Assembly: GCA_001778985.1 (NCBI GenBank)
Contig: MFIU01000002.1
Coordinates: 57,826-121,825, forward strand
Origin: Candidatus Giovannonibacteria bacterium RIFOXYD1_FULL_48_21
GTDB lineage: Bacteria > Patescibacteriota > Minisyncoccia > JACPKW01 > UBA11713
Direction: 5' to 3'
Length of the DNA: 64,000 nt
The position numbers and the translations under genes are program-made. The notes beneath the pieces are model-generated. The model was not told the DNA's origin and searched no databases. It saw only the letters and a program-made list of their open reading frames with translations. Positions 1 through 64,000 of this stretch are shown one piece after another. Every line of letters starts with the position of its first letter. The first letter of the stretch is position 1.

Positions 1-262
1 TTAAACATTGGACCTCGGCCGCTAAAACCGGCACCGCCCAGATTCCGCTTGAGGGCGCGAAGGGATACTCGGATGAATTTTTGCATTCTTTCTTCGGCTG
101 GGCTCCGGGGTTTGACGAAAGGTTTTTAGTTTTTTTGTGGATGGAGCGGCCGCAGGGGGTTCGCTACGCCTCGCAGTCCCTCACCCCGGCTTGGGCCGAG
201 ATAATGCAATTTTTGCTGACCTACTACGAAGTCGGGCCGGACAGATAGGGTATAATAGAAAA

Positions 263-1549
263 ATGAGAGAATTTCTGAAAAAGCTCGTTATTTTTGTTTT
301 AACTTGGGAGGCAAAGCTGATTCTAAAAAAATATAAACCTAAAATCGTGGCCATAACCGGGTCGGTGGGGAAGACTTCGACCAAAGACGCGGTGGCGAAG
401 GTCTTGGAAGCAAAATTTCGCGTCCGGAAAAGCCAGAAAAGTTACAACTCCGAGCTCGGCGTGCCGCTCGCCATAATCGGCGCCCAGACGGGATGGAATT
501 CTGTTTTAAGATGGCTTTCTGCAATCTGGCAGGGAGTTGGAATCATCGTCCGACGGACGCCGTATCCGGAGATTTTAGTGCTCGAGGTCGGCGTTGACCG
601 GCCCGGCGACATTAAGGCGATTCGTTCCTGGCTCGAGCCGGACGTCGCAGTAGTAACCACGCTTGCTGACGTTCCGGTTCACATTGAATTTTTTAAAAGC
701 CCCGAAGAGCTTTTTGCGGAGAAAGCCGAGCTCGTTAAAAATCTAAGCCCGGAAAAATTCGTGCTCCTGAATTTCGACGACCTGGAAGTGATGAAAATGA
801 AAGATAAAACTCAAGCCAAAATTATAACTTTCGGATTTTCTGAAGGAAGCGAGTTTTGGGGTTACGAATATGAATTGATGTTCCGAGAGGGTACGCCGGA
901 GGGAATAAAGTTTAAAGTCAAAAACCAGAATCAAGAAGTTCCGGTAAAAATTTTAAACGCTTTCGGGAGACATCAGGTCTATCCAGCACTCGCGGCGATT
1001 GCCGCCGGGAAAATTTTTGACATCAAACTCGAAGACGCGGCCGAAACTCTTTCGCTTTACTCTCCGCCGCCCGGCCGGTTAAAACTTGTCAAAGGCATTA
1101 AAGATACTTTGATTCTTGATGATTCTTATAATTCTTCTCCGAAGGCTTTGCAGGCGGCATTGGAAGTTTTGGGAGAGATTGAGGCTCCGCGAAAAATCGC
1201 GGTTCTGGGCGATATGCTTGAACTTGGAAAACATACTATAACCGCGCATCGTGATTTGGGCAGACTCGCCGCGGCTCGAATAAATCTTTTGGTGACCGTT
1301 GGAGTGCGGGCGAAATTTTTCAGCGAAGGCGCGGCTAAGGCCGGCTTCAAAAAACGAGATATAAAAAGTTTTTCGAATTCCGATGAAGCCGGGGAGGGGC
1401 TTTTGAAAATAATAAAACCCGGCGACCTGATTTTAGTAAAAGGCTCGCAGGGAATCCGCATGGAAAAAATCGTGGAGAAAATTATGGCCGAGCCCGAGAA
1501 AAAATCCGAACTCTTGTGCCGCCAAGAACCGGAGTGGCAAAATCGCTAA
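263..1549 (+). CDS. murF: UDP-N-acetylmuramoyl-tripeptide--D-alanyl-D-alanine ligase (MurF)
   Basis: Mur ligase ATP-binding motif ITGSVGKTSTKD and C-terminal Mur ligase domain. The six-frame ORF 137..1549 starts at GTG. The ATG at 263 follows a TATAAT at 251-256 and is preferred as the start. Confidence 0.8.
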   Translation: MREFLKKLVIFVLTWEAKLILKKYKPKIVAITGSVGKTSTKDAVAKVLEAKFRVRKSQKSYNSELGVPLAIIGAQTGWNSVLRWLSAIWQGVGIIVRRTPYPEILVLEVGVDRPGDIKAIRSWLEPDVAVVTTLADVPVHIEFFKSPEELFAEKAELVKNLSPEKFVLLNFDDLEVMKMKDKTQAKIITFGFSEGSEFWGYEYELMFREGTPEGIKFKVKNQNQEVPVKILNAFGRHQVYPALAAIAAGKIFDIKLEDAAETLSLYSPPPGRLKLVKGIKDTLILDDSYNSSPKALQAALEVLGEIEAPRKIAVLGDMLELGKHTITAHRDLGRLAAARINLLVTVGVRAKFFSEGAAKAGFKKRDIKSFSNSDEAGEGLLKIIKPGDLILVKGSQGIRMEKIVEKIMAEPEKKSELLCRQEPEWQNR

Positions 1550-1690
1550 TTTTGTGCTAAATTTTCGCCATACGGCCCTATCGTTCCCGATTTACATTCA
1601 ATAGTAGATAAGGAAATCGAGGACTCTCGACTTTGTTCCGAAACAAAGTCGGAGCTAGGTCGGTCTAGTCCCGATTTTCTTGAAATTTTT

Positions 1691-1948
1691 ATGAAAAGGT
1701 ACTATATTTACATATTAGAATCCGCCGTTTCAAAGGAGTATTATGTAGGCACAACTTCAAATTTAGAACGGCGCATACGGCAACATAATTCTGGCAGAGT
1801 AAGAAGTACAAGACCAATGAGACCTTGGCACCTGAAATATCAAGAGAGCTATCCTAATATATCCTCTGCTCGAACCCGAGAAATGCAAATTAAAAGTTGG
1901 AAAAAACGATCAGCTATCGAAAAGCTTATACGTGGCGCATTCGTCTAG
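1691..1948 (+). CDS. GIY-YIG nuclease domain small protein (UPF0213/YhbQ-like)
   Basis: N-terminal YIYILES..YVGTT..LERRIRQHN matches the GIY-YIG motif. It is 85 aa. Its stop codon overlaps the 5' end of the tRNA. Confidence 0.7.
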   Translation: MKRYYIYILESAVSKEYYVGTTSNLERRIRQHNSGRVRSTRPMRPWHLKYQESYPNISSARTREMQIKSWKKRSAIEKLIRGAFV

Positions 1949-2006
1949 TGGATTAGGACGCACGGTTCTCATCCGTGTAACACGGGTTCGACTCCCGTAT
2001 GCGCCG
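1934..2006 (+). tRNA. tRNA-Glu (anticodon CTC), folded by hand
   Basis: 7-bp acceptor stem GGCGCAT/ATGCGCC. D stem GTCT/GGAC. Anticodon stem CACGG/CCGTG with loop TTCTCAT. T arm ACGGG-TTCGACT-CCCGT. Discriminator G. No encoded CCA. Confidence 0.55.
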
Positions 2007-2075
2007 CAAAATTTCTTAGAAAATCGAGGATCCTCGATTTGGCGATCAAATCGGAGATTTGAGCCAAATCGGGAG

Positions 2076-2128
2076 ACGCATGGTTCTCATCCATGAAACT
2101 CGGGTTCAAATCCCGATGGGGCCGCAAC
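2076..2128 (+). pseudogene. tRNA 3'-half-like fragment (anticodon arm + T arm + 3' acceptor strand; no 5' half)
   Basis: CATGG-TTCTCAT-CCATG anticodon arm has the same loop as the upstream tRNA-Glu. T arm is TCGGG-TTCAAAT-CCCGA. The 3' strand TGGGGCC has no complementary 5' acceptor or D stem upstream. Confidence 0.35.
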
Positions 2129-2151
2129 GCAAGGCGTGTTAAAATAAAACT

Positions 2152-3108
2152 ATGCTCGATTTTTTAGTTTTCATTGTTTCGTTTTTTATTTTGAGCTGGG
2201 CCGGAGGAAGTTTGGTGAAGTCCCTGACTTCGCTCGCGCGGCTCTTGAAAGTTTCCGAGTACTTGATGGCATTTTTTCTGGTAAGTTTCGCGACCTCGAT
2301 TCCGGAACTTTTCGTGGGCATCAGCTCGGCCTGGAAGGATATTCCGGCTTTTTCTCTGGGCAATGTTCTGGGCGCGAATATCATCAACGCGACCTTAATT
2401 TTAGGGCTGGTGGCGATTTTGGCGAACGGCATCAGCATCGAGCGGAAATTTTCCAGAAAAACTTTTCTGGCGGCTTTTGGCATGGGAATTCTGCCTTTAT
2501 TTTTCGCCTGGGACGGCGTTATCAGCCGTTTTGACGGCTTCCTGTCGCTCGCGGTATTTTTATTGTATCTGGTTTATATCTCCAGAGAGCGTGAATATTT
2601 TTCAGAAGTTTTTAATAACGCCTCCAGACTGCCCGCAGTTTTTATTAAAGATTTTTTTGCCGGCCTCGGCGCGTTCGTTTTGGCCCTGGCGGCTCTGCTT
2701 TTTAGCGCCTTCCTGCTGGTGAATACCGGCCAGAAAATAATCGGAATGTTTTCTATCTCGGCTTTCGTCTTCGGCGCTCTCTTGGTCGCGCTCGGCACCA
2801 CTTTGCCGGAGCTGATTTTCGGTCTCAAAGCCGTAAATCTGAAGCACGGCGCCATGGCTGTGGGAAATTCTTTGGGCTCAATCGTATTTAACGCTTCCTT
2901 TGTCGTAGGCGTTGTCAGCTTGATTCGGCCCATCGAAGTCGTCCGGGACGAAAATTTCATGCTCTCGGCCGCTTTCGTTTTCTTGGCTCTTCTCTTCTTT
3001 TCAGTTTTTACCTCCACCAAATCGCGCCTGGAGCGGGAGGAGGGAGTTTTTCTGGTGCTTCTATACCTGGTATTTTTCTTCAGCCAGTATTATCTTTTAA
3101 TCAAATGA
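2152..3108 (+). CDS. Ca2+/cation antiporter (CaCA family, YrbG-like)
   Basis: About 10 transmembrane helices. Two alpha-repeat motifs: GNVLGANIINATLILG and GNSLGSIVFNASFVVG. Confidence 0.75.
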   Translation: MLDFLVFIVSFFILSWAGGSLVKSLTSLARLLKVSEYLMAFFLVSFATSIPELFVGISSAWKDIPAFSLGNVLGANIINATLILGLVAILANGISIERKFSRKTFLAAFGMGILPLFFAWDGVISRFDGFLSLAVFLLYLVYISREREYFSEVFNNASRLPAVFIKDFFAGLGAFVLALAALLFSAFLLVNTGQKIIGMFSISAFVFGALLVALGTTLPELIFGLKAVNLKHGAMAVGNSLGSIVFNASFVVGVVSLIRPIEVVRDENFMLSAAFVFLALLFFSVFTSTKSRLEREEGVFLVLLYLVFFFSQYYLLIK

Positions 3109-4148
3109 CCACAGCGTTATTAATTCTGATCGGAGCGCTAATCGGAGGAATTGCGGCCTATTTTATTTTGTTGAGAAAACGCCCAGAGAGCGGCGAAGGG
3201 CTTTTAATGTTACAGAACCAGATGAATGAGCTAAAGAGAGAGCTCTCTGGGAAGCTAGACCTTAGTTTGGGACAATCAACGAACATTTTACAGAAGCAGC
3301 ATAGCGAATCGTTAAAAACCGCACGGGAACTAACCGAAAAACTTACAAAGCTGGATGAAACGAATAGACAAGTTGTTAATTTTGCAACGCAATTGGATAA
3401 ACTCCAGGACATCTTAAAAAATCCGAAGCAGAGGGGGGTATTCGGGGAATATTTTCTAGAAACGCTTTTAAAAAATGCATTCAACCCCAAAGATTACCAG
3501 ATGCAGTATAAGTTTAAAGATGGGGAGATAGTGGATGCGGTTTTATTTTTTGGAGACAAAATTATACCCATAGATTCGAAATTCTCGCTTGAGAATTATA
3601 ATAGGCTGGCCGAGGAATCGAATTCAGATTACCGTGCAGAACTCGAGGTCCAATTTAAAAATGATTTGAAAAAAAGGATCGATGAGACTTCCAAATATAT
3701 TCGCCCCATGGAAGGAACAACGGATTACGCATTTATGTTTATACCCGCAGAGGGCATTTACTATGACCTTTTGGTAAACAAGGTTGGTGCGGTTAAATCC
3801 AACACTCGCGATTTAATTGACTATGCTGTTAATGAGAAGAAAGTGCATATTGTCTCGCCAACCACATTTTATGTCACTCTGCAGGCAATGATTGTTGGTA
3901 TGCGCACATATCAGATTCAAGAATCAACAAAGGAAATATTGAAAAATATCGGCCAGTTAGAAAAGCATCTGCGTGCATTTGGAGAATATCATCTTAAAGT
4001 TGGCTCAAATTTAAATACGACCGTTAATTCGTATAACAGCGCATCTAAAGAGTTTACGAAAATTGATAAGGATATCGTGAAGTTAAATGGCGGGGGAATT
4101 GAGTTAGAATTGCCACTAATTAACAAATCCTTAACTGACGCCGATTGA
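3105..4148 (+). CDS. rmuC: DNA recombination protein RmuC
   Basis: N-terminal TM helix, coiled coil, and the conserved RmuC core GVFGEYFLETLLKNAF...DAVLFFGDKIIPIDSKFSLENY. Confidence 0.75.
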   Translation: MTTALLILIGALIGGIAAYFILLRKRPESGEGLLMLQNQMNELKRELSGKLDLSLGQSTNILQKQHSESLKTARELTEKLTKLDETNRQVVNFATQLDKLQDILKNPKQRGVFGEYFLETLLKNAFNPKDYQMQYKFKDGEIVDAVLFFGDKIIPIDSKFSLENYNRLAEESNSDYRAELEVQFKNDLKKRIDETSKYIRPMEGTTDYAFMFIPAEGIYYDLLVNKVGAVKSNTRDLIDYAVNEKKVHIVSPTTFYVTLQAMIVGMRTYQIQESTKEILKNIGQLEKHLRAFGEYHLKVGSNLNTTVNSYNSASKEFTKIDKDIVKLNGGGIELELPLINKSLTDAD

Positions 4149-4179
4149 CTTATAAACTCTTAAAATATATACTATTTCC

Positions 4180-4500
4180 ATGTCTAAATTCGCGGTAATC
4201 AAAACCGGCGGCAAGCAGTATTTGGTAGAGCCGGGGATGAAACTAAAAATCGAAAAACTCCCGCCGGGAAAAGACGAGACAATTGATTTTAATGAAGTCT
4301 TGCTCGTCGGAGAAGGGGAGAGTCTTGAGATTGGGAACCCTCTTGTAAGGAACGCGAAAGTCGCGGCCGAATGCATTCAAGAAGGCAAAGGTAAAAAAGT
4401 TATAGTGGCGCGCTACCACTCCAAAACCCGCTATTACAAGCGCCGCGGCCACCGCCAGCCCTTTACCGAGGTTTTGATAAAAGAGATAGTTGCGAAATAA
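4180..4500 (+). CDS. rplU: 50S ribosomal protein L21
   Basis: MSKFAVIKTGGKQYLVEPG is the L21 signature. 106 aa. Confidence 0.9.
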   Translation: MSKFAVIKTGGKQYLVEPGMKLKIEKLPPGKDETIDFNEVLLVGEGESLEIGNPLVRNAKVAAECIQEGKGKKVIVARYHSKTRYYKRRGHRQPFTEVLIKEIVAK

Positions 4501-4526
4501 AACTAGGTTTGCTAGAATGTGTTTGG

Positions 4527-4770
4527 CGTGGAAACGGTAGGGTCGCTAGGAAGCATTACGGGAGTTCGACTCTCTCGGCCGGTCCAAAAGTGAGGTCGGT
4601 TTGTGCAGGATAGGTGGGAGGCATTGAAGCGGAGGCGCTAGTTTCCAGGGAGCCAACCTTGAAATACCACCCTTGCCGATTGAACCCTCAGCCTCGGCCT
4701 TAAGCTCAAAACTGAGACTTGCGGATTCCATGCCTAACGCGGGGAGCGTCATCCGACCTCCCCGCGAAAT
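4527..4770 (+). ncRNA. 23S rRNA domain V-like fragment (H75-H79 / L1-stalk region), sense orientation, ending in a GC-rich hairpin
   Basis: Positions 4597-4672 read GGTCGGTTTGTGCAGGATAGGTGGGAGGCATTGAAG...GGAGCCAACCTTGAAATACCACCCTTG. They align at about 84% identity to E. coli 23S ~2105-2180 (GUGUAGGAUAGGUGGGAGGCUUUGAAG...GGAGCCGACCUUGAAAUACCACCCUU). The flanks show weaker H75/H79-like similarity. A hairpin GCGGGGAG..CTCCCCGC lies at 4739-4768. A possible TAGAAT -10 element is at 4512-4517. Confidence 0.5.
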
Positions 4771-4811
4771 TATTATAGTAACTCACGATCGTGACATATC
4801 ATAATCATTTC
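4768..4811. promoter_or_regulatory. Left copy of a duplicated operator/promoter module (palindrome TCACGATCGTGA + TATAAT-like box)
   Basis: Direct repeat, about 25/29 identical, with a copy at 5397-5440. Contains the perfect palindrome TCACGATCGTGA. On the minus strand the palindrome is followed by GTTAC-TATAAT. Confidence 0.45.
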
Positions 4812-4830
4812 ATTATATCTATTTCATTCG

Positions 4831-5388
4831 TCAGACTATATGGAAAGCTCGTTTAATTTTGTAATCATTGTCCAAGCTGGCCTCGGCGTATATCACAAAG
4901 GATTTTAAATTAAAGAAATGAATAACAAATTCAATCTCTTTTTTGCAATCGTACGGCCAAAGGAAAACGCTTTTTTGTAATTCGTAACATCCCAGCTCTT
5001 TTAACTTTCTTCTTAGGGCATCCCGGCTGCGTCTTTTAATTTCAGGGATATCAAAAAGTATCAGACGCCACTTACCATCCCAACGGCCCTGAACCGGAAG
5101 TTCCAGCTCAGAAAAATCTAATTTTTTAAGATACTCCCTACCCCTCGGCGTAATAAAAATTCTAACTTCATTCTTTGAAACTTGTTTATGTTCAATAAAA
5201 CCTCGTTTCTTAAGAGAACGAGAGAGGCGATAGATATGTTCGCGCTCTAGTTTTCGCCACTCTTTTGGCACAGATTTTAAAAGGCGGAAGTAGTGCCGGG
5301 GAGTAGGTGAGAGTCCTAAGGATACGCCCAGGGCCAACAACCAAAGAAATCTCTTCACCCAAATGTTTTTCGGCATCCGAATTTTCAT
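4831..5388 (-). CDS. PaaX-family transcriptional regulator (short form: wHTH + PaaX C-terminal Cas2-like domain)
   Basis: WDGKWRLILFDIPEIKRRSRDALRRKLKELGCYELQKSVFLWPY matches the PaaX core WDGxWxLxxYxIPExxRxxRDxLRRxLxxLGFGxLxxSVWISP. N-terminal winged-helix segment. Confidence 0.6.
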   Translation of the reverse strand: MKIRMPKNIWVKRFLWLLALGVSLGLSPTPRHYFRLLKSVPKEWRKLEREHIYRLSRSLKKRGFIEHKQVSKNEVRIFITPRGREYLKKLDFSELELPVQGRWDGKWRLILFDIPEIKRRSRDALRRKLKELGCYELQKSVFLWPYDCKKEIEFVIHFFNLKSFVIYAEASLDNDYKIKRAFHIV

Positions 5389-5396
5389 ATTTTTAA

Positions 5397-5440
5397 AAGA
5401 TTATATTACCTCACGATCGTATCATATAATAATCTTTTTT
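5397..5440. promoter_or_regulatory. Right copy of the operator/promoter module, immediately upstream of the paaX-like start
   Basis: Minus-strand reading is ACGATCGTGAGG-TAATATAAT-11nt-ATG. This fits an autoregulated promoter with a short or absent leader. Confidence 0.5.
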
Positions 5441-5451
5441 AGTAACCTTAA

Positions 5452-6060
5452 TTATTTTCTGTTTTCTAGGGCGTGCTTTAGGGTATCACGGTCGGAGTAT
5501 TCGAGTTCCGTGCCGGTGGAGAGGCCGCGGGCGAGATTCGTGATTTTTATTTTGCGTTTTTTGGCGAACCCTTCCAGCAGTTCTTCAATGAAGCGACGAG
5601 TCATGTCGCCCTCGGTGGTGGCCGAGAGTGCGAGAATCACCTCTTTAATCTCGTCGGAAATCTCCAGTTTGGTTTTGAGCTCTTTTAGACGGAGTTTTTC
5701 TTTTTTTTCGGGCTTCAGGGGGGAGAGTAGTCCGCCCAAGACGAAATATTTCCCTTCATAGATTTGGTTTTTCTCGAGATTTTCCAAGTCCGCGTCTTTT
5801 TCCACCACCAGCAATTTGGAATCATCCCGAGAGGAACTCTGGCAAATGCCGCAGAGGGTGGATTTTCCTGAAAAAATTCGGAAGCACTTGCCGCAGCGCG
5901 AAACTTCTTCGTTTAATTTTGAAATAAGCTCGGCGAAATCTTTAAGAAATTTCCGGTCTTCTTCCACCAAGGCGTAGACAAATCTCCGGGCTTGCCTGGG
6001 GCCAATCCCGGGCAAGCGCTCAAAATATTCCACCAGTTTGTGAATTATCGACTCGGACAT
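5452..6060 (-). CDS. recR: Recombination protein RecR
   Basis: HhH motif LPGIGPRQARR, C4 zinc finger CGKC...CGIC, and Toprim domain. Confidence 0.9.
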   Translation of the reverse strand: MSESIIHKLVEYFERLPGIGPRQARRFVYALVEEDRKFLKDFAELISKLNEEVSRCGKCFRIFSGKSTLCGICQSSSRDDSKLLVVEKDADLENLEKNQIYEGKYFVLGGLLSPLKPEKKEKLRLKELKTKLEISDEIKEVILALSATTEGDMTRRFIEELLEGFAKKRKIKITNLARGLSTGTELEYSDRDTLKHALENRK

Positions 6061-6064
6061 CGGT

Positions 6065-7447
6065 TTATTCTACCGCGAAATTTTCAAAACCGGCGCTTTC
6101 ATCCAGAGAAGTGAAAGTAACTTTGTCGGGGTTGAAATACAGGCTTACTTTGCCCAAGGGGCCGTTTCGGTGTTTGGCCACCATGATGTCCGCTTGGTTC
6201 GGCCTGGGAGAATTTTCTCGATAACGGTCTTCGCGATGGATTAAGAGCACGACATCCGCGTCTTGCTCGATTGAGCCGGATTCTCTCAAGTCCGAAAGCC
6301 GGGGGATGGGGGGGTGCCGAGATTCGACGGCGCGGGAAAGCTGGGAGACCGCCAAGACCGGCACGTTTAATTCGCGCGCCAAGGCCTTAAGGGAGCGGGA
6401 GATTTCGGTAATCTGTTGGACCATGCTCTCGGACGGGGTTCGCGGCTGCATCAGCTGAAGATAATCTATGACCAAAAGTCCCAAGTTGCCGTGGTCGGCC
6501 TGCAGGCGCCGCGCCATGGCCCGCATTTGTAAAATATTGTTTGAAGCCTCGTCATCGATATAGAGAGGCGCCTTGGAGAGATGGTCGAGCGCGTCCCGAA
6601 TTCTGGCAAAGTCATCAGAATTTTCCGCGAGTCGGCCGGTCCGCAGTTTCCATAGGTCCACATGGGCCTCGGAGGCGATGAAGCGGTCAACCAGCTGCTG
6701 GGTAGACATTTCTAGAGAAAATATTCCCACCGGAATATTTTTATGAATCGAAACGTGTCTGGCGATGTCCAGAGCCAGGGCGGTTTTTCCGAAAGAAGGC
6801 CTGGCGGCCAGAATAACGAGGTCTGATTTTTGCAGTCCGGCTAAAATATTATCGAGTTCTTTGAATCCGGTGGAAACTCCCCGCAGTTCGCCTTTATTTT
6901 TGTGTAGGTTGTCGATTCGCTCCCAAGCTTCTTCCAGGGCCTGACCCAGAGGCGTGAACTTTTGATGGAGCGAGCGCTGCGAGATAGAAAAAACTTTTTT
7001 CTCAGCTTCGTCCAAAAGAGAATCAATATCCTCGGATTCGCGGTAGCCCAGCTCCGCCAGGTCGCCCGAGACCTGAATCAAATCGCGAAGTACCCGTTTT
7101 TTTCTGACCAGCTCTGCATAGTGCTGGACGTTGGAGGCCGTGGGCACGGAATTGACGAGATCCGTTAAGTAGGCCACGCCGCCTATCTGCTCCAGGATAT
7201 TTTTTTCACCCAGCCTTGAAGAAATAGAAAGCATATCGATCGGTTCTCGGCGGTCAAAGAGGTCCAGAATCGCGGAAAAAATTGTCTGGTGCGCCGGACG
7301 ATAGAAATCCTCCGGCCGGATTATGTCGGCGACTTTATAAATCGCGCTGCCGTCCAGCAAAAGAGCCCCCAGAGTTGAAATTTCCGCTTCAACGTTTTGC
7401 GGCGGAATCCGGATGGTGCTGCCCAGGGGCGACTCAATATTGGCCAT
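6065..7447 (-). CDS. dnaB: Replicative DNA helicase DnaB
   Basis: N-terminal DnaB domain. Walker A ARPSFGKTALAL. RecA-like C-terminal domain. Confidence 0.9.
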   Translation of the reverse strand: MANIESPLGSTIRIPPQNVEAEISTLGALLLDGSAIYKVADIIRPEDFYRPAHQTIFSAILDLFDRREPIDMLSISSRLGEKNILEQIGGVAYLTDLVNSVPTASNVQHYAELVRKKRVLRDLIQVSGDLAELGYRESEDIDSLLDEAEKKVFSISQRSLHQKFTPLGQALEEAWERIDNLHKNKGELRGVSTGFKELDNILAGLQKSDLVILAARPSFGKTALALDIARHVSIHKNIPVGIFSLEMSTQQLVDRFIASEAHVDLWKLRTGRLAENSDDFARIRDALDHLSKAPLYIDDEASNNILQMRAMARRLQADHGNLGLLVIDYLQLMQPRTPSESMVQQITEISRSLKALARELNVPVLAVSQLSRAVESRHPPIPRLSDLRESGSIEQDADVVLLIHREDRYRENSPRPNQADIMVAKHRNGPLGKVSLYFNPDKVTFTSLDESAGFENFAVE

Positions 7448-7486
7448 ACCCTAAAGATAAAACTCCGTAGAGTTTGCAACAAGGAA

Positions 7487-8800
7487 TTATATCTTGATAA
7501 CCTGTGAACCTTCGGGCATATCTTGGACTTTGAAGCCAAGTTTCATAATTTCTTCCCTTATTCTATCAGCTTGACCCCATTTTTTCTCTCGGCGAAGGGC
7601 CTCTCTCTTTACAAGAAGCGCTTTGACTCGCGGCGGGACAGCTGATTTTTTTAAGTTTTTAAGCCCGAGACCCAAGACTTCGTCAGCACAGAGCAAATCT
7701 TCGTAGCTTTTAGCCTCTTTCCAAAGAAGGGCAAGGGCGCGCGGCATATTGAGGTCATCATTTAGCCGCGCTAAAAATTCTTTGCAGAAGGACCCGTCAG
7801 ATTTTTTCTTTCGCGCTTTGGCCTCCCGGGCGCGTTCCTGGAGTTTCAGGCGCGCTTGCCGTGCTCCTTCAAGCGCTTTCCAGGAAAACGAGAGGGGTGA
7901 ACGGTAGTGAGCGGTTAAGACGAGGTAGCGAAAGTCGAGCGGTTCGAATCCTTTTGTTTCCAGGTCCCGGAGGGTGAAAAGGTTGCCGAGGGATTTTGAC
8001 ATCTTTTTTTTCTCTATCAAAAGATGTTCTCCTTCGACAAAAAACCTCGCGAATTTTCTGCCGTAGGCGGCTTCGGACTGAGCGATTTCATTTTCATGAT
8101 GCGGAAAAATCAAATCAATTCCGCCGGCATGGATATCTATGGGCAGCCCAAGATATTTTATAGACATGGCCGAACATTCAATATGCCAGCCGGGGTGTCC
8201 GCCAACTGGAGGACTCTTTTTTTTCCATAACGCAAAATCTTCCGCCTGGTCTTTTGAATATTCGTCAACCGAGATTCTCGCGCCTGATTTTAACCCGCCT
8301 GCCGGACGGGCAGGTTCTTTTTGCTTGAGCCCGGAGAGTCGGCCGTATTTTTTAAACTTCGAGATATCGAAGTAGATTCCGTCCTCGGTTTCGTAAGCGT
8401 ATTTTTTCTTCAAAAGAAGGTTTATGATTTTTTTCATCTCCGAGATGTGTTCTGTGGCGCGAGGATATTTGAAGGCCGGCAAAATGTTAAGTCTTTTGAT
8501 ATCCCCAAAAAATCCTTTTTCGTAAAAACTCGTGAATTCTTTCAAACTTTTGCCGGCCTTTTTAGCTCCGCGGATGGTCTTATCGTCTATATCCGTGATA
8601 TTCATCACCAGTTTTACTTTATGGCCGTTTAATTCGAGCGTCCGACGCAAAATATCCTCAAAAATAAAAGTGCGCAGATTCCCGACATGAACGTAGTCGT
8701 AAACCGTTGGCCCGCAGGCGTAAAATTTAACCTCACCCTTGCGGGCGGGCCTGAAAATTTCTTTCTTTCTGGTGAAGGTGTTGAAAAGTCTCAATGACAT
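7487..8800 (-). CDS. cysS: Cysteine--tRNA ligase
   Basis: Class I HIGH motif (HVGN) and KMSKSLGN. Zinc-binding Cys residues. Confidence 0.9.
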   Translation of the reverse strand: MSLRLFNTFTRKKEIFRPARKGEVKFYACGPTVYDYVHVGNLRTFIFEDILRRTLELNGHKVKLVMNITDIDDKTIRGAKKAGKSLKEFTSFYEKGFFGDIKRLNILPAFKYPRATEHISEMKKIINLLLKKKYAYETEDGIYFDISKFKKYGRLSGLKQKEPARPAGGLKSGARISVDEYSKDQAEDFALWKKKSPPVGGHPGWHIECSAMSIKYLGLPIDIHAGGIDLIFPHHENEIAQSEAAYGRKFARFFVEGEHLLIEKKKMSKSLGNLFTLRDLETKGFEPLDFRYLVLTAHYRSPLSFSWKALEGARQARLKLQERAREAKARKKKSDGSFCKEFLARLNDDLNMPRALALLWKEAKSYEDLLCADEVLGLGLKNLKKSAVPPRVKALLVKREALRREKKWGQADRIREEIMKLGFKVQDMPEGSQVIKI

Positions 8801-8809
8801 TTAATCATT

Positions 8810-9664
8810 TTATGCTTGGGAGAAAATTTGAGCAACTACGATTGACGCCAGCACAATCAGGAAAGCAATAAATTTTTTATGGTTGAGTTTTTCTTTCAAG
8901 AGAAAGATCGCGGCAAAATACACCAAGAGCGGCTGGAGAGAGAAGAGCAGCATCGTATAGATGATGCCGGAACGCTGGTAGGAGAAGAAAAACAGAATCC
9001 AGGCCGCGGTGGTGAGGACATTTGTCAAAATTAAAAGGAGCACTGCCCGGTCCGGGATTTTTTGCATTTTCCCGGCGAAGAGGAAACCCATGATTGCCGC
9101 CAGGGCTCCGGAACGGAAAAGCTCCAGCGATATAGGGTGCCAGGCCGTAAGAAGCACCTTGGAGGCCGCCGCGCTTAGCGGAGCGATGGCGAGGGAAAAA
9201 ATTAAAAAAGGGCGAGTATCCTTTTTGATGAGAAAATGTCCTCCCTTCCAGTGGGACCAAATTATGGCAGTCGAGGCGGCCAGCGCCGGAATCAATACAA
9301 AAAAGTTCCGCTCATCAGTGAAAAAAATACCACTGAATATAACAACTGGAATCACGGACAAAAGCCCGATAGTTTCAAGTTCGTTGAGTTTATCTTGGTC
9401 CAGCGCCCGGTAAAATAAAATATTAGAGCCTACACTAAGTATTATCGACACGAGGAGCCACCAGAAAAGTCCGCCGTAGATGAGTTCGGAAGAGAAAGGC
9501 GGGCGAAAGATTAAAAAAATTATCAGAGTGATGAAAAAGACCAAAGGGAAACTCATCCCGGTGTAGGCCCTGAAATCAACCCGCCGGACCGAAAGAATGA
9601 CTTTATCCAGCGTAAAAGAAGCCGCCTGCAAAACCGCCGCGAGAATTGGCAAAAGGAAATTCAT
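8810..9664 (-). CDS. EamA/DMT-superfamily transporter (10 TM)
   Basis: Two tandem 5-TM EamA-like halves. The six-frame ORF extends to 9808 but overlaps the CorA-like gene. The internal Met start MNFLLPIL at 9664 is preferred. Confidence 0.5.
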   Translation of the reverse strand: MNFLLPILAAVLQAASFTLDKVILSVRRVDFRAYTGMSFPLVFFITLIIFLIFRPPFSSELIYGGLFWWLLVSIILSVGSNILFYRALDQDKLNELETIGLLSVIPVVIFSGIFFTDERNFFVLIPALAASTAIIWSHWKGGHFLIKKDTRPFLIFSLAIAPLSAAASKVLLTAWHPISLELFRSGALAAIMGFLFAGKMQKIPDRAVLLLILTNVLTTAAWILFFFSYQRSGIIYTMLLFSLQPLLVYFAAIFLLKEKLNHKKFIAFLIVLASIVVAQIFSQA

Positions 9665-9671
9665 AAGGAGA

Positions 9672-10586
9672 TTAAATCCAGCGCCGGTGCTTGAAGAAAA
9701 GGAGCATGGCGATGACGACCGCAGCCATAAGGCCGAGAATGACCCAGAAATCGTAACGGCTGCCCACGATGGGCCTGGCAACAGCGTCAATCGCGAAGAT
9801 GGAAGCAATCAAGGTGAGAGGGAAAGTGAGGAGAGCGAGCATGGTGAAGGCCTTGATGGTTTCGTTCGAGTGGCGAGATTGGAGGGCGTTATAAGTATCG
9901 TATAAGGCCTCCAGGGCGTCTTTGTCGTTTTCAGCCAAAGCCAGTAGCCGGCGGTAGTTTTGGGAAAGCTCTTTTACGTTTTTGGAAAACTCCGAACCGA
10001 AGATAGCGCGGGCAATGGGCGCGAATTCTTCGAGCAGGGTGCCGTGAGGCCGGAGTGCTCTTAGAAAATCTAAAATGTCCCGCCGCAAAAGCGAAATTTC
10101 TTCGATTAATTCTTTCTTCTCTTCCGAAAAAATCCGCTCCTCCACCCGGTCGATTTTTCTCTGGATATGGTCGAGTTCGGCGAGGAGATGGCGGTAGATT
10201 TCGTGCCAGAGCCGGTGGAGGAGTTTTTGAGCACTTTGGTCAAAAAGGTTCTGACGCAGATTCAAATTCAGTTCAGTTTTTCCAAAAAAATCCGCCAGGG
10301 GTTCAATCGGCTCGTAGTGGATTGTCAGAATAAATTTTCCGCCCACGGCCAAGTCCAGCTCCCGGGAGTGGTGATGCCCCCGGCGGTGGTCGTAGAGCGG
10401 CAGGTGGAATATAAGGTAAAGCTGTTCGCCCCAGCTTTCGGCTTTGGGGTGGAAGCTCGGACGGGCGAGTTCTTCGGAAACATGCTGGGGCAGGTTAAAT
10501 TCCTTGGTTAGCTTTGAAATTTCGTCCGGTGAAGGGCTTTGGACATCCACCCAGGCAATCCCGTTATAATCAATCCTTGAAAGCAT
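9672..10586 (-). CDS. CorA-like divalent cation transporter family protein
   Basis: Cytoplasmic alpha/beta domain plus two C-terminal TM helices. The GMN motif is not canonical (FAIDAV). Confidence 0.5.
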   Translation of the reverse strand: MLSRIDYNGIAWVDVQSPSPDEISKLTKEFNLPQHVSEELARPSFHPKAESWGEQLYLIFHLPLYDHRRGHHHSRELDLAVGGKFILTIHYEPIEPLADFFGKTELNLNLRQNLFDQSAQKLLHRLWHEIYRHLLAELDHIQRKIDRVEERIFSEEKKELIEEISLLRRDILDFLRALRPHGTLLEEFAPIARAIFGSEFSKNVKELSQNYRRLLALAENDKDALEALYDTYNALQSRHSNETIKAFTMLALLTFPLTLIASIFAIDAVARPIVGSRYDFWVILGLMAAVVIAMLLFFKHRRWI

Positions 10587-10622
10587 GCTCCTTTAATTTT
10601 AATATAGAAGGACCGCACTGTC

Positions 10623-11846
10623 ATGGAAATATCAGGAAAGAAAAAAGTTTTTTTTATTATTGCCGCGTTTTTGGCCATCGGCGCGGCTTTTGCCGGCGGC
10701 GCTTTTTTTGGATATAGCCAGCGGCCCGAAGTCGAAAAAATCCTGGGGATTTTGAATAAAGAGGAGCCGGCGGTCGGCCAGACGGTGGATTTTTCGCCTT
10801 TCTGGAAAGCCTGGCGGCTGGTGGAAGAGAAATATGCCGCGCCCGAGGAGATTCGCCGCCAGGAGATGGTTTGGGGCGCGATCCAAGGCTTGTTAAAGTC
10901 GCTGGACGACCCCTACACCGTCTTTTTTCCGCCGGAGGAGAAAAAACTTTTTGAATCCGAGGTGCGGGGCAACTTCGAGGGCGTTGGGATGGAAATCGCG
11001 GTTAAGAAGGGGATTTTGACCGTGGTCGCGCCCCTGAAAGGCACGCCGGCTTTTCGGGCCGGGATTAAAGCCGGAGACAAAATTTTAAAAATCGGCGATG
11101 AAGAAACCACGGACCTCAATGTCGAGGAAGCTGTTAAGCTTATCCGCGGCCCCAAGGGGACGACCGTTCGGCTGACCGTTCTCTCGGAGGGCGAAGATAA
11201 ATCCAAAGAGCTGGAAGTGGTTCGGGATACGATTCAGGTTCCGGTTTTGGAGACCGAAAAAATCGGGACGGATGTTTTCACGATAAAACTGCATAATTTT
11301 TCAGAGCGCTCGCCCTTTGAATTTCAGCAAGCTTTGAGAACTTTTGTTTTTTCCGGCGCGGACAAGCTGATAATCGATTTGCGCAACAACCCCGGCGGCT
11401 TTCTGGAAGCCTCGGTGGATATCGCTTCCTGGTTTTTAAAGACCGGGGAAGTTGTGCTTCGGGAAAGGTTTAGGGACGGCGAAGAGAGTCTGCACCGTTC
11501 CCGCGGCTACAATACTTTTCCAGAACTGCCGCTAGTGGTTTTGGTCAACGAAGGCTCGGCCTCGGCTTCGGAGATTTTGGCCGGAGCGCTACAGGACCAC
11601 GGAATCGCGAAAATAGTCGGCGCCCAGAGTTTCGGCAAGGGCTCGGTCCAGGAATTGCTCGAGGTCACGGACGAAACCTCGCTTAAAATCACCATCGCCC
11701 GCTGGCTCACTCCGAACGGGAGAGACATCACCAAAACCGGCATTACTCCGAACTTTGAGGTTAAATACACAGAAGAGGACGCCCAGCAAGGCCGCGATCC
11801 CCAGCTGGACAAGGCTTTAGAAGTTCTTAGAAATTGGCCCAAATAA
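10623..11846 (+). CDS. ctpA: C-terminal processing peptidase (S41, CtpA-like) with PDZ domain
   Basis: PDZ segment GIKAGDKILKIGDEET. S41 catalytic region LVVLVNEGSASASEILAGALQDHG. N-terminal TM or signal. Confidence 0.8.
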   Translation: MEISGKKKVFFIIAAFLAIGAAFAGGAFFGYSQRPEVEKILGILNKEEPAVGQTVDFSPFWKAWRLVEEKYAAPEEIRRQEMVWGAIQGLLKSLDDPYTVFFPPEEKKLFESEVRGNFEGVGMEIAVKKGILTVVAPLKGTPAFRAGIKAGDKILKIGDEETTDLNVEEAVKLIRGPKGTTVRLTVLSEGEDKSKELEVVRDTIQVPVLETEKIGTDVFTIKLHNFSERSPFEFQQALRTFVFSGADKLIIDLRNNPGGFLEASVDIASWFLKTGEVVLRERFRDGEESLHRSRGYNTFPELPLVVLVNEGSASASEILAGALQDHGIAKIVGAQSFGKGSVQELLEVTDETSLKITIARWLTPNGRDITKTGITPNFEVKYTEEDAQQGRDPQLDKALEVLRNWPK

Positions 11847-11847
11847 A

Positions 11848-12291
11848 ATGGCTCAGGTAATACTCTTGAAAGACGTCCCGCAGTTGGGGCAGAAAGGAGC
11901 GATTAAAGAAGTTAAGGATGGTTACTTTAGAAATTTTTTGATGCCGAGGCGGCTCGCTGAATTGGCTACTCCGGCGAGAACATCCAGCCTCCGGGCTGAC
12001 GAGGCCCAGCGAAAAGATAAAAAAGATAAGTTCGAAAAAGAAAGCCGGGATGAACTTTCCAGAATAGGGGAGAGGGCCCTGGTCTTTAAAGTTAAGACCA
12101 CGCCCAAAGGCAGCTTATATCGGGCTTTTTCAGAAAAGGAGATTTTAGAAAAACTTGAAACTGAAGGATTCAAGACCATCAAGGAATCGTGGATTAAATT
12201 AGAAAAACCCCTGAAGAAAACAGGGGAGTATGAAATTTTGATTCAAGCGCCTTTCGGCCCAGAAGCGAGATTGAAAATCGAAATTAAATGA
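11848..12291 (+). CDS. rplI: 50S ribosomal protein L9
   Basis: [31 protein letters not shown] is the L9 N-terminus. Confidence 0.85.
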
Positions 12292-12556
12292 CGCTGACTA
12301 TTTTAACTTGTCGAATTTTGCCGTCAAAGCGGGTTTTCCGTTTGGTGTAAAATTTAACCGCCCCAGCTTTGATAGCGTAGAGAGTCCAGTCCCGCCCGGC
12401 CCGAACGTTCTCGCCGGGAAAAAATTTTGTGCCGCGCTGGCGAATAATTACCGAGCCAGCTTTGGCTTGCTCGCCCTCAAAAAGTTTTACCCCGAGATAT
12501 TTGGGTCCCGAATCGCGGAGATTTGAAGTTGAACCAGTAGCCTTTGTATGTGCCAT
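12284..12556 (-). CDS. rpmA: 50S ribosomal protein L27
   Basis: [24 protein letters not shown]...[16 protein letters not shown] is the L27 signature. Confidence 0.9.
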
Positions 12557-12564
12557 AATAAAAT

Positions 12565-12930
12565 ATGCTAACTGATTTAGTTAAAAAAATCAACCCCGTT
12601 AGAAATAAAATTTCTAACGGGGTCAAGTCCGAGGAGATTATTCTGATTTTGGTCATAATTTTGACGGCTTTGAGTGGTTTTGCCCTGGGCAGAATTTCGG
12701 CGCTTGGCGAAGAAAAATTTCCAATTAAAATCGAATCCGGCGAACTTCCGGGAACCCAAGAGGGGAGTGTTATTAAATCTTTCGTCGGCTCCAAAAACGG
12801 CGCGGTTTATCATTATCCGTCCTGCCCCGGAGCCAAACAAATCAAAGAAGAAAACAGAATTTATTTTTCGTCGCGCGGCGAGGCCGAGAAAGCCGGCTAT
12901 CGGCCAGCCGCCAATTGCCCGGGGTTATGA
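12565..12930 (+). CDS. Membrane-anchored protein with Ada-like metal-binding motif ([10 protein letters not shown]...[13 protein letters not shown])
   Basis: Resembles the Ada N-terminal Zn-binding pattern Y..V.TTGI.CRPSC...F..EA..AG.RPC, but only part of the Cys set is kept. TM helix near the N-terminus. A palindromic hairpin element lies at codons 10-19. Confidence 0.4.
12594..12622. repeat. Hairpin element A: CCCCGTTAGAAAT-aaaa-TTTCTAACGGGG
   Basis: Perfect 12-13-bp inverted repeat with a 4-nt spacer. Member of the recurring stem family. Confidence 0.7.
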
Positions 12931-12986
12931 GGAGGGAAGTGGAGGTTTGAATTAGATACCATGTCGCACATCCTACATTTTGCGAA

Positions 12987-13508
12987 CTACTGCACTGCAC
13001 GGTGTATCCACTTCCATTCTTTGCCGTTACTTTTCAGTGGTTTCATGGATTCATGGATTTTTATAAGTTTTTCAATGTCCGCCGGAGACCAGCGGTTTGA
13101 AATAAAACCCCTTTTACCTCCCTGTATATTTATCTCTTTTCTTTTATTCCTACCTATAATTTGCAAGGCGTCTTTCCAAAGAAGAAAATCTTTCGACTTT
13201 TTACCAAAAAGTTGATGTTTCTCGAAGAAGGGCACGATAATTTTCTGTAAATTATCTATGCCAGCTACCGAGTACCTAGCTACCTGTTTATTCTTTGCAA
13301 AAGTTATCTTCCCACACCCCAAAGTGTCTTTTATAAGTTTCAATAAGTCCACATCATCACTCCGGAGGCTTATGACAAATTCTGCACTCCAGCGGAAATA
13401 TTCAGGCCGATTTTTTCTTTTTTTCTTGACTTCACGCTGAAATTTTAAAGCAAAACATCCCTCCCCATCCACAAAACCCGCTATATAATCACCGGGGAGT
13501 TCGCCCAC
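12987..13508 (-). CDS. LAGLIDADG homing endonuclease (single-motif, free-standing)
   Basis: YIAGFVDGEGCF is a LAGLIDADG motif. 173 aa. It sits in an AT-rich stretch with no room for a group I intron core around it. Confidence 0.8.
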   Translation of the reverse strand: MGELPGDYIAGFVDGEGCFALKFQREVKKKRKNRPEYFRWSAEFVISLRSDDVDLLKLIKDTLGCGKITFAKNKQVARYSVAGIDNLQKIIVPFFEKHQLFGKKSKDFLLWKDALQIIGRNKRKEINIQGGKRGFISNRWSPADIEKLIKIHESMKPLKSNGKEWKWIHRAVQ

Positions 13509-13515
13509 AGTATTA

Positions 13516-13764
13516 TTATTTTTTTAATTTTTCTAGACTACCCGCTAACGGCTCCCAGAGCAAATCTTTAAACGTCCCGAAAATAATCTTCACCGGCGCC
13601 AAAAGATAATTTTTCCAAACGAATTTAATTCCTCCGAAAACGTACGAGAAATTGTCCTTAAGGGTTTTATTGCTGAATAATTCCCCCAGCGAAACTCCTA
13701 AAAGGCTTATAATGACTACCAAAAGGGCTAAAATTATGAGTATCTGGATAAATCCACTTTGCAT
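13516..13764 (-). CDS. Small hydrophobic protein (1-2 TM), function unknown
   Basis: ORF only; hydrophobic N-terminus. Confidence 0.3.
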   Translation of the reverse strand: MQSGFIQILIILALLVVIISLLGVSLGELFSNKTLKDNFSYVFGGIKFVWKNYLLAPVKIIFGTFKDLLWEPLAGSLEKLKK

Positions 13765-13791
13765 AGTTGTGATAGTATTATAGCATAACTT

Positions 13792-14079
13792 ATGATGGCC
13801 GAGAAAGAAGAAACAAGGTTTATAACTATCAAGACCGCGGCCAAGATGCTGGGGGTCTCGCCTTTAACGCTCCGGAACTGGGATAAAAAGAAAAAAATGG
13901 TGGCTTTTCGCCATCCCATCAATAATTACCGGGTCTACAAGCTGACCGACCTTCAAGAATTTTTAAAAAGAATAGAAAATACTAATAAACCTAAAAAACT
14001 TAAAATAGAACTTCTCTCAGACGAGCCAGAATCCGAAACTCCCCCTCCCCTGTCCCCAGACGACATCCTAAAGATATAG
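13792..14079 (+). CDS. MerR/excisionase-type HTH DNA-binding protein
   Basis: IKTAAKMLGVSPLTLRNWDKK is an HTH_17 / Xis-like helix-turn-helix. Acidic Pro-rich tail. Confidence 0.55.
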   Translation: MMAEKEETRFITIKTAAKMLGVSPLTLRNWDKKKKMVAFRHPINNYRVYKLTDLQEFLKRIENTNKPKKLKIELLSDEPESETPPPLSPDDILKI

Positions 14080-14133
14080 AAAGTTTCTTAATTTCCGATA
14101 CAATATACTCATTCCATAACGATTTGTCGCCCA

Positions 14134-14207
14134 TGGCTGCGGGGCTAGGGATCGAACCTAGATCTCCGGGTCCAAAGCCCGGCGTGCGACCATTACACCA
14201 CCCCGCA
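14134..14207 (-). tRNA. tRNA-Gln (anticodon TTG), CCA encoded
   Basis: Reverse complement is TGCGGGGTGGTGTAATGGTCGCACGCCGGGCTTTGGACCCGGAGATCTAGGTTCGATCCCTAGCCCCGCAGCCA. U1:A72. Anticodon stem CCGGG/CCCGG with loop CTTTGGA. Discriminator G. Confidence 0.7.
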
Positions 14208-14882
14208 ATTTTTTGCGATCCCCATTATCCAGCCGTCGATCTTCCGATTCAAATTGGTACTGCGAGCTATCCTCACCCGGATTAAGCCGTGATAATTTTC
14301 ATCAATATTCTTTCGTTTGGTATTTGTTTTATTGTCCTTGAAATAGACGGTGCCAAAGCTATCTATAGGTTGATTTAAGATTTGAGACCAATATCTTTTT
14401 GCTTTTTCAACGTCATTACCTTTATGTATGTAAAGTTCAAATTTGATATCATTATTATTTACAGATAGTATCTTTCTTACGAATACTAAGAATAACCTTA
14501 TCATATTTGAGTCGGAATTGGTAAAAATCACCCCCTGACTGATGTTGTGTGCTTTTTGTTTCGACCCCTCGGCCCAATAGAGTGTAGCGCCAATTAAAAG
14601 CAGCTCTCTTTCAGAAATATCACCAACTTTCCTGCTAGCCTCGTTGTATATTACATTGGAAACCGATATACGCTTTTGTCTTTGCGATATCCAGCCTCGC
14701 TTCATAGATTCTAATTTTTTGGCAGTCAACCTTTGTTGTTGTTGTAAAGATAAACCAACTTCTCGTAGCCACAAAGACAAAGTAGAACGCGAGACCACCA
14801 CTTCTTTTAAAATTTCACTATATGACAACCCCTCTTTTCTGAGCTTTATAGCCTTCTCTTTTTCTCTCATTTTTGTAAACAT
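14193..14882 (-). CDS. HTH-domain protein with a possible degenerate single LAGLIDADG-like domain
   Basis: N-terminal HTH (LRKEGLSYSEILKEVVVSRSTLSLWLREV). LLLIGATLYWAEGSK resembles a LAGLIDADG helix with E in the acidic position. The 3' end overlaps the tRNA-Gln 5' end by about 15 nt. Confidence 0.4.
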   Translation of the reverse strand: MFTKMREKEKAIKLRKEGLSYSEILKEVVVSRSTLSLWLREVGLSLQQQQRLTAKKLESMKRGWISQRQKRISVSNVIYNEASRKVGDISERELLLIGATLYWAEGSKQKAHNISQGVIFTNSDSNMIRLFLVFVRKILSVNNNDIKFELYIHKGNDVEKAKRYWSQILNQPIDSFGTVYFKDNKTNTKRKNIDENYHGLIRVRIARSTNLNRKIDGWIMGIAKNCGVV

Positions 14883-14949
14883 AAATCAAACATACGATAT
14901 ACGTTTTATGATATCGAAATGTCGTTCGGATGTAAATCTTATGTAAATC

Positions 14950-16065
14950 TTAAGAGGCAGTTATTTTCAAGACGGCGAGTTCGAGGGGAAGTTGCGCCAG
15001 ATAGGCAACTTTCAAAAGCGGATAAGCGTTATTCAGATGATTTAAAATATTCTCAAAATCTTTTACTTGATATTTTTGGGCCAGTACCTGGAGCGAGGAA
15101 AGTTCAGAAGCAGGCAAGAAAGTTTTTAACTCTTTTTCATAATTAGAATCCAGTTTCAGATACAGCAGAAACCTGAAGTTTCTAATCAAAAGCTTGAGAA
15201 ACGCTCTCTGGTCCAAATTCTCTTCGCTCCCCTGATGAATAAGCTTTAGGGCTGTTTTAGCGTCTTTTTCCAAAAGAGCCGTAGTAATTTTTTCCAGAAG
15301 TTCCTGTTCCGGCACCCCGAAAATACCACGAAGTTCTTTGGCGCCAAGTTCTGAAGCGCTTGCGGCGAGGGCCTGATCCAACATGCTCTGGGCGTCCCGC
15401 AGCGAGCCTTCGGCCAAAATCGCGATGATATTCAAAACTTCACTCTCTACTTTTACTCCTTCTTTTTTGACTATCAATTCCAAGGCTTTCTGCAAGTCCT
15501 CCTCTCCTATTTTCCGAAATTCAAAATGCTGGGTCCTCGTTACAATCGTTTCCGGAACTTTGTCGAGTTCGGTGGTGGCCAGGATAAAAATCACATGCTC
15601 CGGCGGCTCCTCTAAGGTTTTTAAAAGGGCGTTGAAAGCTTCTTTGGTGAGCATATGCACCTCGTCGATGATATAGACTTTGTACTTGGTCTTGAACGGC
15701 AAAACCCGCACTCCGTCCCGAAGCGCGCGAATCTCATCAATGCCCCTGGAAGAAGCGGCGTCAATCTCTACCAAATCCAAGGTCTGGCCGGAAGCGAATT
15801 CCTCGCAGAACTCGCATTTATTGCAGGGAGACTGGAGGTTGGACCCCAGGTCTCTATCGAGGTCGGACCTCGATAAGCAGTTCACGGCTCTCGCGAAAAT
15901 GCGGGCCACCGTGGTTTTTCCGGTGCCGGCCGGGCCGGAGAAAAGATAGGCGTGGGAAATGCGGTTTTTTTCGAGCGCGGATTTCAAAACCGAAACGATG
16001 GCCTTCTGCCCCACCATTTCTTCGAAACTCTGCGGGCGATACTTCCGGTAAAGCACGGGGCTCAT
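14950..16065 (-). CDS. dnaX: DNA polymerase III subunit gamma/tau
   Basis: YRPQSFEEMVGQ...LFSGPAGTGKTT clamp-loader AAA+ motifs. Zn module with C..C..C..C. Confidence 0.9.
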   Translation of the reverse strand: MSPVLYRKYRPQSFEEMVGQKAIVSVLKSALEKNRISHAYLFSGPAGTGKTTVARIFARAVNCLSRSDLDRDLGSNLQSPCNKCEFCEEFASGQTLDLVEIDAASSRGIDEIRALRDGVRVLPFKTKYKVYIIDEVHMLTKEAFNALLKTLEEPPEHVIFILATTELDKVPETIVTRTQHFEFRKIGEEDLQKALELIVKKEGVKVESEVLNIIAILAEGSLRDAQSMLDQALAASASELGAKELRGIFGVPEQELLEKITTALLEKDAKTALKLIHQGSEENLDQRAFLKLLIRNFRFLLYLKLDSNYEKELKTFLPASELSSLQVLAQKYQVKDFENILNHLNNAYPLLKVAYLAQLPLELAVLKITAS

Positions 16066-16661
16066 TTTTTGGAGACGAAAACCACGAATTTATATCCGAC
16101 AAAGTTCCAAATCAAGCCGACGGCGTTCGCGAAAACTTTCGCGATATTGAGCCATTGGGCCGGAGTGAAAGCTCCCGGAAGGGGGATATAAGTCGTGAGA
16201 AGTACAACGATAAGACTGTTTAACAAGAGGCCGGACACGGTTACGAAAAGAAATTTCGGGAAATCGTTAAACAAAGTTTTTCCGCCCCGGTCCTCGAAAA
16301 CCCAGAGTTTGTTCCAGAGATAGCCGTTAATGACCGCGATCGCGAACCCCGGCACGTTTACCAGCCCGACCACGTTTCCGGCCGTAACTCCGGTCAGGCC
16401 GCTTACGATGTTCAAAACCGCGAAATCAATTGAAGCGCTAAGAAACCCGACGGTCGCGAATTTTCCAAATTGACGAAAAAAAGGGAAAAATCTCGCTAAA
16501 AAATATCCAAGTCTGACGCCGGCTGACCATAAAACCGCGATGCCGAATGGGAGGAAGAGATTTTTATATCCAAAGTCAATTTCCAAATACGCCAAAATAA
16601 CGAGCGTAAAAATTCCGGTAAGAAAACCGACTACGGCGCCGAGCAAAACATCACGCTTCAT
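16062..16661 (-). CDS. GtrA-family membrane protein
   Basis: FGKFATVGFLSASIDFAVLNIV...YLWNKLWVF is a GtrA-like pattern. 4-5 TM. Confidence 0.6.
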   Translation of the reverse strand: MKRDVLLGAVVGFLTGIFTLVILAYLEIDFGYKNLFLPFGIAVLWSAGVRLGYFLARFFPFFRQFGKFATVGFLSASIDFAVLNIVSGLTGVTAGNVVGLVNVPGFAIAVINGYLWNKLWVFEDRGGKTLFNDFPKFLFVTVSGLLLNSLIVVLLTTYIPLPGAFTPAQWLNIAKVFANAVGLIWNFVGYKFVVFVSKK

Positions 16662-16689
16662 ATCCGCTATAATATAATATAATCATTAT

Positions 16690-18222
16690 ATGGGCAAAAA
16701 AACCTGGCTTATCCTTGCCATTATAATCGCGCTTGCGGTTTTTTTAAGATTTTTTGATCTCGCTCGCGTTCCGCCCGGGCTCTATCCGGACGAGGCCATG
16801 AACGGCAATAACGCCCTGGAGGCCTTGGCCAATAAGGATTGGAAGGTTTTTTATCCTGAAAATAACGGCCGGGAAGGTCTTTTTATCAATCTTCAATCCT
16901 TGTCCTTGGCTGTCTTTGGAAATAAACCTTGGGCGCTAAGGCTTGTTTCCGCCGTCTTCGGCACGTTCACGGTCTTGGGCCTTTTCTTTTTGTCGAAAGC
17001 ACTTTTCGAAAATCACCAAATCGCTCTTCTCGCCTCTTTTTTTCTGGCCGCGAGTTTCTGGCACATTAATTTTTCCAGAATCGGCTTTCGCGCCATTATG
17101 GCGCCTTTTTTCCTGGTCTGGGGTCTTTACTTCTTTTTCAAATTTTTCAAGGACCAGGGCTCAAGCGCCGCGCAGACGCTCGCGGCGGCTTTCGGCGGAT
17201 TTTTATTCGGCCTCGGGGCGCATAGCTATATCGCGTATCGAATCACTCCCCTACTGCTCCTCACTCCGCTCATCTATCGAAGTCCGACTTCCACAGGAAG
17301 TCGGACTTCCTGCTTCCCCTGCCTCGCGGCTTTATTTTTATTTTTCGCTTTTTTGGCTTTTGCCCCGCTCGGGCTTTATTTCGCCGAAAACCCAGCCGAT
17401 TTTTTCGGACGCACGAACCAGATTTCAATCTTCTCCGAGTCGGCGCCGCTCAAAGCTTTAAGCGTGAATATCGTAAAAACTTTAGGGATGTTTTGGTTTT
17501 ACGGAGACGGCAATTGGCGCCACAATTTTTCCGGCTCTCCCCAGCTTTCCCTGCCGGTAGGGATTTTCTTTTTTATCGGCCTTTGGCTCGCGCTGAAGAA
17601 TCTGCGCTCTTTTAACTCCGTCTTTCTTTTATCATGGTTAATTATCGCTCTTTTGCCGGTTATTATCTCCGCCGAGGGCTTGCCGCACGCGCTCCGCGCC
17701 ATTATGGCTATTGGCCCAGTTATGATTTTGGCCGGCTGGGGCGGAATTTATATTTTCGAAAAAATCAAGAATTGGCGTCCGGCCCGCGTCCTCTTCGCGG
17801 CGATTTTGCTTTTTATCGCCTTCGAGAGTTTTGACAAATATTTTCTAAATTGGGCTCCAGCCCCCCAGGTTTACTTCGCTTTTGCCGCTGATTCTGTCGA
17901 GCTTGGCGAAGATTTGAACGCTCTGCCGAAAGAGCTTCCAAAATACGTGGTGGTGAACGCGGTCGGAGTCGAAGTGCGGGGCATTCCCATGCCGGCTCAG
18001 ACAATAATGTTCATAACCGATACTTTTCGGCCGGGACGCCAGCAGGAGAAAAATATTTTCTATCTTCGGCGCGAAGGAATTCCCTATGAAGAACTTCGCG
18101 CGAGGGAGCATTTGGCGATAGCCCTGCTCGAGTTCGAGCCGGCTCTTCGCGCTGAAATTCAGAAAAACATTCCCGGGCTAAAATCGCGGACCGTGGGCCG
18201 GAGCGTCTTTATGATAAAATAA
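16690..18222 (+). CDS. GT-C fold glycosyltransferase (ArnT/PMT-like, GT39/GT83)
   Basis: N-terminal region with FLRFFDLARVPPGLYPDEAMNGNNA (the DE motif of the ArnT/PMT family). Multi-TM. Confidence 0.7.
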   Translation: MGKKTWLILAIIIALAVFLRFFDLARVPPGLYPDEAMNGNNALEALANKDWKVFYPENNGREGLFINLQSLSLAVFGNKPWALRLVSAVFGTFTVLGLFFLSKALFENHQIALLASFFLAASFWHINFSRIGFRAIMAPFFLVWGLYFFFKFFKDQGSSAAQTLAAAFGGFLFGLGAHSYIAYRITPLLLLTPLIYRSPTSTGSRTSCFPCLAALFLFFAFLAFAPLGLYFAENPADFFGRTNQISIFSESAPLKALSVNIVKTLGMFWFYGDGNWRHNFSGSPQLSLPVGIFFFIGLWLALKNLRSFNSVFLLSWLIIALLPVIISAEGLPHALRAIMAIGPVMILAGWGGIYIFEKIKNWRPARVLFAAILLFIAFESFDKYFLNWAPAPQVYFAFAADSVELGEDLNALPKELPKYVVVNAVGVEVRGIPMPAQTIMFITDTFRPGRQQEKNIFYLRREGIPYEELRAREHLAIALLEFEPALRAEIQKNIPGLKSRTVGRSVFMIK

Positions 18223-18226
18223 TTTT

Positions 18227-20053
18227 ATGGCCTTTTCTCAAAATCTCCCCAACGTCCTCGCCTACCTGATGCTGGGAGCGATGTTTTTAGTCTTATTTCT
18301 CTCCGCTTTTAACGATTCCGCGACCATGGATGAGCTGGCGCATATTCCCGCGGCTTACTCTTATGTGACTTTGAAAGATATGCGTCTGAACCCCGAGCAT
18401 CCTCCCCTGATTAAAGACCTCGCTGGGTTGGGAATTCTGTTTCTGCGTCCTAATTTTCCGACAAACATTTCTTCCTGGCAAGACGACGTCAACGGCCAGT
18501 GGACCCAAGGCGCGATATTTTTGTACGAATCCGGCAATAATCCCGATAAAATTTTGCTTTTCGGAAGGTTTCCAATCATGCTCTTGGCGCTTCTTTTTGG
18601 CTGGCTTTTATACCGCTGGACCGGATCGCTCTACGGCAGCCGCGTGGCGCTCTTAAGTTTGTTTTTCTACGCCCTCTCCCCCACTTTTCTCGCTCACTCC
18701 CGATATGTGACCACGGATCTCGCCGCGGCTTTTGGATTTTTCATCGGGTTTGCCACTTTTTTCAGATTTCTGGAACGCCAAAATTTTAAGAGGCTCGCGC
18801 TCGCCGGCCTCGCTTTTGGGACGGCCCTGCTTCTGAAATTTTCGCTTTTTTTGCTGGTACCACTCTACGGCCTCTTGGCCATCCTGTGGGTTTTTCTCCA
18901 GGAGCGGGAAAATTTTGATTTGAAATCTTATCTGAAAGCTTTTGGGGTTTTATTCCTGAAATTAATCTTCATCGGTCTTATCGGCCTGGCTTTAATCTGG
19001 CTGGTTTACGCCTGGCATGTCGCCAACTATCCGGTCGGGCGCCAATTGAGCGATTCCCAGTTTCTTTTGAGCTCTTTCGGGTTTCGGCCCATAGTGAATT
19101 TTGACCTCTGGCTGGTCAGAAGCGAAATTTTCCGTCCGCTGGGGCAGTATCTTTTGGGCCTCTTGATGGTGGTTCAGCGCTCCGCCGGCGGCAACACCAC
19201 TTATTACCTTGGTGAAGTTTCGGCCGCGGGTTGGCGTTCTTACTTTCCAGTGGCTTATCTTTTGAAAGAAACCATCGCCTTCCATCTTTTAACGCTCCTG
19301 GCTCTCTTTCTGGCCTTGCATAAAATTAAAAGCGCCGGCGAAAAGAGTTTCGACGCTGTCTTTTCCTGGACGAAAGATAATTTTGTGCTCGCCTCAAGCC
19401 TCATCTTCATCGCTTTCTACTGGCTTTACTCCATTCGAAGCCCTTTGAATATCGGTGTCAGGCATATTTTGCCGACTTTTCCTTTTATCTATCTTTTGGT
19501 CGCCAGAGAAATCGCGGCTTGGCTTTACCGCCCAACCCTGGAGGAGCCGCGAAATCTTGGGGATTGGCTTCGTTCGCTTTATCGAAGTTTTATTGAGCCC
19601 ATTCCAAGATTTATTCTGGTCGCGCTTTTAATGTTCTGGATGATTATTTCAACCTCGATAACTTTTCCGTTTTATCTTTCCTATTACAACGAATTTGTCG
19701 GCATCGAGAACGGCTGGCGCTATATCGTGGATTCCAACTACGACTGGGGACAGGATTTAAAACGCCTGAGCGATTTGGCGGAAAAAGAAAATATCAATAA
19801 AATCTATCTCGATTATTTCGGCGGCGGCTCCCCGCGTTACTATCTGAGGGAAAGATTTGAGCCCTGGAATTCGGCCAAAGGCCCGCCGCCCTCGGGCTCC
19901 TATTTCGCGCTTTCAGCAACTTTTCTTCAGGGGGCAAGAGGAAAGCCCGCGAGCGGCTTTGTGATAAGGCCGGAAGACACCTACTCCTGGCTTCGCGGCC
20001 TCGAGCCCCTCCGCCGCGCCGGCCTCTCGATTTTTATATATAAGATTCCTTAG
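18227..20053 (+). CDS. Second GT-C-like membrane glycosyltransferase
   Basis: MDELAHIPAAYSY...NPEHPPL resembles the PMT/ArnT catalytic loop. 12 or more TM helices. Confidence 0.5.
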   Translation: MAFSQNLPNVLAYLMLGAMFLVLFLSAFNDSATMDELAHIPAAYSYVTLKDMRLNPEHPPLIKDLAGLGILFLRPNFPTNISSWQDDVNGQWTQGAIFLYESGNNPDKILLFGRFPIMLLALLFGWLLYRWTGSLYGSRVALLSLFFYALSPTFLAHSRYVTTDLAAAFGFFIGFATFFRFLERQNFKRLALAGLAFGTALLLKFSLFLLVPLYGLLAILWVFLQERENFDLKSYLKAFGVLFLKLIFIGLIGLALIWLVYAWHVANYPVGRQLSDSQFLLSSFGFRPIVNFDLWLVRSEIFRPLGQYLLGLLMVVQRSAGGNTTYYLGEVSAAGWRSYFPVAYLLKETIAFHLLTLLALFLALHKIKSAGEKSFDAVFSWTKDNFVLASSLIFIAFYWLYSIRSPLNIGVRHILPTFPFIYLLVAREIAAWLYRPTLEEPRNLGDWLRSLYRSFIEPIPRFILVALLMFWMIISTSITFPFYLSYYNEFVGIENGWRYIVDSNYDWGQDLKRLSDLAEKENINKIYLDYFGGGSPRYYLRERFEPWNSAKGPPPSGSYFALSATFLQGARGKPASGFVIRPEDTYSWLRGLEPLRRAGLSIFIYKIP

Positions 20054-20833
20054 CTATTTATAGCGATAAAAAACTTTGTCAGGAAAACGGAGGTCGACGT
20101 ATTCGAGCTTCGCGCGCGATTCTTTTATTTCAGAATTTAGAGCTAGGGCGAGATTTTCCAGAGCTCGGTCAACATCGGTTTCCTCATCAGTTGTTATATA
20201 CCAGCCGCTTTTTAAATGCAGACGAAAGGTGTTTCCGGAGATTTTTATCTCGATGGCGCTGACTTCCTCCTTGGCGCGACGCGGCAATCTTTCGACTAGC
20301 GCCGCTAATTTTTGAAATTGAGCGGAGGACATAATATTTTTACCGATAAATTCTTCATTCCTTTCGTCAATTATTTTAAGCACAGCTGTGCCGGAGAAAG
20401 CCGGCGCCGCCCCGAAAGCGAAGCCTTCGGCGTCCAAAAAAAGACAAGATTTTTTCGCGTCCTTTTGACACCAGACTGCCCAAGTTTCCCGCTCCTTGAG
20501 AAAAATTTTAAGAGTGGAAGGAAATTCCCGCTCCATCAGAAATTCTCTGAGGCGGGGCTTAGCTTTCAGCAGAATTTCTACTTTTTCCTTCGGGAAAAGA
20601 ATAAAATTATCCTTTGGAAAAACATAAAAATATTTCTGCGAGAGAATCTGCTCTATTTCTTCCCGAAGAATTTTAGTTTCGGCTGGAGACAGACCTTCGA
20701 TTACAATCGAGGAAAGCCGCAATGAGGGGATATAAAAAGCGGCAATGACCAGGCCTCCGGCCGCGACCAGGCCCAGCAAAATCAAAATTCCTTTAAGAAA
20801 AATCTGTTGCCGTTTCCTTCTAGGCAATAACAT
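20054..20833 (-). CDS. ftsQ: Cell division protein FtsQ/DivIB-like (POTRA)
   Basis: N-terminal TM followed by a POTRA-like region (SIVIEGLS...). Size and topology fit. Confidence 0.6.
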   Translation of the reverse strand: MLLPRRKRQQIFLKGILILLGLVAAGGLVIAAFYIPSLRLSSIVIEGLSPAETKILREEIEQILSQKYFYVFPKDNFILFPKEKVEILLKAKPRLREFLMEREFPSTLKIFLKERETWAVWCQKDAKKSCLFLDAEGFAFGAAPAFSGTAVLKIIDERNEEFIGKNIMSSAQFQKLAALVERLPRRAKEEVSAIEIKISGNTFRLHLKSGWYITTDEETDVDRALENLALALNSEIKESRAKLEYVDLRFPDKVFYRYK

Positions 20834-22103
20834 CTTTCCCTATGTATTTTCGGAGCGCTTCGGGAATTTCGACGGAACCGTCTTCTTTTTGATGGTTTTC
20901 CAAGAGAGACTGCAGGATGCGCGGCGTCGCGATGGCGGTGTTGTTCAGGGAATGCGCGAAGCGAATTTTGCCGTCTTGGGATTTGTAGCGAATTTTTAGG
21001 CGCCTAGTTTGAAAATCGTGCACCATCGAAGAGGAGTGAGTTTCTCTGTATCTTTTTTCCGAAGGAATCCAAGCCTCAATATCGTACATTTTTACAAAGC
21101 CAAAAGGCAGGTCACCGGCGCAACTCGCGACAACTCGATACGGCAGTCCGAGCGCTTGAACCATCTCTTCGGAATAGCGCGTGAGCTCTTCGTGCCACCT
21201 AACCGATTCTTGGTGCTCGGCCTTGCATAAAACAATCTGCTCCACCTTCATGAATTCATGGAGCCGATAGAGGCCTTTGGTATCTTTGCCGTATGACCCC
21301 GCTTCCCGGCGGTAGCACGGAGAGAAGGCCGCGTATTTTTTGGGGAGCTCGTCTTCGGATAAAATCTCGCCCTCGTGATAACCCATCATCGGGACCTCGG
21401 CTGAAGGTGCCAGGAATAAGCCGTCTTCCGTAGCGTAAATGTCTTCCCGAAATTGCGGAAGTTTCCCCGTTTTCACAAAAATATTTTCTTTTACGAGGGC
21501 TGGCGCGATAAACGGGGTAAAGCCCTTCTGGAGCATATAGTCGAGCGCGAAGCGCCAAAGCGCGAACGACAACAGCGCGCCGTCGTTTTTCAAAAAATAT
21601 CCCCGAAAACCCGAAACCTTGGCTCCGCGCTCGGTATCGGCGAGTCCAAGTTTCTGCATCAGGGTAAAGTGGTCCTTGATTTTGAAGGAAAATATTGGAA
21701 TTTTGTCTCTCCCGACGTTCCAGTCGGGACCCCGACCCTCTGGCGTCGGGGCCCAGCGCCGGATTTCCACGTTGTCCTCTTCTGATTTTCCCTCCGGAAC
21801 GGTCGGGTCTGGAATATTGGGGACTTGAAGCATGAGTTCTTCAAATTCCTCTTCCGTTTTTTTCAGCTCCGCTTCTTTTTTCTGAAGTTTTTCCTTCAAG
21901 AGCCGAAGGCTCGCGAGCTGAGCTTCGTCAAAACTCACCGATCCCTTATTTTGCTCGGCTCTTAGATTCTCGACTTCCTGCAAAAGTCCGCGGCGCGCTT
22001 CGTCCGCTTCCAAAAGACGTCCCAAATTAAAATCGTAACGCCGCTTGGCTATGGCCGCCCGGACAATCTCCTCATTCTCGCGGATGAATTTTATGTCGAG
22101 CAT
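20820..22103 (-). CDS. serS: Serine--tRNA ligase
   Basis: N-terminal coiled-coil arm and class II core motifs. 427 aa. Confidence 0.9.
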   Translation of the reverse strand: MLDIKFIRENEEIVRAAIAKRRYDFNLGRLLEADEARRGLLQEVENLRAEQNKGSVSFDEAQLASLRLLKEKLQKKEAELKKTEEEFEELMLQVPNIPDPTVPEGKSEEDNVEIRRWAPTPEGRGPDWNVGRDKIPIFSFKIKDHFTLMQKLGLADTERGAKVSGFRGYFLKNDGALLSFALWRFALDYMLQKGFTPFIAPALVKENIFVKTGKLPQFREDIYATEDGLFLAPSAEVPMMGYHEGEILSEDELPKKYAAFSPCYRREAGSYGKDTKGLYRLHEFMKVEQIVLCKAEHQESVRWHEELTRYSEEMVQALGLPYRVVASCAGDLPFGFVKMYDIEAWIPSEKRYRETHSSSMVHDFQTRRLKIRYKSQDGKIRFAHSLNNTAIATPRILQSLLENHQKEDGSVEIPEALRKYIGKDVIA

Positions 22104-22133
22104 TCCCCTATTTTAATAGAGGAAGCCTAAAAT

Positions 22134-22517
22134 TCAAAACTTGGAGTACCTCGCGCTCAAAACCGAACTTCGGCTGGTCCAGAAATTCAGAGTTTCGCGA
22201 ATCAAGCGGCGTCCGAAGAACGCGGCCAAGAGCGCGGCGGAAACCATGATGAGGAAGGAATCAAACTCGGTTTCGCGAAGGGCCACCCAGAAGTAGTTGG
22301 CAAGTCCCAGGAACTCCAGTTTCGCCAGTTGCCCCAAAGTATTGCCGGCGATGATGCCTAGATGCACGCTCGAGAGCTCTTTGACGAGAATAAACCCGGA
22401 GACCGCGAGGACGAGTCCGGCGGGTATAAAAACCCGTTTCAAAAACCAAGCCCAATACACGCGCCCCATCAGGCGGTTTTTAAGCGCTATTAATTCTTGT
22501 TCGGTCCAATTAATCAT
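22134..22517 (-). CDS. Putative anti-sigma factor / membrane protein downstream of the ECF sigma gene
   Basis: Operon position directly after the sigma factor. 3 TM helices. No recognisable motif. Confidence 0.35.
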   Translation of the reverse strand: MINWTEQELIALKNRLMGRVYWAWFLKRVFIPAGLVLAVSGFILVKELSSVHLGIIAGNTLGQLAKLEFLGLANYFWVALRETEFDSFLIMVSAALLAAFFGRRLIRETLNFWTSRSSVLSARYSKF

Positions 22518-22522
22518 GCAAG

Positions 22523-23107
22523 TTAATTATTTAAATTTCTAAAAAGTTCCCGGGCGCGAAAGAGCCGCATCTTCAGCGCCGGAATGGTAATGTTTTTTTT
22601 CTCTGAAATCTGGTCGTAGGAGAGGCCTTCGAGGTAATGAAGTTCCAGAAGTTCCCGGAAGTCGTTCGGCATCTTGGCTAAAATTTCTTTGACAAAAATT
22701 TCGGCGTCAAGGTTATCCTGAAAATCTTTTGAGCCCAAAGTTTCGTAAAGGAAGGTGTCCAGGTAAGTCACTTGGCCCATCCGCTTTTTTAAGTTTCTGT
22801 AACGGGTTAGGGCAGTGTTGAAGACGATTTTGTAGGCCCAGCTTTTGAATTTGGAATTCGGACCCTCCTGAAGCTGGTCGGCGTGCCGGTAAATTTTTAG
22901 GAACGCCTCCTGAACCACGTCCTCGGCTTCTTCCTTGGAGTTGAGGATTCGGCCGGCAAAACGCAGAAAGGCCGCCTGGTACCTATCAACCAAAATTGAG
23001 AAAAGGTCAGGGTATTCCTGGGAAGCAACCAAAAGCGCCTCATCTTTCGCCTGGTTGAGTGCCTCGGCTCCCCCTTCCATTAGGCTCCTGTAGGCGCGCT
23101 TTTTCAT
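22523..23107 (-). CDS. ECF-type RNA polymerase sigma factor
   Basis: Region 2 (VVQEAFLKIYRH) and region 4 (LSYDQISEKKNITIPALKMRLFRARE). Confidence 0.8.
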   Translation of the reverse strand: MKKRAYRSLMEGGAEALNQAKDEALLVASQEYPDLFSILVDRYQAAFLRFAGRILNSKEEAEDVVQEAFLKIYRHADQLQEGPNSKFKSWAYKIVFNTALTRYRNLKKRMGQVTYLDTFLYETLGSKDFQDNLDAEIFVKEILAKMPNDFRELLELHYLEGLSYDQISEKKNITIPALKMRLFRARELFRNLNN

Positions 23108-23234
23108 TACTTGCCATTATAGCTTACTCATTAAATAAAACCAGTCTTGAAACCAAAAGGTTTCCGTGGAGGTTTTAATGGTTGGAGTACAAAAGGTCGC
23201 CGTATTATTTATAGGTTTTATATCAAGAACGCGC

Positions 23235-23261
23235 GAAAGGCCCGCCTGAGGCGGGCCTTTC
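23235..23261. terminator. GC-rich hairpin GAAAGGCCCGCC-TGAG-GCGGGCCTTTC (bidirectional terminator candidate)
   Basis: 11-bp perfect stem with a 4-nt loop. Lies between convergent or adjacent transcription units. Confidence 0.45.
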
Positions 23262-23291
23262 GGTTTGCGGCAAAAAATTTATAATATAGAT

Positions 23292-23492
23292 ATGGCCAAA
23301 GACGCTCCAAAAATGAGGGGGTATCGTTCCCGGGACAAGTTAAGCGGAAGATTGAGGAAGAAGCGTTCCGACACCAAAATCGCCACCATCCAGAAAGCCT
23401 ATCACAGGAAATTGACCAGAAAAGCCGGCTTGCAGCTGGGAACATTTCTTTCGCGCCGGCACAAAAAATCACTGAAACGACTTCTGAAATAG
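23292..23492 (+). CDS. Small very basic protein (66 aa), possibly leaderless
   Basis: ATG at 23292 lies 10 nt after a TATAAT at 23277-23282. K/R-rich sequence. ORF support only. Confidence 0.3.
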   Translation: MAKDAPKMRGYRSRDKLSGRLRKKRSDTKIATIQKAYHRKLTRKAGLQLGTFLSRRHKKSLKRLLK

Positions 23493-23789
23493 TCGGCGTA
23501 TCCGCTCGGCTTCAGTTTCCACAACTTCGCCTTCGTACTCGCCGCTATGCGCGGAGGAACCGGCATAGCTCGGTTTTTTCTGGTCGAGATGAAGATTCAC
23601 CAAAAGATTTATCCCCTCTTCTTTGACGTAACAATGAAAACGCGGATAGTCCCGGCCCATCAAGCTTTTCGCGAAATTCCATTCACCTTGGGCACTCCGT
23701 TCAATAGGCGCGTATCCGCAATCGCGCATAAATGCGAGCGTATTTTTCCTAAAATTTTCGAGTTTTAATTTCATGTTTACACCGAGCAA
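23469..23789 (-). CDS. Hypothetical protein
   Basis: ORF with a protein-like composition. No recognisable motif. Confidence 0.35.
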   Translation of the reverse strand: MLGVNMKLKLENFRKNTLAFMRDCGYAPIERSAQGEWNFAKSLMGRDYPRFHCYVKEEGINLLVNLHLDQKKPSYAGSSAHSGEYEGEVVETEAERIRRLFQKSFQ

Positions 23790-23856
23790 GTGGTGTTTGT
23801 TTGAAAAAGTCAGAACCCATTTTGCGGAGAACCCTGGCGGGCTTTTTTTCTAAATA

Positions 23857-26685
23857 TTATTGTTTAAGAATATCTCCCAATCGCCTTATGGCCTCGCCGT
23901 AGCGCGCCCAATCGCCATCCCTTTGCGCTCGGAGCGCCTCTTCATACGCACCGGCCGCTCTTCGTATGCGTTCCTGAATATCTTGAGCAGGTGCCGCTTG
24001 CGGCTTTACTCTTATTCCACCGCTCATCGACTCTGAAGACTCTTCAGAGTCTGAACGACCAAAGATTCTCATTAACCCCTCCTCCAGCGTCTCTTCCATG
24101 GCAATTTTATTTTCATACGCCACAACCACCCGTTTTAACTCCGGAATTTTTCCGGTTTGGGCCTTGAGATAGAGCGGGCGCACATACAAAAGCGATTCTT
24201 CAATCGGAATAACCAAAAGCGGACCTTGAATTACTTGCGACCCACCTTGACTCCAAAGCGAGATCTGCTGGCTAATCTCGGAGTCTTGGTTAATTCTGCC
24301 TATAATCTGTTTAGGTCCGAACACGAGCTTATCTTTAGGAAAACGATAGACTAATAATTTACCGTAGCTTTCCCCATCGTTACGGGCGACCATCCAAGAG
24401 GACAGATTGTCTTTTGCGCGGGGAGTAAAAGGCAACATCAAAACATATTCCTCTTTTTTCCCTACCTCGCCGGCAGGCGAGTCTCCCGGCAACTTCATAA
24501 TAATATGCCGTGGTTGCATCGGCGGAATTGCGCCTGCGCGGGACGCTCCCTCTCCTTCTATCGCAATGGCTGGAATCTCCCACTGGTCTTCTTTGTTGTA
24601 AAAAATCTGCGGATCATCCATGTGGTAGACTGAATACGCGGCAGTCTGCAGGGTGAAGATATCTTCGGGATAGCGCAAATGGGGAACCAGACTCTCTGGC
24701 ATCTCCGAAAGCGGCCGGAATGTTCCAGGGAAAATTGCGGCATATGTTTTTAAAATCGGGTCATTTGCGTCCGCTTGGTAGAAGACAACACTGCCATTGT
24801 ACGCATCAACCACTACCTTGACCGAGTTTCTGATGTAGTTTATATTTCCGCCGTTTAACCGCACAGGTTCCGAGTAAGGATAACGGTCACTCGTGGTATA
24901 AGCATCGGCAATCCAATACACCTTGCCATCGGCAATGACAATATATGGGTCTCTATCAAGGGTCAAAAACGGCGCGATCTTGGCGACCCTTCCGACAATA
25001 GTACGGTAATACAAAATACGGCTCTCGCTGGTTATGTCGTTAGACAAAAGCAGTTTGAGTGACTGAAATTTTACCGCGTAAAAGACGCGCCTTAAAAACG
25101 AGTTTATCTCCACTCCGCCCACGCCCTCGTATGTTGCGTAGACATTTTCTTCGCCCTTGGGGTAGTCAAACTCGCGGGACTTTGTTTTGGTAATGACATA
25201 GTCGTTTGAAAGTTCGCCGAAATAGATTTCCGGGCGCGAAATTTCAAGCTCTTTCACTTCCGCCTTTGGCGGCAAATCCTTAACGAACAAAACCGGCAAA
25301 CCTTCGGGAGTAACTTGATTCACCGGTCCGGCTGCCACACCGTATCCATGCGTAAATGTCAGCCGTTCATTAATCCAGTTTTTATTCGGGAGACTCTCCG
25401 AAGCCAACTCCCGTGGAGAGAGCATGATCTGGCGAATCTCTCCGTCTATGATATAGCGATCGTTATCAACTTCGGCAAATTCGTAATAGGTTCTGATTTC
25501 TTGTATCTGGGAAAAAGTTGATAAAAGGGGTTTTCTGTCCCAAAGCCGCACATTTTTGATCGTGAGATTATTGTTCGCGATATCAGACGCGGTGAGCGGC
25601 TTATCTCCGGAGATTTCTCGTTCCTCAATTTTATCAAGCGCAAACCCCTGCCGGGTAGCGGCAATATTATGCTTAATAAACGGCGTTTCCTTCACGAGTT
25701 CATTGGGAGCAACTACGAGCTTTTGGACAAGGGACGGGATCACTGCCCCGGCGAATCCCATGACAATATACAAAGAAACTGCTCCGACAAGTGGCGCCAA
25801 CTTTCCTTTCCACGCCCAAAAGACGGCTAAAACTGCCCCAACGAGAGCGGTAGCCATTGAGACCCACAGCATAAATATTCTCACGGTTGCGTCTGTGTAG
25901 GTCGCGCCAAACACTAAACCGCTTTGACTCGTCAAGAGCGCAAAGCGGGAAAGATAGACTCCGGCGGCAATGGTTGAGAGAAAAATGACGAGCAGGATAC
26001 CAAGATGAATTCTTGCCCCGTTAGAAGTAAAGAGGCGACTGCCGATGCGTAAGCGCATCGGACTTCTAACGGGGCGAGCCGCGCTTTCTGTCTGCTCGGG
26101 TAGATTTCCAAAATGAAGACTGCCTCGCAAAAAATATATGACTGCGGAACCGACAAGCGATAACAGAACAAGAAATTTTATCATCCCCAATCCCATCTGA
26201 AAAACAGGAAGGGTAAATAGATAAAAGCCGATGTCTTTACTGAAGATAGGATCTACTGTGCCAAATGGCGCGCCTGAAATAAATTTTAAGACCTCCTGCC
26301 AATTGCCAGCGGCTACGAGTCCGAAAAAAAATGCAATGACCGCGCTCAACACAATAACAACTTTTTTAACCGTGCGAGCTTCAACATTCACCACCTGCTG
26401 ACCGGTTAATGCCGCCGGTAAAACCGCGGTCCAAGAGATTTTTGAGCGGAGCGCCAAAAAGAAGCTGGCGAGTAAAAAAACCGCGGCAAAAATTCCCGCT
26501 GACGAAAATAACGCTATTTTAGCAACCAGAGATTTAATAAAGATTTGAGTGTGCCCAACCTCGGAAAACCACCACCAATCAGTAACAAAACCGACAATAC
26601 CTGAAAAAAGTATAAAAATAACAAAAATTCCAATAAAGAAAATTCGCGTGAGATACTTTGGGATAGTAGTCATAATATCGGTCAA
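23857..26685 (-). CDS. UPF0182 family large membrane protein
   Basis: N-terminal FVTDWWWFSEVGH plus a 7-TM block, then a roughly 700-aa soluble region. Typical UPF0182 architecture. Confidence 0.75.
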   Translation of the reverse strand: MTDIMTTIPKYLTRIFFIGIFVIFILFSGIVGFVTDWWWFSEVGHTQIFIKSLVAKIALFSSAGIFAAVFLLASFFLALRSKISWTAVLPAALTGQQVVNVEARTVKKVVIVLSAVIAFFFGLVAAGNWQEVLKFISGAPFGTVDPIFSKDIGFYLFTLPVFQMGLGMIKFLVLLSLVGSAVIYFLRGSLHFGNLPEQTESAARPVRSPMRLRIGSRLFTSNGARIHLGILLVIFLSTIAAGVYLSRFALLTSQSGLVFGATYTDATVRIFMLWVSMATALVGAVLAVFWAWKGKLAPLVGAVSLYIVMGFAGAVIPSLVQKLVVAPNELVKETPFIKHNIAATRQGFALDKIEEREISGDKPLTASDIANNNLTIKNVRLWDRKPLLSTFSQIQEIRTYYEFAEVDNDRYIIDGEIRQIMLSPRELASESLPNKNWINERLTFTHGYGVAAGPVNQVTPEGLPVLFVKDLPPKAEVKELEISRPEIYFGELSNDYVITKTKSREFDYPKGEENVYATYEGVGGVEINSFLRRVFYAVKFQSLKLLLSNDITSESRILYYRTIVGRVAKIAPFLTLDRDPYIVIADGKVYWIADAYTTSDRYPYSEPVRLNGGNINYIRNSVKVVVDAYNGSVVFYQADANDPILKTYAAIFPGTFRPLSEMPESLVPHLRYPEDIFTLQTAAYSVYHMDDPQIFYNKEDQWEIPAIAIEGEGASRAGAIPPMQPRHIIMKLPGDSPAGEVGKKEEYVLMLPFTPRAKDNLSSWMVARNDGESYGKLLVYRFPKDKLVFGPKQIIGRINQDSEISQQISLWSQGGSQVIQGPLLVIPIEESLLYVRPLYLKAQTGKIPELKRVVVAYENKIAMEETLEEGLMRIFGRSDSEESSESMSGGIRVKPQAAPAQDIQERIRRAAGAYEEALRAQRDGDWARYGEAIRRLGDILKQ

Positions 26686-26760
26686 TTATAGCAATATTTT
26701 TTTGATAGAGCAAAGAAAATTACGCCGGCTGTTTTTAACGTAGCAATCATATATTTGCCA

Positions 26761-27633
26761 TCACTCTTTTATATGTTTCTCAAAAAAATATTTTACCCGT
26801 TCGTCAAAATCCGCAGGAAGCTCTCCGTGAAGTCCTGTTTCCGGGAAATAAAATTCAGCTTGTTTATTATGTATAAGCGCGTCTCTCAAAAGTTCAGCGT
26901 GGCGAAACGGTATTTGCTCATCCGTTTTGGTATGGATTATCAGAATCGGCGTTGAAAGATTTTTTGCCGCCTCTTTGGGCGAGAAAGCGCTATCAACGCC
27001 CCATAATAACTTTGCCCAAAATTTCATCAGCGGCACAAGCGCTTCGCGAATAAGCGGGAGACGGCCATACGCGTCTTTGCCCAAGAGAATCAAGTCAGCA
27101 TATGACGCGTAGGAAGCCACCGCGGCAATTCTGGGGTCCTTCTCGGCCTGCAAAATTGCCGCAGCGCCCCCAAATGAAAATCCAAGGACACCGACTTTTT
27201 TGAATCCTCGCGATTCAAGAAAATCAATCGCAGCCTCCAGGTCAAGACGCTCGTTAGTCCCGAGAGTTGTGAACGAACCGCCCGATTTCCCAAAATAGCG
27301 GAAATCAAGCAAAAAAATATTGAAATCCAATTGGAGGGAGCTTGCAATAAAAAGCATGTCCCCTTTTTCCGCGGGGTAGCCGTGCAAAAGAATGATTGCA
27401 GGCGCGGGCTTGCCCCTTGAAGTCTTGACGGAAGAGGAGATAAACCATCCAGCAATTGATATGTTGTCCTTCGTTGTAAGCGCAATTTCTTCAAAAACCA
27501 AGTTAAAATTTTTGGGAGTAAACCCGCTTTCAATGCGGGACGGGTGAGTCACAAGCCACGCGCTCCAGAGACTTATGCCGATGAAACTTGCGACAAAAAT
27601 GGAAATATATAAAATGATTTTTTTAGGAATCAC
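26761..27633 (-). CDS. Alpha/beta-hydrolase (membrane-anchored esterase/peptidase-like)
   Basis: GFSFGG nucleophile elbow and HG oxyanion motif (ILLHGYP). N-terminal TM. Confidence 0.65.
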   Translation of the reverse strand: MIPKKIILYISIFVASFIGISLWSAWLVTHPSRIESGFTPKNFNLVFEEIALTTKDNISIAGWFISSSVKTSRGKPAPAIILLHGYPAEKGDMLFIASSLQLDFNIFLLDFRYFGKSGGSFTTLGTNERLDLEAAIDFLESRGFKKVGVLGFSFGGAAAILQAEKDPRIAAVASYASYADLILLGKDAYGRLPLIREALVPLMKFWAKLLWGVDSAFSPKEAAKNLSTPILIIHTKTDEQIPFRHAELLRDALIHNKQAEFYFPETGLHGELPADFDERVKYFFEKHIKE

Positions 27634-27641
27634 GGCGTTTT

Positions 27642-28049
27642 TTACCTTTTTCTTTTCTTTGTTTCCAGCGTGCGGATTTCTTGTTCATCAAGACCCAGAT
27701 GATGGCCGACTTCGTGCCACACTACCTCATAGATCAATTTTTTCAACTTCTTTTCATCGCGACCGGCTAATTCTTCTATCGGTTGCTGAAAGATAGTGAT
27801 TTTGTCTGGCAGGACGCCGAAATAATTCACGCCCCGTTTTGTTTTCGGAACACCTTCGTAGAGGCCGAGCAACACTTCATTCATTTGAATGCCGATCTCC
27901 TTGGCGTTCTTGTTTTGCCCTGAGCTTGCCGAAGGGCGGCGCGCTTCTCTCTCCACGGTAAACGCGACATTATCCATTGCTTTTCGTCCGTGTTCCGGCA
28001 ATGCCGAGATAACTTCGCGGATTAATTGTTCAAAGTTGTTTTTCTTCAT
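27642..28049 (-). CDS. Zincin-like metallopeptidase family protein (HEVGHHLG motif)
   Basis: HExxHH Zn-binding motif near the C-terminus. About 135 aa, like DUF1025/Zincin_1-type proteins. Confidence 0.5.
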   Translation of the reverse strand: MKKNNFEQLIREVISALPEHGRKAMDNVAFTVEREARRPSASSGQNKNAKEIGIQMNEVLLGLYEGVPKTKRGVNYFGVLPDKITIFQQPIEELAGRDEKKLKKLIYEVVWHEVGHHLGLDEQEIRTLETKKRKR

Positions 28050-30733
28050 GCTGATAGTAACTCTTTCCTCCGATAAAAGAATTTTCTTATTTCCTCAACA
28101 AGAACGATAGAGGCGGCAATCGGAATAATAATAAGCCACTCCGAGAGCTCAAGCGGCATGGTGCGCAAAAACTTCTGCATGAGCGGGTTATAAATTACCA
28201 AAAGTTGCAATGAGATAATGATAAGCGTTGCCCCCACCAAGAATTTATTGGAAAAAGGATTCATCTGGAAAATGGATTTTGATTCATGCCGGCAGTTCCA
28301 GGCATTGAACCAGTGAAACATCGCCAAGGTGGTAAGCGTCATTGTCCAGGCTTTGGTCATATCACTTTTGAAGTAACCTTCAAAAATGAAAAGGGCGCCC
28401 AACATCATCGGTATTGCCATAAAAATAACGCGCTTGACCATAAGTTTGTCAATAAGGTATTTTTTAGGCCGCTCAAAGTTGCCGCGCAGCAATCCCTCTT
28501 CTTTTGGCTCCATGGCCAGCGCCACATCAAGGAAACCGTCGGTGACAAAATTGAGCCAAATGATCTGCGCGGGCAAAAGCGGCAAGGGAAACCCCAGAAA
28601 AAGCGAACCGATTATAGTTAGTGTTTGCCCCCAACTTCCCGCAAAAAGATACAGGATCACTTTTTTAATTGTTTTATAAATACTTCTGCCTTCTTCCACA
28701 GCTGATACGATACTCCCGAAGTTATCATCCAAAAGCACGATATCCGAGGCCTCTTTTGCCACCTCGGTGCCAATATGCCCCATGGCCACGCCAAGGTCGG
28801 CGGCGACAAGCGAGGGGGCGTCGTTGACGCCGTCTCCGGTCATTGCAACAATTTCCCCGCGCGCCTTGTACGCCTTGATGATTCTCAATTTGTGTTCCGG
28901 TGTTACTCGCGCAAATACCGAAGTTTTGGCCAATTTCTCGGAAAGCTCGGCATCGGAAAAAGCGTCAATATCTTGCCCTGTAAGAATGGTATCCCCGTCT
29001 CGATAAATGCCGGCTTCTTTGGCGATTGCTTGCGCCGTAACTTTATGATCCCCCGTGATCATCACCACTCGAATACCGGCGGAAGCCGCTTTTTGCATAG
29101 CTTCCGCCACCTCGAGCCGAAGCGCGTCTTTCATACCGAAAAATCCCACAAAGGTAAGCGATTTTATCTCTTCGGGCGCAAGTATTTCCGGCGCGTCGCT
29201 GGTTTCAGCTAACGCGACAACCCTCAACCCTTCCAGCGACATAGAAAGAAAAACAGATTCTAATTCTCGTTTCCCTTCTTTTGATAAATGATGACTTTTA
29301 CCGCCATGCCATATCTTCTGCGAAAGACCGAGAATTATCTCCGGCGCGCCGACAACAGCTAAAAACTTTTGGCCGTCAAGTCGGTGAATCGTCGCGTGAT
29401 ACTTAAGTTTGTAATCAAACGGAATTTCGCTAACAAGCGGTGACTCCCGCTCTAAATCATCTTTGTGAAAGCCGAGTTTACTGGAAAGTACCAATATCGC
29501 GGCTTCGGTCGGGTCGCCGGCAACGCGCCAAATTTTTTCTTCTTCCGAAAAAAGCACGCGGGCATTGGCGCAAAAAGCGGCTATTTTCCCAGCGAAAAGA
29601 AGCTCCGGATGATTAACCGAATCAATCACATTTCCGTTTAATTGAATTTCTCCCTTCGGTTCATAGCCGACGCCTCCAACTTCAAAAAATTTTCCGTCTA
29701 CATATACTTTCTGGATTACCATTTCATTTTTGGTGACGGTACCCGTCTTATCCACGGCAATTATTCGGGCTTGCCCCAATGCTTCCACTGCCTGAAGCTT
29801 TTTTACCAAGGCATTACGCTTTGACATCCTCCATACTCCCGTTGCTAAAACGAGCGTCATCACAATCGGAAGTCCTTCGGGAATAATTGAGACCGAAAGC
29901 GAAACCACCGTCGTGAACATTTCTTTTATCGATTTTCCCGAAACAATGCCAAGCAAAAACAACAAAGTGCTAATACTTGCAACGGCGATAATAATAAGCC
30001 GTGAAAGATAACGAATATTAGTCTTGAGGGGAATTTCGGTATCAATCGCCGCAATCTCTTTAGAAATTTTTCCAATTACCGTCTCAATGCCCGTTGCTAC
30101 CACGATTGCTTTGCCGTTTCCCGCAAGAATATGCGTGCCCTTGAAAACCATGTTTTTCTGCTCCGCAGTTGGCAGGTCACCCTTCTCCAGAGTGTCGGCA
30201 ATTTTATGTACCGGCTCCGATTCACCCGTAAGAGCCGCCTCGTCAATTTTGAGATTTGTAGCCGCGATGATTCGGGCGTCCGCCGGCGCCTTCTCGCCTT
30301 CCTGCAAAATAATGATGTCACCATGCGACACTTCGCTGTCGGAGATAATGAGTTCTTTGCCTTCGCGGAGCACGGTCGCTTTTGTCTCCACGAATTTCTT
30401 GAGTGCCCGAAGTGTGTTTTGCGCCTTGCCTTCTTGGATCGTCCCAACAATGGCGTTGAAGAGAAGCACGGCAAGAATGATTGATCCGTCTATTGTTTCT
30501 CCCATCGCAAAAACAACCATGCTCGCCGCAAGAAGAATGTAAATCAGCGGACTTTGGAATTGGCGCAGAAAAATAACGAGAAGGCTGTCGACTTTCCCTT
30601 CGGGAAGTTTATTGAGGCCGTATTTCTTGAGGCGCCCCGTTGCTTCTTCTGTCGTTAAGCCATGCTCACGCGAATGAAGCGCATCAAGAATTTCGGGAAT
30701 TGCTTTGGTATGCCATGAAAGTTGCTGCATCAT
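28046..30733 (-). CDS. P-type ATPase, Ca2+/cation-transporting (P2-type)
   Basis: DKTGTVT phosphorylation site, MITGDHKVTA, VAMTGDGVNDAPSL, TGES. 10 TM helices. Confidence 0.9.
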   Translation of the reverse strand: MMQQLSWHTKAIPEILDALHSREHGLTTEEATGRLKKYGLNKLPEGKVDSLLVIFLRQFQSPLIYILLAASMVVFAMGETIDGSIILAVLLFNAIVGTIQEGKAQNTLRALKKFVETKATVLREGKELIISDSEVSHGDIIILQEGEKAPADARIIAATNLKIDEAALTGESEPVHKIADTLEKGDLPTAEQKNMVFKGTHILAGNGKAIVVATGIETVIGKISKEIAAIDTEIPLKTNIRYLSRLIIIAVASISTLLFLLGIVSGKSIKEMFTTVVSLSVSIIPEGLPIVMTLVLATGVWRMSKRNALVKKLQAVEALGQARIIAVDKTGTVTKNEMVIQKVYVDGKFFEVGGVGYEPKGEIQLNGNVIDSVNHPELLFAGKIAAFCANARVLFSEEEKIWRVAGDPTEAAILVLSSKLGFHKDDLERESPLVSEIPFDYKLKYHATIHRLDGQKFLAVVGAPEIILGLSQKIWHGGKSHHLSKEGKRELESVFLSMSLEGLRVVALAETSDAPEILAPEEIKSLTFVGFFGMKDALRLEVAEAMQKAASAGIRVVMITGDHKVTAQAIAKEAGIYRDGDTILTGQDIDAFSDAELSEKLAKTSVFARVTPEHKLRIIKAYKARGEIVAMTGDGVNDAPSLVAADLGVAMGHIGTEVAKEASDIVLLDDNFGSIVSAVEEGRSIYKTIKKVILYLFAGSWGQTLTIIGSLFLGFPLPLLPAQIIWLNFVTDGFLDVALAMEPKEEGLLRGNFERPKKYLIDKLMVKRVIFMAIPMMLGALFIFEGYFKSDMTKAWTMTLTTLAMFHWFNAWNCRHESKSIFQMNPFSNKFLVGATLIIISLQLLVIYNPLMQKFLRTMPLELSEWLIIIPIAASIVLVEEIRKFFYRRKELLSA

Positions 30734-30737
30734 AGGA

Positions 30738-30830
30738 TTATTTAATCAAGTCATCAACACCCACGCCTAACGCTTTAGCGATTTTAGAAAGGGTTTCAAT
30801 GGTCGGATTTGTATTTACTCCCCAAGCGGG
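30738..30830 (-). pseudogene. Remnant of an XRE-family HTH gene (helix 3 and C-terminus only)
   Basis: Minus-strand translation ...NTNPTIETLSKIAKALGVGVDDLIK* matches the HTH_3 recognition-helix region. The N-terminal half is missing. It directly abuts the tRNA-Ala 3' end. Confidence 0.35.
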
Positions 30831-30874
30831 GGCGTGGCGGTCTCCGGCACGGCGGCGGGGCGGCTAATCGTCTT

Positions 30875-30951
30875 TGGTGGACCCGAGCGGCTTCGAACCG
30901 CTAACCTCCCGAGTGCAAATCGGGTGCTCTAGCCAATTGAGCTACGGGCCC
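30875..30951 (-). tRNA. tRNA-Ala (anticodon TGC), CCA encoded
   Basis: Reverse complement is GGGCCCGTAGCTCAATTGGCTAGAGCACCCGATTTGCACTCGGGAGGTTAGCGGTTCGAAGCCGCTCGGGTCCACCA. G3:U70 identity pair. Anticodon loop TTTGCAC. Confidence 0.75.
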
Positions 30952-30975
30952 CGTTAGAAAATCATCTAACCAGTT
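30949..30975. repeat. Hairpin element B: CCCCGTTAGAAAA with a degenerate partner (tcatCTAACcag), overlapping the tRNA-Ala 5' end
   Basis: Left arm is intact; right arm is degenerate. Confidence 0.4.
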
Positions 30976-31394
30976 TACTGGACGATTATTTTTCCGCGGA
31001 GCGTTGGATTCAGATGGTCGTGCATGGGACACTCTTTCTTTTCGTTGAAAGTGAAAGAGTAGCTCTCGCCTGGCTCCACCGCTTCTAAGGAGTCAAAGCC
31101 CGGGCAGAGCTGATGAGCAGGGTGAACCCCTGATGCCGGCCGATGATTTTTAGTGTCTTTGTTCACGAATTTGACCGTATCCCCTGCTTTTATAGTTACT
31201 TCGGCAGGAGAAAATCCAGAAGCGCTCATCTCTATTACCGTTTCGCTCGCCCCGGACGAAGGAGCTGGCGCTGGCGTTGGGAGCGGCCTCGGGGGCGGTA
31301 TAATAGTCGAGGCGGCTTGATACTGCGCGGAGTAAAAATACCATCCTAATCCCGCCAAAATTAAAACAACTACGATTAGACCTAAAATTTTCAC
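30975..31394 (-). CDS. Secreted cupredoxin-like (blue-copper-fold) protein with non-canonical ligand set
   Basis: N-terminal TM or signal and a Pro-rich linker. C-terminal YSFTF..ECPMHDH...GKIIV resembles a cupredoxin C-terminal loop (C-x2-H). Confidence 0.4.
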   Translation of the reverse strand: MKILGLIVVVLILAGLGWYFYSAQYQAASTIIPPPRPLPTPAPAPSSGASETVIEMSASGFSPAEVTIKAGDTVKFVNKDTKNHRPASGVHPAHQLCPGFDSLEAVEPGESYSFTFNEKKECPMHDHLNPTLRGKIIVQ

Positions 31395-31502
31395 CCCGTT
31401 AGAAATTTAACCAATAAACTTTTCCCATGATCAAGAAAGCCAAAGGAGAGTTCGCTCTCGAAAAATATTCCAATAACAATCTTCGCTGAATTTCTAACGG
31501 GG
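31394..31502. repeat. Hairpin element C: CCCCGTTAGAAAT ... (82-nt loop) ... AATTTCTAACGGGG
   Basis: 13-bp perfect stem with an approximately 82-nt loop of unique sequence. Lies between two minus-strand genes. Confidence 0.65.
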
Positions 31503-31503
31503 T

Positions 31504-32226
31504 TCATATCAATAATGTTACCACGCTCATAATAAAGTTTCCAGCCAGGAGGCCCAGAATTAAAGGGTCTTGTTCAAAGAAAACAGAAATCAAGATAGTC
31601 GCCAGAGCCACCACTATTCCATAGATAATTTTATTGCGCCTTCCCGAAAAATTGGAGCTGACGTGTTCTATCAGCATCACGCTCGTGAAAAATAATAAAG
31701 TTCCGTCAAGAATTTTTGATATGCCGAAAAATAGGCCGTAAGGAATCAGAAAAGAGAGCGCTGTTTCCCAGCGCCGGAGATACCAGACAATATAAAGCCC
31801 GAGCGCGAGCAAAATGAAGAGCACTACCCCGCCAGACGCGAGCGACGGGGCCCACCAGGAAACCGCGCTAAACCCTCCTAAACTCGCCACTGCCAGAGCG
31901 GAGGCGGCCGGATTGAAAATATGCCGCCGCGGCCCGATTCTGACAAGCTGTTTTAGGGCCACGGCGATAAGCGGCAGTAAAATAATTAATTTCCATGAGG
32001 GGTTTGGCGGGCCGACGAGCGCCACGATAAAGCCGGAAATTACAGAGGCCAAAGGGAAATACCAAGCGCCGTCCCGAAAATAAGTCCATAAAACGTCGAA
32101 GAGTGCGTACAAGGAGGCGAGCAAAATTCCATTCAAGAGATAGGTCCACTCCCCCGCTTCGAAAGCTCCCCAGGCGAGAAGCGCTCCGAGGTAGACAAAC
32201 ATGAAATAGTAGATGCTGATTCTCAT
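31504..32226 (-). CDS. Integral membrane protein (about 7 TM), function unknown
   Basis: Hydrophobic throughout. HIFNPAA motif. No confident family. Confidence 0.4.
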   Translation of the reverse strand: MRISIYYFMFVYLGALLAWGAFEAGEWTYLLNGILLASLYALFDVLWTYFRDGAWYFPLASVISGFIVALVGPPNPSWKLIILLPLIAVALKQLVRIGPRRHIFNPAASALAVASLGGFSAVSWWAPSLASGGVVLFILLALGLYIVWYLRRWETALSFLIPYGLFFGISKILDGTLLFFTSVMLIEHVSSNFSGRRNKIIYGIVVALATILISVFFEQDPLILGLLAGNFIMSVVTLLI

Positions 32227-33200
32227 GTTTTCCCGAGCGCCAGAGTCGCGAGATGGTCCAAAAGTTTCGGAAACGAAAGCCCAATCGCCTCTGACGCTTT
32301 CGGAAAAAGCGATTCGGATGTTAATCCTGGCAAAGTATTGGTTTCCAGAATAAAAACGCCGCTCCGTCCTCTGGCGGAAGAGACGATAAAATCCGAACGC
32401 GAATAATGCCTCAAGCCCAGACTTTGGTGCGCCAAAACCGCCATCTCTTGAATTTTTCCGGAAATTTCTTTTTCAAAGCGGGCCGGACAGATTTCTTTAG
32501 TCTCGCCGTTGTATTTAACTTCGTAATCAAAGAATCTTTCGGCCGGCGGAATTATCTCCACTACCGGCAAAGCGTAATATTTTTTTCCTCGGAAATTTTC
32601 CAAAACGCCGCAGGTGGCTTCCCTACCCTTGACGTATTCTTCCGCGAGGGCCTTGTCGCTGTACACAAACGCTTCGCTAAGCGCCCCGATAAGTTCCGGA
32701 ATATTTTGAGCGATGCTTACCCCAACCGAAGAACCGCGGTCCGCGGGCTTGACGACCCACGGAGAGAAAAACGCTTCTCGAACTTCCAGCGCTTTTTCGC
32801 CGAGATTATCTTTTTTTCCGAGAGCCATCCCTCTTGGAATTTTAAGCCCGGCTTTTTGGAAAATTTCCCGAGCCAGAGTTTTTCGCATGGCGAGCGCCGA
32901 AGCCACAACGCCCGAGCCGGTGTACGGAATAGAATGCGTCTCCAAAAATTGTTGGACCTTCCCATCCTCGCCGTATTCGCCGTGCAGGGCGTTAAAAATC
33001 AAATCCAACTTTCTGAAAATTTTTTCAGGACTCAAGGGAAAGCCGTTAAAGTGCCAAACTCCGTCCCGCGACAGGAGAATATCATGCGTTTGATATTTAT
33101 CAGGCGGCAGATATTTCAAAACGTTCTCGCCGGTCAAAAGCGAGATTTCGTATTCCGCGCTGGGCCCTCCCCTTAGAACCCCGACCCTGATTTTAGCCAT
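32223..33200 (-). CDS. ddl: D-alanine--D-alanine ligase
   Basis: ATP-grasp fold. N-terminal MAKIRVGVLRGGPSAEYEISL. C-terminal ETNTLPGLT. Confidence 0.9.
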   Translation of the reverse strand: MAKIRVGVLRGGPSAEYEISLLTGENVLKYLPPDKYQTHDILLSRDGVWHFNGFPLSPEKIFRKLDLIFNALHGEYGEDGKVQQFLETHSIPYTGSGVVASALAMRKTLAREIFQKAGLKIPRGMALGKKDNLGEKALEVREAFFSPWVVKPADRGSSVGVSIAQNIPELIGALSEAFVYSDKALAEEYVKGREATCGVLENFRGKKYYALPVVEIIPPAERFFDYEVKYNGETKEICPARFEKEISGKIQEMAVLAHQSLGLRHYSRSDFIVSSARGRSGVFILETNTLPGLTSESLFPKASEAIGLSFPKLLDHLATLALGKT

Positions 33201-33279
33201 CTTTCTATTTTAAAACGAAATGTGGAAAACTGCATTTGACGGCGCTTGAAACCGGGCTTATCTTTAAAAAACAGTCCTT

Positions 33280-33495
33280 GAACAGCTAGATGCAGTTTGT
33301 AGATTACTAACGTAGGTTGGGGAAGCAGGTGTAAATCCTGCGCAGTGCCGCTACGGTGATTCGTTCTTCGAACGATAAGTCCGATGGCCAACCCTGCATT
33401 GTTTATCTTTTATCACCCTCGAGCAAGGGAAAGCCGTATTTTTAGCGTTTATCCATCTTCAAAACCCGCTCGAGGCGGGAATTTTTATTTTTTAA
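33280..33495 (+). promoter_or_regulatory. Cobalamin (AdoCbl) riboswitch with intrinsic terminator expression platform
   Basis: Core GGGAAGCAGGUGUAAAUCCUGCGCAGUGCCGCUACGGUGA matches the Cbl riboswitch consensus GGGAAgccGGUGaaAaUCCggCaCgGuCCCGCCACUGUaa. B12-box-like AAGUCCGAUGGCC (E. coli btuB has AAGCCCGAAGACC). Terminator CCCGCTCGAGGCGGG + AATTTTTATTTTTT at 33465-33493, just upstream of the 33509 start. Confidence 0.65.
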
Positions 33496-33508
33496 TAGTT
33501 TTAATAGC

Positions 33509-35092
33509 GTGAATAACATAAATAAAAAATTACTCCGGCTGTTTGTTCTTTTGTCGCTCGGCGCGCTGGCGTTCCTGCAGCTGAATTTAGCCCGGGGAGA
33601 CGTTAATTCCGCCTTGGTTTACCTCAAAACCAAAAGTCCGAATCCGTGGATAACTATGGCGCTGGTAGCCGCCGGAGAGAGTCCGGATGTTGATTATCTG
33701 AAATCGACTACCGGCGCCAGCGCCACCGATTACGAAGCCCCTATTTTGGCCTTGGCCGCAGCCGGAAAGAATGCACGGACATTTCCTGACACGGATTTGG
33801 TCGCGGCACTCAAGGCTTTTCACGCCGGAGGGCAAATCGGTAGCGCCTCAACTTTGAATGATGATATCTTCGGGGTTCTTGCTCTCCTTGCCTCTGGAGA
33901 ACCGGCGAGCGACTCGGCCGTAACGGATGCAAAAAACACCATCCTCAACAACCAGAATGCTAACGGCGGCTGGCCGTTTGCGGTAGGCGGCAATCCTGAC
34001 ACCAACATGACTGCGATGGCCATAATGGCCTTGATTTCGGCCGGAGTAGACAAAACTGATTCGCATATAGTAAACGCGGTTAATTACCTAAAATCGGCCC
34101 AGAATGACGACGGCGGGTTTCCTTATGATCCGGTAAGCCCGTGGGGAACAAACTCGGACGCGTCTTCGGATGCCTGGATTATCTCGGCGATAAGTAGCGT
34201 TGGTGAGGACCCGGATGGTTCAAGTTGGAGCAAAAACGGCAATAGCCCGGTTGACCATCTAATGTCTTTACAGGCCGATGGCGGATACTTTGAGTACCAA
34301 GAAGGCACGGGAGAGGATTCCTTTAGTCCAGTAACCACTTCTTACGCGGTAATTGCTTTAACGGGAAAGTATTATCCAGTGGGAGCAACTTCTTTTCCTG
34401 CAGTCCCGAATGTAGACTATAAAATCGAAGGAAGCACCGGGACGATTTGTGAAGGGAGCGTGAATGCTCCGAACGCGCTCAATTTAGTTGTGATTATCGC
34501 CCCAACTTGCGGCTTCACTTACGAGATAGTGGATACTTCTTTCGGGCCTTATCTGAAGAGAATAAACGACGATGAGGCGCACGACTTAGTCGGCTGGCTT
34601 TACGCGGTTAATTTCGTTCTGCCGAACATCGGTGCGGCCGACTATGACCTGGAAAACGGCGACTACGTTATCTGGCACTTCGGCAACTTTAACTGGCAGC
34701 CGGGCGGGGCCGAACTTAATTTGAGCGCCAATGTTCTCCCGGGAACGGGAGACGGAGGAGGAGGAGACGGCGGCTCCATATCTTTTACCGTTAACGTTTT
34801 GGGAGGAGGAAACAATTTGGGCTTTGGAGACATTGTTCCGGGAGCCCTGAAGTCGCAGGATATAGTGATTGTCAATAACGGTAATGGTTCTATCTACATA
34901 GAAAGCGCCGTAAGCGGAAATGAAGTATTCAGGGACTTCTTAAACATTGACGGGATTTCCTGGAGAAATTTCAGCCTTAACTTATCCGAGGGTGAAAGCG
35001 ACGAATCCGAAGTCAATCTGCAAGTGCCTTCTTCTTACTCCAAACCCGGTTCTAAAACTGGCAAGCTTATATTCTGGGCAACGGCAAACTAA
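33509..35092 (+). CDS. Secreted transcobalamin/intrinsic-factor-like protein: alpha/alpha-toroid repeats + DUF4430 (TC-like beta) domain + C-terminal beta-sandwich
   Basis: Signal peptide. Three QxxxGG(W/F/Y) toroid repeats (NQNANGGWPF, AQNDDGGFPY, LQADGGYFEY). DUF4430-like segment GWLYAVNFV...GAADYDLENGDYVIWHF. Gly-rich linker. Ig-like tail. Confidence 0.55.
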   Translation: MNNINKKLLRLFVLLSLGALAFLQLNLARGDVNSALVYLKTKSPNPWITMALVAAGESPDVDYLKSTTGASATDYEAPILALAAAGKNARTFPDTDLVAALKAFHAGGQIGSASTLNDDIFGVLALLASGEPASDSAVTDAKNTILNNQNANGGWPFAVGGNPDTNMTAMAIMALISAGVDKTDSHIVNAVNYLKSAQNDDGGFPYDPVSPWGTNSDASSDAWIISAISSVGEDPDGSSWSKNGNSPVDHLMSLQADGGYFEYQEGTGEDSFSPVTTSYAVIALTGKYYPVGATSFPAVPNVDYKIEGSTGTICEGSVNAPNALNLVVIIAPTCGFTYEIVDTSFGPYLKRINDDEAHDLVGWLYAVNFVLPNIGAADYDLENGDYVIWHFGNFNWQPGGAELNLSANVLPGTGDGGGGDGGSISFTVNVLGGGNNLGFGDIVPGALKSQDIVIVNNGNGSIYIESAVSGNEVFRDFLNIDGISWRNFSLNLSEGESDESEVNLQVPSSYSKPGSKTGKLIFWATAN

Positions 35093-35634
35093 TGAAGAAA
35101 CTGGGACTTATAACATTTTTAGGAATAATACTCGTCGCTTCCGCTCCGGCAGTGCCGGAGGCGGGGGCGGTGGGGCTTTCCGTTTATCCTAAGGAACTTC
35201 GAGTTTCGGCGATGGTGGGCGAGACAGCCAATTATAAGCTAAATGTTAAAAATCCTTCGGGAGAAGTTTCGCTTTTTGAGGTTTACCCGGATGACTTGGG
35301 AGCGATTGTAAAGGTTTCGCCGTCTAGTTTTATTCTGGAATCCGAAGAATCAAGAGAGGTGAGCGTGCGGGTTACGGCTCGCGGTGAGGGAGTGTTTAAA
35401 ACCAATATCTCGGTTGTCGCTACGCCGGTTGCCTCTGCGTCATTCAATGCCGGGAGCGGAGTGAAAATCCCCGTGGAGATTTCTGTCGGTCTGCCGAACT
35501 CGTGGCTCGCATCAATCATTGCCAGTTTGCCGCTTTCTACAACTAGTAGAACTTTAGGAGTGATTCTTTTGGGACTGATACTCATAGCCGGTTTTTTCGT
35601 AATAAGATATGGCGTCAAGCAAATTAAAATTTAG
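35092..35634 (+). CDS. Surface beta-sandwich (Ig-like) protein with C-terminal TM anchor
   Basis: Signal peptide, beta-rich domain, C-terminal hydrophobic helix followed by basic residues. Confidence 0.4.
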   Translation: MKKLGLITFLGIILVASAPAVPEAGAVGLSVYPKELRVSAMVGETANYKLNVKNPSGEVSLFEVYPDDLGAIVKVSPSSFILESEESREVSVRVTARGEGVFKTNISVVATPVASASFNAGSGVKIPVEISVGLPNSWLASIIASLPLSTTSRTLGVILLGLILIAGFFVIRYGVKQIKI

Positions 35635-36046
35635 TCTGATAGCGGTTGGTGTTTTGGCTCTGGCTCTCGCGGGCTTATCGTTTTTTGTAGACGGGCCGCA
35701 AGTCACTCAAGCGCCAGTACAAAGCGAACAAACCGTATCGCAAGCGTCTTTCGAAATAGATTTTGGCGACGGGAGGACAGAAGCGATTGAGATTGAAGTT
35801 GATGGAACAAAAAATCTATTCCAAGTTATGAAAGAGGTTTTGACCGAACAGGAAATTGAGTTCTCCTATGAAAGTTACTCCGGCTTGGGAGAGTTAATAA
35901 CTAAAATTGGGGACAAGAAGAACGGAGAGGGCGGCAATTACTGGCAGTTTTGGATAAACGGCAATTATTCCATGGTCGGCGCCTCTTCGTATATAGTAAA
36001 ACCCGCTGATATAATTGAATGGAAATTTACAGATGAACAGCAATAA
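35609..36046 (+). CDS. DUF4430 (transcobalamin-like beta domain) protein, membrane- or secretion-targeted
   Basis: GGNYWQFWINGNYSMVGASSYIVKPADIIEWKF matches the DUF4430 signature. N-terminal TM or signal. Confidence 0.6.
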   Translation: MASSKLKFSLIAVGVLALALAGLSFFVDGPQVTQAPVQSEQTVSQASFEIDFGDGRTEAIEIEVDGTKNLFQVMKEVLTEQEIEFSYESYSGLGELITKIGDKKNGEGGNYWQFWINGNYSMVGASSYIVKPADIIEWKFTDEQQ

Positions 36047-36581
36047 AGATAAATTTATTTTAGTTTTGATAGTTATTATTGCGGCGGTAAGTGTCATACT
36101 GCGCTTGCTGCCGCATATGCCGAACTTCGCGCCCATCGGCGCCTTGGCACTATTTGCTGGGCTGTACTCTACGCGTAAGTTGTGGTTTCTCATTCCTCTC
36201 GCGGTGATGTTCATAAGCGATATTTTCATAGGTTTTTATGACTGGCAGATTATGTCTGCTGTCTACTTGAGTTTTTTGGCTTATGCGGTGATTGGCAGAG
36301 TCGTCAAAAATAACAAGTCTGTTTTTACGGTCGCGGGCGGAACATTCGCCGGAGCGTTACTTTTTTATGTTACAACCAACTTCGCCGTTTGGGCTTTTTC
36401 GGGAATGTATCCTCATACACTCCAAGGGTTAATCTTATGCTACGAAATGGCGCTGCCATTCTTTAGAAATACTTTATTAGGGGACTTATTCTATGTGGGA
36501 GCGTTCGTTGGCGCTTACGAATTGGCTTATAAACTTTTAGCTTCACAAATGCGCTTAGCCTTGAAGGCTCAAATTAATTAA
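36015..36581 (+). CDS. Six-TM small membrane protein, putative ECF-S-component-like / BtuM-CbrT-like transporter
   Basis: About 185 aa and 6 predicted TM helices. Last gene of the riboswitch-led cluster. The ATG at 36033 is a possible true start. Confidence 0.35.
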   Translation: MNGNLQMNSNKDKFILVLIVIIAAVSVILRLLPHMPNFAPIGALALFAGLYSTRKLWFLIPLAVMFISDIFIGFYDWQIMSAVYLSFLAYAVIGRVVKNNKSVFTVAGGTFAGALLFYVTTNFAVWAFSGMYPHTLQGLILCYEMALPFFRNTLLGDLFYVGAFVGAYELAYKLLASQMRLALKAQIN

Positions 36582-36602
36582 CCCACACTCTTAGGCGTTT
36601 GA

Positions 36603-37349
36603 ATGGAAAAAATACAAAAAGCTATATTTTGTTGGAGTGGAGGGAAAGACTCTTCGTATTGCTTGTACAAAGTTTTAACGGAAAAATTATTCGATGTGAA
36701 GTATCTGCTTACTACCATCAATGGTAAATTTAAAAGAATTTCAATGCACGGAGTGAGGGAAGAATTATTAGATAATCAAGCCGAATCAATCGGCATTCCG
36801 CTCTTGAAAGTAAGAGTAACCGAAGGCACAAATGACGAGTACGAAAAACAAATGGAAACAGTTTTGCTAAAAGTAAAATCGGAAGGAATCAACAATGTAA
36901 TCTTTGGTGATATCTTTTTGGAAGGTTTAAGAATATACCGTGAAAATAATTTAGCAAAGGTGGGAATGAAAGGAATTTTTCCAATATGGAAAGTAAGCAC
37001 AACAAATCTCTTAAATGATTTTATCAACCGACAATTCAACGCTGTGATATGTTGCGCCAATGACGGATATCTTGGAGAAGAATGGATAGGAAGGGAAATA
37101 GACAAATCATTTATAGAACAATTACCTGCTACTGTCGATCCTTGCGGAGAAAACGGAGAGTACCACACGTTTTGTTATGATGGACCTCTGTTCAAAAAGA
37201 AAATCAGTTTTACGGTGGGTGAAAAAGTTTATAGAGCACTGGAAATAAAAACAGACGATGTTTGCACTCTGCCATTAAATGTGACAACAAAGGGATTTTG
37301 GTTTTGCGATTTATTATCTAAACCGACCAGTGGACGAGGGAGGATTTGA
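36603..37349 (+). CDS. PP-loop ATP pyrophosphatase, Dph6/MJ0570 (DUF71) family
   Basis: CWSGGKDS PP-loop and the GENGEYHTF motif typical of the diphthine-ammonia ligase-like family. Confidence 0.7.
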   Translation: MEKIQKAIFCWSGGKDSSYCLYKVLTEKLFDVKYLLTTINGKFKRISMHGVREELLDNQAESIGIPLLKVRVTEGTNDEYEKQMETVLLKVKSEGINNVIFGDIFLEGLRIYRENNLAKVGMKGIFPIWKVSTTNLLNDFINRQFNAVICCANDGYLGEEWIGREIDKSFIEQLPATVDPCGENGEYHTFCYDGPLFKKKISFTVGEKVYRALEIKTDDVCTLPLNVTTKGFWFCDLLSKPTSGRGRI

Positions 37350-37405
37350 ACCTCCGACCCCGTCATTATCAGTGACGTGCTCTAACCAGGCTGAGCTACT
37401 CGTCC
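37331..37405 (-). tRNA. tRNA-Ile (anticodon GAT)
   Basis: Reverse complement is GGACGAGTAGCTCAGCCTGGTTAGAGCACGTCACTGATAATGACGGGGTCGGAGGTTCAAATCCTCCCTCGTCCA. Anticodon loop CTGATAA. Lies 3' of the 16S, as in rrn spacers. Confidence 0.7.
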
Positions 37406-37450
37406 AATAGAAAAAGCACCTCTGCAAAAGTTACTTTTTAAAAAACGGCG

Positions 37451-37633
37451 TTATTTGTTTTTCGCGGCGAAATCTTTCGAAACCACTCGCCAGGCCTCGT
37501 GCGGCCCGGAGGGAGCCTTGGTGACGGCGAAAAACCGGCCGCTCTTCTCCCGGATGGTATACTCGCTGGCCATGAACGGCTGTCTGGTTTTCACATCCAG
37601 AAATTTCAATTCTTCCTTGTCGCCTTTTGGCAT
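37451..37633 (-). CDS. Small ORF (60 aa) within the 16S-tRNA-Ile spacer
   Basis: ORF only. No ribosome-binding site. Confidence 0.2.
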   Translation of the reverse strand: MPKGDKEELKFLDVKTRQPFMASEYTIREKSGRFFAVTKAPSGPHEAWRVVSKDFAAKNK

Positions 37634-37766
37634 AGTTTAAAAATTCTTTATATGCCCTGCCTGCTGGCAGGCAGATTCGACCTTCTTTATAAGTTTAAGC
37701 TAAATTCTCTCTTTTGTCCCGTTCAGCCGAGATTTTAGCCTGCCTGCCGGCAGGCAGGGCTCCTCG

Positions 37767-37830
37767 CCCCGTTAGAAATCCGAAAACCTTCGAATTCCTC
37801 TCAGGGCTCGCCCCGTGATTTCTAACGGGG
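37767..37830. repeat. Hairpin element D: CCCCGTTAGAAAT ... (38-nt loop) ... ATTTCTAACGGGG in the 16S 3' spacer
   Basis: 13-bp stem. The loop contains a partial extra copy (CTCGCCCCGTGA). The CTGCCTG-CYGG-CAGGCAG hairpins at 37655-37675 and 37740-37760 lie upstream, not adjacent. Confidence 0.65.
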
Positions 37831-37883
37831 CTCGGCCAACACCTTAATCAATCAAGTTTCGACCTAGACTTATAGTCTTAAAT

Positions 37884-39375
<1,492 letters not shown>

Positions 39376-39551
39376 GAATTTGAACGGGACAAAAGAGAAA
39401 ATTTCTTTTGTTTATTGTGTGTTCTAGATTTTTAATGTTCTGGCAAAATAAACCCGCGATGAGCTTCGCCTAAAAACCCATCGCGGATTTACTTCTTAAT
39501 TTTCAAGTTGTTTAAGCTGTCGTATACCTCATATTAATCCGCCCTACCTAC

Positions 39552-39581
39552 TTGTCAAGTATCTAAATTATAAAGTATAAT
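39552..39581 (+). promoter_or_regulatory. Sigma70-like promoter: TTGTCA, 18-nt spacer, TATAAT
   Basis: The -35/-10 spacing is 18 nt. GGGAGG ribosome-binding site and ATG (39607) lie downstream. The product ORF is doubtful. Confidence 0.35.
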
Positions 39582-39706
39582 CAAGGAAAACACAAGGGAG
39601 GAGAAAATGAAGCGTTTAAAATTTGCGGCTTTAATCGTACTCTGGCTGATACTCCTTATTGGCTACAAACTGATTATTGACTATCGCGGCCGTGAACCAG
39701 CTCCCC

Positions 39707-40369
39707 TCATAAGGGAGCTCTTCTTTTATGGCGTTCCCGCCACGCTTCAACTTTTTTATGATTTCCGGAGAGTAAAATTTTCGGGACGGAATATTTTTTT
39801 CCTTGCCAGTTTAAAATTTCCGGACGGGTATAGGCCGGAACGCCCACGCCGTAGCGTTTTTCTTCCAGCGATTCGGCCCTGCCTAAAACGCCGGGAACAT
39901 GCCGCGAAACCGCGTCCACCACAATCATCGCCGGAAGTTCGCCCCCAGTCAAAACATATGGACCGGCGGAGACTTCTTCTGCTTTAAGAGTTTTCCGAAC
40001 CCGTTCATCAATCCCCTCATAGCGCCCGGATATTAAAATTATGTTTTTGCATTTTTTAGACCAGTCGTAGGCCATTTTTTGCGTGAACTGCTTGCCCTTG
40101 GCCGAGAGCAGAATAATTTTTGCTTTCGGACCTGATTTCATTTTTTGGACTGCTCGCAAAATAGGCTCCGCTTGTAGCACCATCCCCGCTCCCCCGCCGT
40201 AGGGCTTGTCATCAACTTTTTTGTGTTTATCCTTCGTAAAATCCCGCAGATTCCAGGTTTTAATCTGGATTTTCTTTTTTTCTATCGCACGCTTAATAAT
40301 CGACTCCGAAAAATAGGAATCAAAGATATGCGGAAATATTGTAATTATATCAAACCTAATCCTTGACAT
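39707..40369 (-). CDS. trmD: tRNA (guanine37-N1)-methyltransferase
   Basis: SPOUT fold. C-terminal LLSGNHKKVEAWR matches TrmD (E. coli LLSGNHAEIRRWR). Confidence 0.85.
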   Translation of the reverse strand: MSRIRFDIITIFPHIFDSYFSESIIKRAIEKKKIQIKTWNLRDFTKDKHKKVDDKPYGGGAGMVLQAEPILRAVQKMKSGPKAKIILLSAKGKQFTQKMAYDWSKKCKNIILISGRYEGIDERVRKTLKAEEVSAGPYVLTGGELPAMIVVDAVSRHVPGVLGRAESLEEKRYGVGVPAYTRPEILNWQGKKYSVPKILLSGNHKKVEAWRERHKRRAPL

Positions 40370-40413
40370 ATTTTAGATTATAGGACGGCCTTTTGTTTTT
40401 AGTTATCAAATTG

Positions 40414-41145
40414 ACAAAACTGGCAAACATTCAATGTTCGCCATAATCTAATAAATACCCTTTTTCTAATTTTTCTTTGATGGGAGTATCCTCCACAAAA
40501 TTTCTATATTCATACCCATTTTCAAACTGCTCAAGTATAATCGGATTGCTCAAAAGTTGACCCCACCTATTTTCTTTAACAAAATCCTGAAAACTAGACC
40601 ACGGATATTCAATCTCTTTCCCTCTCCATTTCGCAAGTTCCCGTGGATTAAGGTGAATATAGGCCGAAAGATAATTTAGATATTCATTTTTATCTATGTG
40701 AATTGATTGAAATCGTCCGCCAAACAAATGACCGCTACGGCCATGACGCAAATTAAAGTACTTGGTATAAGCATCGGCCAGGCGCTGCATAAATTTCGAA
40801 ATACCGCCTTCTTGCGTTTCTTTCAAAATAAAGTGGAAATGATTGAGCATGAGGCAGAAGCAAATTAACTCAATTTTCCTATCTTTCAAAGTATCTTGAA
40901 AAAAATCAATGTCAAACCTTCGATGTTTGGCAAAAGGGACTAGACGAGAAATATGAGAATGAAATACGTCACCTTGAAACGCCATAAGCAAAGTTATAAA
41001 GCGCCATCTGTCTGCATCATCAATAAAGATTAAGCGTTTCTCAACACCGCGGTTATAAACGTGATAATATTCTCCTTCTCCTATGCGCCGGCTCATATGT
41101 TTATATTAATACACAACTGGCAAACATTGAATGTTTGCCAGTTTA
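40414..41145. mobile_element. IS200/IS605-family-like element 1 (HuH-Y1 transposase flanked by subterminal palindromes)
   Basis: Near-palindrome GGCAAACATTCAATGTTCGCC at 40423-40443 and perfect palindrome GGCAAACATTGAATGTTTGCC at 41119-41139. Both are preceded by AACTGG and sit in the same orientation. Confidence 0.6.
40431..41096 (-). CDS. tnpA: IS200-like HuH tyrosine (Y1) transposase / RAYT-like protein
   Basis: HuH motif LMLNHFHFIL. Tyr in SAYIHLNPRE. N-terminal GEYYHVYNRG. Paralog at 46059..46715. Confidence 0.65.
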   Translation of the reverse strand: MSRRIGEGEYYHVYNRGVEKRLIFIDDADRWRFITLLMAFQGDVFHSHISRLVPFAKHRRFDIDFFQDTLKDRKIELICFCLMLNHFHFILKETQEGGISKFMQRLADAYTKYFNLRHGRSGHLFGGRFQSIHIDKNEYLNYLSAYIHLNPRELAKWRGKEIEYPWSSFQDFVKENRWGQLLSNPIILEQFENGYEYRNFVEDTPIKEKLEKGYLLDYGEH

Positions 41146-41157
41146 GCAACGTCGAAA

Positions 41158-41192
41158 CAAAAACCGCCCTGAGCTTGTCGAACGGGCGGTTT
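41158..41192 (-). terminator. Rho-independent terminator after the rpsP-KH unit
   Basis: AAAACCGCCC...GGGCGGTTTT hairpin. Minus-strand reading is followed by TTTTTGTTTCG. Confidence 0.5.
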
Positions 41193-41214
41193 TCGCGAAA
41201 GAATCCAATTTAGA

Positions 41215-41538
41215 TTACAATTTCAAGTCTTCCATGACTTGGTCCATACCGCTGGCGCCCCCGCTCCTCGGAGGGCGAGTGCTTCCTTCCGGCTCTTCAA
41301 TCTTGAGGTTCACGCGGGCGTGGTTTTTCATTCCCACGACCCGAAGAAGAGTACGGATGGCCTTCGCGGTATTTCCGCTCCGTCCGATTATCTTTCCCAT
41401 GTCAGCCGGATTGAGTTTGAGGGTAAGTAAAACTCCCATCTCATCAACCGCGCGGGAAACTTTCACGTCAGACGGATTATCAACCAGGGACTTCACGGTA
41501 AATTCGAGAAATTCCTGATCTCCGTATTTTTCAGCCAT
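41215..41538 (-). CDS. KH-domain RNA-binding protein (UPF0109 / YlqC-like)
   Basis: KIIGRSGNTAKAIRTL is the KH GxxG loop. Conserved position after rpsP. Confidence 0.75.
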   Translation of the reverse strand: MAEKYGDQEFLEFTVKSLVDNPSDVKVSRAVDEMGVLLTLKLNPADMGKIIGRSGNTAKAIRTLLRVVGMKNHARVNLKIEEPEGSTRPPRSGGASGMDQVMEDLKL

Positions 41539-41614
41539 TTCTTAAAATTTCTTTAAAATACACCTATAAAATCGACCGGTATATTTTTGAAGTATAGCGG
41601 ATTTAGGAAAGATG

Positions 41615-41926
41615 TCAAGCGGCAGAAACTGGAGCGGCAACACTCTCGGCCGGAGTCTTCGGCTTCTTGGATACATCTATCGTTGAACCTGAAAATATTC
41701 CTTTTTTCACCAAAAGATTATGGACCGTATCCGAGGTTTTGGCGCCTTTCGAAAGCCAATACTGAATACGTTCCGCCTTCAACTGCGGCTCGCCTTTGCG
41801 GGCATCATATGAGCCGACAATCTCAACAAACTTCCCGCTCTTGGTGGAGTTTCTGGAATCCGTAACCACGACTCGAAACGACGGGTCGTTCTTCCTCCCT
41901 ACGCGCTGAAGTCGAATCATCAACAT
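41615..41926 (-). CDS. rpsP: 30S ribosomal protein S16
   Basis: MLMIRLQRVGRKNDPSFRVVVTDSR is the S16 signature. Confidence 0.9.
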   Translation of the reverse strand: MLMIRLQRVGRKNDPSFRVVVTDSRNSTKSGKFVEIVGSYDARKGEPQLKAERIQYWLSKGAKTSDTVHNLLVKKGIFSGSTIDVSKKPKTPAESVAAPVSAA

Positions 41927-41958
41927 GGTTTCTAGGTTACTAAATCTGCTTTAAAAAA

Positions 41959-44151
41959 TCAACTCACCAGCGCCCCCGCTTCTTCAAACTTAATAGATAA
42001 TAATTTTGAAACTCCGTCCGAACCCATGGTGACGCCGTAGAGAATGCCAGCGTATTTCATGGTGGTGCGGTTATGGGTTATGACGATAAGCTGGGTGGTT
42101 TTGGACAAGTCTTCCAGCATTTTGGCGTAACGCTGGGAATTTGCTTCGTCGAGCGCGGCGTCGGTTTCATCCAAAACCAAAAAAGGCGGCGGATGCACCG
42201 CGGACACGGCGAATAGAAGCGCGATAGAAGTCAGCGCCCGCTCCCCTCCAGAGAGCATCTCAAGAGATTTTATTCGCTTTCGCGGCAGATCCACGCTGAT
42301 GTCTATACCTTCTTCAACTTCCTCAACTTCGCCGCTCTCCTCGCTTTCATCACTCTCTTTTCTATGCGTCTTCTCAATCACTTTCAAGCTCGCTTTCCCG
42401 CCTCCGAACATAGTATGAAAGAATTTTTGGAACTCTTCATTTATTTTCGAAACCCCGGACTTGAAATCATGCTTCAATCTATCTTCCAGTTCTTTCATAA
42501 CTTCCCGAAGTTTTTCTCTCGACTCAGTCAGGTCGGAAAGCTCTTTGTCCAAAAATTCATCCCGGGAAGAAATCTCCCGATATTCCTTAAGAACCGCCGG
42601 GTCGATGCCGCCCGCCTCCTCCAGCTTGATTTTTATCCGCTCGAGCTTCTTTCTAAAATCCTCTAGCTCCTCCGGCGAGGAAAATGGCTCACCCTTCGCG
42701 ATTTCGCCGCCGGTATAGGCCCTAGCCTCCTCCAGCTCCCGCCCGTATTCGTCCCTGAGAAGCTTTACTTTCTCCTCCTCAAGTTCAATTGAACGCAGGG
42801 CGTCCTTAAGTTTCCCTGCCTCAAGCTCCAGGTGATAAAATCGTTTTTCGTCCTTTCGGGTTTCCTCGGCTTCCTTCCTCGCTCGCGAAGCCTCCCGCTC
42901 ATACTCCTCGGAAAGTTCCCTGCCCTCTTTCTGCAATCTCTCAATTTTTAATTTGAGTTCCGAAAGCCCCTTCTTATTATCTTCCAGGCTGAACTCTCCT
43001 GTCTTCTTTTGCCCGGGCAGATTTTGCAAAAATTCAAACACGCTTTTCTTTATATCCCCCAGTATCGCCAAAATTTTCTCCAAGGCGTTTTCTTTCAAGG
43101 CTTGGTCAACGCGCTGGGTAAGGGCGCTAAGAATCTTCTCCACGTCTTTTTTAGGAACAACCTCCTCAACCGCTCTGTTTGACCCTCGCTCCTGGACCGC
43201 GATAACGCCCTCCAGGCGCCCCAATTCCCGAAGTGAGGCCATCTCGTCCTCGCGCGCTTTTTTAAGTTTTTCCTCGAGCAATTTATTCCGCCCCGGCTCT
43301 TTTGCCTCCTTTTTCTCTTCGCGCTCGATGCGTTCCCGCACCGAGGCGATTTCCGATTCTATTTTTTTGAGCTCCGAGGCGGGCCCGTGCTTTCTCTCCC
43401 CAACTTCGCGCCCTCTTTGGTCTATCATCGCCAGTTTTCGCGAAAGGTAAATTTGGAATTCGGATTTCAATTTTTCACGGAGCTCGGATGCTACCTTAAA
43501 TTTTTCCGCCTGCGATTTTAAAAATTTCAAATGCGGCTGAATTTCTTTCCTCAAAGCTTCCACCTGCTGGATGTTTTCGCTGGCGCGCTCGAGTTTTCGT
43601 CCCGCCTCCATTCTCCTCAAATGAAAAATCTTGAGACCCAAGGCGTCTTCAATCATTTCCCTCCGCTCGGAGGGGGAAGAATATAAAATTCGGTCGGCCT
43701 CGCCTTGCCCGATGATGTGATGCTGGGAAGAGCCGAAGCCGACTTTGGCCAGAAGTTCCACGATATCCTTCAACCGGACCTCTGAACCGTTTATTAAGTA
43801 ATCGTTTAAACCATCGCGGTAAACCCTCCGTCCGATAGAGACTTCCTCAAATCCGCCTGCGCGGGCAGGTTCCAGAGGAAACTCCCGGCCGGCGTTGTCG
43901 AAAACCAGAACCGCCGAAGCCTTGGGCATTCTGGAGACATTGCTTGAACCGGCAAAAATTAAATCCTCGCCCCTTTTTCCCCGAAGCGATTTTATAGATT
44001 GCTCCCCCAGAACCCAGCGAATCGCGTCAGCCACGTTGGATTTGCCGGAGCCATTGGGGCCGACCACGGCCGAAATAGGTACCGGAAATTCCAAAAGCGT
44101 ATTCTTGGCGAAAGACTTGAAACCAGAAAGCTCCAAACGTTTCAACTGCAT
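41959..44151 (-). CDS. smc: SMC-family chromosome segregation ATPase (short, 730 aa)
   Basis: N-terminal Walker A (VVGPNGSGKSNVADAIRWVLGE). C-terminal signature/Walker B (LSGGERALTSIALLF...LVLDETDAALD). Long coiled coil. Confidence 0.8.
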   Translation of the reverse strand: MQLKRLELSGFKSFAKNTLLEFPVPISAVVGPNGSGKSNVADAIRWVLGEQSIKSLRGKRGEDLIFAGSSNVSRMPKASAVLVFDNAGREFPLEPARAGGFEEVSIGRRVYRDGLNDYLINGSEVRLKDIVELLAKVGFGSSQHHIIGQGEADRILYSSPSERREMIEDALGLKIFHLRRMEAGRKLERASENIQQVEALRKEIQPHLKFLKSQAEKFKVASELREKLKSEFQIYLSRKLAMIDQRGREVGERKHGPASELKKIESEIASVRERIEREEKKEAKEPGRNKLLEEKLKKAREDEMASLRELGRLEGVIAVQERGSNRAVEEVVPKKDVEKILSALTQRVDQALKENALEKILAILGDIKKSVFEFLQNLPGQKKTGEFSLEDNKKGLSELKLKIERLQKEGRELSEEYEREASRARKEAEETRKDEKRFYHLELEAGKLKDALRSIELEEEKVKLLRDEYGRELEEARAYTGGEIAKGEPFSSPEELEDFRKKLERIKIKLEEAGGIDPAVLKEYREISSRDEFLDKELSDLTESREKLREVMKELEDRLKHDFKSGVSKINEEFQKFFHTMFGGGKASLKVIEKTHRKESDESEESGEVEEVEEGIDISVDLPRKRIKSLEMLSGGERALTSIALLFAVSAVHPPPFLVLDETDAALDEANSQRYAKMLEDLSKTTQLIVITHNRTTMKYAGILYGVTMGSDGVSKLLSIKFEEAGALVS

Positions 44152-44155
44152 CGCT

Positions 44156-44848
44156 TTAGTTCCAGCCCTTTAGTTTTAAGGCGGCCTCGGCGGCGCGCCT
44201 CTCCCCTTCTTGTTTGGAAGCGCCTTCGCCTTCGGCCACTAAATTTTTACCGAGATAAACCCCGACGATAAAATGTTTGTTGTGGTCCGGCCCCCATTCT
44301 TTCAGCACTTCGTAACTTGGGGTAAGGCCCGCTGTTTCCTGGGCTTTTTCCTGAAAGAGGCTCTTGGGGTCGCGGAAAAGTTTTTTGGAAATAACTTCTC
44401 CAGTCTTGGTCAGGACGTGTTTTTCAATAAATTTCTCGGCCGCCAGGTAACCCCGGTCGAGATAAATGGCGCCGATTAGAGCTTCAAAAGTATTGGCTAA
44501 AATATACTGCCGGGCTCGTCCCAAATCTTTGGCCTCTCCCCGCGACAATAAAAGATAATCGTTAAGCCCCATGTCTTGGGCGATTTCGGAAAGCATGTTG
44601 GCGTTCACCAAAGCGGCCCGCAGGCTCGTCAGCTCGCCTTCAGGTTTTTCCGGAAATTTCAAAAAAAGATATTCGGTGACTATCAATTCCAAAACCGCGT
44701 CCCCTAAAAACTCCAGGCGCTCGTTATGCTCGATTCCCCAGGCCGGATTTTCGTTCAAGTAAGAACGATGGGTGAAGGCTTCCTTAAGCCGGGTCTGATT
44801 TTTGAATTCTACGCCGATTTGATTTTCTAATTTCGAAAAATTGGTCAT
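44156..44848 (-). CDS. rnc: Ribonuclease III
   Basis: ERLEFLGDAVLEL RNase III signature and a C-terminal dsRBD. Confidence 0.9.
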   Translation of the reverse strand: MTNFSKLENQIGVEFKNQTRLKEAFTHRSYLNENPAWGIEHNERLEFLGDAVLELIVTEYLFLKFPEKPEGELTSLRAALVNANMLSEIAQDMGLNDYLLLSRGEAKDLGRARQYILANTFEALIGAIYLDRGYLAAEKFIEKHVLTKTGEVISKKLFRDPKSLFQEKAQETAGLTPSYEVLKEWGPDHNKHFIVGVYLGKNLVAEGEGASKQEGERRAAEAALKLKGWN

Positions 44849-45735
44849 GGTTTGATAAGCTTCAAAGCTTTAGTGAGCAGAGGTTTTATATCCGGATAAG
44901 TTTTTAGGCCCTCAAAATCTTCGGGCGCGAACCAGGCCGCGCCGTCCAAACCGCCGGAAGGAGCGAGTTTAAGTTCTTCATCCCTGGTTTCGCCTAAAAA
45001 ATAAATAACCCGGCGTCTCACCGGACCTTTTTCAGGGTCATTCGCCAGATATTCGGTCCGGCCCAACTCTGCTCCGAGCTCCAAACTCTCGATACCGAAT
45101 TCTTCTTTCACTTTCCGTTGCGCGGCCTGGAGGGCGTCTTCCCCAGGTTCCGGACTACCTTTGGACAAGGTCCAGTAGCCAAAGACGTCATGAACCAAAG
45201 CAAAAAGAATTTTTTTACCTTCTTTCCGAAAGACTACCGCGCCCGCTTTCTCTTCTATCGGCAGGTCCTCGAGGTTGGCCGGAATTTTTTTTCGGGAAGT
45301 TTCGTCCTTGCCCGGCTCGCCAATCTCGCGATAGACCGTGCCCAAAACTCCGTTTATGAATTTTCCGGACGAATCGGAACCAAAGGTTTTGGCGAGCTCA
45401 ATCGCTTCATTGATGGCCACCTTGGGCGGAACCTCCCGACGATTGCCGAACAAAAGTTCGTAAAGCCCCAGACGCAAAACGTTCCGGTCCACGAGCGCGA
45501 CCTGCTCCAAGGGCCATTCCGGAGCGGCCTTCTCAATAATCGAGTCAATTTTTTCTCGATTCTTAAGAACGCCCTCCACGAGCTCTTTCACGAAAGTTTG
45601 ATCCTCGAGCCCCGGCGCGAATTCCTTCACGTTGTGCCCCACAATCTTTCCAACCTCGCCGTCTTTCTTTCCCCCAAAATCCCATTCAAACAAAGACTGC
45701 ATTGCGAGGGAGCGGGCCAAATGCCTATTCGCCAT
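44845..45735 (-). CDS. nusB: NusB-NUDIX hydrolase fusion protein
   Basis: Residues 1-145 are NusB-like (ARSLAMQSLFEWDF...). The C-terminal half carries a Nudix box (GSPEPGEDALQAAQRKVKEEFGI). Confidence 0.7.
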   Translation of the reverse strand: MANRHLARSLAMQSLFEWDFGGKKDGEVGKIVGHNVKEFAPGLEDQTFVKELVEGVLKNREKIDSIIEKAAPEWPLEQVALVDRNVLRLGLYELLFGNRREVPPKVAINEAIELAKTFGSDSSGKFINGVLGTVYREIGEPGKDETSRKKIPANLEDLPIEEKAGAVVFRKEGKKILFALVHDVFGYWTLSKGSPEPGEDALQAAQRKVKEEFGIESLELGAELGRTEYLANDPEKGPVRRRVIYFLGETRDEELKLAPSGGLDGAAWFAPEDFEGLKTYPDIKPLLTKALKLIKP

Positions 45736-45760
45736 ATTTTAAATTTTTTAAATATTAGAA

Positions 45761-46033
45761 CTATTTTTCCGCGGCCTGTTGCAGTTCTTTCTCCTTTTTC
45801 TTGCGCTCCTTCTTGTCGAGCTTGGCCAGAACGTCAATCACCTGCCGCTCGCCGTAGTAGCCGCAGTTTAAACAGACGGCGTGCGGCTGTTTTTGAGCCC
45901 CGCAATGGGCGCACTTCGAAACCGCGCTCGCCTCCAACCCATGATGAGAGCGCCTCATATTGCGGTGCGATTTCGTATGTCTCATCCGAACTACCATAGA
46001 ATACACCCTACCACTCAAACGAATTTTTTGCAA
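45761..46033 (-). CDS. rpmF: 50S ribosomal protein L32
   Basis: Basic N-terminus (RHTKSHRNMRRSH) and a C..C...C..C zinc ribbon. Confidence 0.8.
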   Translation of the reverse strand: MQKIRLSGRVYSMVVRMRHTKSHRNMRRSHHGLEASAVSKCAHCGAQKQPHAVCLNCGYYGERQVIDVLAKLDKKERKKKEKELQQAAEK

Positions 46034-46039
46034 AAGCTC

Positions 46040-46772
46040 TTACGAAAATGTTGAACATTCAATGTTCAACAGCTAAGGCTCCTTCGAGCTTTTTTAAAGG
46101 CGTTTTCACGACGAATTCACGATATTCGTTGCCAGTATCGAATTGCCCAAGAATAATTTCTGGATTTAAAAAATTGCCCCATCTGTTTTCGTCAATATAA
46201 TCTCGGAAACTTGACCATGAATAGTTCACTTCATTGTCCCGCCATTTTTTCAATTCTCTTGGGTTAGCGTGGAGGTAAGCTGAAAGATGTCTAAGATAAT
46301 TATTGGTATCAATATGCCTCCGGTGAAATCTTCCGCCAAATAGATGCCCGCTCCGATCATAACGGGTGTTAAAATATTTAGTATAAGAATTGGCCAGACG
46401 TTGCATATATTTTGAAATACCTCCCTCTTTTACCTCTTGGGCAATCAAATGAAAGTGATTCGGCATTAAGCAAAAAGCTATAAGTCTAACATGTCGGTTT
46501 TTTAGAATCTCGCCAAACACCTCGTCATTAAATTTTTGATTCTGAACTAGTTTGACTATCCGCTTCATTGGGTTCAATATCTCCTCGCCCTGAAAACCGA
46601 TAAGCAAAGTCATAAATCGCCAACGGTCTCTGTCATCAAGAAATAGGGAGCGTTTTTCAACTCCCCGATTATAGATGTGGTAATATTCACCGACCCCAAG
46701 CCCACTCCATTTCATATAAATCCATTGTAGCGCCAAAATGTTGAACATTCAATGTTCAAATGTTCAACAAGT
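46040..46772. mobile_element. IS200/IS605-family-like element 2
   Basis: Perfect palindrome TGTTGAACATTCAATGTTCAACA at 46048-46070. A related copy at 46738-46770 flanks the transposase gene. Confidence 0.6.
46059..46715 (-). CDS. tnpA: IS200-like HuH Y1 transposase paralog
   Basis: CLMPNHFHLIA HuH motif. SAYLHANPRE Tyr motif. About 55% identical to 40431..41096. Start trimmed to the Met at MKWSGLG. Confidence 0.65.
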   Translation of the reverse strand: MKWSGLGVGEYYHIYNRGVEKRSLFLDDRDRWRFMTLLIGFQGEEILNPMKRIVKLVQNQKFNDEVFGEILKNRHVRLIAFCLMPNHFHLIAQEVKEGGISKYMQRLANSYTKYFNTRYDRSGHLFGGRFHRRHIDTNNYLRHLSAYLHANPRELKKWRDNEVNYSWSSFRDYIDENRWGNFLNPEIILGQFDTGNEYREFVVKTPLKKLEGALAVEH

Positions 46773-47342
46773 TCAGATAAATTTTGTACAGAAACTGCGG
46801 CGGTGGATGGCGGAAAGACCGTGCTTTCGAAGTAGGCGGCGGTGCAGTTTGGTGCCGTAGCCTTTGTGGATTTCGAAAGAATATTTCGGGAATTTTTTGG
46901 CGAGCCTAATCATTTTCCGGTCGCGCGTGACTTTGGCGATGACCGAAGCCGCCGCTATTATGGGAATCTTTTCATCCCCCTTGATTATAGTTTTCTGCGG
47001 ATATTCCGGCGGAGCGTAAAGCGAGCCGTCCAGCAAAAGCATTTTGGGCTTAACGGAAAGTCGAGACAAAAGTCGCCGGATGCCTATTTTAACGGCGCGC
47101 GAAATACCGCGCCGGTCAATAATCCCCTCGCCCACCGAGGTTACGCCGTATTCTAAGTGCGGGTGTTCTCTCAAATGCCGAAACCACTCTTCGCGTTTTT
47201 TTAAGGTAAGTTTTTTGGAATCCTTGATGGCCTTAAAATTTTTTTTATAAATCTTCAAAGGACAAGCCACATAGGCCAGAGTGACCGGCCCGGCCAAAGG
47301 CCCCCGTCCGGCTTCATCGATTCCAACAAGATAACGCCGCAT
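46773..47342 (-). CDS. rnhB: Ribonuclease HII
   Basis: GIDEAGRGPLAGPV catalytic motif. Confidence 0.85.
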   Translation of the reverse strand: MRRYLVGIDEAGRGPLAGPVTLAYVACPLKIYKKNFKAIKDSKKLTLKKREEWFRHLREHPHLEYGVTSVGEGIIDRRGISRAVKIGIRRLLSRLSVKPKMLLLDGSLYAPPEYPQKTIIKGDEKIPIIAAASVIAKVTRDRKMIRLAKKFPKYSFEIHKGYGTKLHRRLLRKHGLSAIHRRSFCTKFI

Positions 47343-47424
47343 GAATTTATTTTATGCAATTTGTTCAAATAAAAAAGGGCCACTTGGTTGAGTGTCCAAG
47401 TGACCCGAAGAACTTCACGCGACC

Positions 47425-47817
47425 TCACTCGCCGCAACAGGCCTGTTTTGGGAAAAATCTCGTTAGACAATCATCAACCAGCTTTCTAATCTGAGGCTTA
47501 CTGCCATTATTCGAAACAAGCCCCTTTAGATCCGAGAGAAAATCCAGGGGAATCAGATCGCCGGTCTTGCAGAAGCGCAAGATAATCCTAAGACCCTTAA
47601 TGGCCCTCTTGTTGCCTTTCGTAAAAATAGGGGCCCAGGCGCGCTCGAAAAAATATTCTCGCCGCGATTGAAGATCGCCGTTGTCAAATTTCGAGACTAA
47701 CGGGCCGTAGAGAAGCATCAAGAATGCGCGAAAAGCCCCCAAGTCTCCTTTATCAATCGCCGCCCAGGCCGGCTTTTGTTCCGGAATAACCTGTAAAAGA
47801 ACTGCTTCAAATTTCAT
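47425..47817 (-). CDS. Hypothetical protein
   Basis: ORF with protein-like composition. No motif. Confidence 0.3.
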   Translation of the reverse strand: MKFEAVLLQVIPEQKPAWAAIDKGDLGAFRAFLMLLYGPLVSKFDNGDLQSRREYFFERAWAPIFTKGNKRAIKGLRIILRFCKTGDLIPLDFLSDLKGLVSNNGSKPQIRKLVDDCLTRFFPKQACCGE

Positions 47818-47877
47818 AAAACCTCCCTCTCTCCTTCTAGTGAATTTTCAGCCAGAGTCTAGCATACAGCAAAGATT

Positions 47878-50800
47878 TTGTCTAGAATTAAATTATCTAT
47901 GAGCTTTGTGCATCTGCATACCCACTCGCACTATTCGCTCCTGGACGGACTGACCAAAATCAAAGATTTGGTGAAAGAAGCCGCCCGCTTGGAAATGCCG
48001 GCTTTGGCGCTAACCGACCACGGCAACCTCTACGGAGCCATTGAATTTTATAAACAAGCCAAGAATGAAGGCGTTAAGCCCATCATCGGGGTGGAAGCGT
48101 ACGTGGCTTCGCGCTCTCTTCACGACAGAGAGCCGGGCGTGGACGAACGGCGTTACCACTTAACTCTGCTGGCTGAAAATGAGGAGGGCTATCACAATCT
48201 AATCGAGCTTGTCACCGTTTCGCATCTGGAAGGTTTTTATTATAAGCCGCGAGTGGATAAAGAGCTTTTGCGAAAACATGCCAGGGGCGTAATCGCGCTC
48301 TCTGGCTGCTTCAGCGGCGAGATTCCCCGGACTCTTTTCAGAAATGATTTCCCGGCGGCGGAAAAACTTGTCGAAGAGTATAAAGAAATTTTCGGCAAAG
48401 ATAATTTCTTCATCGAAACTTCCCATCATCCCGGGATTCCCAATCACGACGAAATTCAAAAGGCGCTCCGGGAACTTAGCGCCAAAACTAAAACTCCGCT
48501 CGTCGCCACCCAGGACTCGCATTACCTCAAGCCCGACGATGCTTCGGCTCAAGATATTCTGCTGGCGGTGCAGACCAACACCAAACTTGACGACGAAGAC
48601 CGGCTCACGATGAAGGCGGATGATTTTTCGTTTCGTCCTCCCCTCGAGATGCGAGAATTTTTCAAGGATTGGCCCGGTGCCGCGGAAAACACCCTGGAGA
48701 TCGCGAAGCGCGTCAATCTTACCATTCCCATGGGCATACTGCAGCTGCCGTATTTCGAAGTGCCGAGCGGATTTACTCCGGAAAGTTATCTTGAAAAACT
48801 TTGCCTGGAACGTCTCGAAAAACGCTATCCCAACCCGAGTCCGGATACGAAAAAAAGGCTGGAGTATGAGCTGGGAGTTATTAAAAAGACCGGTTTTTCA
48901 ACTTACTTTTTGATTGTTCAGGACTTGGTCAATTGGGCGAAGAGGGCGGAAATTGTAGTCGGTCCGGGCAGAGGTTCGGCCGCCGGCTCTCTGGCTTCCT
49001 ATGTTCTCGGCATAACCAATGTAGACCCGATAAAATACAATCTCTTTTTTGAACGCTTCATGAATCCCGACAGAATCTCGCCTCCTGATTTTGACCTTGA
49101 CTTCGCGGACACGAGGCGCAACGAAGTTTTGGAATACGTTCAGCAAAAATACGGGCGGGATAAAGTCGCGCAGATAATAACTTTCGGCACCATGGCCGCC
49201 CGCGCCGCCATCCGCGACGCTGGGCGCGCGTTGGGAATGAGCTACGGCTTTTGCGACCAGCTCGCGAAACTGATTCCATTCAATCCTACTCAAGGAATGA
49301 AAGAGGGGTGGCTCGAACATTGCTTGAAAGAAATTGAGGAGCTGAAAACCAGGTATCAAAGCGACCCGGAAGCAAAACGTCTTCTGGACGCGGCGCTAAA
49401 ACTGGAAGGAGTGGCGCGGCACGCTTCGGTCCACGCTTGCGGAGTCGTGATGACCAAAGAACCCTTGAAGAATATCGTGCCTCTGCAGTACGCGACTTCG
49501 CAGGGCGAGGCCGGCAGCAAAGAAGAAGTAATCGTAACCCAATATGAGATGCGCGCCGTTGAAGATTTGGGCCTTTTGAAGGTTGATTTTCTGGGACTAA
49601 AAAACTTAACTATCATAGAAAATACCCTGAAACTGGTGAAGGAGCGCCACGGCGTTGAGCTGGATTTGCCAGAAATCGAACCCAACGACTCTAAAGTTTT
49701 TAAGACATTGGAGGAAGGAAAAACCGTGGGTGTATTTCAGCTGGAAGGACAAGGCATGACTCGCTACCTGAAAGAACTTCGGCCGACAAACCTTGAAGAC
49801 ATTATCGCCATGATTTCTCTTTATCGGCCCGGCCCGATGGAACTTATCCCTTCTTACATAAAAAGAAAGCACGGCCGCGAGCAAGTTACTTATCTCCATC
49901 CCAAACTCGAGCCGATTTTAAAAAACACATACGGAATCGCGGTCTATCAGGAGCAAATGATGCAGATTGCCAGGGACCTGGCCGGCTTCACTCTGGCGGA
50001 AGCCGACACCCTGCGAAAAGCCATCGGCAAAAAAATCAAGAGTCTTCTGGCCGAACAAAAAGAGAAATTCGTCAGCCGCATGATTGCCAATAAAGTCGAA
50101 AAATCAATCGCCCGAAAACTCGGCGAACTTTTGGAGCCATTCGCCCGCTACGGCTTTAACCGCTCCCACGCCGCCTCTTACGCCCGGGTGGCTTTCGAAA
50201 CCGCTTATCTCAAAACCTACTGGCCGCTGGAGTTCATGGCCAGCTTAATGAATTCAGACGAGAAAGACATCGACCGGTTGAGTTTTCTGATGAAAGAGGC
50301 AAAAGAGCTCGAAATCGAAGTTAAGCCTCCGGAACTCAACACTTCTTACGACGGCTTCGCGCCCGAAGAATCTCCAAGCGGGCCGGCAATCCGCTTCGGC
50401 CTTCGCGCCATAAAAAACGTAGGTTCGAACGTGGTGCGGGCGATAATCAAAGAGCGAAGCGAAAACGGCATCTTCACGAACTTGGAGGACTTTTTGGGGC
50501 GGATTCCCTATCTAGATTTAAATAAAAAGTCTCTGGAGGCTTTGATTAAATCTGGAGCCACGGACTACCTGGGCGAGCGCGCGGCGCTCCTCGACAATAT
50601 TGAACTTTTGCTCCGGCACCATCGCGAGTCCAATAAACAGAGAAATGGCGCCCAAGATTCTCTTTTCGGAGAATCAGCTTCCGGGTTCCAGCCGAGCCTC
50701 GCCATGAAAGAAGTTCCTCCGGCGAGCCCGGAAGAAAAGCTGGGTTGGGAAAAAGAGCTTCTGGGTCTTTTCATATCCGGCCATCCCCTGGAGAAATTTC

Positions 50801-51162
50801 GCGAAGTGCTCTCGCGGCAGAAATTAAACATCAAGCTCATAAAATCCTTCAAAGCCGGCAGCCCCGTGATTGTCGGTGGGATAATCGAAGAATTCAAAAA
50901 AGTTCTGACTCGCAACAACCAACCCATGCTTTTTTTGAAGCTCGCGGATTTTACCGACAGCATCGAGGCCGTTGTTTTCCCCCGGCTCTTATCGGCGAAC
51001 GGGGGCGTTTTCCAGCCGGACGCCTGCGTGGTGCTGAAAGGAAGTATTTCCATCCGTGGCGGCAACCCCTCCATCATCTGCGACGAAGCCCGAAAATTGG
51101 GAGAAAAAACTAGCCCCGTTAGAAGTTCTAGCGAGGCAACTCTAGATGCCGAAATTGCATAA
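47878..51162 (+). CDS. dnaE: DNA polymerase III alpha subunit
   Basis: PHP domain HLHTHSHYSLLDG, polymerase core, OB fold. 1094 aa. Confidence 0.95.
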   Translation: MSRIKLSMSFVHLHTHSHYSLLDGLTKIKDLVKEAARLEMPALALTDHGNLYGAIEFYKQAKNEGVKPIIGVEAYVASRSLHDREPGVDERRYHLTLLAENEEGYHNLIELVTVSHLEGFYYKPRVDKELLRKHARGVIALSGCFSGEIPRTLFRNDFPAAEKLVEEYKEIFGKDNFFIETSHHPGIPNHDEIQKALRELSAKTKTPLVATQDSHYLKPDDASAQDILLAVQTNTKLDDEDRLTMKADDFSFRPPLEMREFFKDWPGAAENTLEIAKRVNLTIPMGILQLPYFEVPSGFTPESYLEKLCLERLEKRYPNPSPDTKKRLEYELGVIKKTGFSTYFLIVQDLVNWAKRAEIVVGPGRGSAAGSLASYVLGITNVDPIKYNLFFERFMNPDRISPPDFDLDFADTRRNEVLEYVQQKYGRDKVAQIITFGTMAARAAIRDAGRALGMSYGFCDQLAKLIPFNPTQGMKEGWLEHCLKEIEELKTRYQSDPEAKRLLDAALKLEGVARHASVHACGVVMTKEPLKNIVPLQYATSQGEAGSKEEVIVTQYEMRAVEDLGLLKVDFLGLKNLTIIENTLKLVKERHGVELDLPEIEPNDSKVFKTLEEGKTVGVFQLEGQGMTRYLKELRPTNLEDIIAMISLYRPGPMELIPSYIKRKHGREQVTYLHPKLEPILKNTYGIAVYQEQMMQIARDLAGFTLAEADTLRKAIGKKIKSLLAEQKEKFVSRMIANKVEKSIARKLGELLEPFARYGFNRSHAASYARVAFETAYLKTYWPLEFMASLMNSDEKDIDRLSFLMKEAKELEIEVKPPELNTSYDGFAPEESPSGPAIRFGLRAIKNVGSNVVRAIIKERSENGIFTNLEDFLGRIPYLDLNKKSLEALIKSGATDYLGERAALLDNIELLLRHHRESNKQRNGAQDSLFGESASGFQPSLAMKEVPPASPEEKLGWEKELLGLFISGHPLEKFREVLSRQKLNIKLIKSFKAGSPVIVGGIIEEFKKVLTRNNQPMLFLKLADFTDSIEAVVFPRLLSANGGVFQPDACVVLKGSISIRGGNPSIICDEARKLGEKTSPVRSSSEATLDAEIA

Positions 51163-51184
51163 AACATGAAAACTTCTAACGGGG
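51114..51184. repeat. Hairpin element E: CCCCGTTAGAAGTT ... (43 nt) ... AACTTCTAACGGGG spanning the dnaE stop and thrS start
   Basis: 14-bp stem with a compensatory variant (GAAGTT/AACTTC). The loop contains the dnaE TAA and the thrS ATG. Confidence 0.65.
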
Positions 51185-52392
51185 TGAAGAAACAAAAGAA
51201 GCCCCAGTCTCCTGAAAAATCAAAACCAAAGGACCACCGCGAGCTCGGCCGGGAGCTGGATTTGTTTTCTTTCCACGAGGTTTCGCCCGGCGCGCCCTTT
51301 TGGCACTACAAAGGAATGCTCATTGTAAAGGCGCTGGAAAAATTCATCCGGGAACTCCAGGACAAACACGGCTATGAAGAAATTTCTACGCCGATAATGG
51401 TCAAAAAAGAGCTTTTTGAAAAATCCGGTCATTGGGAATTTTTTAAGGATGACATGTTTTATTTCAAAGCGGGAACTGAAACGTACGCCTTGAAACCCAT
51501 GAACTGTCCTGAAAGCGCCCTGGTTTATCAAACCCGCACCAGAAGCTATCGCGACCTGCCGCTCCGGCTCGCGGAGATTGGGCGTTTGCATAGAAATGAA
51601 CTCTCGGGAGTTTTAGGAGGACTTTTGCGCGTCAGGCAAATCACAATGGATGATGCTCACATCTACTGCCGTTTTGACCAGATAAAATCAGAACTTGTGA
51701 GCGTTTTAAAAATGACGGAGGAATTTTACAAGCGCCTGGGCCTTCCGGTCGTATATGGACTCGCCACCCGTCCTAAAAAGGCGATGGGCAGCGTAAAAAC
51801 GTGGAAAGAGGCGGAAAAACTTCTGGGCGAGGCGCTGGAAGAGCTCGGGCTTAAATATCAAACCTTGAAAGGCGAGGGCGCTTTCTACGGACCAAAAATA
51901 CATTTTGATATTAAAGATTCTCTCGACCGCACCTGGACTATCGCCACCGCCCAACTGGATTTTCAAATTCCGGAACGCTTTCAACTTGAATATATTGACG
52001 CCGACGGACAGGCCAAACGTCCGGTCATAATCCATCGCGCGATTTTTGGCTCATTTGAACGCTTTATCGGAATTCTTCTGGAACACTTTAAGGGCGCGCT
52101 TCCCTTCTGGCTCTCGCCGGTGCAAGTCGCGGTGCTGGCCATCAACGACCAAGTCACAGATTATTCCAAAAAAGTTTTCGAGGCCTTAAAAAACAAAAAT
52201 GTCCGCGCGGAATTGGACCTGCGAAACGAATCCGTCGGCAAGAAAATTCGGGAAGCTGAACTGCAAAAAATTCCCTATCTTCTGATAATCGGTGAAAAAG
52301 AAGCCGCCTCCGAAAAAGTTGCCGTCCGCGAACGGGGCAAGGGAGATATCGGCCAGAAAACTCTTGAAGAATTTTGGGAAATCATAAAATAA
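51166..52392 (+). CDS. thrS: Threonine--tRNA ligase, short form (catalytic + anticodon-binding domains only)
   Basis: Starts at DHRELGRELDLF (the start of the catalytic domain in full-length ThrS). Class II motifs. No TGS or editing domain. Confidence 0.85.
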   Translation: MKTSNGVKKQKKPQSPEKSKPKDHRELGRELDLFSFHEVSPGAPFWHYKGMLIVKALEKFIRELQDKHGYEEISTPIMVKKELFEKSGHWEFFKDDMFYFKAGTETYALKPMNCPESALVYQTRTRSYRDLPLRLAEIGRLHRNELSGVLGGLLRVRQITMDDAHIYCRFDQIKSELVSVLKMTEEFYKRLGLPVVYGLATRPKKAMGSVKTWKEAEKLLGEALEELGLKYQTLKGEGAFYGPKIHFDIKDSLDRTWTIATAQLDFQIPERFQLEYIDADGQAKRPVIIHRAIFGSFERFIGILLEHFKGALPFWLSPVQVAVLAINDQVTDYSKKVFEALKNKNVRAELDLRNESVGKKIREAELQKIPYLLIIGEKEAASEKVAVRERGKGDIGQKTLEEFWEIIK

Positions 52393-52443
52393 AGCGCCGA
52401 ACATTACTGCAAGGCGCCTTATCTCTGCCGGAGAAAATTTTCC

Positions 52444-52719
52444 TTAGTTTAAATTTGCCGTGCGCTTCATCTTCTCGATACTTTTCAGGCCGTTTCCTTC
52501 TAGCAGCACGCCGCTTACCAATCCGACTAGGAAAACTTGTTCTCCATAACGATGGTCAAAAACAGTTACTTTGAATACTCGTTTGCGTATGCCATCTTCA
52601 AAAACGCTGGTCTGATGAATTTTTACGTCCTGGCCTGCGCGCCGAAAATTTTCAAAAATCCTCATGGCAATCTCCACCGGCTTATCATCAACTTGTAAAC
52701 GATCTAAATGATCAAACAT
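52444..52719 (-). CDS. Hypothetical protein
   Basis: ORF only. Confidence 0.25.
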   Translation of the reverse strand: MFDHLDRLQVDDKPVEIAMRIFENFRRAGQDVKIHQTSVFEDGIRKRVFKVTVFDHRYGEQVFLVGLVSGVLLEGNGLKSIEKMKRTANLN

Positions 52720-52776
52720 AAGAAATCCCTCCCTTCGTCAGATCTATCAATTTCATTAAAACCAATAAAAATTAAA

Positions 52777-53607
52777 ATGTCAAAAAGCAAGTTAATCATA
52801 ATAGTTGGGCTAACTGCGTCTGGCAAATCGGAATACGCGGCAAAGCTCGCGAAGAAAATCGGCGGGGAGATTGTTTCGGCCGACTCAAGGCAAGTTTACA
52901 AAGGGCTCGATATCGGCACGGCCAAGATTAAAGGCCAGTGGTGCACGGATATCGCCGACACAAAGAAAACAACCACGGTAGTCGAATGGAAAAGATGCGC
53001 CGAGGATGCAATCGATACGATATATCGTATCGGTAAAACTCCTATTATTGTTGGCGGCACTATGTTTTATATCAAAGCATTGGCGGACGGACTGATTTTG
53101 CCGCAAGTTCCGCCGAATCCAAAGCTCCGGAAAAAACTGGAGAAAAAGTCCGCGACTGAACTTTTTGAAATCCTAAAAAAGAAAGATGCCCAGCGCTCAA
53201 AAATCATCGAGCCTAAAAACAAACGCCGTTTAATCCGGGCATTGGAAATTGTTGCCGCCCTAGGCCAAGTCCCGAAACTAAAGAAGCGCCGAAAATATGA
53301 CGCGCTTTTTCTGGGCCTCAAGCGAACGCCCGCCGAGCTCAAAAGACGGATTGAAAAACGGATTTCCCGGATGTTAAAACGAGGGCTCGTGAAGGAAGTT
53401 CAAAAACTTCGCGCGGCTCGCCTCCCCTGGAAACGAATCTATGAATTCGGCTTTGAATATAAATATCCCGCGCTCTATCTTCAGAAAAAAATCTCCAGAA
53501 ACGAGATGAAAGAAATGCTTCTGAAAGAAACGTTGGATTACGCCCGCCGCCAGATGGTCTGGTTTAAAAAAGATAAAAGAATCAGATGGATTTCGAGGCC
53601 TTGTTGA
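52777..53607 (+). CDS. miaA: tRNA dimethylallyltransferase
   Basis: P-loop IIIVGLTASGKS and DSRQVYKGLDIGTAK. Confidence 0.85.
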   Translation: MSKSKLIIIVGLTASGKSEYAAKLAKKIGGEIVSADSRQVYKGLDIGTAKIKGQWCTDIADTKKTTTVVEWKRCAEDAIDTIYRIGKTPIIVGGTMFYIKALADGLILPQVPPNPKLRKKLEKKSATELFEILKKKDAQRSKIIEPKNKRRLIRALEIVAALGQVPKLKKRRKYDALFLGLKRTPAELKRRIEKRISRMLKRGLVKEVQKLRAARLPWKRIYEFGFEYKYPALYLQKKISRNEMKEMLLKETLDYARRQMVWFKKDKRIRWISRPC

Positions 53608-53919
53608 AACAAGGCCTCGTTGGATGATTTCCGCCGTGGAAAACTAAACTACGAAAACTTCGAGCTGGTTATCCTCATAGAGCAGAACCTTATCTCGCCG
53701 GATGTCAACTATTCCGTAGCCTGCTTCGCAGACGACAATGTTGTCATCTCGAATCCCGATTACTGGGAATTCGGACCCTTTTGTGATATGGAAAGTAAAA
53801 TCTAGATGCGGATTAAACTCCTTCGCTTCCTCTTCTGAAATGAAACCAACGACTAGAGCTCTCATAAATCCTCCCTCCGATGAACTTCTATCGAGATATT
53901 AGCAAGGCAGGCTAAAAAG

Positions 53920-55419
53920 TCAAGCTTGCCTCAATATTTTTTCAAAAAGCTCTTTGAGGATGCCGGGGCTTGCTCCTATTTTTTTTGCTTTCGCTTCGCG
54001 CATGGCTTGGCCGATTAGAAACTGGAGAGAGGCCTCTTTCCCCTTTTTATAATCCTCTACGGCTTTTTGATTTCGCGCGATGATATTTTTTACTATTCCT
54101 TCAAGCGCGTTCGCGTCAGACGAAATTAAAAATCCTTCTTTTTCGGCAATGTCAGACGGGTCTTCGCCGGTTTCAATCATAATTCGCAAAATGTCCTTGG
54201 CCCCGCGAGAAGATATCTCTCCCCCGGCGGCCATTTTCATAAGCTCTCCAAAATTCTCCGGCGTAATTCTCATCTCCTCTATGGGAAGTTCTTTTTCTTT
54301 GAGCAGACCCAAGAGATCCGAGGTAATATAATTCGCTGAAAGTTCGATAAGTTTTTTCGGCTCGATTTTCTCGCTCCAGCGCTCGACCTCTGAAACCGCG
54401 GCTTCGAAAAATTCAGAAAGTTTCCGGTCGCGGGTAAAAACTTCGAGCTTCTCGCCATCCAAGCCGTATTCTTTTCTAAAACGAACTCTTTTTTGACCTG
54501 GAAGTTCCGGAAGTTCGTCTTTCAAAATCTCGGGATTGAATTCCGCGACTTCGGAGAGTTTCAAGGGCGGCAAATCCGGCTCCGGAAAATAACGATAGTC
54601 ATGCGCCTCTTCCTTGGAACGCTGGGAAACGGTAATTTCTTTAACATCGTTCCAGCCGCGGGTTTCCTGCTTGACTTTCTCCCCTTTTCCCAGAAGCTTC
54701 GACTGGCGTTCAATTTCAAACTCAATCGCGCGTTCCACGTTTCGAAACGAATTGATATTTTTTATCTCAACTTTAGTTCCTAACTTGGCGGTTAAACCGC
54801 CAAGTGGCGGTTTAACCGCTTCTGCGATTGAAATATTAGCTTCTACCCTCATCTGACCTTTTTCCATGTCCGCGTCTGAAATTCCTAAATAGCGCAAGAT
54901 AAGCTGCAGTTCCTCGGCAAATTCTCGAGCTTCTTTAGCTGAAGATATATCGGGCTCGGTAACGAGTTCCATCAACGGCACCCCGGAGCGGTTGAAATCA
55001 ATGAGCGTCGCTTTATTTTTATCGTCGTGAACCGAACGCGCGGCGTCTTCTTCCAAGTGAACCCGAGTGATTCTAATTTTTTTACCAGAAAACGGAAGTT
55101 CTAAAATTCCTTCTTTCACTAAGGGATTTTTGTACTGCGAGATCTGATACCCCTTTGGCAAATCCGGATAAAAATAGTTTTTGCGGTCAAAGCGCGACTC
55201 GTCCGCGAGTTTGGCGCCCAGCGCCGCGCCCAGCCGCAAGACGTGCTTTATGGCTTCCTTGTTAGCGACCGGAAGCGTCCCGGGATGACCTAAACATATT
55301 GGGCAGATATTGGTGTTAGGGTGTTTTTCTAAAGGGTCGTTCAAACACCCGCAAAACATTTTCGTTTTGGTTTTCAGCTCCACATGGACTTCAAGTCCGA
55401 TAGTCGCTTGATACGCCAT
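53920..55419 (-). CDS. gatB: Asp-tRNA(Asn)/Glu-tRNA(Gln) amidotransferase subunit B
   Basis: MAYQATIGLEVHVELKTKTKMFCGC is the GatB N-terminus. Full length. Confidence 0.9.
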   Translation of the reverse strand: MAYQATIGLEVHVELKTKTKMFCGCLNDPLEKHPNTNICPICLGHPGTLPVANKEAIKHVLRLGAALGAKLADESRFDRKNYFYPDLPKGYQISQYKNPLVKEGILELPFSGKKIRITRVHLEEDAARSVHDDKNKATLIDFNRSGVPLMELVTEPDISSAKEAREFAEELQLILRYLGISDADMEKGQMRVEANISIAEAVKPPLGGLTAKLGTKVEIKNINSFRNVERAIEFEIERQSKLLGKGEKVKQETRGWNDVKEITVSQRSKEEAHDYRYFPEPDLPPLKLSEVAEFNPEILKDELPELPGQKRVRFRKEYGLDGEKLEVFTRDRKLSEFFEAAVSEVERWSEKIEPKKLIELSANYITSDLLGLLKEKELPIEEMRITPENFGELMKMAAGGEISSRGAKDILRIMIETGEDPSDIAEKEGFLISSDANALEGIVKNIIARNQKAVEDYKKGKEASLQFLIGQAMREAKAKKIGASPGILKELFEKILRQA

Positions 55420-55444
55420 AAAAAATATGATAACCTAATTTTCT

Positions 55445-56017
55445 ATGCTTTCCTACACAGACTTAACCCCCGGGACGCAATTTATTCTCGATGGGGAGCC
55501 GTACGAGGTCTTGGAATATCAATTTGTCCGGATGCAGCAGAGAAAACCTTCGGTTCAAACCAAGATAAAAAATTTAATCTCGGGAAAAATTGTTTCGAAA
55601 ACTTTCCAACCTTCGGATTCTCTCAAGGAAGCCGAGATTGAAAAGGAGGAACTCTCATTCATCTACGCGCACCGCGGCGAATACGTTTTTCAACAAGAAA
55701 AAGAGCGACTCACTCTCGCCGAGAACGTCATCGGCGAGGAAGCAAAATATTTAAAAGCTGGCCTCGCTGTAACCGCCTATAGATTCAATGGCAGAATCAT
55801 AAACATTAAGCTTCCTGTAAAAGTGGATTACGTCGTTAAAGAAGCCCCGCCCGGTTTCAAGGGTGACACTGCCACCGGCGGCAATAAAAGCGTCACGCTG
55901 GAAAACGGACTTCAAATCAACGTTCCTCTTTTCATAGAAGCCGGCGACACGGTCCGGGTAAACACCGAAAGCGGTGAGTATACGGAGAGGATTTCCAAAG
56001 CGCGTCAAGCCCGTTAG
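55445..56017 (+). CDS. efp: Elongation factor P
   Basis: KPSVQTKIKNLISGKI... EF-P fold, 190 aa. Confidence 0.9.
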   Translation: MLSYTDLTPGTQFILDGEPYEVLEYQFVRMQQRKPSVQTKIKNLISGKIVSKTFQPSDSLKEAEIEKEELSFIYAHRGEYVFQQEKERLTLAENVIGEEAKYLKAGLAVTAYRFNGRIINIKLPVKVDYVVKEAPPGFKGDTATGGNKSVTLENGLQINVPLFIEAGDTVRVNTESGEYTERISKARQAR

Positions 56018-56077
56018 AAATAAGCCGCCCCAGGGCGACTGCTGCCCTGCTTTCAGCATGGTGGATTTCTAACGGGC
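56009..56077. repeat. Hairpin element F: GCCCGTTAGAAAT ... (43 nt) ... ATTTCTAACGGGC after efp
   Basis: 13-bp stem with a compensatory G/C change at the stem end. Lies between convergent efp and a DUF2905 gene. Confidence 0.65.
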
Positions 56078-56302
56078 TCAAAAAAGCGTAAGTATCAAAA
56101 ACGCCAACCCTGACAAAACCGAGCTCACCAAAAGACCCGTGGTCACCGGAAAATAAAAACGAAGGTTTTCGCGTTCAATCGTAAAATCGCCGGGAAGCCT
56201 CCCCAAAGGAAGCGTTTTGTTTGAAACAATGACCACAAGCCCGACTATCACCAAGAGGAGCCCCAAAGCGATTATTAATTTTCCAACTCCGTTCATTTTC
56301 AA
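56078..56302 (-). CDS. DUF2905-family small membrane protein
   Basis: LGRLPGDFTIERENLRFYFPVTT matches the DUF2905 pattern. 2 TM. Confidence 0.6.
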   Translation of the reverse strand: MKMNGVGKLIIALGLLLVIVGLVVIVSNKTLPLGRLPGDFTIERENLRFYFPVTTGLLVSSVLSGLAFLILTLF

Positions 56303-56574
56303 TAAAGAATGGTGAAATCTTTAAAATCCTCCGAAAGCGCCGCGGTGCCGATTTCAAACCTGTCCACCCGGGCGAAAATCGGGCCGCGCTTGGCCCATTC
56401 AAAAAGCTCCCGCACCTTCTCTCTTTCACCTCGCGCGACAATTTCCAGCGAACCGTCCTCAAGATTCTTGACGTATCCCGTTAAGCCCGAGGCGTGGGCG
56501 CGGCGCCGGGCCGAGTCGCGAAACAAAACCCGCTGAACCCGTCCGAAAACCCGCATTTTTTGGTATTCCGGCAT
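56299..56574 (-). CDS. acyP: Acylphosphatase
   Basis: VFGRVQRVLFR...GLTGYVKNLEDGSLEIVARG signature. Confidence 0.8.
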   Translation of the reverse strand: MPEYQKMRVFGRVQRVLFRDSARRRAHASGLTGYVKNLEDGSLEIVARGEREKVRELFEWAKRGPIFARVDRFEIGTAALSEDFKDFTILY

Positions 56575-56634
56575 ATCTTTACTATAAAATCTTTTCCTAT
56601 ATACTAAAAGGACGTTCTTGAATATTTTGTTTCA

Positions 56635-57324
56635 ATGAAATTACAACATGTGGCGATTATCCCGGACGGCAACCGGAGATGGGCCAAGCTTCACGGACTT
56701 AAGGCTTATCAAGGGCATCGGAAAGGCATGGACGAAACTCTGGAAAAGATACTCGGCGAAGCGCGGAAAATGAATATATCCTACATCACTGCCTGGGCGG
56801 CATCCCGAGATAACGTGCTGAAAAGAAGCAAGGCCGAGGTAAGTTTTCTTTACAGGCTTTTCGAAGAAAAATTTAAAAAATATCTGGCCGACAAAGAAAT
56901 TCACGAAAATCAGGTGAATATTAAAGTCATTGGAGAGTGGAAAGACTTTTTCCCGAAATCGCTCCAAGGGGCGATTTTCAACCTTGAAGAAGCAACGAAA
57001 GATTACTCAAAGCTTTTCCTGACTATTCTGATGGCCTATGACGGCAAGCGCGAGATGGCCGAAGCCTTTCGGAAAGCGCAGGCGAGCGGAGAGCAGATAG
57101 ACGAGGGAAACCTGAAAAATTATCTTTGGACAAAAAACCTTCCGCCCGTAGACTTGGTGATACGAACCGGCGGCAATCCACACTGGTCAGCTGGTTTTTT
57201 AATGTGGCATACGTCCGATTCGGAATTTTATTTCACCGAAACCCTGTGGCCGGCTTTTTCTGTGGCGGAATTTAGGAAAGCAATCAGCGAGTACGAAAGC
57301 CGCCCCCGAAATTTGGGCGCTTGA
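56635..57324 (+). CDS. uppS: Undecaprenyl-diphosphate synthase (isoprenyl transferase)
   Basis: HVAIIPDGNRRWA and cis-prenyltransferase fold. Confidence 0.9.
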   Translation: MKLQHVAIIPDGNRRWAKLHGLKAYQGHRKGMDETLEKILGEARKMNISYITAWAASRDNVLKRSKAEVSFLYRLFEEKFKKYLADKEIHENQVNIKVIGEWKDFFPKSLQGAIFNLEEATKDYSKLFLTILMAYDGKREMAEAFRKAQASGEQIDEGNLKNYLWTKNLPPVDLVIRTGGNPHWSAGFLMWHTSDSEFYFTETLWPAFSVAEFRKAISEYESRPRNLGA

Positions 57325-57384
57325 TTTTCAACGGCAACTTCGTAATAATTACCGCAAAAGAAGCTTAACAAAGGAGATAAGAAG

Positions 57385-57570
57385 ATGAAAAAGAAAAGCA
57401 GAAGTAGGAGGTCTTTTGAAATCCGCGGGATTCGGCCCGATGGCGCGAGAGAGTTGGGCTTTGGTGAAGGCACTCCGGAAGAAATCGCGAAATATCACCG
57501 TGAGCGTTTGAAAAATAACCCGGGCTCGATTTTTATTGCCCGAATGGTTGACAGAAAAAAGAAAGCGTGA
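57385..57570 (+). CDS. Small basic protein (61 aa)
   Basis: AAAGGAG ribosome-binding site 7 nt upstream. ORF only. Confidence 0.4.
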   Translation: MKKKSRSRRSFEIRGIRPDGARELGFGEGTPEEIAKYHRERLKNNPGSIFIARMVDRKKKA

Positions 57571-57603
57571 TAAAATAGCGCCAAACTTAAAAGGAGGTGG
57601 GGG

Positions 57604-57774
57604 ATGAGAAAAAACAGGAAGAAAAACGAAAAATTCGAGCTGGTCGTCCAGCTCGCTATAGTCATCTTTCTTTCTCTGATAATACTTTCCGTCCTGTGGT
57701 GGGACGGAAATAGAAAGACGGCGATCGCAGAAAAGGTAGCTAGCCAACAGCACATTGTAGTTTTTGTGAAATAA
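57604..57774 (+). CDS. Small single-TM protein (56 aa)
   Basis: Strong AAAGGAGGTGGGGG ribosome-binding site. Hydrophobic core. Not in the ORF track (under 60 aa). Confidence 0.4.
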   Translation: MRKNRKKNEKFELVVQLAIVIFLSLIILSVLWWDGNRKTAIAEKVASQQHIVVFVK

Positions 57775-57799
57775 CCGGGATAGGTCCCTGCCTATCCGA

Positions 57800-57837
57800 A
57801 AAGAGCCCCTCGTGGAGAAAACTCCCGGGGGCTCTTT
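57800..57837. terminator. Bidirectional terminator hairpin AAAGAGCCCC...GGGGCTCTTT
   Basis: 10-bp stem. T-rich sequence on both strands. Lies between convergent small genes and pepA. Confidence 0.5.
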
Positions 57838-57841
57838 ATTT

Positions 57842-59359
57842 CTAAAACTCTTCCAAAAGCCGGACCAAAAGACGAACCGGGGCGCCAGCCGCGCCTTTGG
57901 CCAAGTACTCCCCTTCTATGGTGGTCATCCGCGGCGCGATATCCAAATGCACCCAGGGATACCCTTTGGCCCACTGCCACAGAAAAACCGCGGCGGTAAT
58001 GGCGCCTCCGTATTTTGTCTTTCCGATATTGGCCCAATCGCCAAAAGTTCCCTTAATTTCTTCCTCATAATCCGCGGTCAGCGGCAAAGGCCAGACCGCG
58101 TCTCCAGTCTCGTTTCCCAGCTTTCTAAATCTCTCTTCCAGTTTTTTATCCGAAGTAAATAGTCCGGTCCAGCGCTGGCCCAAAGCCGCCATCGCCGCGC
58201 CTGTCAAAGTCGCGATATCCACCACCAGAGCCGGTTCATATTTTTTCGCGTACGTCAGAGCGTCCGCTAAAATTATCCGGCCCTCCGCGTCTGTATTCAA
58301 AACCTCGATGGTTTTGCCGGACATGGTGCGCAAAACGTCGCCCGGATGGTAACTCGAGCCGGAAGGCATATTTTCCACCGCCGGAACCAAGCCCACGATA
58401 TTCTTTTTCAGCTTTAATCGCGCGGCCGCGCGGATAGTATGAATAACCGCCGAACCTCCGGACATATCCATATGCATCTCATAAATCGCCTGCTCTGGTT
58501 TTAAATTAAGCCCGCCGGTGTCAAAGGTAACTCCCTTGCCTACTAGCACAATTGGCTTTTGATTTTTCGGGCCTTTTAGATATTCCATAACGATAAACCT
58601 CGGCCGCTCGTCAGAGCCTTTGGAAACGCCAAGAATCCCGCCCATTTTAAGGGCTTTTATTTTTTTCTCATCAAAAATCGAAACTTTAATGCCGGTGCCT
58701 TTCGCGTCTCTGCGGGCGTGTTGGGCCAAAATCCGCGGAGTCATGTCGCCCCCGGGCGTGTTGGCCAGACGCCGAGCCGCGTTAACTTCCTCTCCGACAA
58801 TCGTCCCGCGCCTAAAGCCCTCGGCGATATTTTTATCCGGCCTTGCCGCAATCGCCTGAATTTCATCAATAAAGTTAAATCCGTCTTTGGGCGGAGTTTT
58901 ATATTTCACGAATTCGAAATTAGCCATCTGGGCGTTGGCCGCGACCGCTTCGTAAAAATCTTGAGTTTTTTTCGCGTCCGTCCAGGGAGCTACCCAGAAC
59001 GCGAACTTTTTTATTTTTTCTTTTTTCGCCGTCTGAATCGCGATTCTGGTCGCCAGCGCCGCCTTTTGGGTGGAAAATTCGCTTTTCTTCGAAACTCCGA
59101 CCGTTAAAATCTTGCGTTCGGTTTTGGGTAAAATGAAAAGTTTAACTTCTTTCTCTTTTGGATTTACGCTTTTTCTTATTTTTTTGAGATAGTCTTTTTC
59201 CTCTTCGCTCAAAAATTTAAAAAGGGAGTAACCCGCAATATAGTCCCCTTCAAACATAAAAAACACCAAAGGAATCGTTTTCGGTTGGGGCTCGCGGAGA
59301 AGCTTAAATTTGACAGGCATGATAGTGAAGAAGATAACAGAAACCTTGACGAAAAGCAA
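57842..59359 (-). CDS. pepA: Leucyl aminopeptidase (M17)
   Basis: NTDAEGR motif and M17 catalytic domain. Confidence 0.9.
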   Translation of the reverse strand: MLFVKVSVIFFTIMPVKFKLLREPQPKTIPLVFFMFEGDYIAGYSLFKFLSEEEKDYLKKIRKSVNPKEKEVKLFILPKTERKILTVGVSKKSEFSTQKAALATRIAIQTAKKEKIKKFAFWVAPWTDAKKTQDFYEAVAANAQMANFEFVKYKTPPKDGFNFIDEIQAIAARPDKNIAEGFRRGTIVGEEVNAARRLANTPGGDMTPRILAQHARRDAKGTGIKVSIFDEKKIKALKMGGILGVSKGSDERPRFIVMEYLKGPKNQKPIVLVGKGVTFDTGGLNLKPEQAIYEMHMDMSGGSAVIHTIRAAARLKLKKNIVGLVPAVENMPSGSSYHPGDVLRTMSGKTIEVLNTDAEGRIILADALTYAKKYEPALVVDIATLTGAAMAALGQRWTGLFTSDKKLEERFRKLGNETGDAVWPLPLTADYEEEIKGTFGDWANIGKTKYGGAITAAVFLWQWAKGYPWVHLDIAPRMTTIEGEYLAKGAAGAPVRLLVRLLEEF

Positions 59360-59448
59360 AGATATTTGCTATACCAGTAAAGAAATTCTAGGAGTTCCGA
59401 ACATAGGCAAGGACCTTAAAAATCCTTAACAAAAGGGAGGAGATTATC

Positions 59449-60273
59449 ATGAGACGGCTGAAAGCACTATATTTATTACCCGTGGTTTTCCTTAGCGCCT
59501 GCGCGGCGCGAATGGAAGTTCTAACGGCGACGACCGAAAGCGGTACCGTCCTCGGACATTATGCTTTTTACCGTACCGATAACAAGGGCGGTATAGAGGC
59601 GGCAGGCCGAGACATATACGACAAGGATGGTAAACTCGTGGATACAAAGTTCGCCAGTGGCCCAACTGTACTTTATGGGACGACCGCCGGTAGTGCACCC
59701 GCTGTCGCGGGGGCAACCGGTTTCGCGCTCGGTATGAAATTTTTGCGGCCTACCGAGATCAACGAGACAACCAGCACCAACGTAAGCGGGGTGTCCTCGA
59801 GCGATCAAAGCCAAGGGCAACAGATGCAACAGCAGCAAAAACAGAAAGGCGGGGACGCAACTGCAAGCCCCACCGTGAGCTCCACGGCAAGTCCGGTCAT
59901 TAGTCCGACAGTGAGTCAGACCAACAGCCCGACTATTAGCCCGAGCGTCTCGGCCTCAACCGGCCCGATAAGTAACACGGCAAAAGGCGGTGCCGGAGGT
60001 CAAGGCGGTTTTGGATATGGGGTCGGAGGTCAAGGTGGCCAAGGCGGTTTTGGATACGGAGCGGGAGGAAGCTCTTTTTCCGGTGCAAGTGCAACTGCAA
60101 ACCCAACCATCGTCAACAAACCCACCACAAGTGTTGGCGTTGGGATAGGCATCGGCATTGACAACAAAAATGTCAACAAAGCCGAAAGCACGAACGTCAA
60201 CAAAAACGATAACTATAACAAGAACCAAACAAGCATAACCCAACCACAGCCGAAAAAGTGCGGCTGGTGCTGA
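59449..60273 (+). CDS. Lipoprotein with Ser/Thr/Pro-rich and Gly-rich (GGQGGFGYG) low-complexity repeats
   Basis: Lipobox LSAC. Repeats SPT(I/V)S and GGQGGFGYG. C-terminal CGWC. Confidence 0.5.
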   Translation: MRRLKALYLLPVVFLSACAARMEVLTATTESGTVLGHYAFYRTDNKGGIEAAGRDIYDKDGKLVDTKFASGPTVLYGTTAGSAPAVAGATGFALGMKFLRPTEINETTSTNVSGVSSSDQSQGQQMQQQQKQKGGDATASPTVSSTASPVISPTVSQTNSPTISPSVSASTGPISNTAKGGAGGQGGFGYGVGGQGGQGGFGYGAGGSSFSGASATANPTIVNKPTTSVGVGIGIGIDNKNVNKAESTNVNKNDNYNKNQTSITQPQPKKCGWC

Positions 60274-60293
60274 ACAACACAGAAGGAGGAAAT

Positions 60294-61073
60294 ATGCAGA
60301 AGATAGCGGTACTGTTGGCGCTCGCGTTCGGGATTTTATTCCCAGCGCTGAGCCAAGCCTACGTGGTCGCGCCAAAGGTCGGCGTGGTCATGGTGGAAAT
60401 CAAGCGCGGCGACACTTTCTCGGGGGTATGCTCCGACTTGTCAAAGAAAGGTCTCCTGCCAGAGAAATTCGGGGCCGTAAGGTGTAAAAACTCGGCCCTC
60501 GCGCGAAACGGCCTGACCGAAGAAAGCGCGCGATACATCCAGCCCGGGGATCTTTACTTTTTCCCGTATCTGCCGCTCGCGAAATATGAGGGAAAAGTTC
60601 GACAAGAAATCGCCGCCTCTCTTCTTCCGCTCCTCAATAAAGCAGAGAGGGGAACAAAAGTAGTCGGACAAAGGCTGAAGGCGGCCGAACAAGAAAGAGA
60701 TAAAGCGCTCGACCAGCTTCGCGAGTGGAAAATCGGGGCCTTCCTGGGCATGGGGATGCTCACTATTTTCGCAGTATTAATCTTTTTCTTAACGCGCGGT
60801 TTTTTCCGGGTGAAGATTAACAACCTAAAAAGCTGGCAACTTGGGGAGAAAGTAACCTATACTCTCCCCGGCACAAAAAAGACCGTTAGCTTCAAGGTTG
60901 TGGGGAGCGGCTTCAAACAAGACGACGGCCGGGAAGTCCCCTTCTTGCGTCTCCAAAGCTCGCTCGCTCCTGATGTTGTGGTGGACTCGTACCCCGCCAA
61001 CAACGTCTATCGGCACATGCGAAAGCATTTGGAGCCAAGCATCATTGAGTTCGAGCAGAGAACCGTAAACTAA
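60294..61073 (+). CDS. LysM-like domain membrane protein
   Basis: Signal or TM, LysM-like segment (VVMVEIKRGDTFSGVCSDL...IQPGDLYFFP), central TM. Confidence 0.45.
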   Translation: MQKIAVLLALAFGILFPALSQAYVVAPKVGVVMVEIKRGDTFSGVCSDLSKKGLLPEKFGAVRCKNSALARNGLTEESARYIQPGDLYFFPYLPLAKYEGKVRQEIAASLLPLLNKAERGTKVVGQRLKAAEQERDKALDQLREWKIGAFLGMGMLTIFAVLIFFLTRGFFRVKINNLKSWQLGEKVTYTLPGTKKTVSFKVVGSGFKQDDGREVPFLRLQSSLAPDVVVDSYPANNVYRHMRKHLEPSIIEFEQRTVN

Positions 61074-61198
61074 CTCAAACCAGCTCTTTACCGATTTACC
61101 GATTTTGCGTCTGTCCGAGAGTATTTTACTCATAAGACAGCGCCAAGTCTACGGTGAGGAGGAAACTCCATAAGCGTAGAGAGATCGGATGAATCGAA

Positions 61199-61240
61199 AA
61201 AGCCCCTTCCGCCAAAACGGACGGGGCTTTTTAATTTTGC
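61199..61240. terminator. Intrinsic terminator between the convergent LysM-like gene and the SipW operon
   Basis: AAGCCCC...GGGGCTT hairpin + TTTTAATTTT. Confidence 0.5.
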
Positions 61241-61249
61241 TAACGTAGA

Positions 61250-62224
61250 CTAACTCGCCTCTTCGGGATTGTCAGCAGGAGGTGCTGTGTCCTCCGAAGC
61301 CGGAGGCGAATCCTCAATCGTATTTTCTCCGCTTTCACCGCTTTCACCCGCCGTAGCCTCTGGCGAAGGCCGGGCGCTAGCGGAATTTCCTCCGGTATCA
61401 GCTTCAACTTCAACATTATTTTCAACCACCGCCTCGCTCTGATTTTCAACAACGGTGTCAGTCTGAACTTCTGTTATTTCAGTATTAACGATATTCTCCA
61501 CCTCGGATTGGGCGCAGGCGTCTCCGGTGATAATTATTCCGCCGCTGGAATATCCCCCGAAGTCTGGGAAGTCAGGAAAATCCGGAAAGTCTGGAAAATC
61601 TGGAAAATCAAAATCATCGCATTCCTTGGGCGGTTCTTTGCAGGTCGAAACCTTCTTGGCGTTGTTGGTTTTCTTGACGCGGTCTTTCATATCCTCGAGC
61701 TCCTGGTCCGTAACCGAGTTGGAGTCATTCGCCTCCTGCGTCAAAAGCTGGTCCGCTTCGTCAGCGAGCTCATTAATCCGAATATCTTCTCCGGGCACCA
61801 AAGCGTTCCCCACCCCGAAATGCGCGATATTGAATTTTAACGCCAAAAGTTCGCGCGCGAGCTTGTCATACATCGTATCGTTATTGTTCAAAATCTCCTC
61901 GGCCTCATCGGGAGTCTCTACCCAGACCGGCCCCACGCTCTGCGGCAAATCCCACAAGTCTTCGTGGTTCTTCCAAAATCCTCTAGAGCGTATCTCAAAT
62001 TTGTCACAGCCCTCGATTTGCGCCGTGACGTTTATGACGTGCGCCTCAAAAGCGAAAATCAAAGGCAGGGAGGCGAGCGTCAAAACCAGGCCAGTCAAAG
62101 CGATTCCGAAAATAGAACGCTTTTTAAAAGTAGAAAATAACCCGAACTTCTTAACCCTGGCTCGGGGTCTTTGCCTGACGGTTCTTTTCTTTATTTGCTT
62201 CGGTCTTATGTCTACTATTAACAT
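61250..62224 (-). CDS. SipW-cognate secreted protein (TasA/camelysin-like class), acidic, with DFP x6 repeat
   Basis: The signal peptide ends ...LPLIFAFEAHVINVTAQIE, shared with the paralog at 63215..63919. DFPDFPDFPDFPDFPDF repeat. Acidic C-terminal tail. Confidence 0.5.
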   Translation of the reverse strand: MLIVDIRPKQIKKRTVRQRPRARVKKFGLFSTFKKRSIFGIALTGLVLTLASLPLIFAFEAHVINVTAQIEGCDKFEIRSRGFWKNHEDLWDLPQSVGPVWVETPDEAEEILNNNDTMYDKLARELLALKFNIAHFGVGNALVPGEDIRINELADEADQLLTQEANDSNSVTDQELEDMKDRVKKTNNAKKVSTCKEPPKECDDFDFPDFPDFPDFPDFPDFGGYSSGGIIITGDACAQSEVENIVNTEITEVQTDTVVENQSEAVVENNVEVEADTGGNSASARPSPEATAGESGESGENTIEDSPPASEDTAPPADNPEEAS

Positions 62225-62225
62225 G

Positions 62226-62678
62226 CTAATTTTTAATGTTTGCGCTTATCACTGAAATAAAACCGAGGTACGGAATCCGAATATATGTATCTCCGACTTT
62301 GTACGCCTTACCGATAATGTCTTCATATCTGACCGCTTCGTCATCCTTAAAATTCGCGTCGCCCTTGGTGGTTAAAGTTTTTTCGGAGAGCTTCACGATT
62401 CTATGTATTGTGAATCCCTGCCTGCCGTCAGGCATGGCCTTTGGATTTGACCAGACCACGATATCTCCCACGCTTAATTCTTCTTTGCTCTTAACTCCCT
62501 TGATTAAAATTAAATCCCCTTCCTTCAGAATCGGCCACATTGAGCCGGACGTTATCGAGGCCATGGGATATGGCGTACCCAGCCACTTTGAGAGCCCGAC
62601 CGGAAGCCCCCAAAATATCAGCGCGACAATGGCCGCATAGATTACTATATCCAAAAGTATCTTCAGAAATTTCTTCAT
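62226..62678 (-). CDS. sipW: Signal peptidase I, archaeal/eukaryotic type (SipW/Sec11-like)
   Basis: Catalytic Ser in ITSGSMWPILKEGDLILI. His in GFTIHRIV. No bacterial P-type GDNRxxSxDSR box. 150 aa. Confidence 0.7.
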   Translation of the reverse strand: MKKFLKILLDIVIYAAIVALIFWGLPVGLSKWLGTPYPMASITSGSMWPILKEGDLILIKGVKSKEELSVGDIVVWSNPKAMPDGRQGFTIHRIVKLSEKTLTTKGDANFKDDEAVRYEDIIGKAYKVGDTYIRIPYLGFISVISANIKN

Positions 62679-62681
62679 ATC

Positions 62682-63128
62682 CTATCCGCTTTTCCATGTT
62701 GGTACGCGAAATATAAAAACTCTTCCAGTATATTTCGCGCCTATTTCAGCCGAAGCCGGCATATAGACCGTGAACTCTATCCGGTCGGCCGTTTTGGGGG
62801 CGAGGACGAAATAATTTTTATTAAGGTCCATCAGCTCGGAAATTTTTCCGACCCTGACCACGGCAATCCACATGCCGACCGGCGTTTGGTTTTCAATGTC
62901 CACTCTTCGGATAGCCGATGTCCCGCGGGACAGGTCTCCAAAATCCAATCTCTCGGTCGTGGGATTCACTCCCACTCTGCCCTCGCCTTCAATCACCAAA
63001 ACCTGCGCCGAATATTTGTTGGCATCGAGCGCGATGTAGAAGACGGCGAGAAAAATAATAATAAGAACAACGGCGAGGATTTTCTCACCCTTGGTCATCC
63101 TCCGCCAAAAACTTTTGTCTTCTTCCAT
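62682..63128 (-). CDS. TM-anchored beta-sandwich protein of the SipW operon
   Basis: N-terminal TM and a beta-rich extracytoplasmic domain. Confidence 0.4.
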   Translation of the reverse strand: MEEDKSFWRRMTKGEKILAVVLIIIFLAVFYIALDANKYSAQVLVIEGEGRVGVNPTTERLDFGDLSRGTSAIRRVDIENQTPVGMWIAVVRVGKISELMDLNKNYFVLAPKTADRIEFTVYMPASAEIGAKYTGRVFIFRVPTWKSG

Positions 63129-63214
63129 ATGTATGTTTCCCCTATCGGCTTATTAATCGCCGAATCCTCCGGCCCGTCACAAGCGAGCCAGAGAGATTCG
63201 AAGATCAATCGCTG

Positions 63215-63919
63215 TTATCGGGGTATGTCACTGAAACGGCTAACACGGTTAACTTCGACCCAGAGATCACAGCCGAAGAGTTCGCTTTCCAAAGCAGGAT
63301 CAAGCTCATACTCATCAGGTATTTCCTCGTCTTGGGCGCAATTTCCAATAAAACACGGTACATGAAGATCGATTGTCCAACTGTCCTCAATATCGTCTTC
63401 GGACTTCGCCAAGACTCCAAATACATCGAAGAAACTTGCCACAGAAGGCGTCCAAGCTGGTGTCGAGGTAGGTCCGTGGAAAGCGGCCAAATTCCCATCG
63501 TTATCAGGACTCTTGTCATCCTCTTTCGAAAGGTAAGGACATAGTATCGGCAACATTTCGAACTCCTCATCTTCGCAAACGAATATAGTACGCCCGGGGT
63601 TCTGTGGATCTGGTACTTCTGTCACGCGGCCAAAACCCTCTTCGCCATCAAAGCATTTAGGTTTCTGGCGAATATGATATTCGATGTCATCCGCATCAGG
63701 CTCCTCAAAGAAGGAACGGCTCATCGCGATTGTGGCAGTAGCCAGGCGAACCTCCTCAGGGAATACCGTACCAAATGCTATCTCGAGAGGACTTACCGAC
63801 AGAGCGTTCTCAATTGTTGCCGTTACGTTAATCACATGCGCCTCGAAGGCCGCGAAGAGAGGGAGCATCGCTACCGCTGTTCCTGCGGCGGCGATTCCTA
63901 AGATTATTTTCTTTTTCAT
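63215..63919 (-). CDS. SipW-cognate secreted protein paralog (acidic)
   Basis: The signal peptide ends ...LPLFAAFEAHVINVTATIEN. Acidic, Cys-containing mature region. Confidence 0.5.
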   Translation of the reverse strand: MKKKIILGIAAAGTAVAMLPLFAAFEAHVINVTATIENALSVSPLEIAFGTVFPEEVRLATATIAMSRSFFEEPDADDIEYHIRQKPKCFDGEEGFGRVTEVPDPQNPGRTIFVCEDEEFEMLPILCPYLSKEDDKSPDNDGNLAAFHGPTSTPAWTPSVASFFDVFGVLAKSEDDIEDSWTIDLHVPCFIGNCAQDEEIPDEYELDPALESELFGCDLWVEVNRVSRFSDIPR

Positions 63920-64000
63920 AGATTAATTTTTAATTATCGCCAATAATTATCGACCAATAATATTTATTTTTTATTTGATGAAAGCTATTGGCGGCGAACC

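Follow-up and report, generated by a model that had tools for sequence, protein, structure and literature searches.

The locus described here raises the question of how a bacterium of the Patescibacteria, with its tiny genome, could acquire vitamin B12. In Candidatus Giovannonibacteria bacterium RIFOXYD1_FULL_48_21, four genes, here named g1 to g4, form a tightly overlapping operon downstream of a cobalamin riboswitch and an intrinsic terminator. The original prediction, which was made from the DNA alone, interpreted this arrangement as a riboswitch-regulated module for the extracellular capture and import of B12. Our analysis of the window, i.e., the whole 64-kb stretch of DNA around the operon, and of related loci supported this interpretation by Rfam searches, by structural models of g1 and g4, and by synteny. 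We consider it likely that the operon represents an AdoCbl-repressed B12 (corrinoid) scavenging and import system of a monoderm, B12-auxotrophic Patescibacteria cell, with ligand binding and transport being inferred. Support for B12 uptake is good but exclusively bioinformatic, as neither binding nor transport has been demonstrated experimentally. The features of the locus are the following:

33236..33264, + strand: possible sigma-70-like promoter (TTGACG, 17 nt, TATCTT), from a consensus scan only
33295..33439, + strand: aptamer of an AdoCbl-type cobalamin riboswitch, P13 hairpin included (Rfam RF01482 and own covariance models)
33465..33495, + strand: intrinsic terminator CCCGCTCGAGGCGGG plus T-run, expression platform (terminator scan)
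33509..35092, + strand: g1, secreted transcobalamin-like protein of 527 aa (Pfam, AlphaFold, Foldseek)
35092..35634, + strand: g2, Ig-like (ASH/PapD-like) protein with a signal peptide, anchored in the membrane at its C-terminus (weak Pfam matches, hydropathy)
35609..36046, + strand: g3, N-terminal membrane anchor and stand-alone DUF4430 (transcobalamin β-like) domain (Pfam PF14478)
36033..36581, + strand: g4, DUF6580 membrane protein, proposed corrinoid translocator (Pfam PF20221, AlphaFold2, Foldseek)

The putative promoter is located about 30 nt 5′ of the riboswitch and matches 9 of 12 consensus positions. Such sites were not more frequent in the consensus scan than in shuffled sequence, and the evidence for this promoter is weak. 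The leader RNA is a cobalamin-clan riboswitch. The predicted AdoCbl riboswitch core (GGGAAGCAGGTGTAAATCCTGCGCAGTGCCGCTACGGTGA, 33321-33360) and the B12-box-like element (AAGTCCGATGGCC, 33378-33390) were both located, followed by the P13 hairpin (CCCTCGAGCAAGGG, 33416-33429). Rfam cmscan, with overlapping lower-scoring matches of the same clan being suppressed, identified RF01482 (AdoCbl) at 33295-33436 on the + strand with 57.3 bits, above the gathering score of 50; the E-value over the entire window was 6.8e-8, and model positions 1-149 were fully covered. The prediction had named RF00174; a model of the cobalamin clan indeed scored above threshold, but the best family was RF01482, which belongs to the same Rfam clan as RF00174 (CL00101). 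Our own covariance models R1 and R2 scored the riboswitch with 152 and 98.7 bits, respectively. In an alignment of 22 sequences, 19 of the 24 base pairs showed compensatory changes with both sides changed. The covariation score was 0.603 compared to 0.200 in shuffles, none of 500 shuffles scoring as high, and to 0.07-0.22 in slid controls; 89.5% of cells were paired, versus 68% in shuffles. The riboswitch was found 5′ of the g1 homologues in every locus examined, e.g., in L001, L002, and L004. A chance match can be ruled out, as this RNA recurs at an equivalent position in dozens of further genomes and covaries strongly. Selective binding of AdoCbl is inferred.

The prediction was also correct in placing a hairpin with a T-run directly before the first gene. 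The hairpin (33465-33479) is followed by a T-run extending to 33495, which ends 14 nt before the GTG start codon of g1 at 33509. The centre of the terminator (GCTCGAGG) can alternatively pair with CCTCGAGC of P13, resulting in an 8-bp antiterminator that is mutually exclusive with the terminator. When the region 33405-33500 was folded, the antiterminator conformer reached -18.4 kcal/mol, compared to -15.2 kcal/mol for P13 plus terminator. A GC-rich hairpin with a T-run was present at the equivalent position in all nine related loci inspected. On computational grounds only, the aptamer acts on the genes through this expression platform.

The g1 protein carries a hydrophobic N-terminal signal segment (residues 8-26), an α/α toroid (approximately residues 30-295) in which a Q..GG[WFY] repeat occurs three times, at residues 149, 198, and 255, and a DUF4430 β domain (approximately 298-400) with the invariant residues Cys314 and Cys334. 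These domains are followed by a low-confidence linker and an Ig-like β-sandwich (approximately 426-527). Pfam matches were obtained to SQHop_cyclase_C/N, Prenyltrans, and DUF4430 (PF14478, residues 344-392, E 1.8e-7); signal segment, repeats, and DUF4430 had all been predicted. Pfam and the AlphaFold2 model (pLDDT 87.1) place the α6/α6 toroid N-terminally and the DUF4430 (SLBB) β domain C-terminally in a single chain, which is the transcobalamin-like α/β arrangement postulated before. The best 15 Foldseek matches of the model in the PDB were exclusively transcobalamin, intrinsic factor, or haptocorrin, with alignments spanning 412-444 columns, which means that both domains of g1 are needed for the match. 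The identity to these mammalian carriers is only about 16-20%, no Pfam match of g1 to the eukaryotic Cobalamin_bind family was found at E ≤ 0.01, and the closed geometry in which the mammalian carriers sandwich B12 between the two domains was not reproduced in the model. Unlike the mammalian proteins, g1 ends in an additional Ig-like domain, and it is accompanied by a partner anchored in the membrane (g2) and by a second, stand-alone β domain (g3). The assumption that g1 acts as an enzyme, as a member of the terpene cyclase/prenyltransferase superfamily, and is linked to the riboswitch only by coincidence is hardly tenable: the catalytic motifs DxDD (D.DD) and DDxxD (DD..D) are both absent from its sequence, a single toroid is combined in one chain with a signal peptide, DUF4430, and an Ig-like domain, the 15 best structural matches of the entire protein are all B12 carriers, and the g1 homologues of all loci examined are preceded by the riboswitch.

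The second gene had not been described in the original prediction. Its start overlaps the stop codon of g1 by 1 nt; the Ig-like Pfam matches of its product are weak, and the anchor was derived from hydropathy analysis. Every full-length g1-type gene examined is directly followed by a g2 homologue, and g2 is a constant partner of g1; in L094, the g2 position holds only a shorter called open reading frame. The third gene encodes the stand-alone DUF4430 protein that had been predicted (PF14478, E 1.1e-13), with a transmembrane segment at residues 9-27.

The fourth gene was predicted to encode a six-helix membrane protein similar to BtuM and CbrT. The longest open reading frame starts with TTG at 36015; counted from the ATG at 36033, g4 has 182 aa, the length also called in public assemblies. 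The AlphaFold2 model (pLDDT 91.2) contains six helices and has the fold of ECF S-components. Its best Foldseek match was BtuM with hydroxocobalamin (8ovv, E 2.6e-3, TM-score 0.56/0.59, 21% identity), followed by ECF S-components including 4huq_S, FolT, RibU, and ThiT. When the DUF6580 profile was compared with all PDB sequences, CbrT (6fnp_A, E 2.1e-4) and the S-component 4hzu_S (E 0.94) were matched, and nothing else, including BtuM, was found at E ≤ 10. The nearest solved relatives of g4 are the two B12-specific proteins, BtuM and CbrT, with weak matches. The predicted similarity holds for the fold and these best matches, but not at the sequence level, where g4 belongs to a separate family: its only Pfam match is PF20221 (DUF6580; 168 bits versus a cutoff of 27, E 2.7e-49), and it is not a member of PF12822 or PF07155. 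DUF6580 comprises 6316 clusters at 50% identity (E ≤ 1e-3). His34 is invariant and His134 nearly so; no alignment column contains at least 50% Cys, and the sole Cys of g4 is not conserved.

These data bear on the possibility that g4 functions as a normal ECF S-component of group II and docks onto an EcfAA′T module encoded elsewhere in the genome; the transcobalamin-like proteins would then be accessory binders of a transporter of the ECF-CbrT type. The profile matches to CbrT and 4hzu_S are compatible with this explanation, as are the few DUF6580 members that also match PF12822 or PF07155 and the fact that Firmicutes transcobalamin-like genes share operons with CbiO/CbiQ-type genes (PMC1796856; 10.1101/864751). 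A motif search, however, revealed no ECF-type ATPase and no T component in the window, and no energising module was adjacent to DUF6580 in about 80 loci, for which gene neighbourhoods rather than whole genomes were inspected. Furthermore, the best structural match of g4 is a solitary transporter. The AxxxA motif in helix 1, which is tied to ECF docking, occurs in just 5 of 31 DUF6580 members. In Gram-negative loci, DUF6580 is located downstream of a TonB-dependent receptor, the context from which BtuM was predicted (PMC6072759). We regard dependence on a distant ECF module as possible but unlikely; transport by g4 without such a module remains an inference.

For the genomic context of g4, 80 species-level DUF6580 loci were compared. 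A cobalamin riboswitch on the strand of the DUF6580 gene was present in 51 of the 80 loci, and all 53 riboswitch matches in the set were on that strand. Transcobalamin-like neighbours occurred in 54 of 79 loci, the class II (B12-dependent) ribonucleotide reductase NrdJ was encoded nearby in 22 loci, and a corrinoid adenosyltransferase in 20. At least one B12 feature was found in 70 of 79 loci; the nine loci without B12 context were mostly from Bacteroidales. RF00174 or RF01689 preceded DUF6580 in Ignavibacteria, Melioribacteraceae, Verrucomicrobia, and one Nanoarchaeia locus. The g1-g2-g3-g4 cassette recurs widely in related genomes, and it is retained despite different flanking genes. No B12-dependent enzyme and no adenosyltransferase was found in the window itself; in relatives, cassette genes directly adjoin NrdR-NrdJ and the corrinoid adenosyltransferase.

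The same comparison is informative for two further explanations. In the first of these, g1 to g3 would bind or stockpile B12 outside the cell, either for competition or to keep a reserve, and the membrane function of g4 would be unrelated to this. The extra Ig-like domain of g1 and its dedicated anchor partner would fit, and Bacteroides surface B12 binders such as BtuG and BtuJ1 are described as reservoirs and competitors (PMC13616437). The minimal conserved pair, however, is the β-domain gene with DUF6580: the former lies immediately upstream of the latter in 28 of 79 loci, and in one natural fusion (P0391) DUF6580, a seventh transmembrane helix, and DUF4430 form one protein. DUF6580 is also riboswitch-linked in loci without a toroid protein, and we judge a pure storage function to be quite improbable. 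Alternatively, the imported compound might not be a complete cobamide but a different tetrapyrrole (e.g., haem) or a precursor of corrinoids (e.g., cobinamide), since a homologous Lactobacillus sakei operon (lsa1836-1840, ECF plus split α-like and β-like proteins) was linked to the uptake of haem (10.1101/864751) and cobinamide is also bound by CbrT and BtuM (PMC5997447, PMC6072759). Control by an AdoCbl-class riboswitch, the NrdR-NrdJ and adenosyltransferase genes beside the cassette in relatives, and the lack of nucleotide-loop assembly genes among the annotated neighbours, which were not searched systematically, make such a substrate improbable.

Calling the B12 scavenging system novel, as the original prediction did, was too broad. 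Scavengers of the transcobalamin type had been proposed for bacteria before: surface proteins with a toroid and a transcobalamin-β (SLBB) domain were predicted as B12 scavengers by Burroughs, Balaji, Iyer, and Aravind in 2007, in operons with a paralogous β protein and ECF-type genes (PMC1796856), and the split α/β plus ECF operon of L. sakei (Lsa1839/Lsa1840) has been studied (bioRxiv 10.1101/864751). These systems and g1-g4 share a signal-peptide toroid with a transcobalamin-type β domain, fused or paired, Ig-fold additions, a second paralogous β protein in the operon, hosts without B12 synthesis, and predicted scavenging. They differ in that an S-component of the PF12822 type is encoded in the earlier operons together with ECF modules of the CbiO/CbiQ type, whereas DUF6580 without nearby ECF genes is found here; riboswitch control, present for g1-g4, is unmentioned in the 2007 paper, and haem was the substrate assigned to the L. 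sakei system, whereas B12 is proposed here. The link of DUF6580 to B12 and the ECF-less architecture appear to be unreported.

The known transporters differ from g4 as well. ECF-CbrT of Lactobacillus delbrueckii (PDB 6FNP) contains a small six-helix S-component binding cobalamin and cobinamide (PMC5997447). CbrT is the best sequence-profile match of DUF6580 in the PDB, but a CbrT fragment matches PF12822 and the protein requires EcfAA′T, whereas g4 matches only DUF6580 and no such genes were seen near the DUF6580 genes. BtuM of Thiobacillus denitrificans (PDB 8OVV), a solitary S-component-like B12 transporter predicted from its place beside btuB (PMC6072759), is likewise small and functions without an ECF module, and DUF6580 in Verrucomicrobia and Ignavibacteria occupies the same position beside btuB. 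In contrast, the essential cobalt ligand Cys80 of BtuM has no counterpart in DUF6580, which has His34 and His134 instead, there is no HMM-level sequence similarity, and BtuM is mainly proteobacterial and lacks transcobalamin-like partners. The Bacteroides BtuJ/BtuH/BtuG-BtuB relay (PMC13616437) also combines riboswitch-controlled surface capture with inward passage of the cobamide to a membrane transporter, but its folds (β-jellyroll DUF4465, seven-bladed propeller) are unrelated, and it works at the outer membrane, relies on a TonB-dependent receptor, and has BtuFCD as its last step.

In the mechanism that we propose, scarcity of cytoplasmic AdoCbl would leave the leader RNA in its antiterminator form and allow transcription of g1-g4. 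The g1 protein, with toroid and DUF4430 in the order found in transcobalamin and intrinsic factor, would capture extracellular corrinoid, probably being held at the cell surface by the membrane-anchored Ig-like g2, a role that is inferred. The corrinoid may then be handed over to the membrane-tethered β domain of g3 and further to g4 with its S-component fold, which would move it across the membrane; this order is likewise inferred. Inside the cell, it would be adenosylated and serve mainly the class II ribonucleotide reductase. Accumulating AdoCbl would occupy the aptamer, stabilise P13, and free the terminator, thereby switching the operon off.

We tentatively propose, as a plausible idea that we do not yet rank as probable, that DUF6580 is a third, unrecognised family of corrinoid transporters with S-component fold besides CbrT and BtuM, which acts without an ECF module and is fed by a membrane-tethered transcobalamin β-domain protein serving as extracytoplasmic binding protein. 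Patescibacteria, along with some DPANN archaea, would take up B12 mainly by this route, and in Verrucomicrobia and Ignavibacteria DUF6580 would provide an alternative to BtuFCD at the inner membrane. The g1 protein, with toroid and β domain in one chain, would be a bacterial equivalent of transcobalamin and intrinsic factor of animals. The comparison with about 80 other genomes suggests that many CPR/Patescibacteria import vitamin B12 by such a system.

The Rfam model of the AdoCbl riboswitch (RF01482, clan CL00101) matched positions 33295-33436 on the + strand over its full length with 57.3 bits, compared to a gathering score of 50; the 64-kb window contained no second riboswitch match in Rfam. 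A cobalamin riboswitch had been proposed here from a conserved core, which we found at 33321-33360, and from the B12-box-like sequence AAGTCCGATGGCC at 33378-33390. The terminator postulated before the first gene was recovered as a GC-rich hairpin of 6 bp with the adjoining AATTTTTATTTTTT (33465-33495), and the start codon of g1 is located 14 nt past its end. In fact, every sequence element named in the original prediction was present in the window. The genes that follow are listed below; the ends of g1 to g4 overlap or abut.

Genes downstream of the cobalamin riboswitch
33509-35092, +, g1, toroid, DUF4430 and Ig-like domains, GTG start
35092-35634, +, g2, Ig-like partner protein
35609-36046, +, g3, DUF4430 protein
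36033-36581, +, g4, DUF6580 membrane protein (longest ORF from 36015; 182 aa in public assemblies)
36603-37349, +, g5, Dph6-like PP-loop ATP pyrophosphatase (PF01902/TIGR00290), starting 21 nt past g4

Three other lineages, represented by the loci L001 (51.2 bits with the Rfam model), L002 (45 bits), and L004 (28.8 bits), likewise carry the aptamer immediately before a g1 homologue. Two covariance models were built, R1 from g1-upstream aptamers including these three and R2 from 22 sequences; the E-values of both are rough. RNAalifold analysis of a 22-sequence alignment gave a structure of 24 pairs, 19 of them with compensatory changes, in which 89.5% of cells were paired, compared to 68% in shuffles. 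The covariation score was 0.603 versus 0.200 in shuffles and was reached by none of 500 shuffles; sliding the register by 1 to 3 columns gave only 0.07 to 0.22. The fold of the whole leader (33290-33515) had an uninformative z-score of only -0.19; the structural support rests on covariation.

For the expression platform, two mutually exclusive conformers were computed. In the antiterminator, CCUCGAGC, comprising the 5′ side and loop of the P13 hairpin, pairs with GCUCGAGG in the centre of the terminator (-18.4 kcal/mol); in the alternative conformer, P13 and the terminator are both formed (-15.2 kcal/mol). The P13 hairpin is conserved, and a GC-rich hairpin with a T-run was present at the same position in all nine related loci inspected. 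We infer from these computed structures that the leader switches transcription off when AdoCbl stabilises P13 and thereby frees the terminator; the response to the ligand is likewise an inference.

The first gene, g1, encodes a protein with an N-terminal hydrophobic signal segment, three Q..GG[WFY] repeats, and a DUF4430 domain detected by Pfam, just as described originally. Pfam also matched the toroid repeats to SQHop_cyclase/Prenyltrans, and residues from about 426 to 527 form an additional beta-sandwich. The AlphaFold2 model, computed with 40 homologues, had a mean pLDDT of 87.1, and its 15 best Foldseek matches in the PDB were all transcobalamin, intrinsic factor, or haptocorrin (E 1.6e-13 to 4.7e-11). 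Every one of them was aligned over 412 to 444 columns, a length reached only with toroid and beta domain together. The transcobalamin-like fold was thus supported as far as the modelled combination and order of the domains are concerned, and not by the toroid alone, but the closed ligand-sandwich geometry was not shown. No match of g1 to the eukaryotic cobalamin-binding Pfam family was found. An enzymatic function of g1 is less likely: terpene cyclases and prenyltransferases ranked below the 15 B12 carriers, and a terpene cyclase was rejected in view of the missing DxDD or DDxxD motif, the secretion of g1, and its fusion to DUF4430.

The g2 protein has a signal peptide, weak matches to Ig-like domains (ASH/PapD-type), and a C-terminal membrane anchor, and a g2 homologue followed every full-length g1-type gene examined. 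The C-terminal domain of g1 and g2 could not be regarded as paralogues, as their BLASTP similarity was not significant (E 0.65). The third gene proved to encode the expected stand-alone DUF4430 protein (E 1.1e-13), which is N-terminally anchored.

The g4 protein belongs to DUF6580 (PF20221; E 2.7e-49 in Pfam), a family of 6316 clusters at 50% identity (E <= 1e-3) that was not mentioned in the open-access papers and preprints searched. Its model showed the six helices that had been anticipated (pLDDT 91.2). The proposed likeness to BtuM and CbrT, two S-component-like B12 transporters, held for structure and family profile, but g4 is neither of them by sequence tests. The best structural match of g4 in the PDB was BtuM with hydroxocobalamin (8ovv, E 2.6e-3, TM-score 0.56/0.59), followed by ECF S-components, and the best PDB match of the family profile was CbrT, the B12 S-component of 6FNP (E 2.1e-4; PMC5997447). 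CbrT itself falls in PF12822, and the essential Cys80 ligand of BtuM (PMC6072759) has no counterpart, since DUF6580 has no conserved cysteine; its invariant residues include R30, P33, H34, N37, D69, and W126. In P0391, a cluster representative, DUF6580 is naturally fused via a seventh transmembrane helix to DUF4430, so that g4 and a g3-like protein form a single chain with the right topology.

To compare genomic contexts, we used 80 DUF6580 loci from a profile scan, one genome per species. These loci are the nearest to g4, and the B12 association may weaken family-wide; gene calls in them were simple longest-ORF calls. Most were from Patescibacteria, the rest from Ignavibacteria, Melioribacteraceae, Bacteroidales, Balneolales, Verrucomicrobia, and one Nanoarchaeia. 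A cobalamin riboswitch was present on the strand of the gene in 51 of the 80 loci, upstream of DUF6580 in 49 and downstream in 2. The R2 model gave 53 riboswitch matches at E < 0.1, all on the DUF6580 strand. Independently of our models, Rfam detected RF00174 upstream of DUF6580 in L074 (105 bits), L083 (102 bits), L061 (85 bits), L064 and L072 (49 bits each), and L078 (36 bits), and RF01689 (AdoCbl-II) in the archaeal locus L043. A transcobalamin-like alpha or beta neighbour occurred in 54 of 79 loci, with a beta-domain gene immediately upstream of DUF6580 in 28 of the 79. A class II ribonucleotide reductase, recognised by its RNR barrel and TSCPD domain and often encoded after NrdR, was found in 22 loci and a corrinoid adenosyltransferase of the CobA/BtuR or PduO type in 20. 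Altogether, 70 of 79 loci had at least one B12 feature; the nine without B12 context were mostly from Bacteroidales. The following layouts recurred, and the pair of beta protein and DUF6580 forms the conserved core.

Layouts of DUF6580 loci
A: riboswitch, g1, g2, beta, DUF6580 (the window, L002, L011, L047, L080)
B: riboswitch, beta (about 200 aa), alpha (600-1000 aa), DUF6580
C: NrdR, NrdJ, adenosyltransferase, riboswitch, beta, DUF6580
D: riboswitch, TonB-dependent receptor, one further gene, DUF6580 (Gram-negative phyla)

The host is a Patescibacteria, Parcubacteria-type organism, given that g1 and g4 have their nearest named relatives in Jorgensenbacteria, Colwellbacteria, and Giovannonibacteria. 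Its close relatives keep the g1-g4 cassette intact between differing flanking genes, as the original prediction required. The g5 product is 48% identical to that of the gene between the TonB receptor and DUF6580 behind RF00174 in the Verrucomicrobia loci L064, L072, and L078. We did not count g5 as part of the system, because it is absent from the closest relatives of the operon and its nearest homologues (80-88% identity), several of them labelled Bacteroidota, lie in unrelated contexts. This suggests horizontal acquisition of g5; any link to B12 is unresolved. An assembly chimera at the g4-g5 junction was excluded by the same junction in independently assembled contigs from several samples.

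Some loci showed further features. In two from Patescibacteria, a second cobalamin riboswitch (L046, 7143-7265; L073, 6993-7100) lies downstream of DUF6580 and the adenosyltransferase and heads three genes, of about 361-375 aa, about 145-154 aa, and 792 aa, the last annotated in L046 as a TraG/VirD4/TrwB-like coupling ATPase and present in L073 as a same-sized, unannotated 793-aa ORF; such genes would not be expected under the control of a B12 riboswitch. L080 carries tandem cobalamin riboswitches, the first (1601-1749) before a gene for a 332-aa toroid-only protein and the second (2967-3090) before a g1-type gene. In the Parcubacteria locus L013, a 768-aa protein with methyltransferase, B12-binding, and radical-SAM domains (8485-10791), two genes downstream of the DUF6580-DUF4430 pair, is a possible extra B12 consumer.

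The window also contained features outside the operon.

Other features of the window
4594-4681, +, isolated, near-consensus copy (88 nt) of the L1-stalk region of 23S rRNA (LSU model positions 2127-2214; 57.8 and 51.7 bits), 94 nt downstream of rplU (L21)
12987-13508, -, free-standing LAGLIDADG homing-endonuclease gene, outside any rRNA gene or obvious intron
37331-37405, tRNA
37883-39376, -, complete 16S rRNA gene (1386 bits)
40431-41096, -, and 46059-46748, -, paralogous IS200-like Y1 transposase genes (PF01797), about 5 kb apart

The L1-stalk copy, the only 23S sequence in the window, may act in regulation as a mimic that binds L1, or may be no more than a stray piece of rRNA. As no 23S or 5S gene adjoins the 16S gene in the window, the rRNA genes appear to be unlinked.

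The best-supported reading of this entirely computational evidence is that the operon mediates AdoCbl-repressed corrinoid uptake. The g1 protein would catch the corrinoid extracellularly, probably tethered by g2, g3 would act as relay at the membrane, and g4 would perform the translocation step. In the cytoplasm, adenosylation would be followed by use, chiefly by NrdJ, and AdoCbl would feed back on the leader RNA. In fragment studies of intrinsic factor and transcobalamin, the beta domain alone was reportedly able to bind cobalamin, which would make a beta relay plausible. Sequestration without import is less likely given the recurrent pairing of the beta-domain gene with DUF6580 and their fusion in P0391. 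A dependence of g4 on an ECF module encoded elsewhere is the strongest of the rival readings, though less likely than not; no ECF ATPase or T component adjoined DUF6580 in any locus compared or was detected by motif search within the 64-kb window. Haem or a precursor as substrate is less likely beside the cobalamin riboswitches; for haem there is a precedent in an ECF operon of L. sakei with split alpha-like and beta-like proteins, which was assigned to haem (10.1101/864751).

The proposal of a novel system for corrinoid uptake could be upheld only in part. Burroughs et al. (2007; PMC1796856) described bacterial signal-peptide proteins with alpha/alpha toroid, transcobalamin-type beta, and Ig domains, encoded in operons that also contain CbiO/CbiQ genes and a second paralogue of the beta protein, in hosts without B12 synthesis, and predicted B12 scavenging for them, so that the system is not categorically new. 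The BtuJ/H/G-BtuB relay of Bacteroides follows the same logic as the g1-g4 operon with unrelated folds (PMC13616437). Four features appear to be new: the riboswitch anchoring of transcobalamin-like proteins; DUF6580 as membrane partner, with its broad association with riboswitches, NrdJ, and adenosyltransferases in several phyla; the lack of adjacent ECF genes; and the DUF6580-DUF4430 fusion. Among open-access papers and preprints, none of the eight that mention DUF4430 concerned bacterial B12, as judged by titles and abstracts, none combined Patescibacteria with "cobalamin riboswitch", and none describing a B12 import route of Patescibacteria was found.

A large part of bacterial diversity belongs to the Patescibacteria (CPR), whose genomes are tiny and which depend for cofactors on other organisms. 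Genes for a B12-dependent (class II) ribonucleotide reductase occur in many of the related loci examined, and the locus described here, together with its relatives, offers a concrete and testable answer to the question of how B12 is imported. With these loci, the 2007 prediction of B12 scavenging by bacterial transcobalamin-like proteins, which is relevant to how the animal B12 carriers arose in evolution, gains its first case anchored by a riboswitch. Moreover, a function is suggested for the large uncharacterised family DUF6580, which, if transport is ECF-independent, would join the few known solitary S-component transporters.
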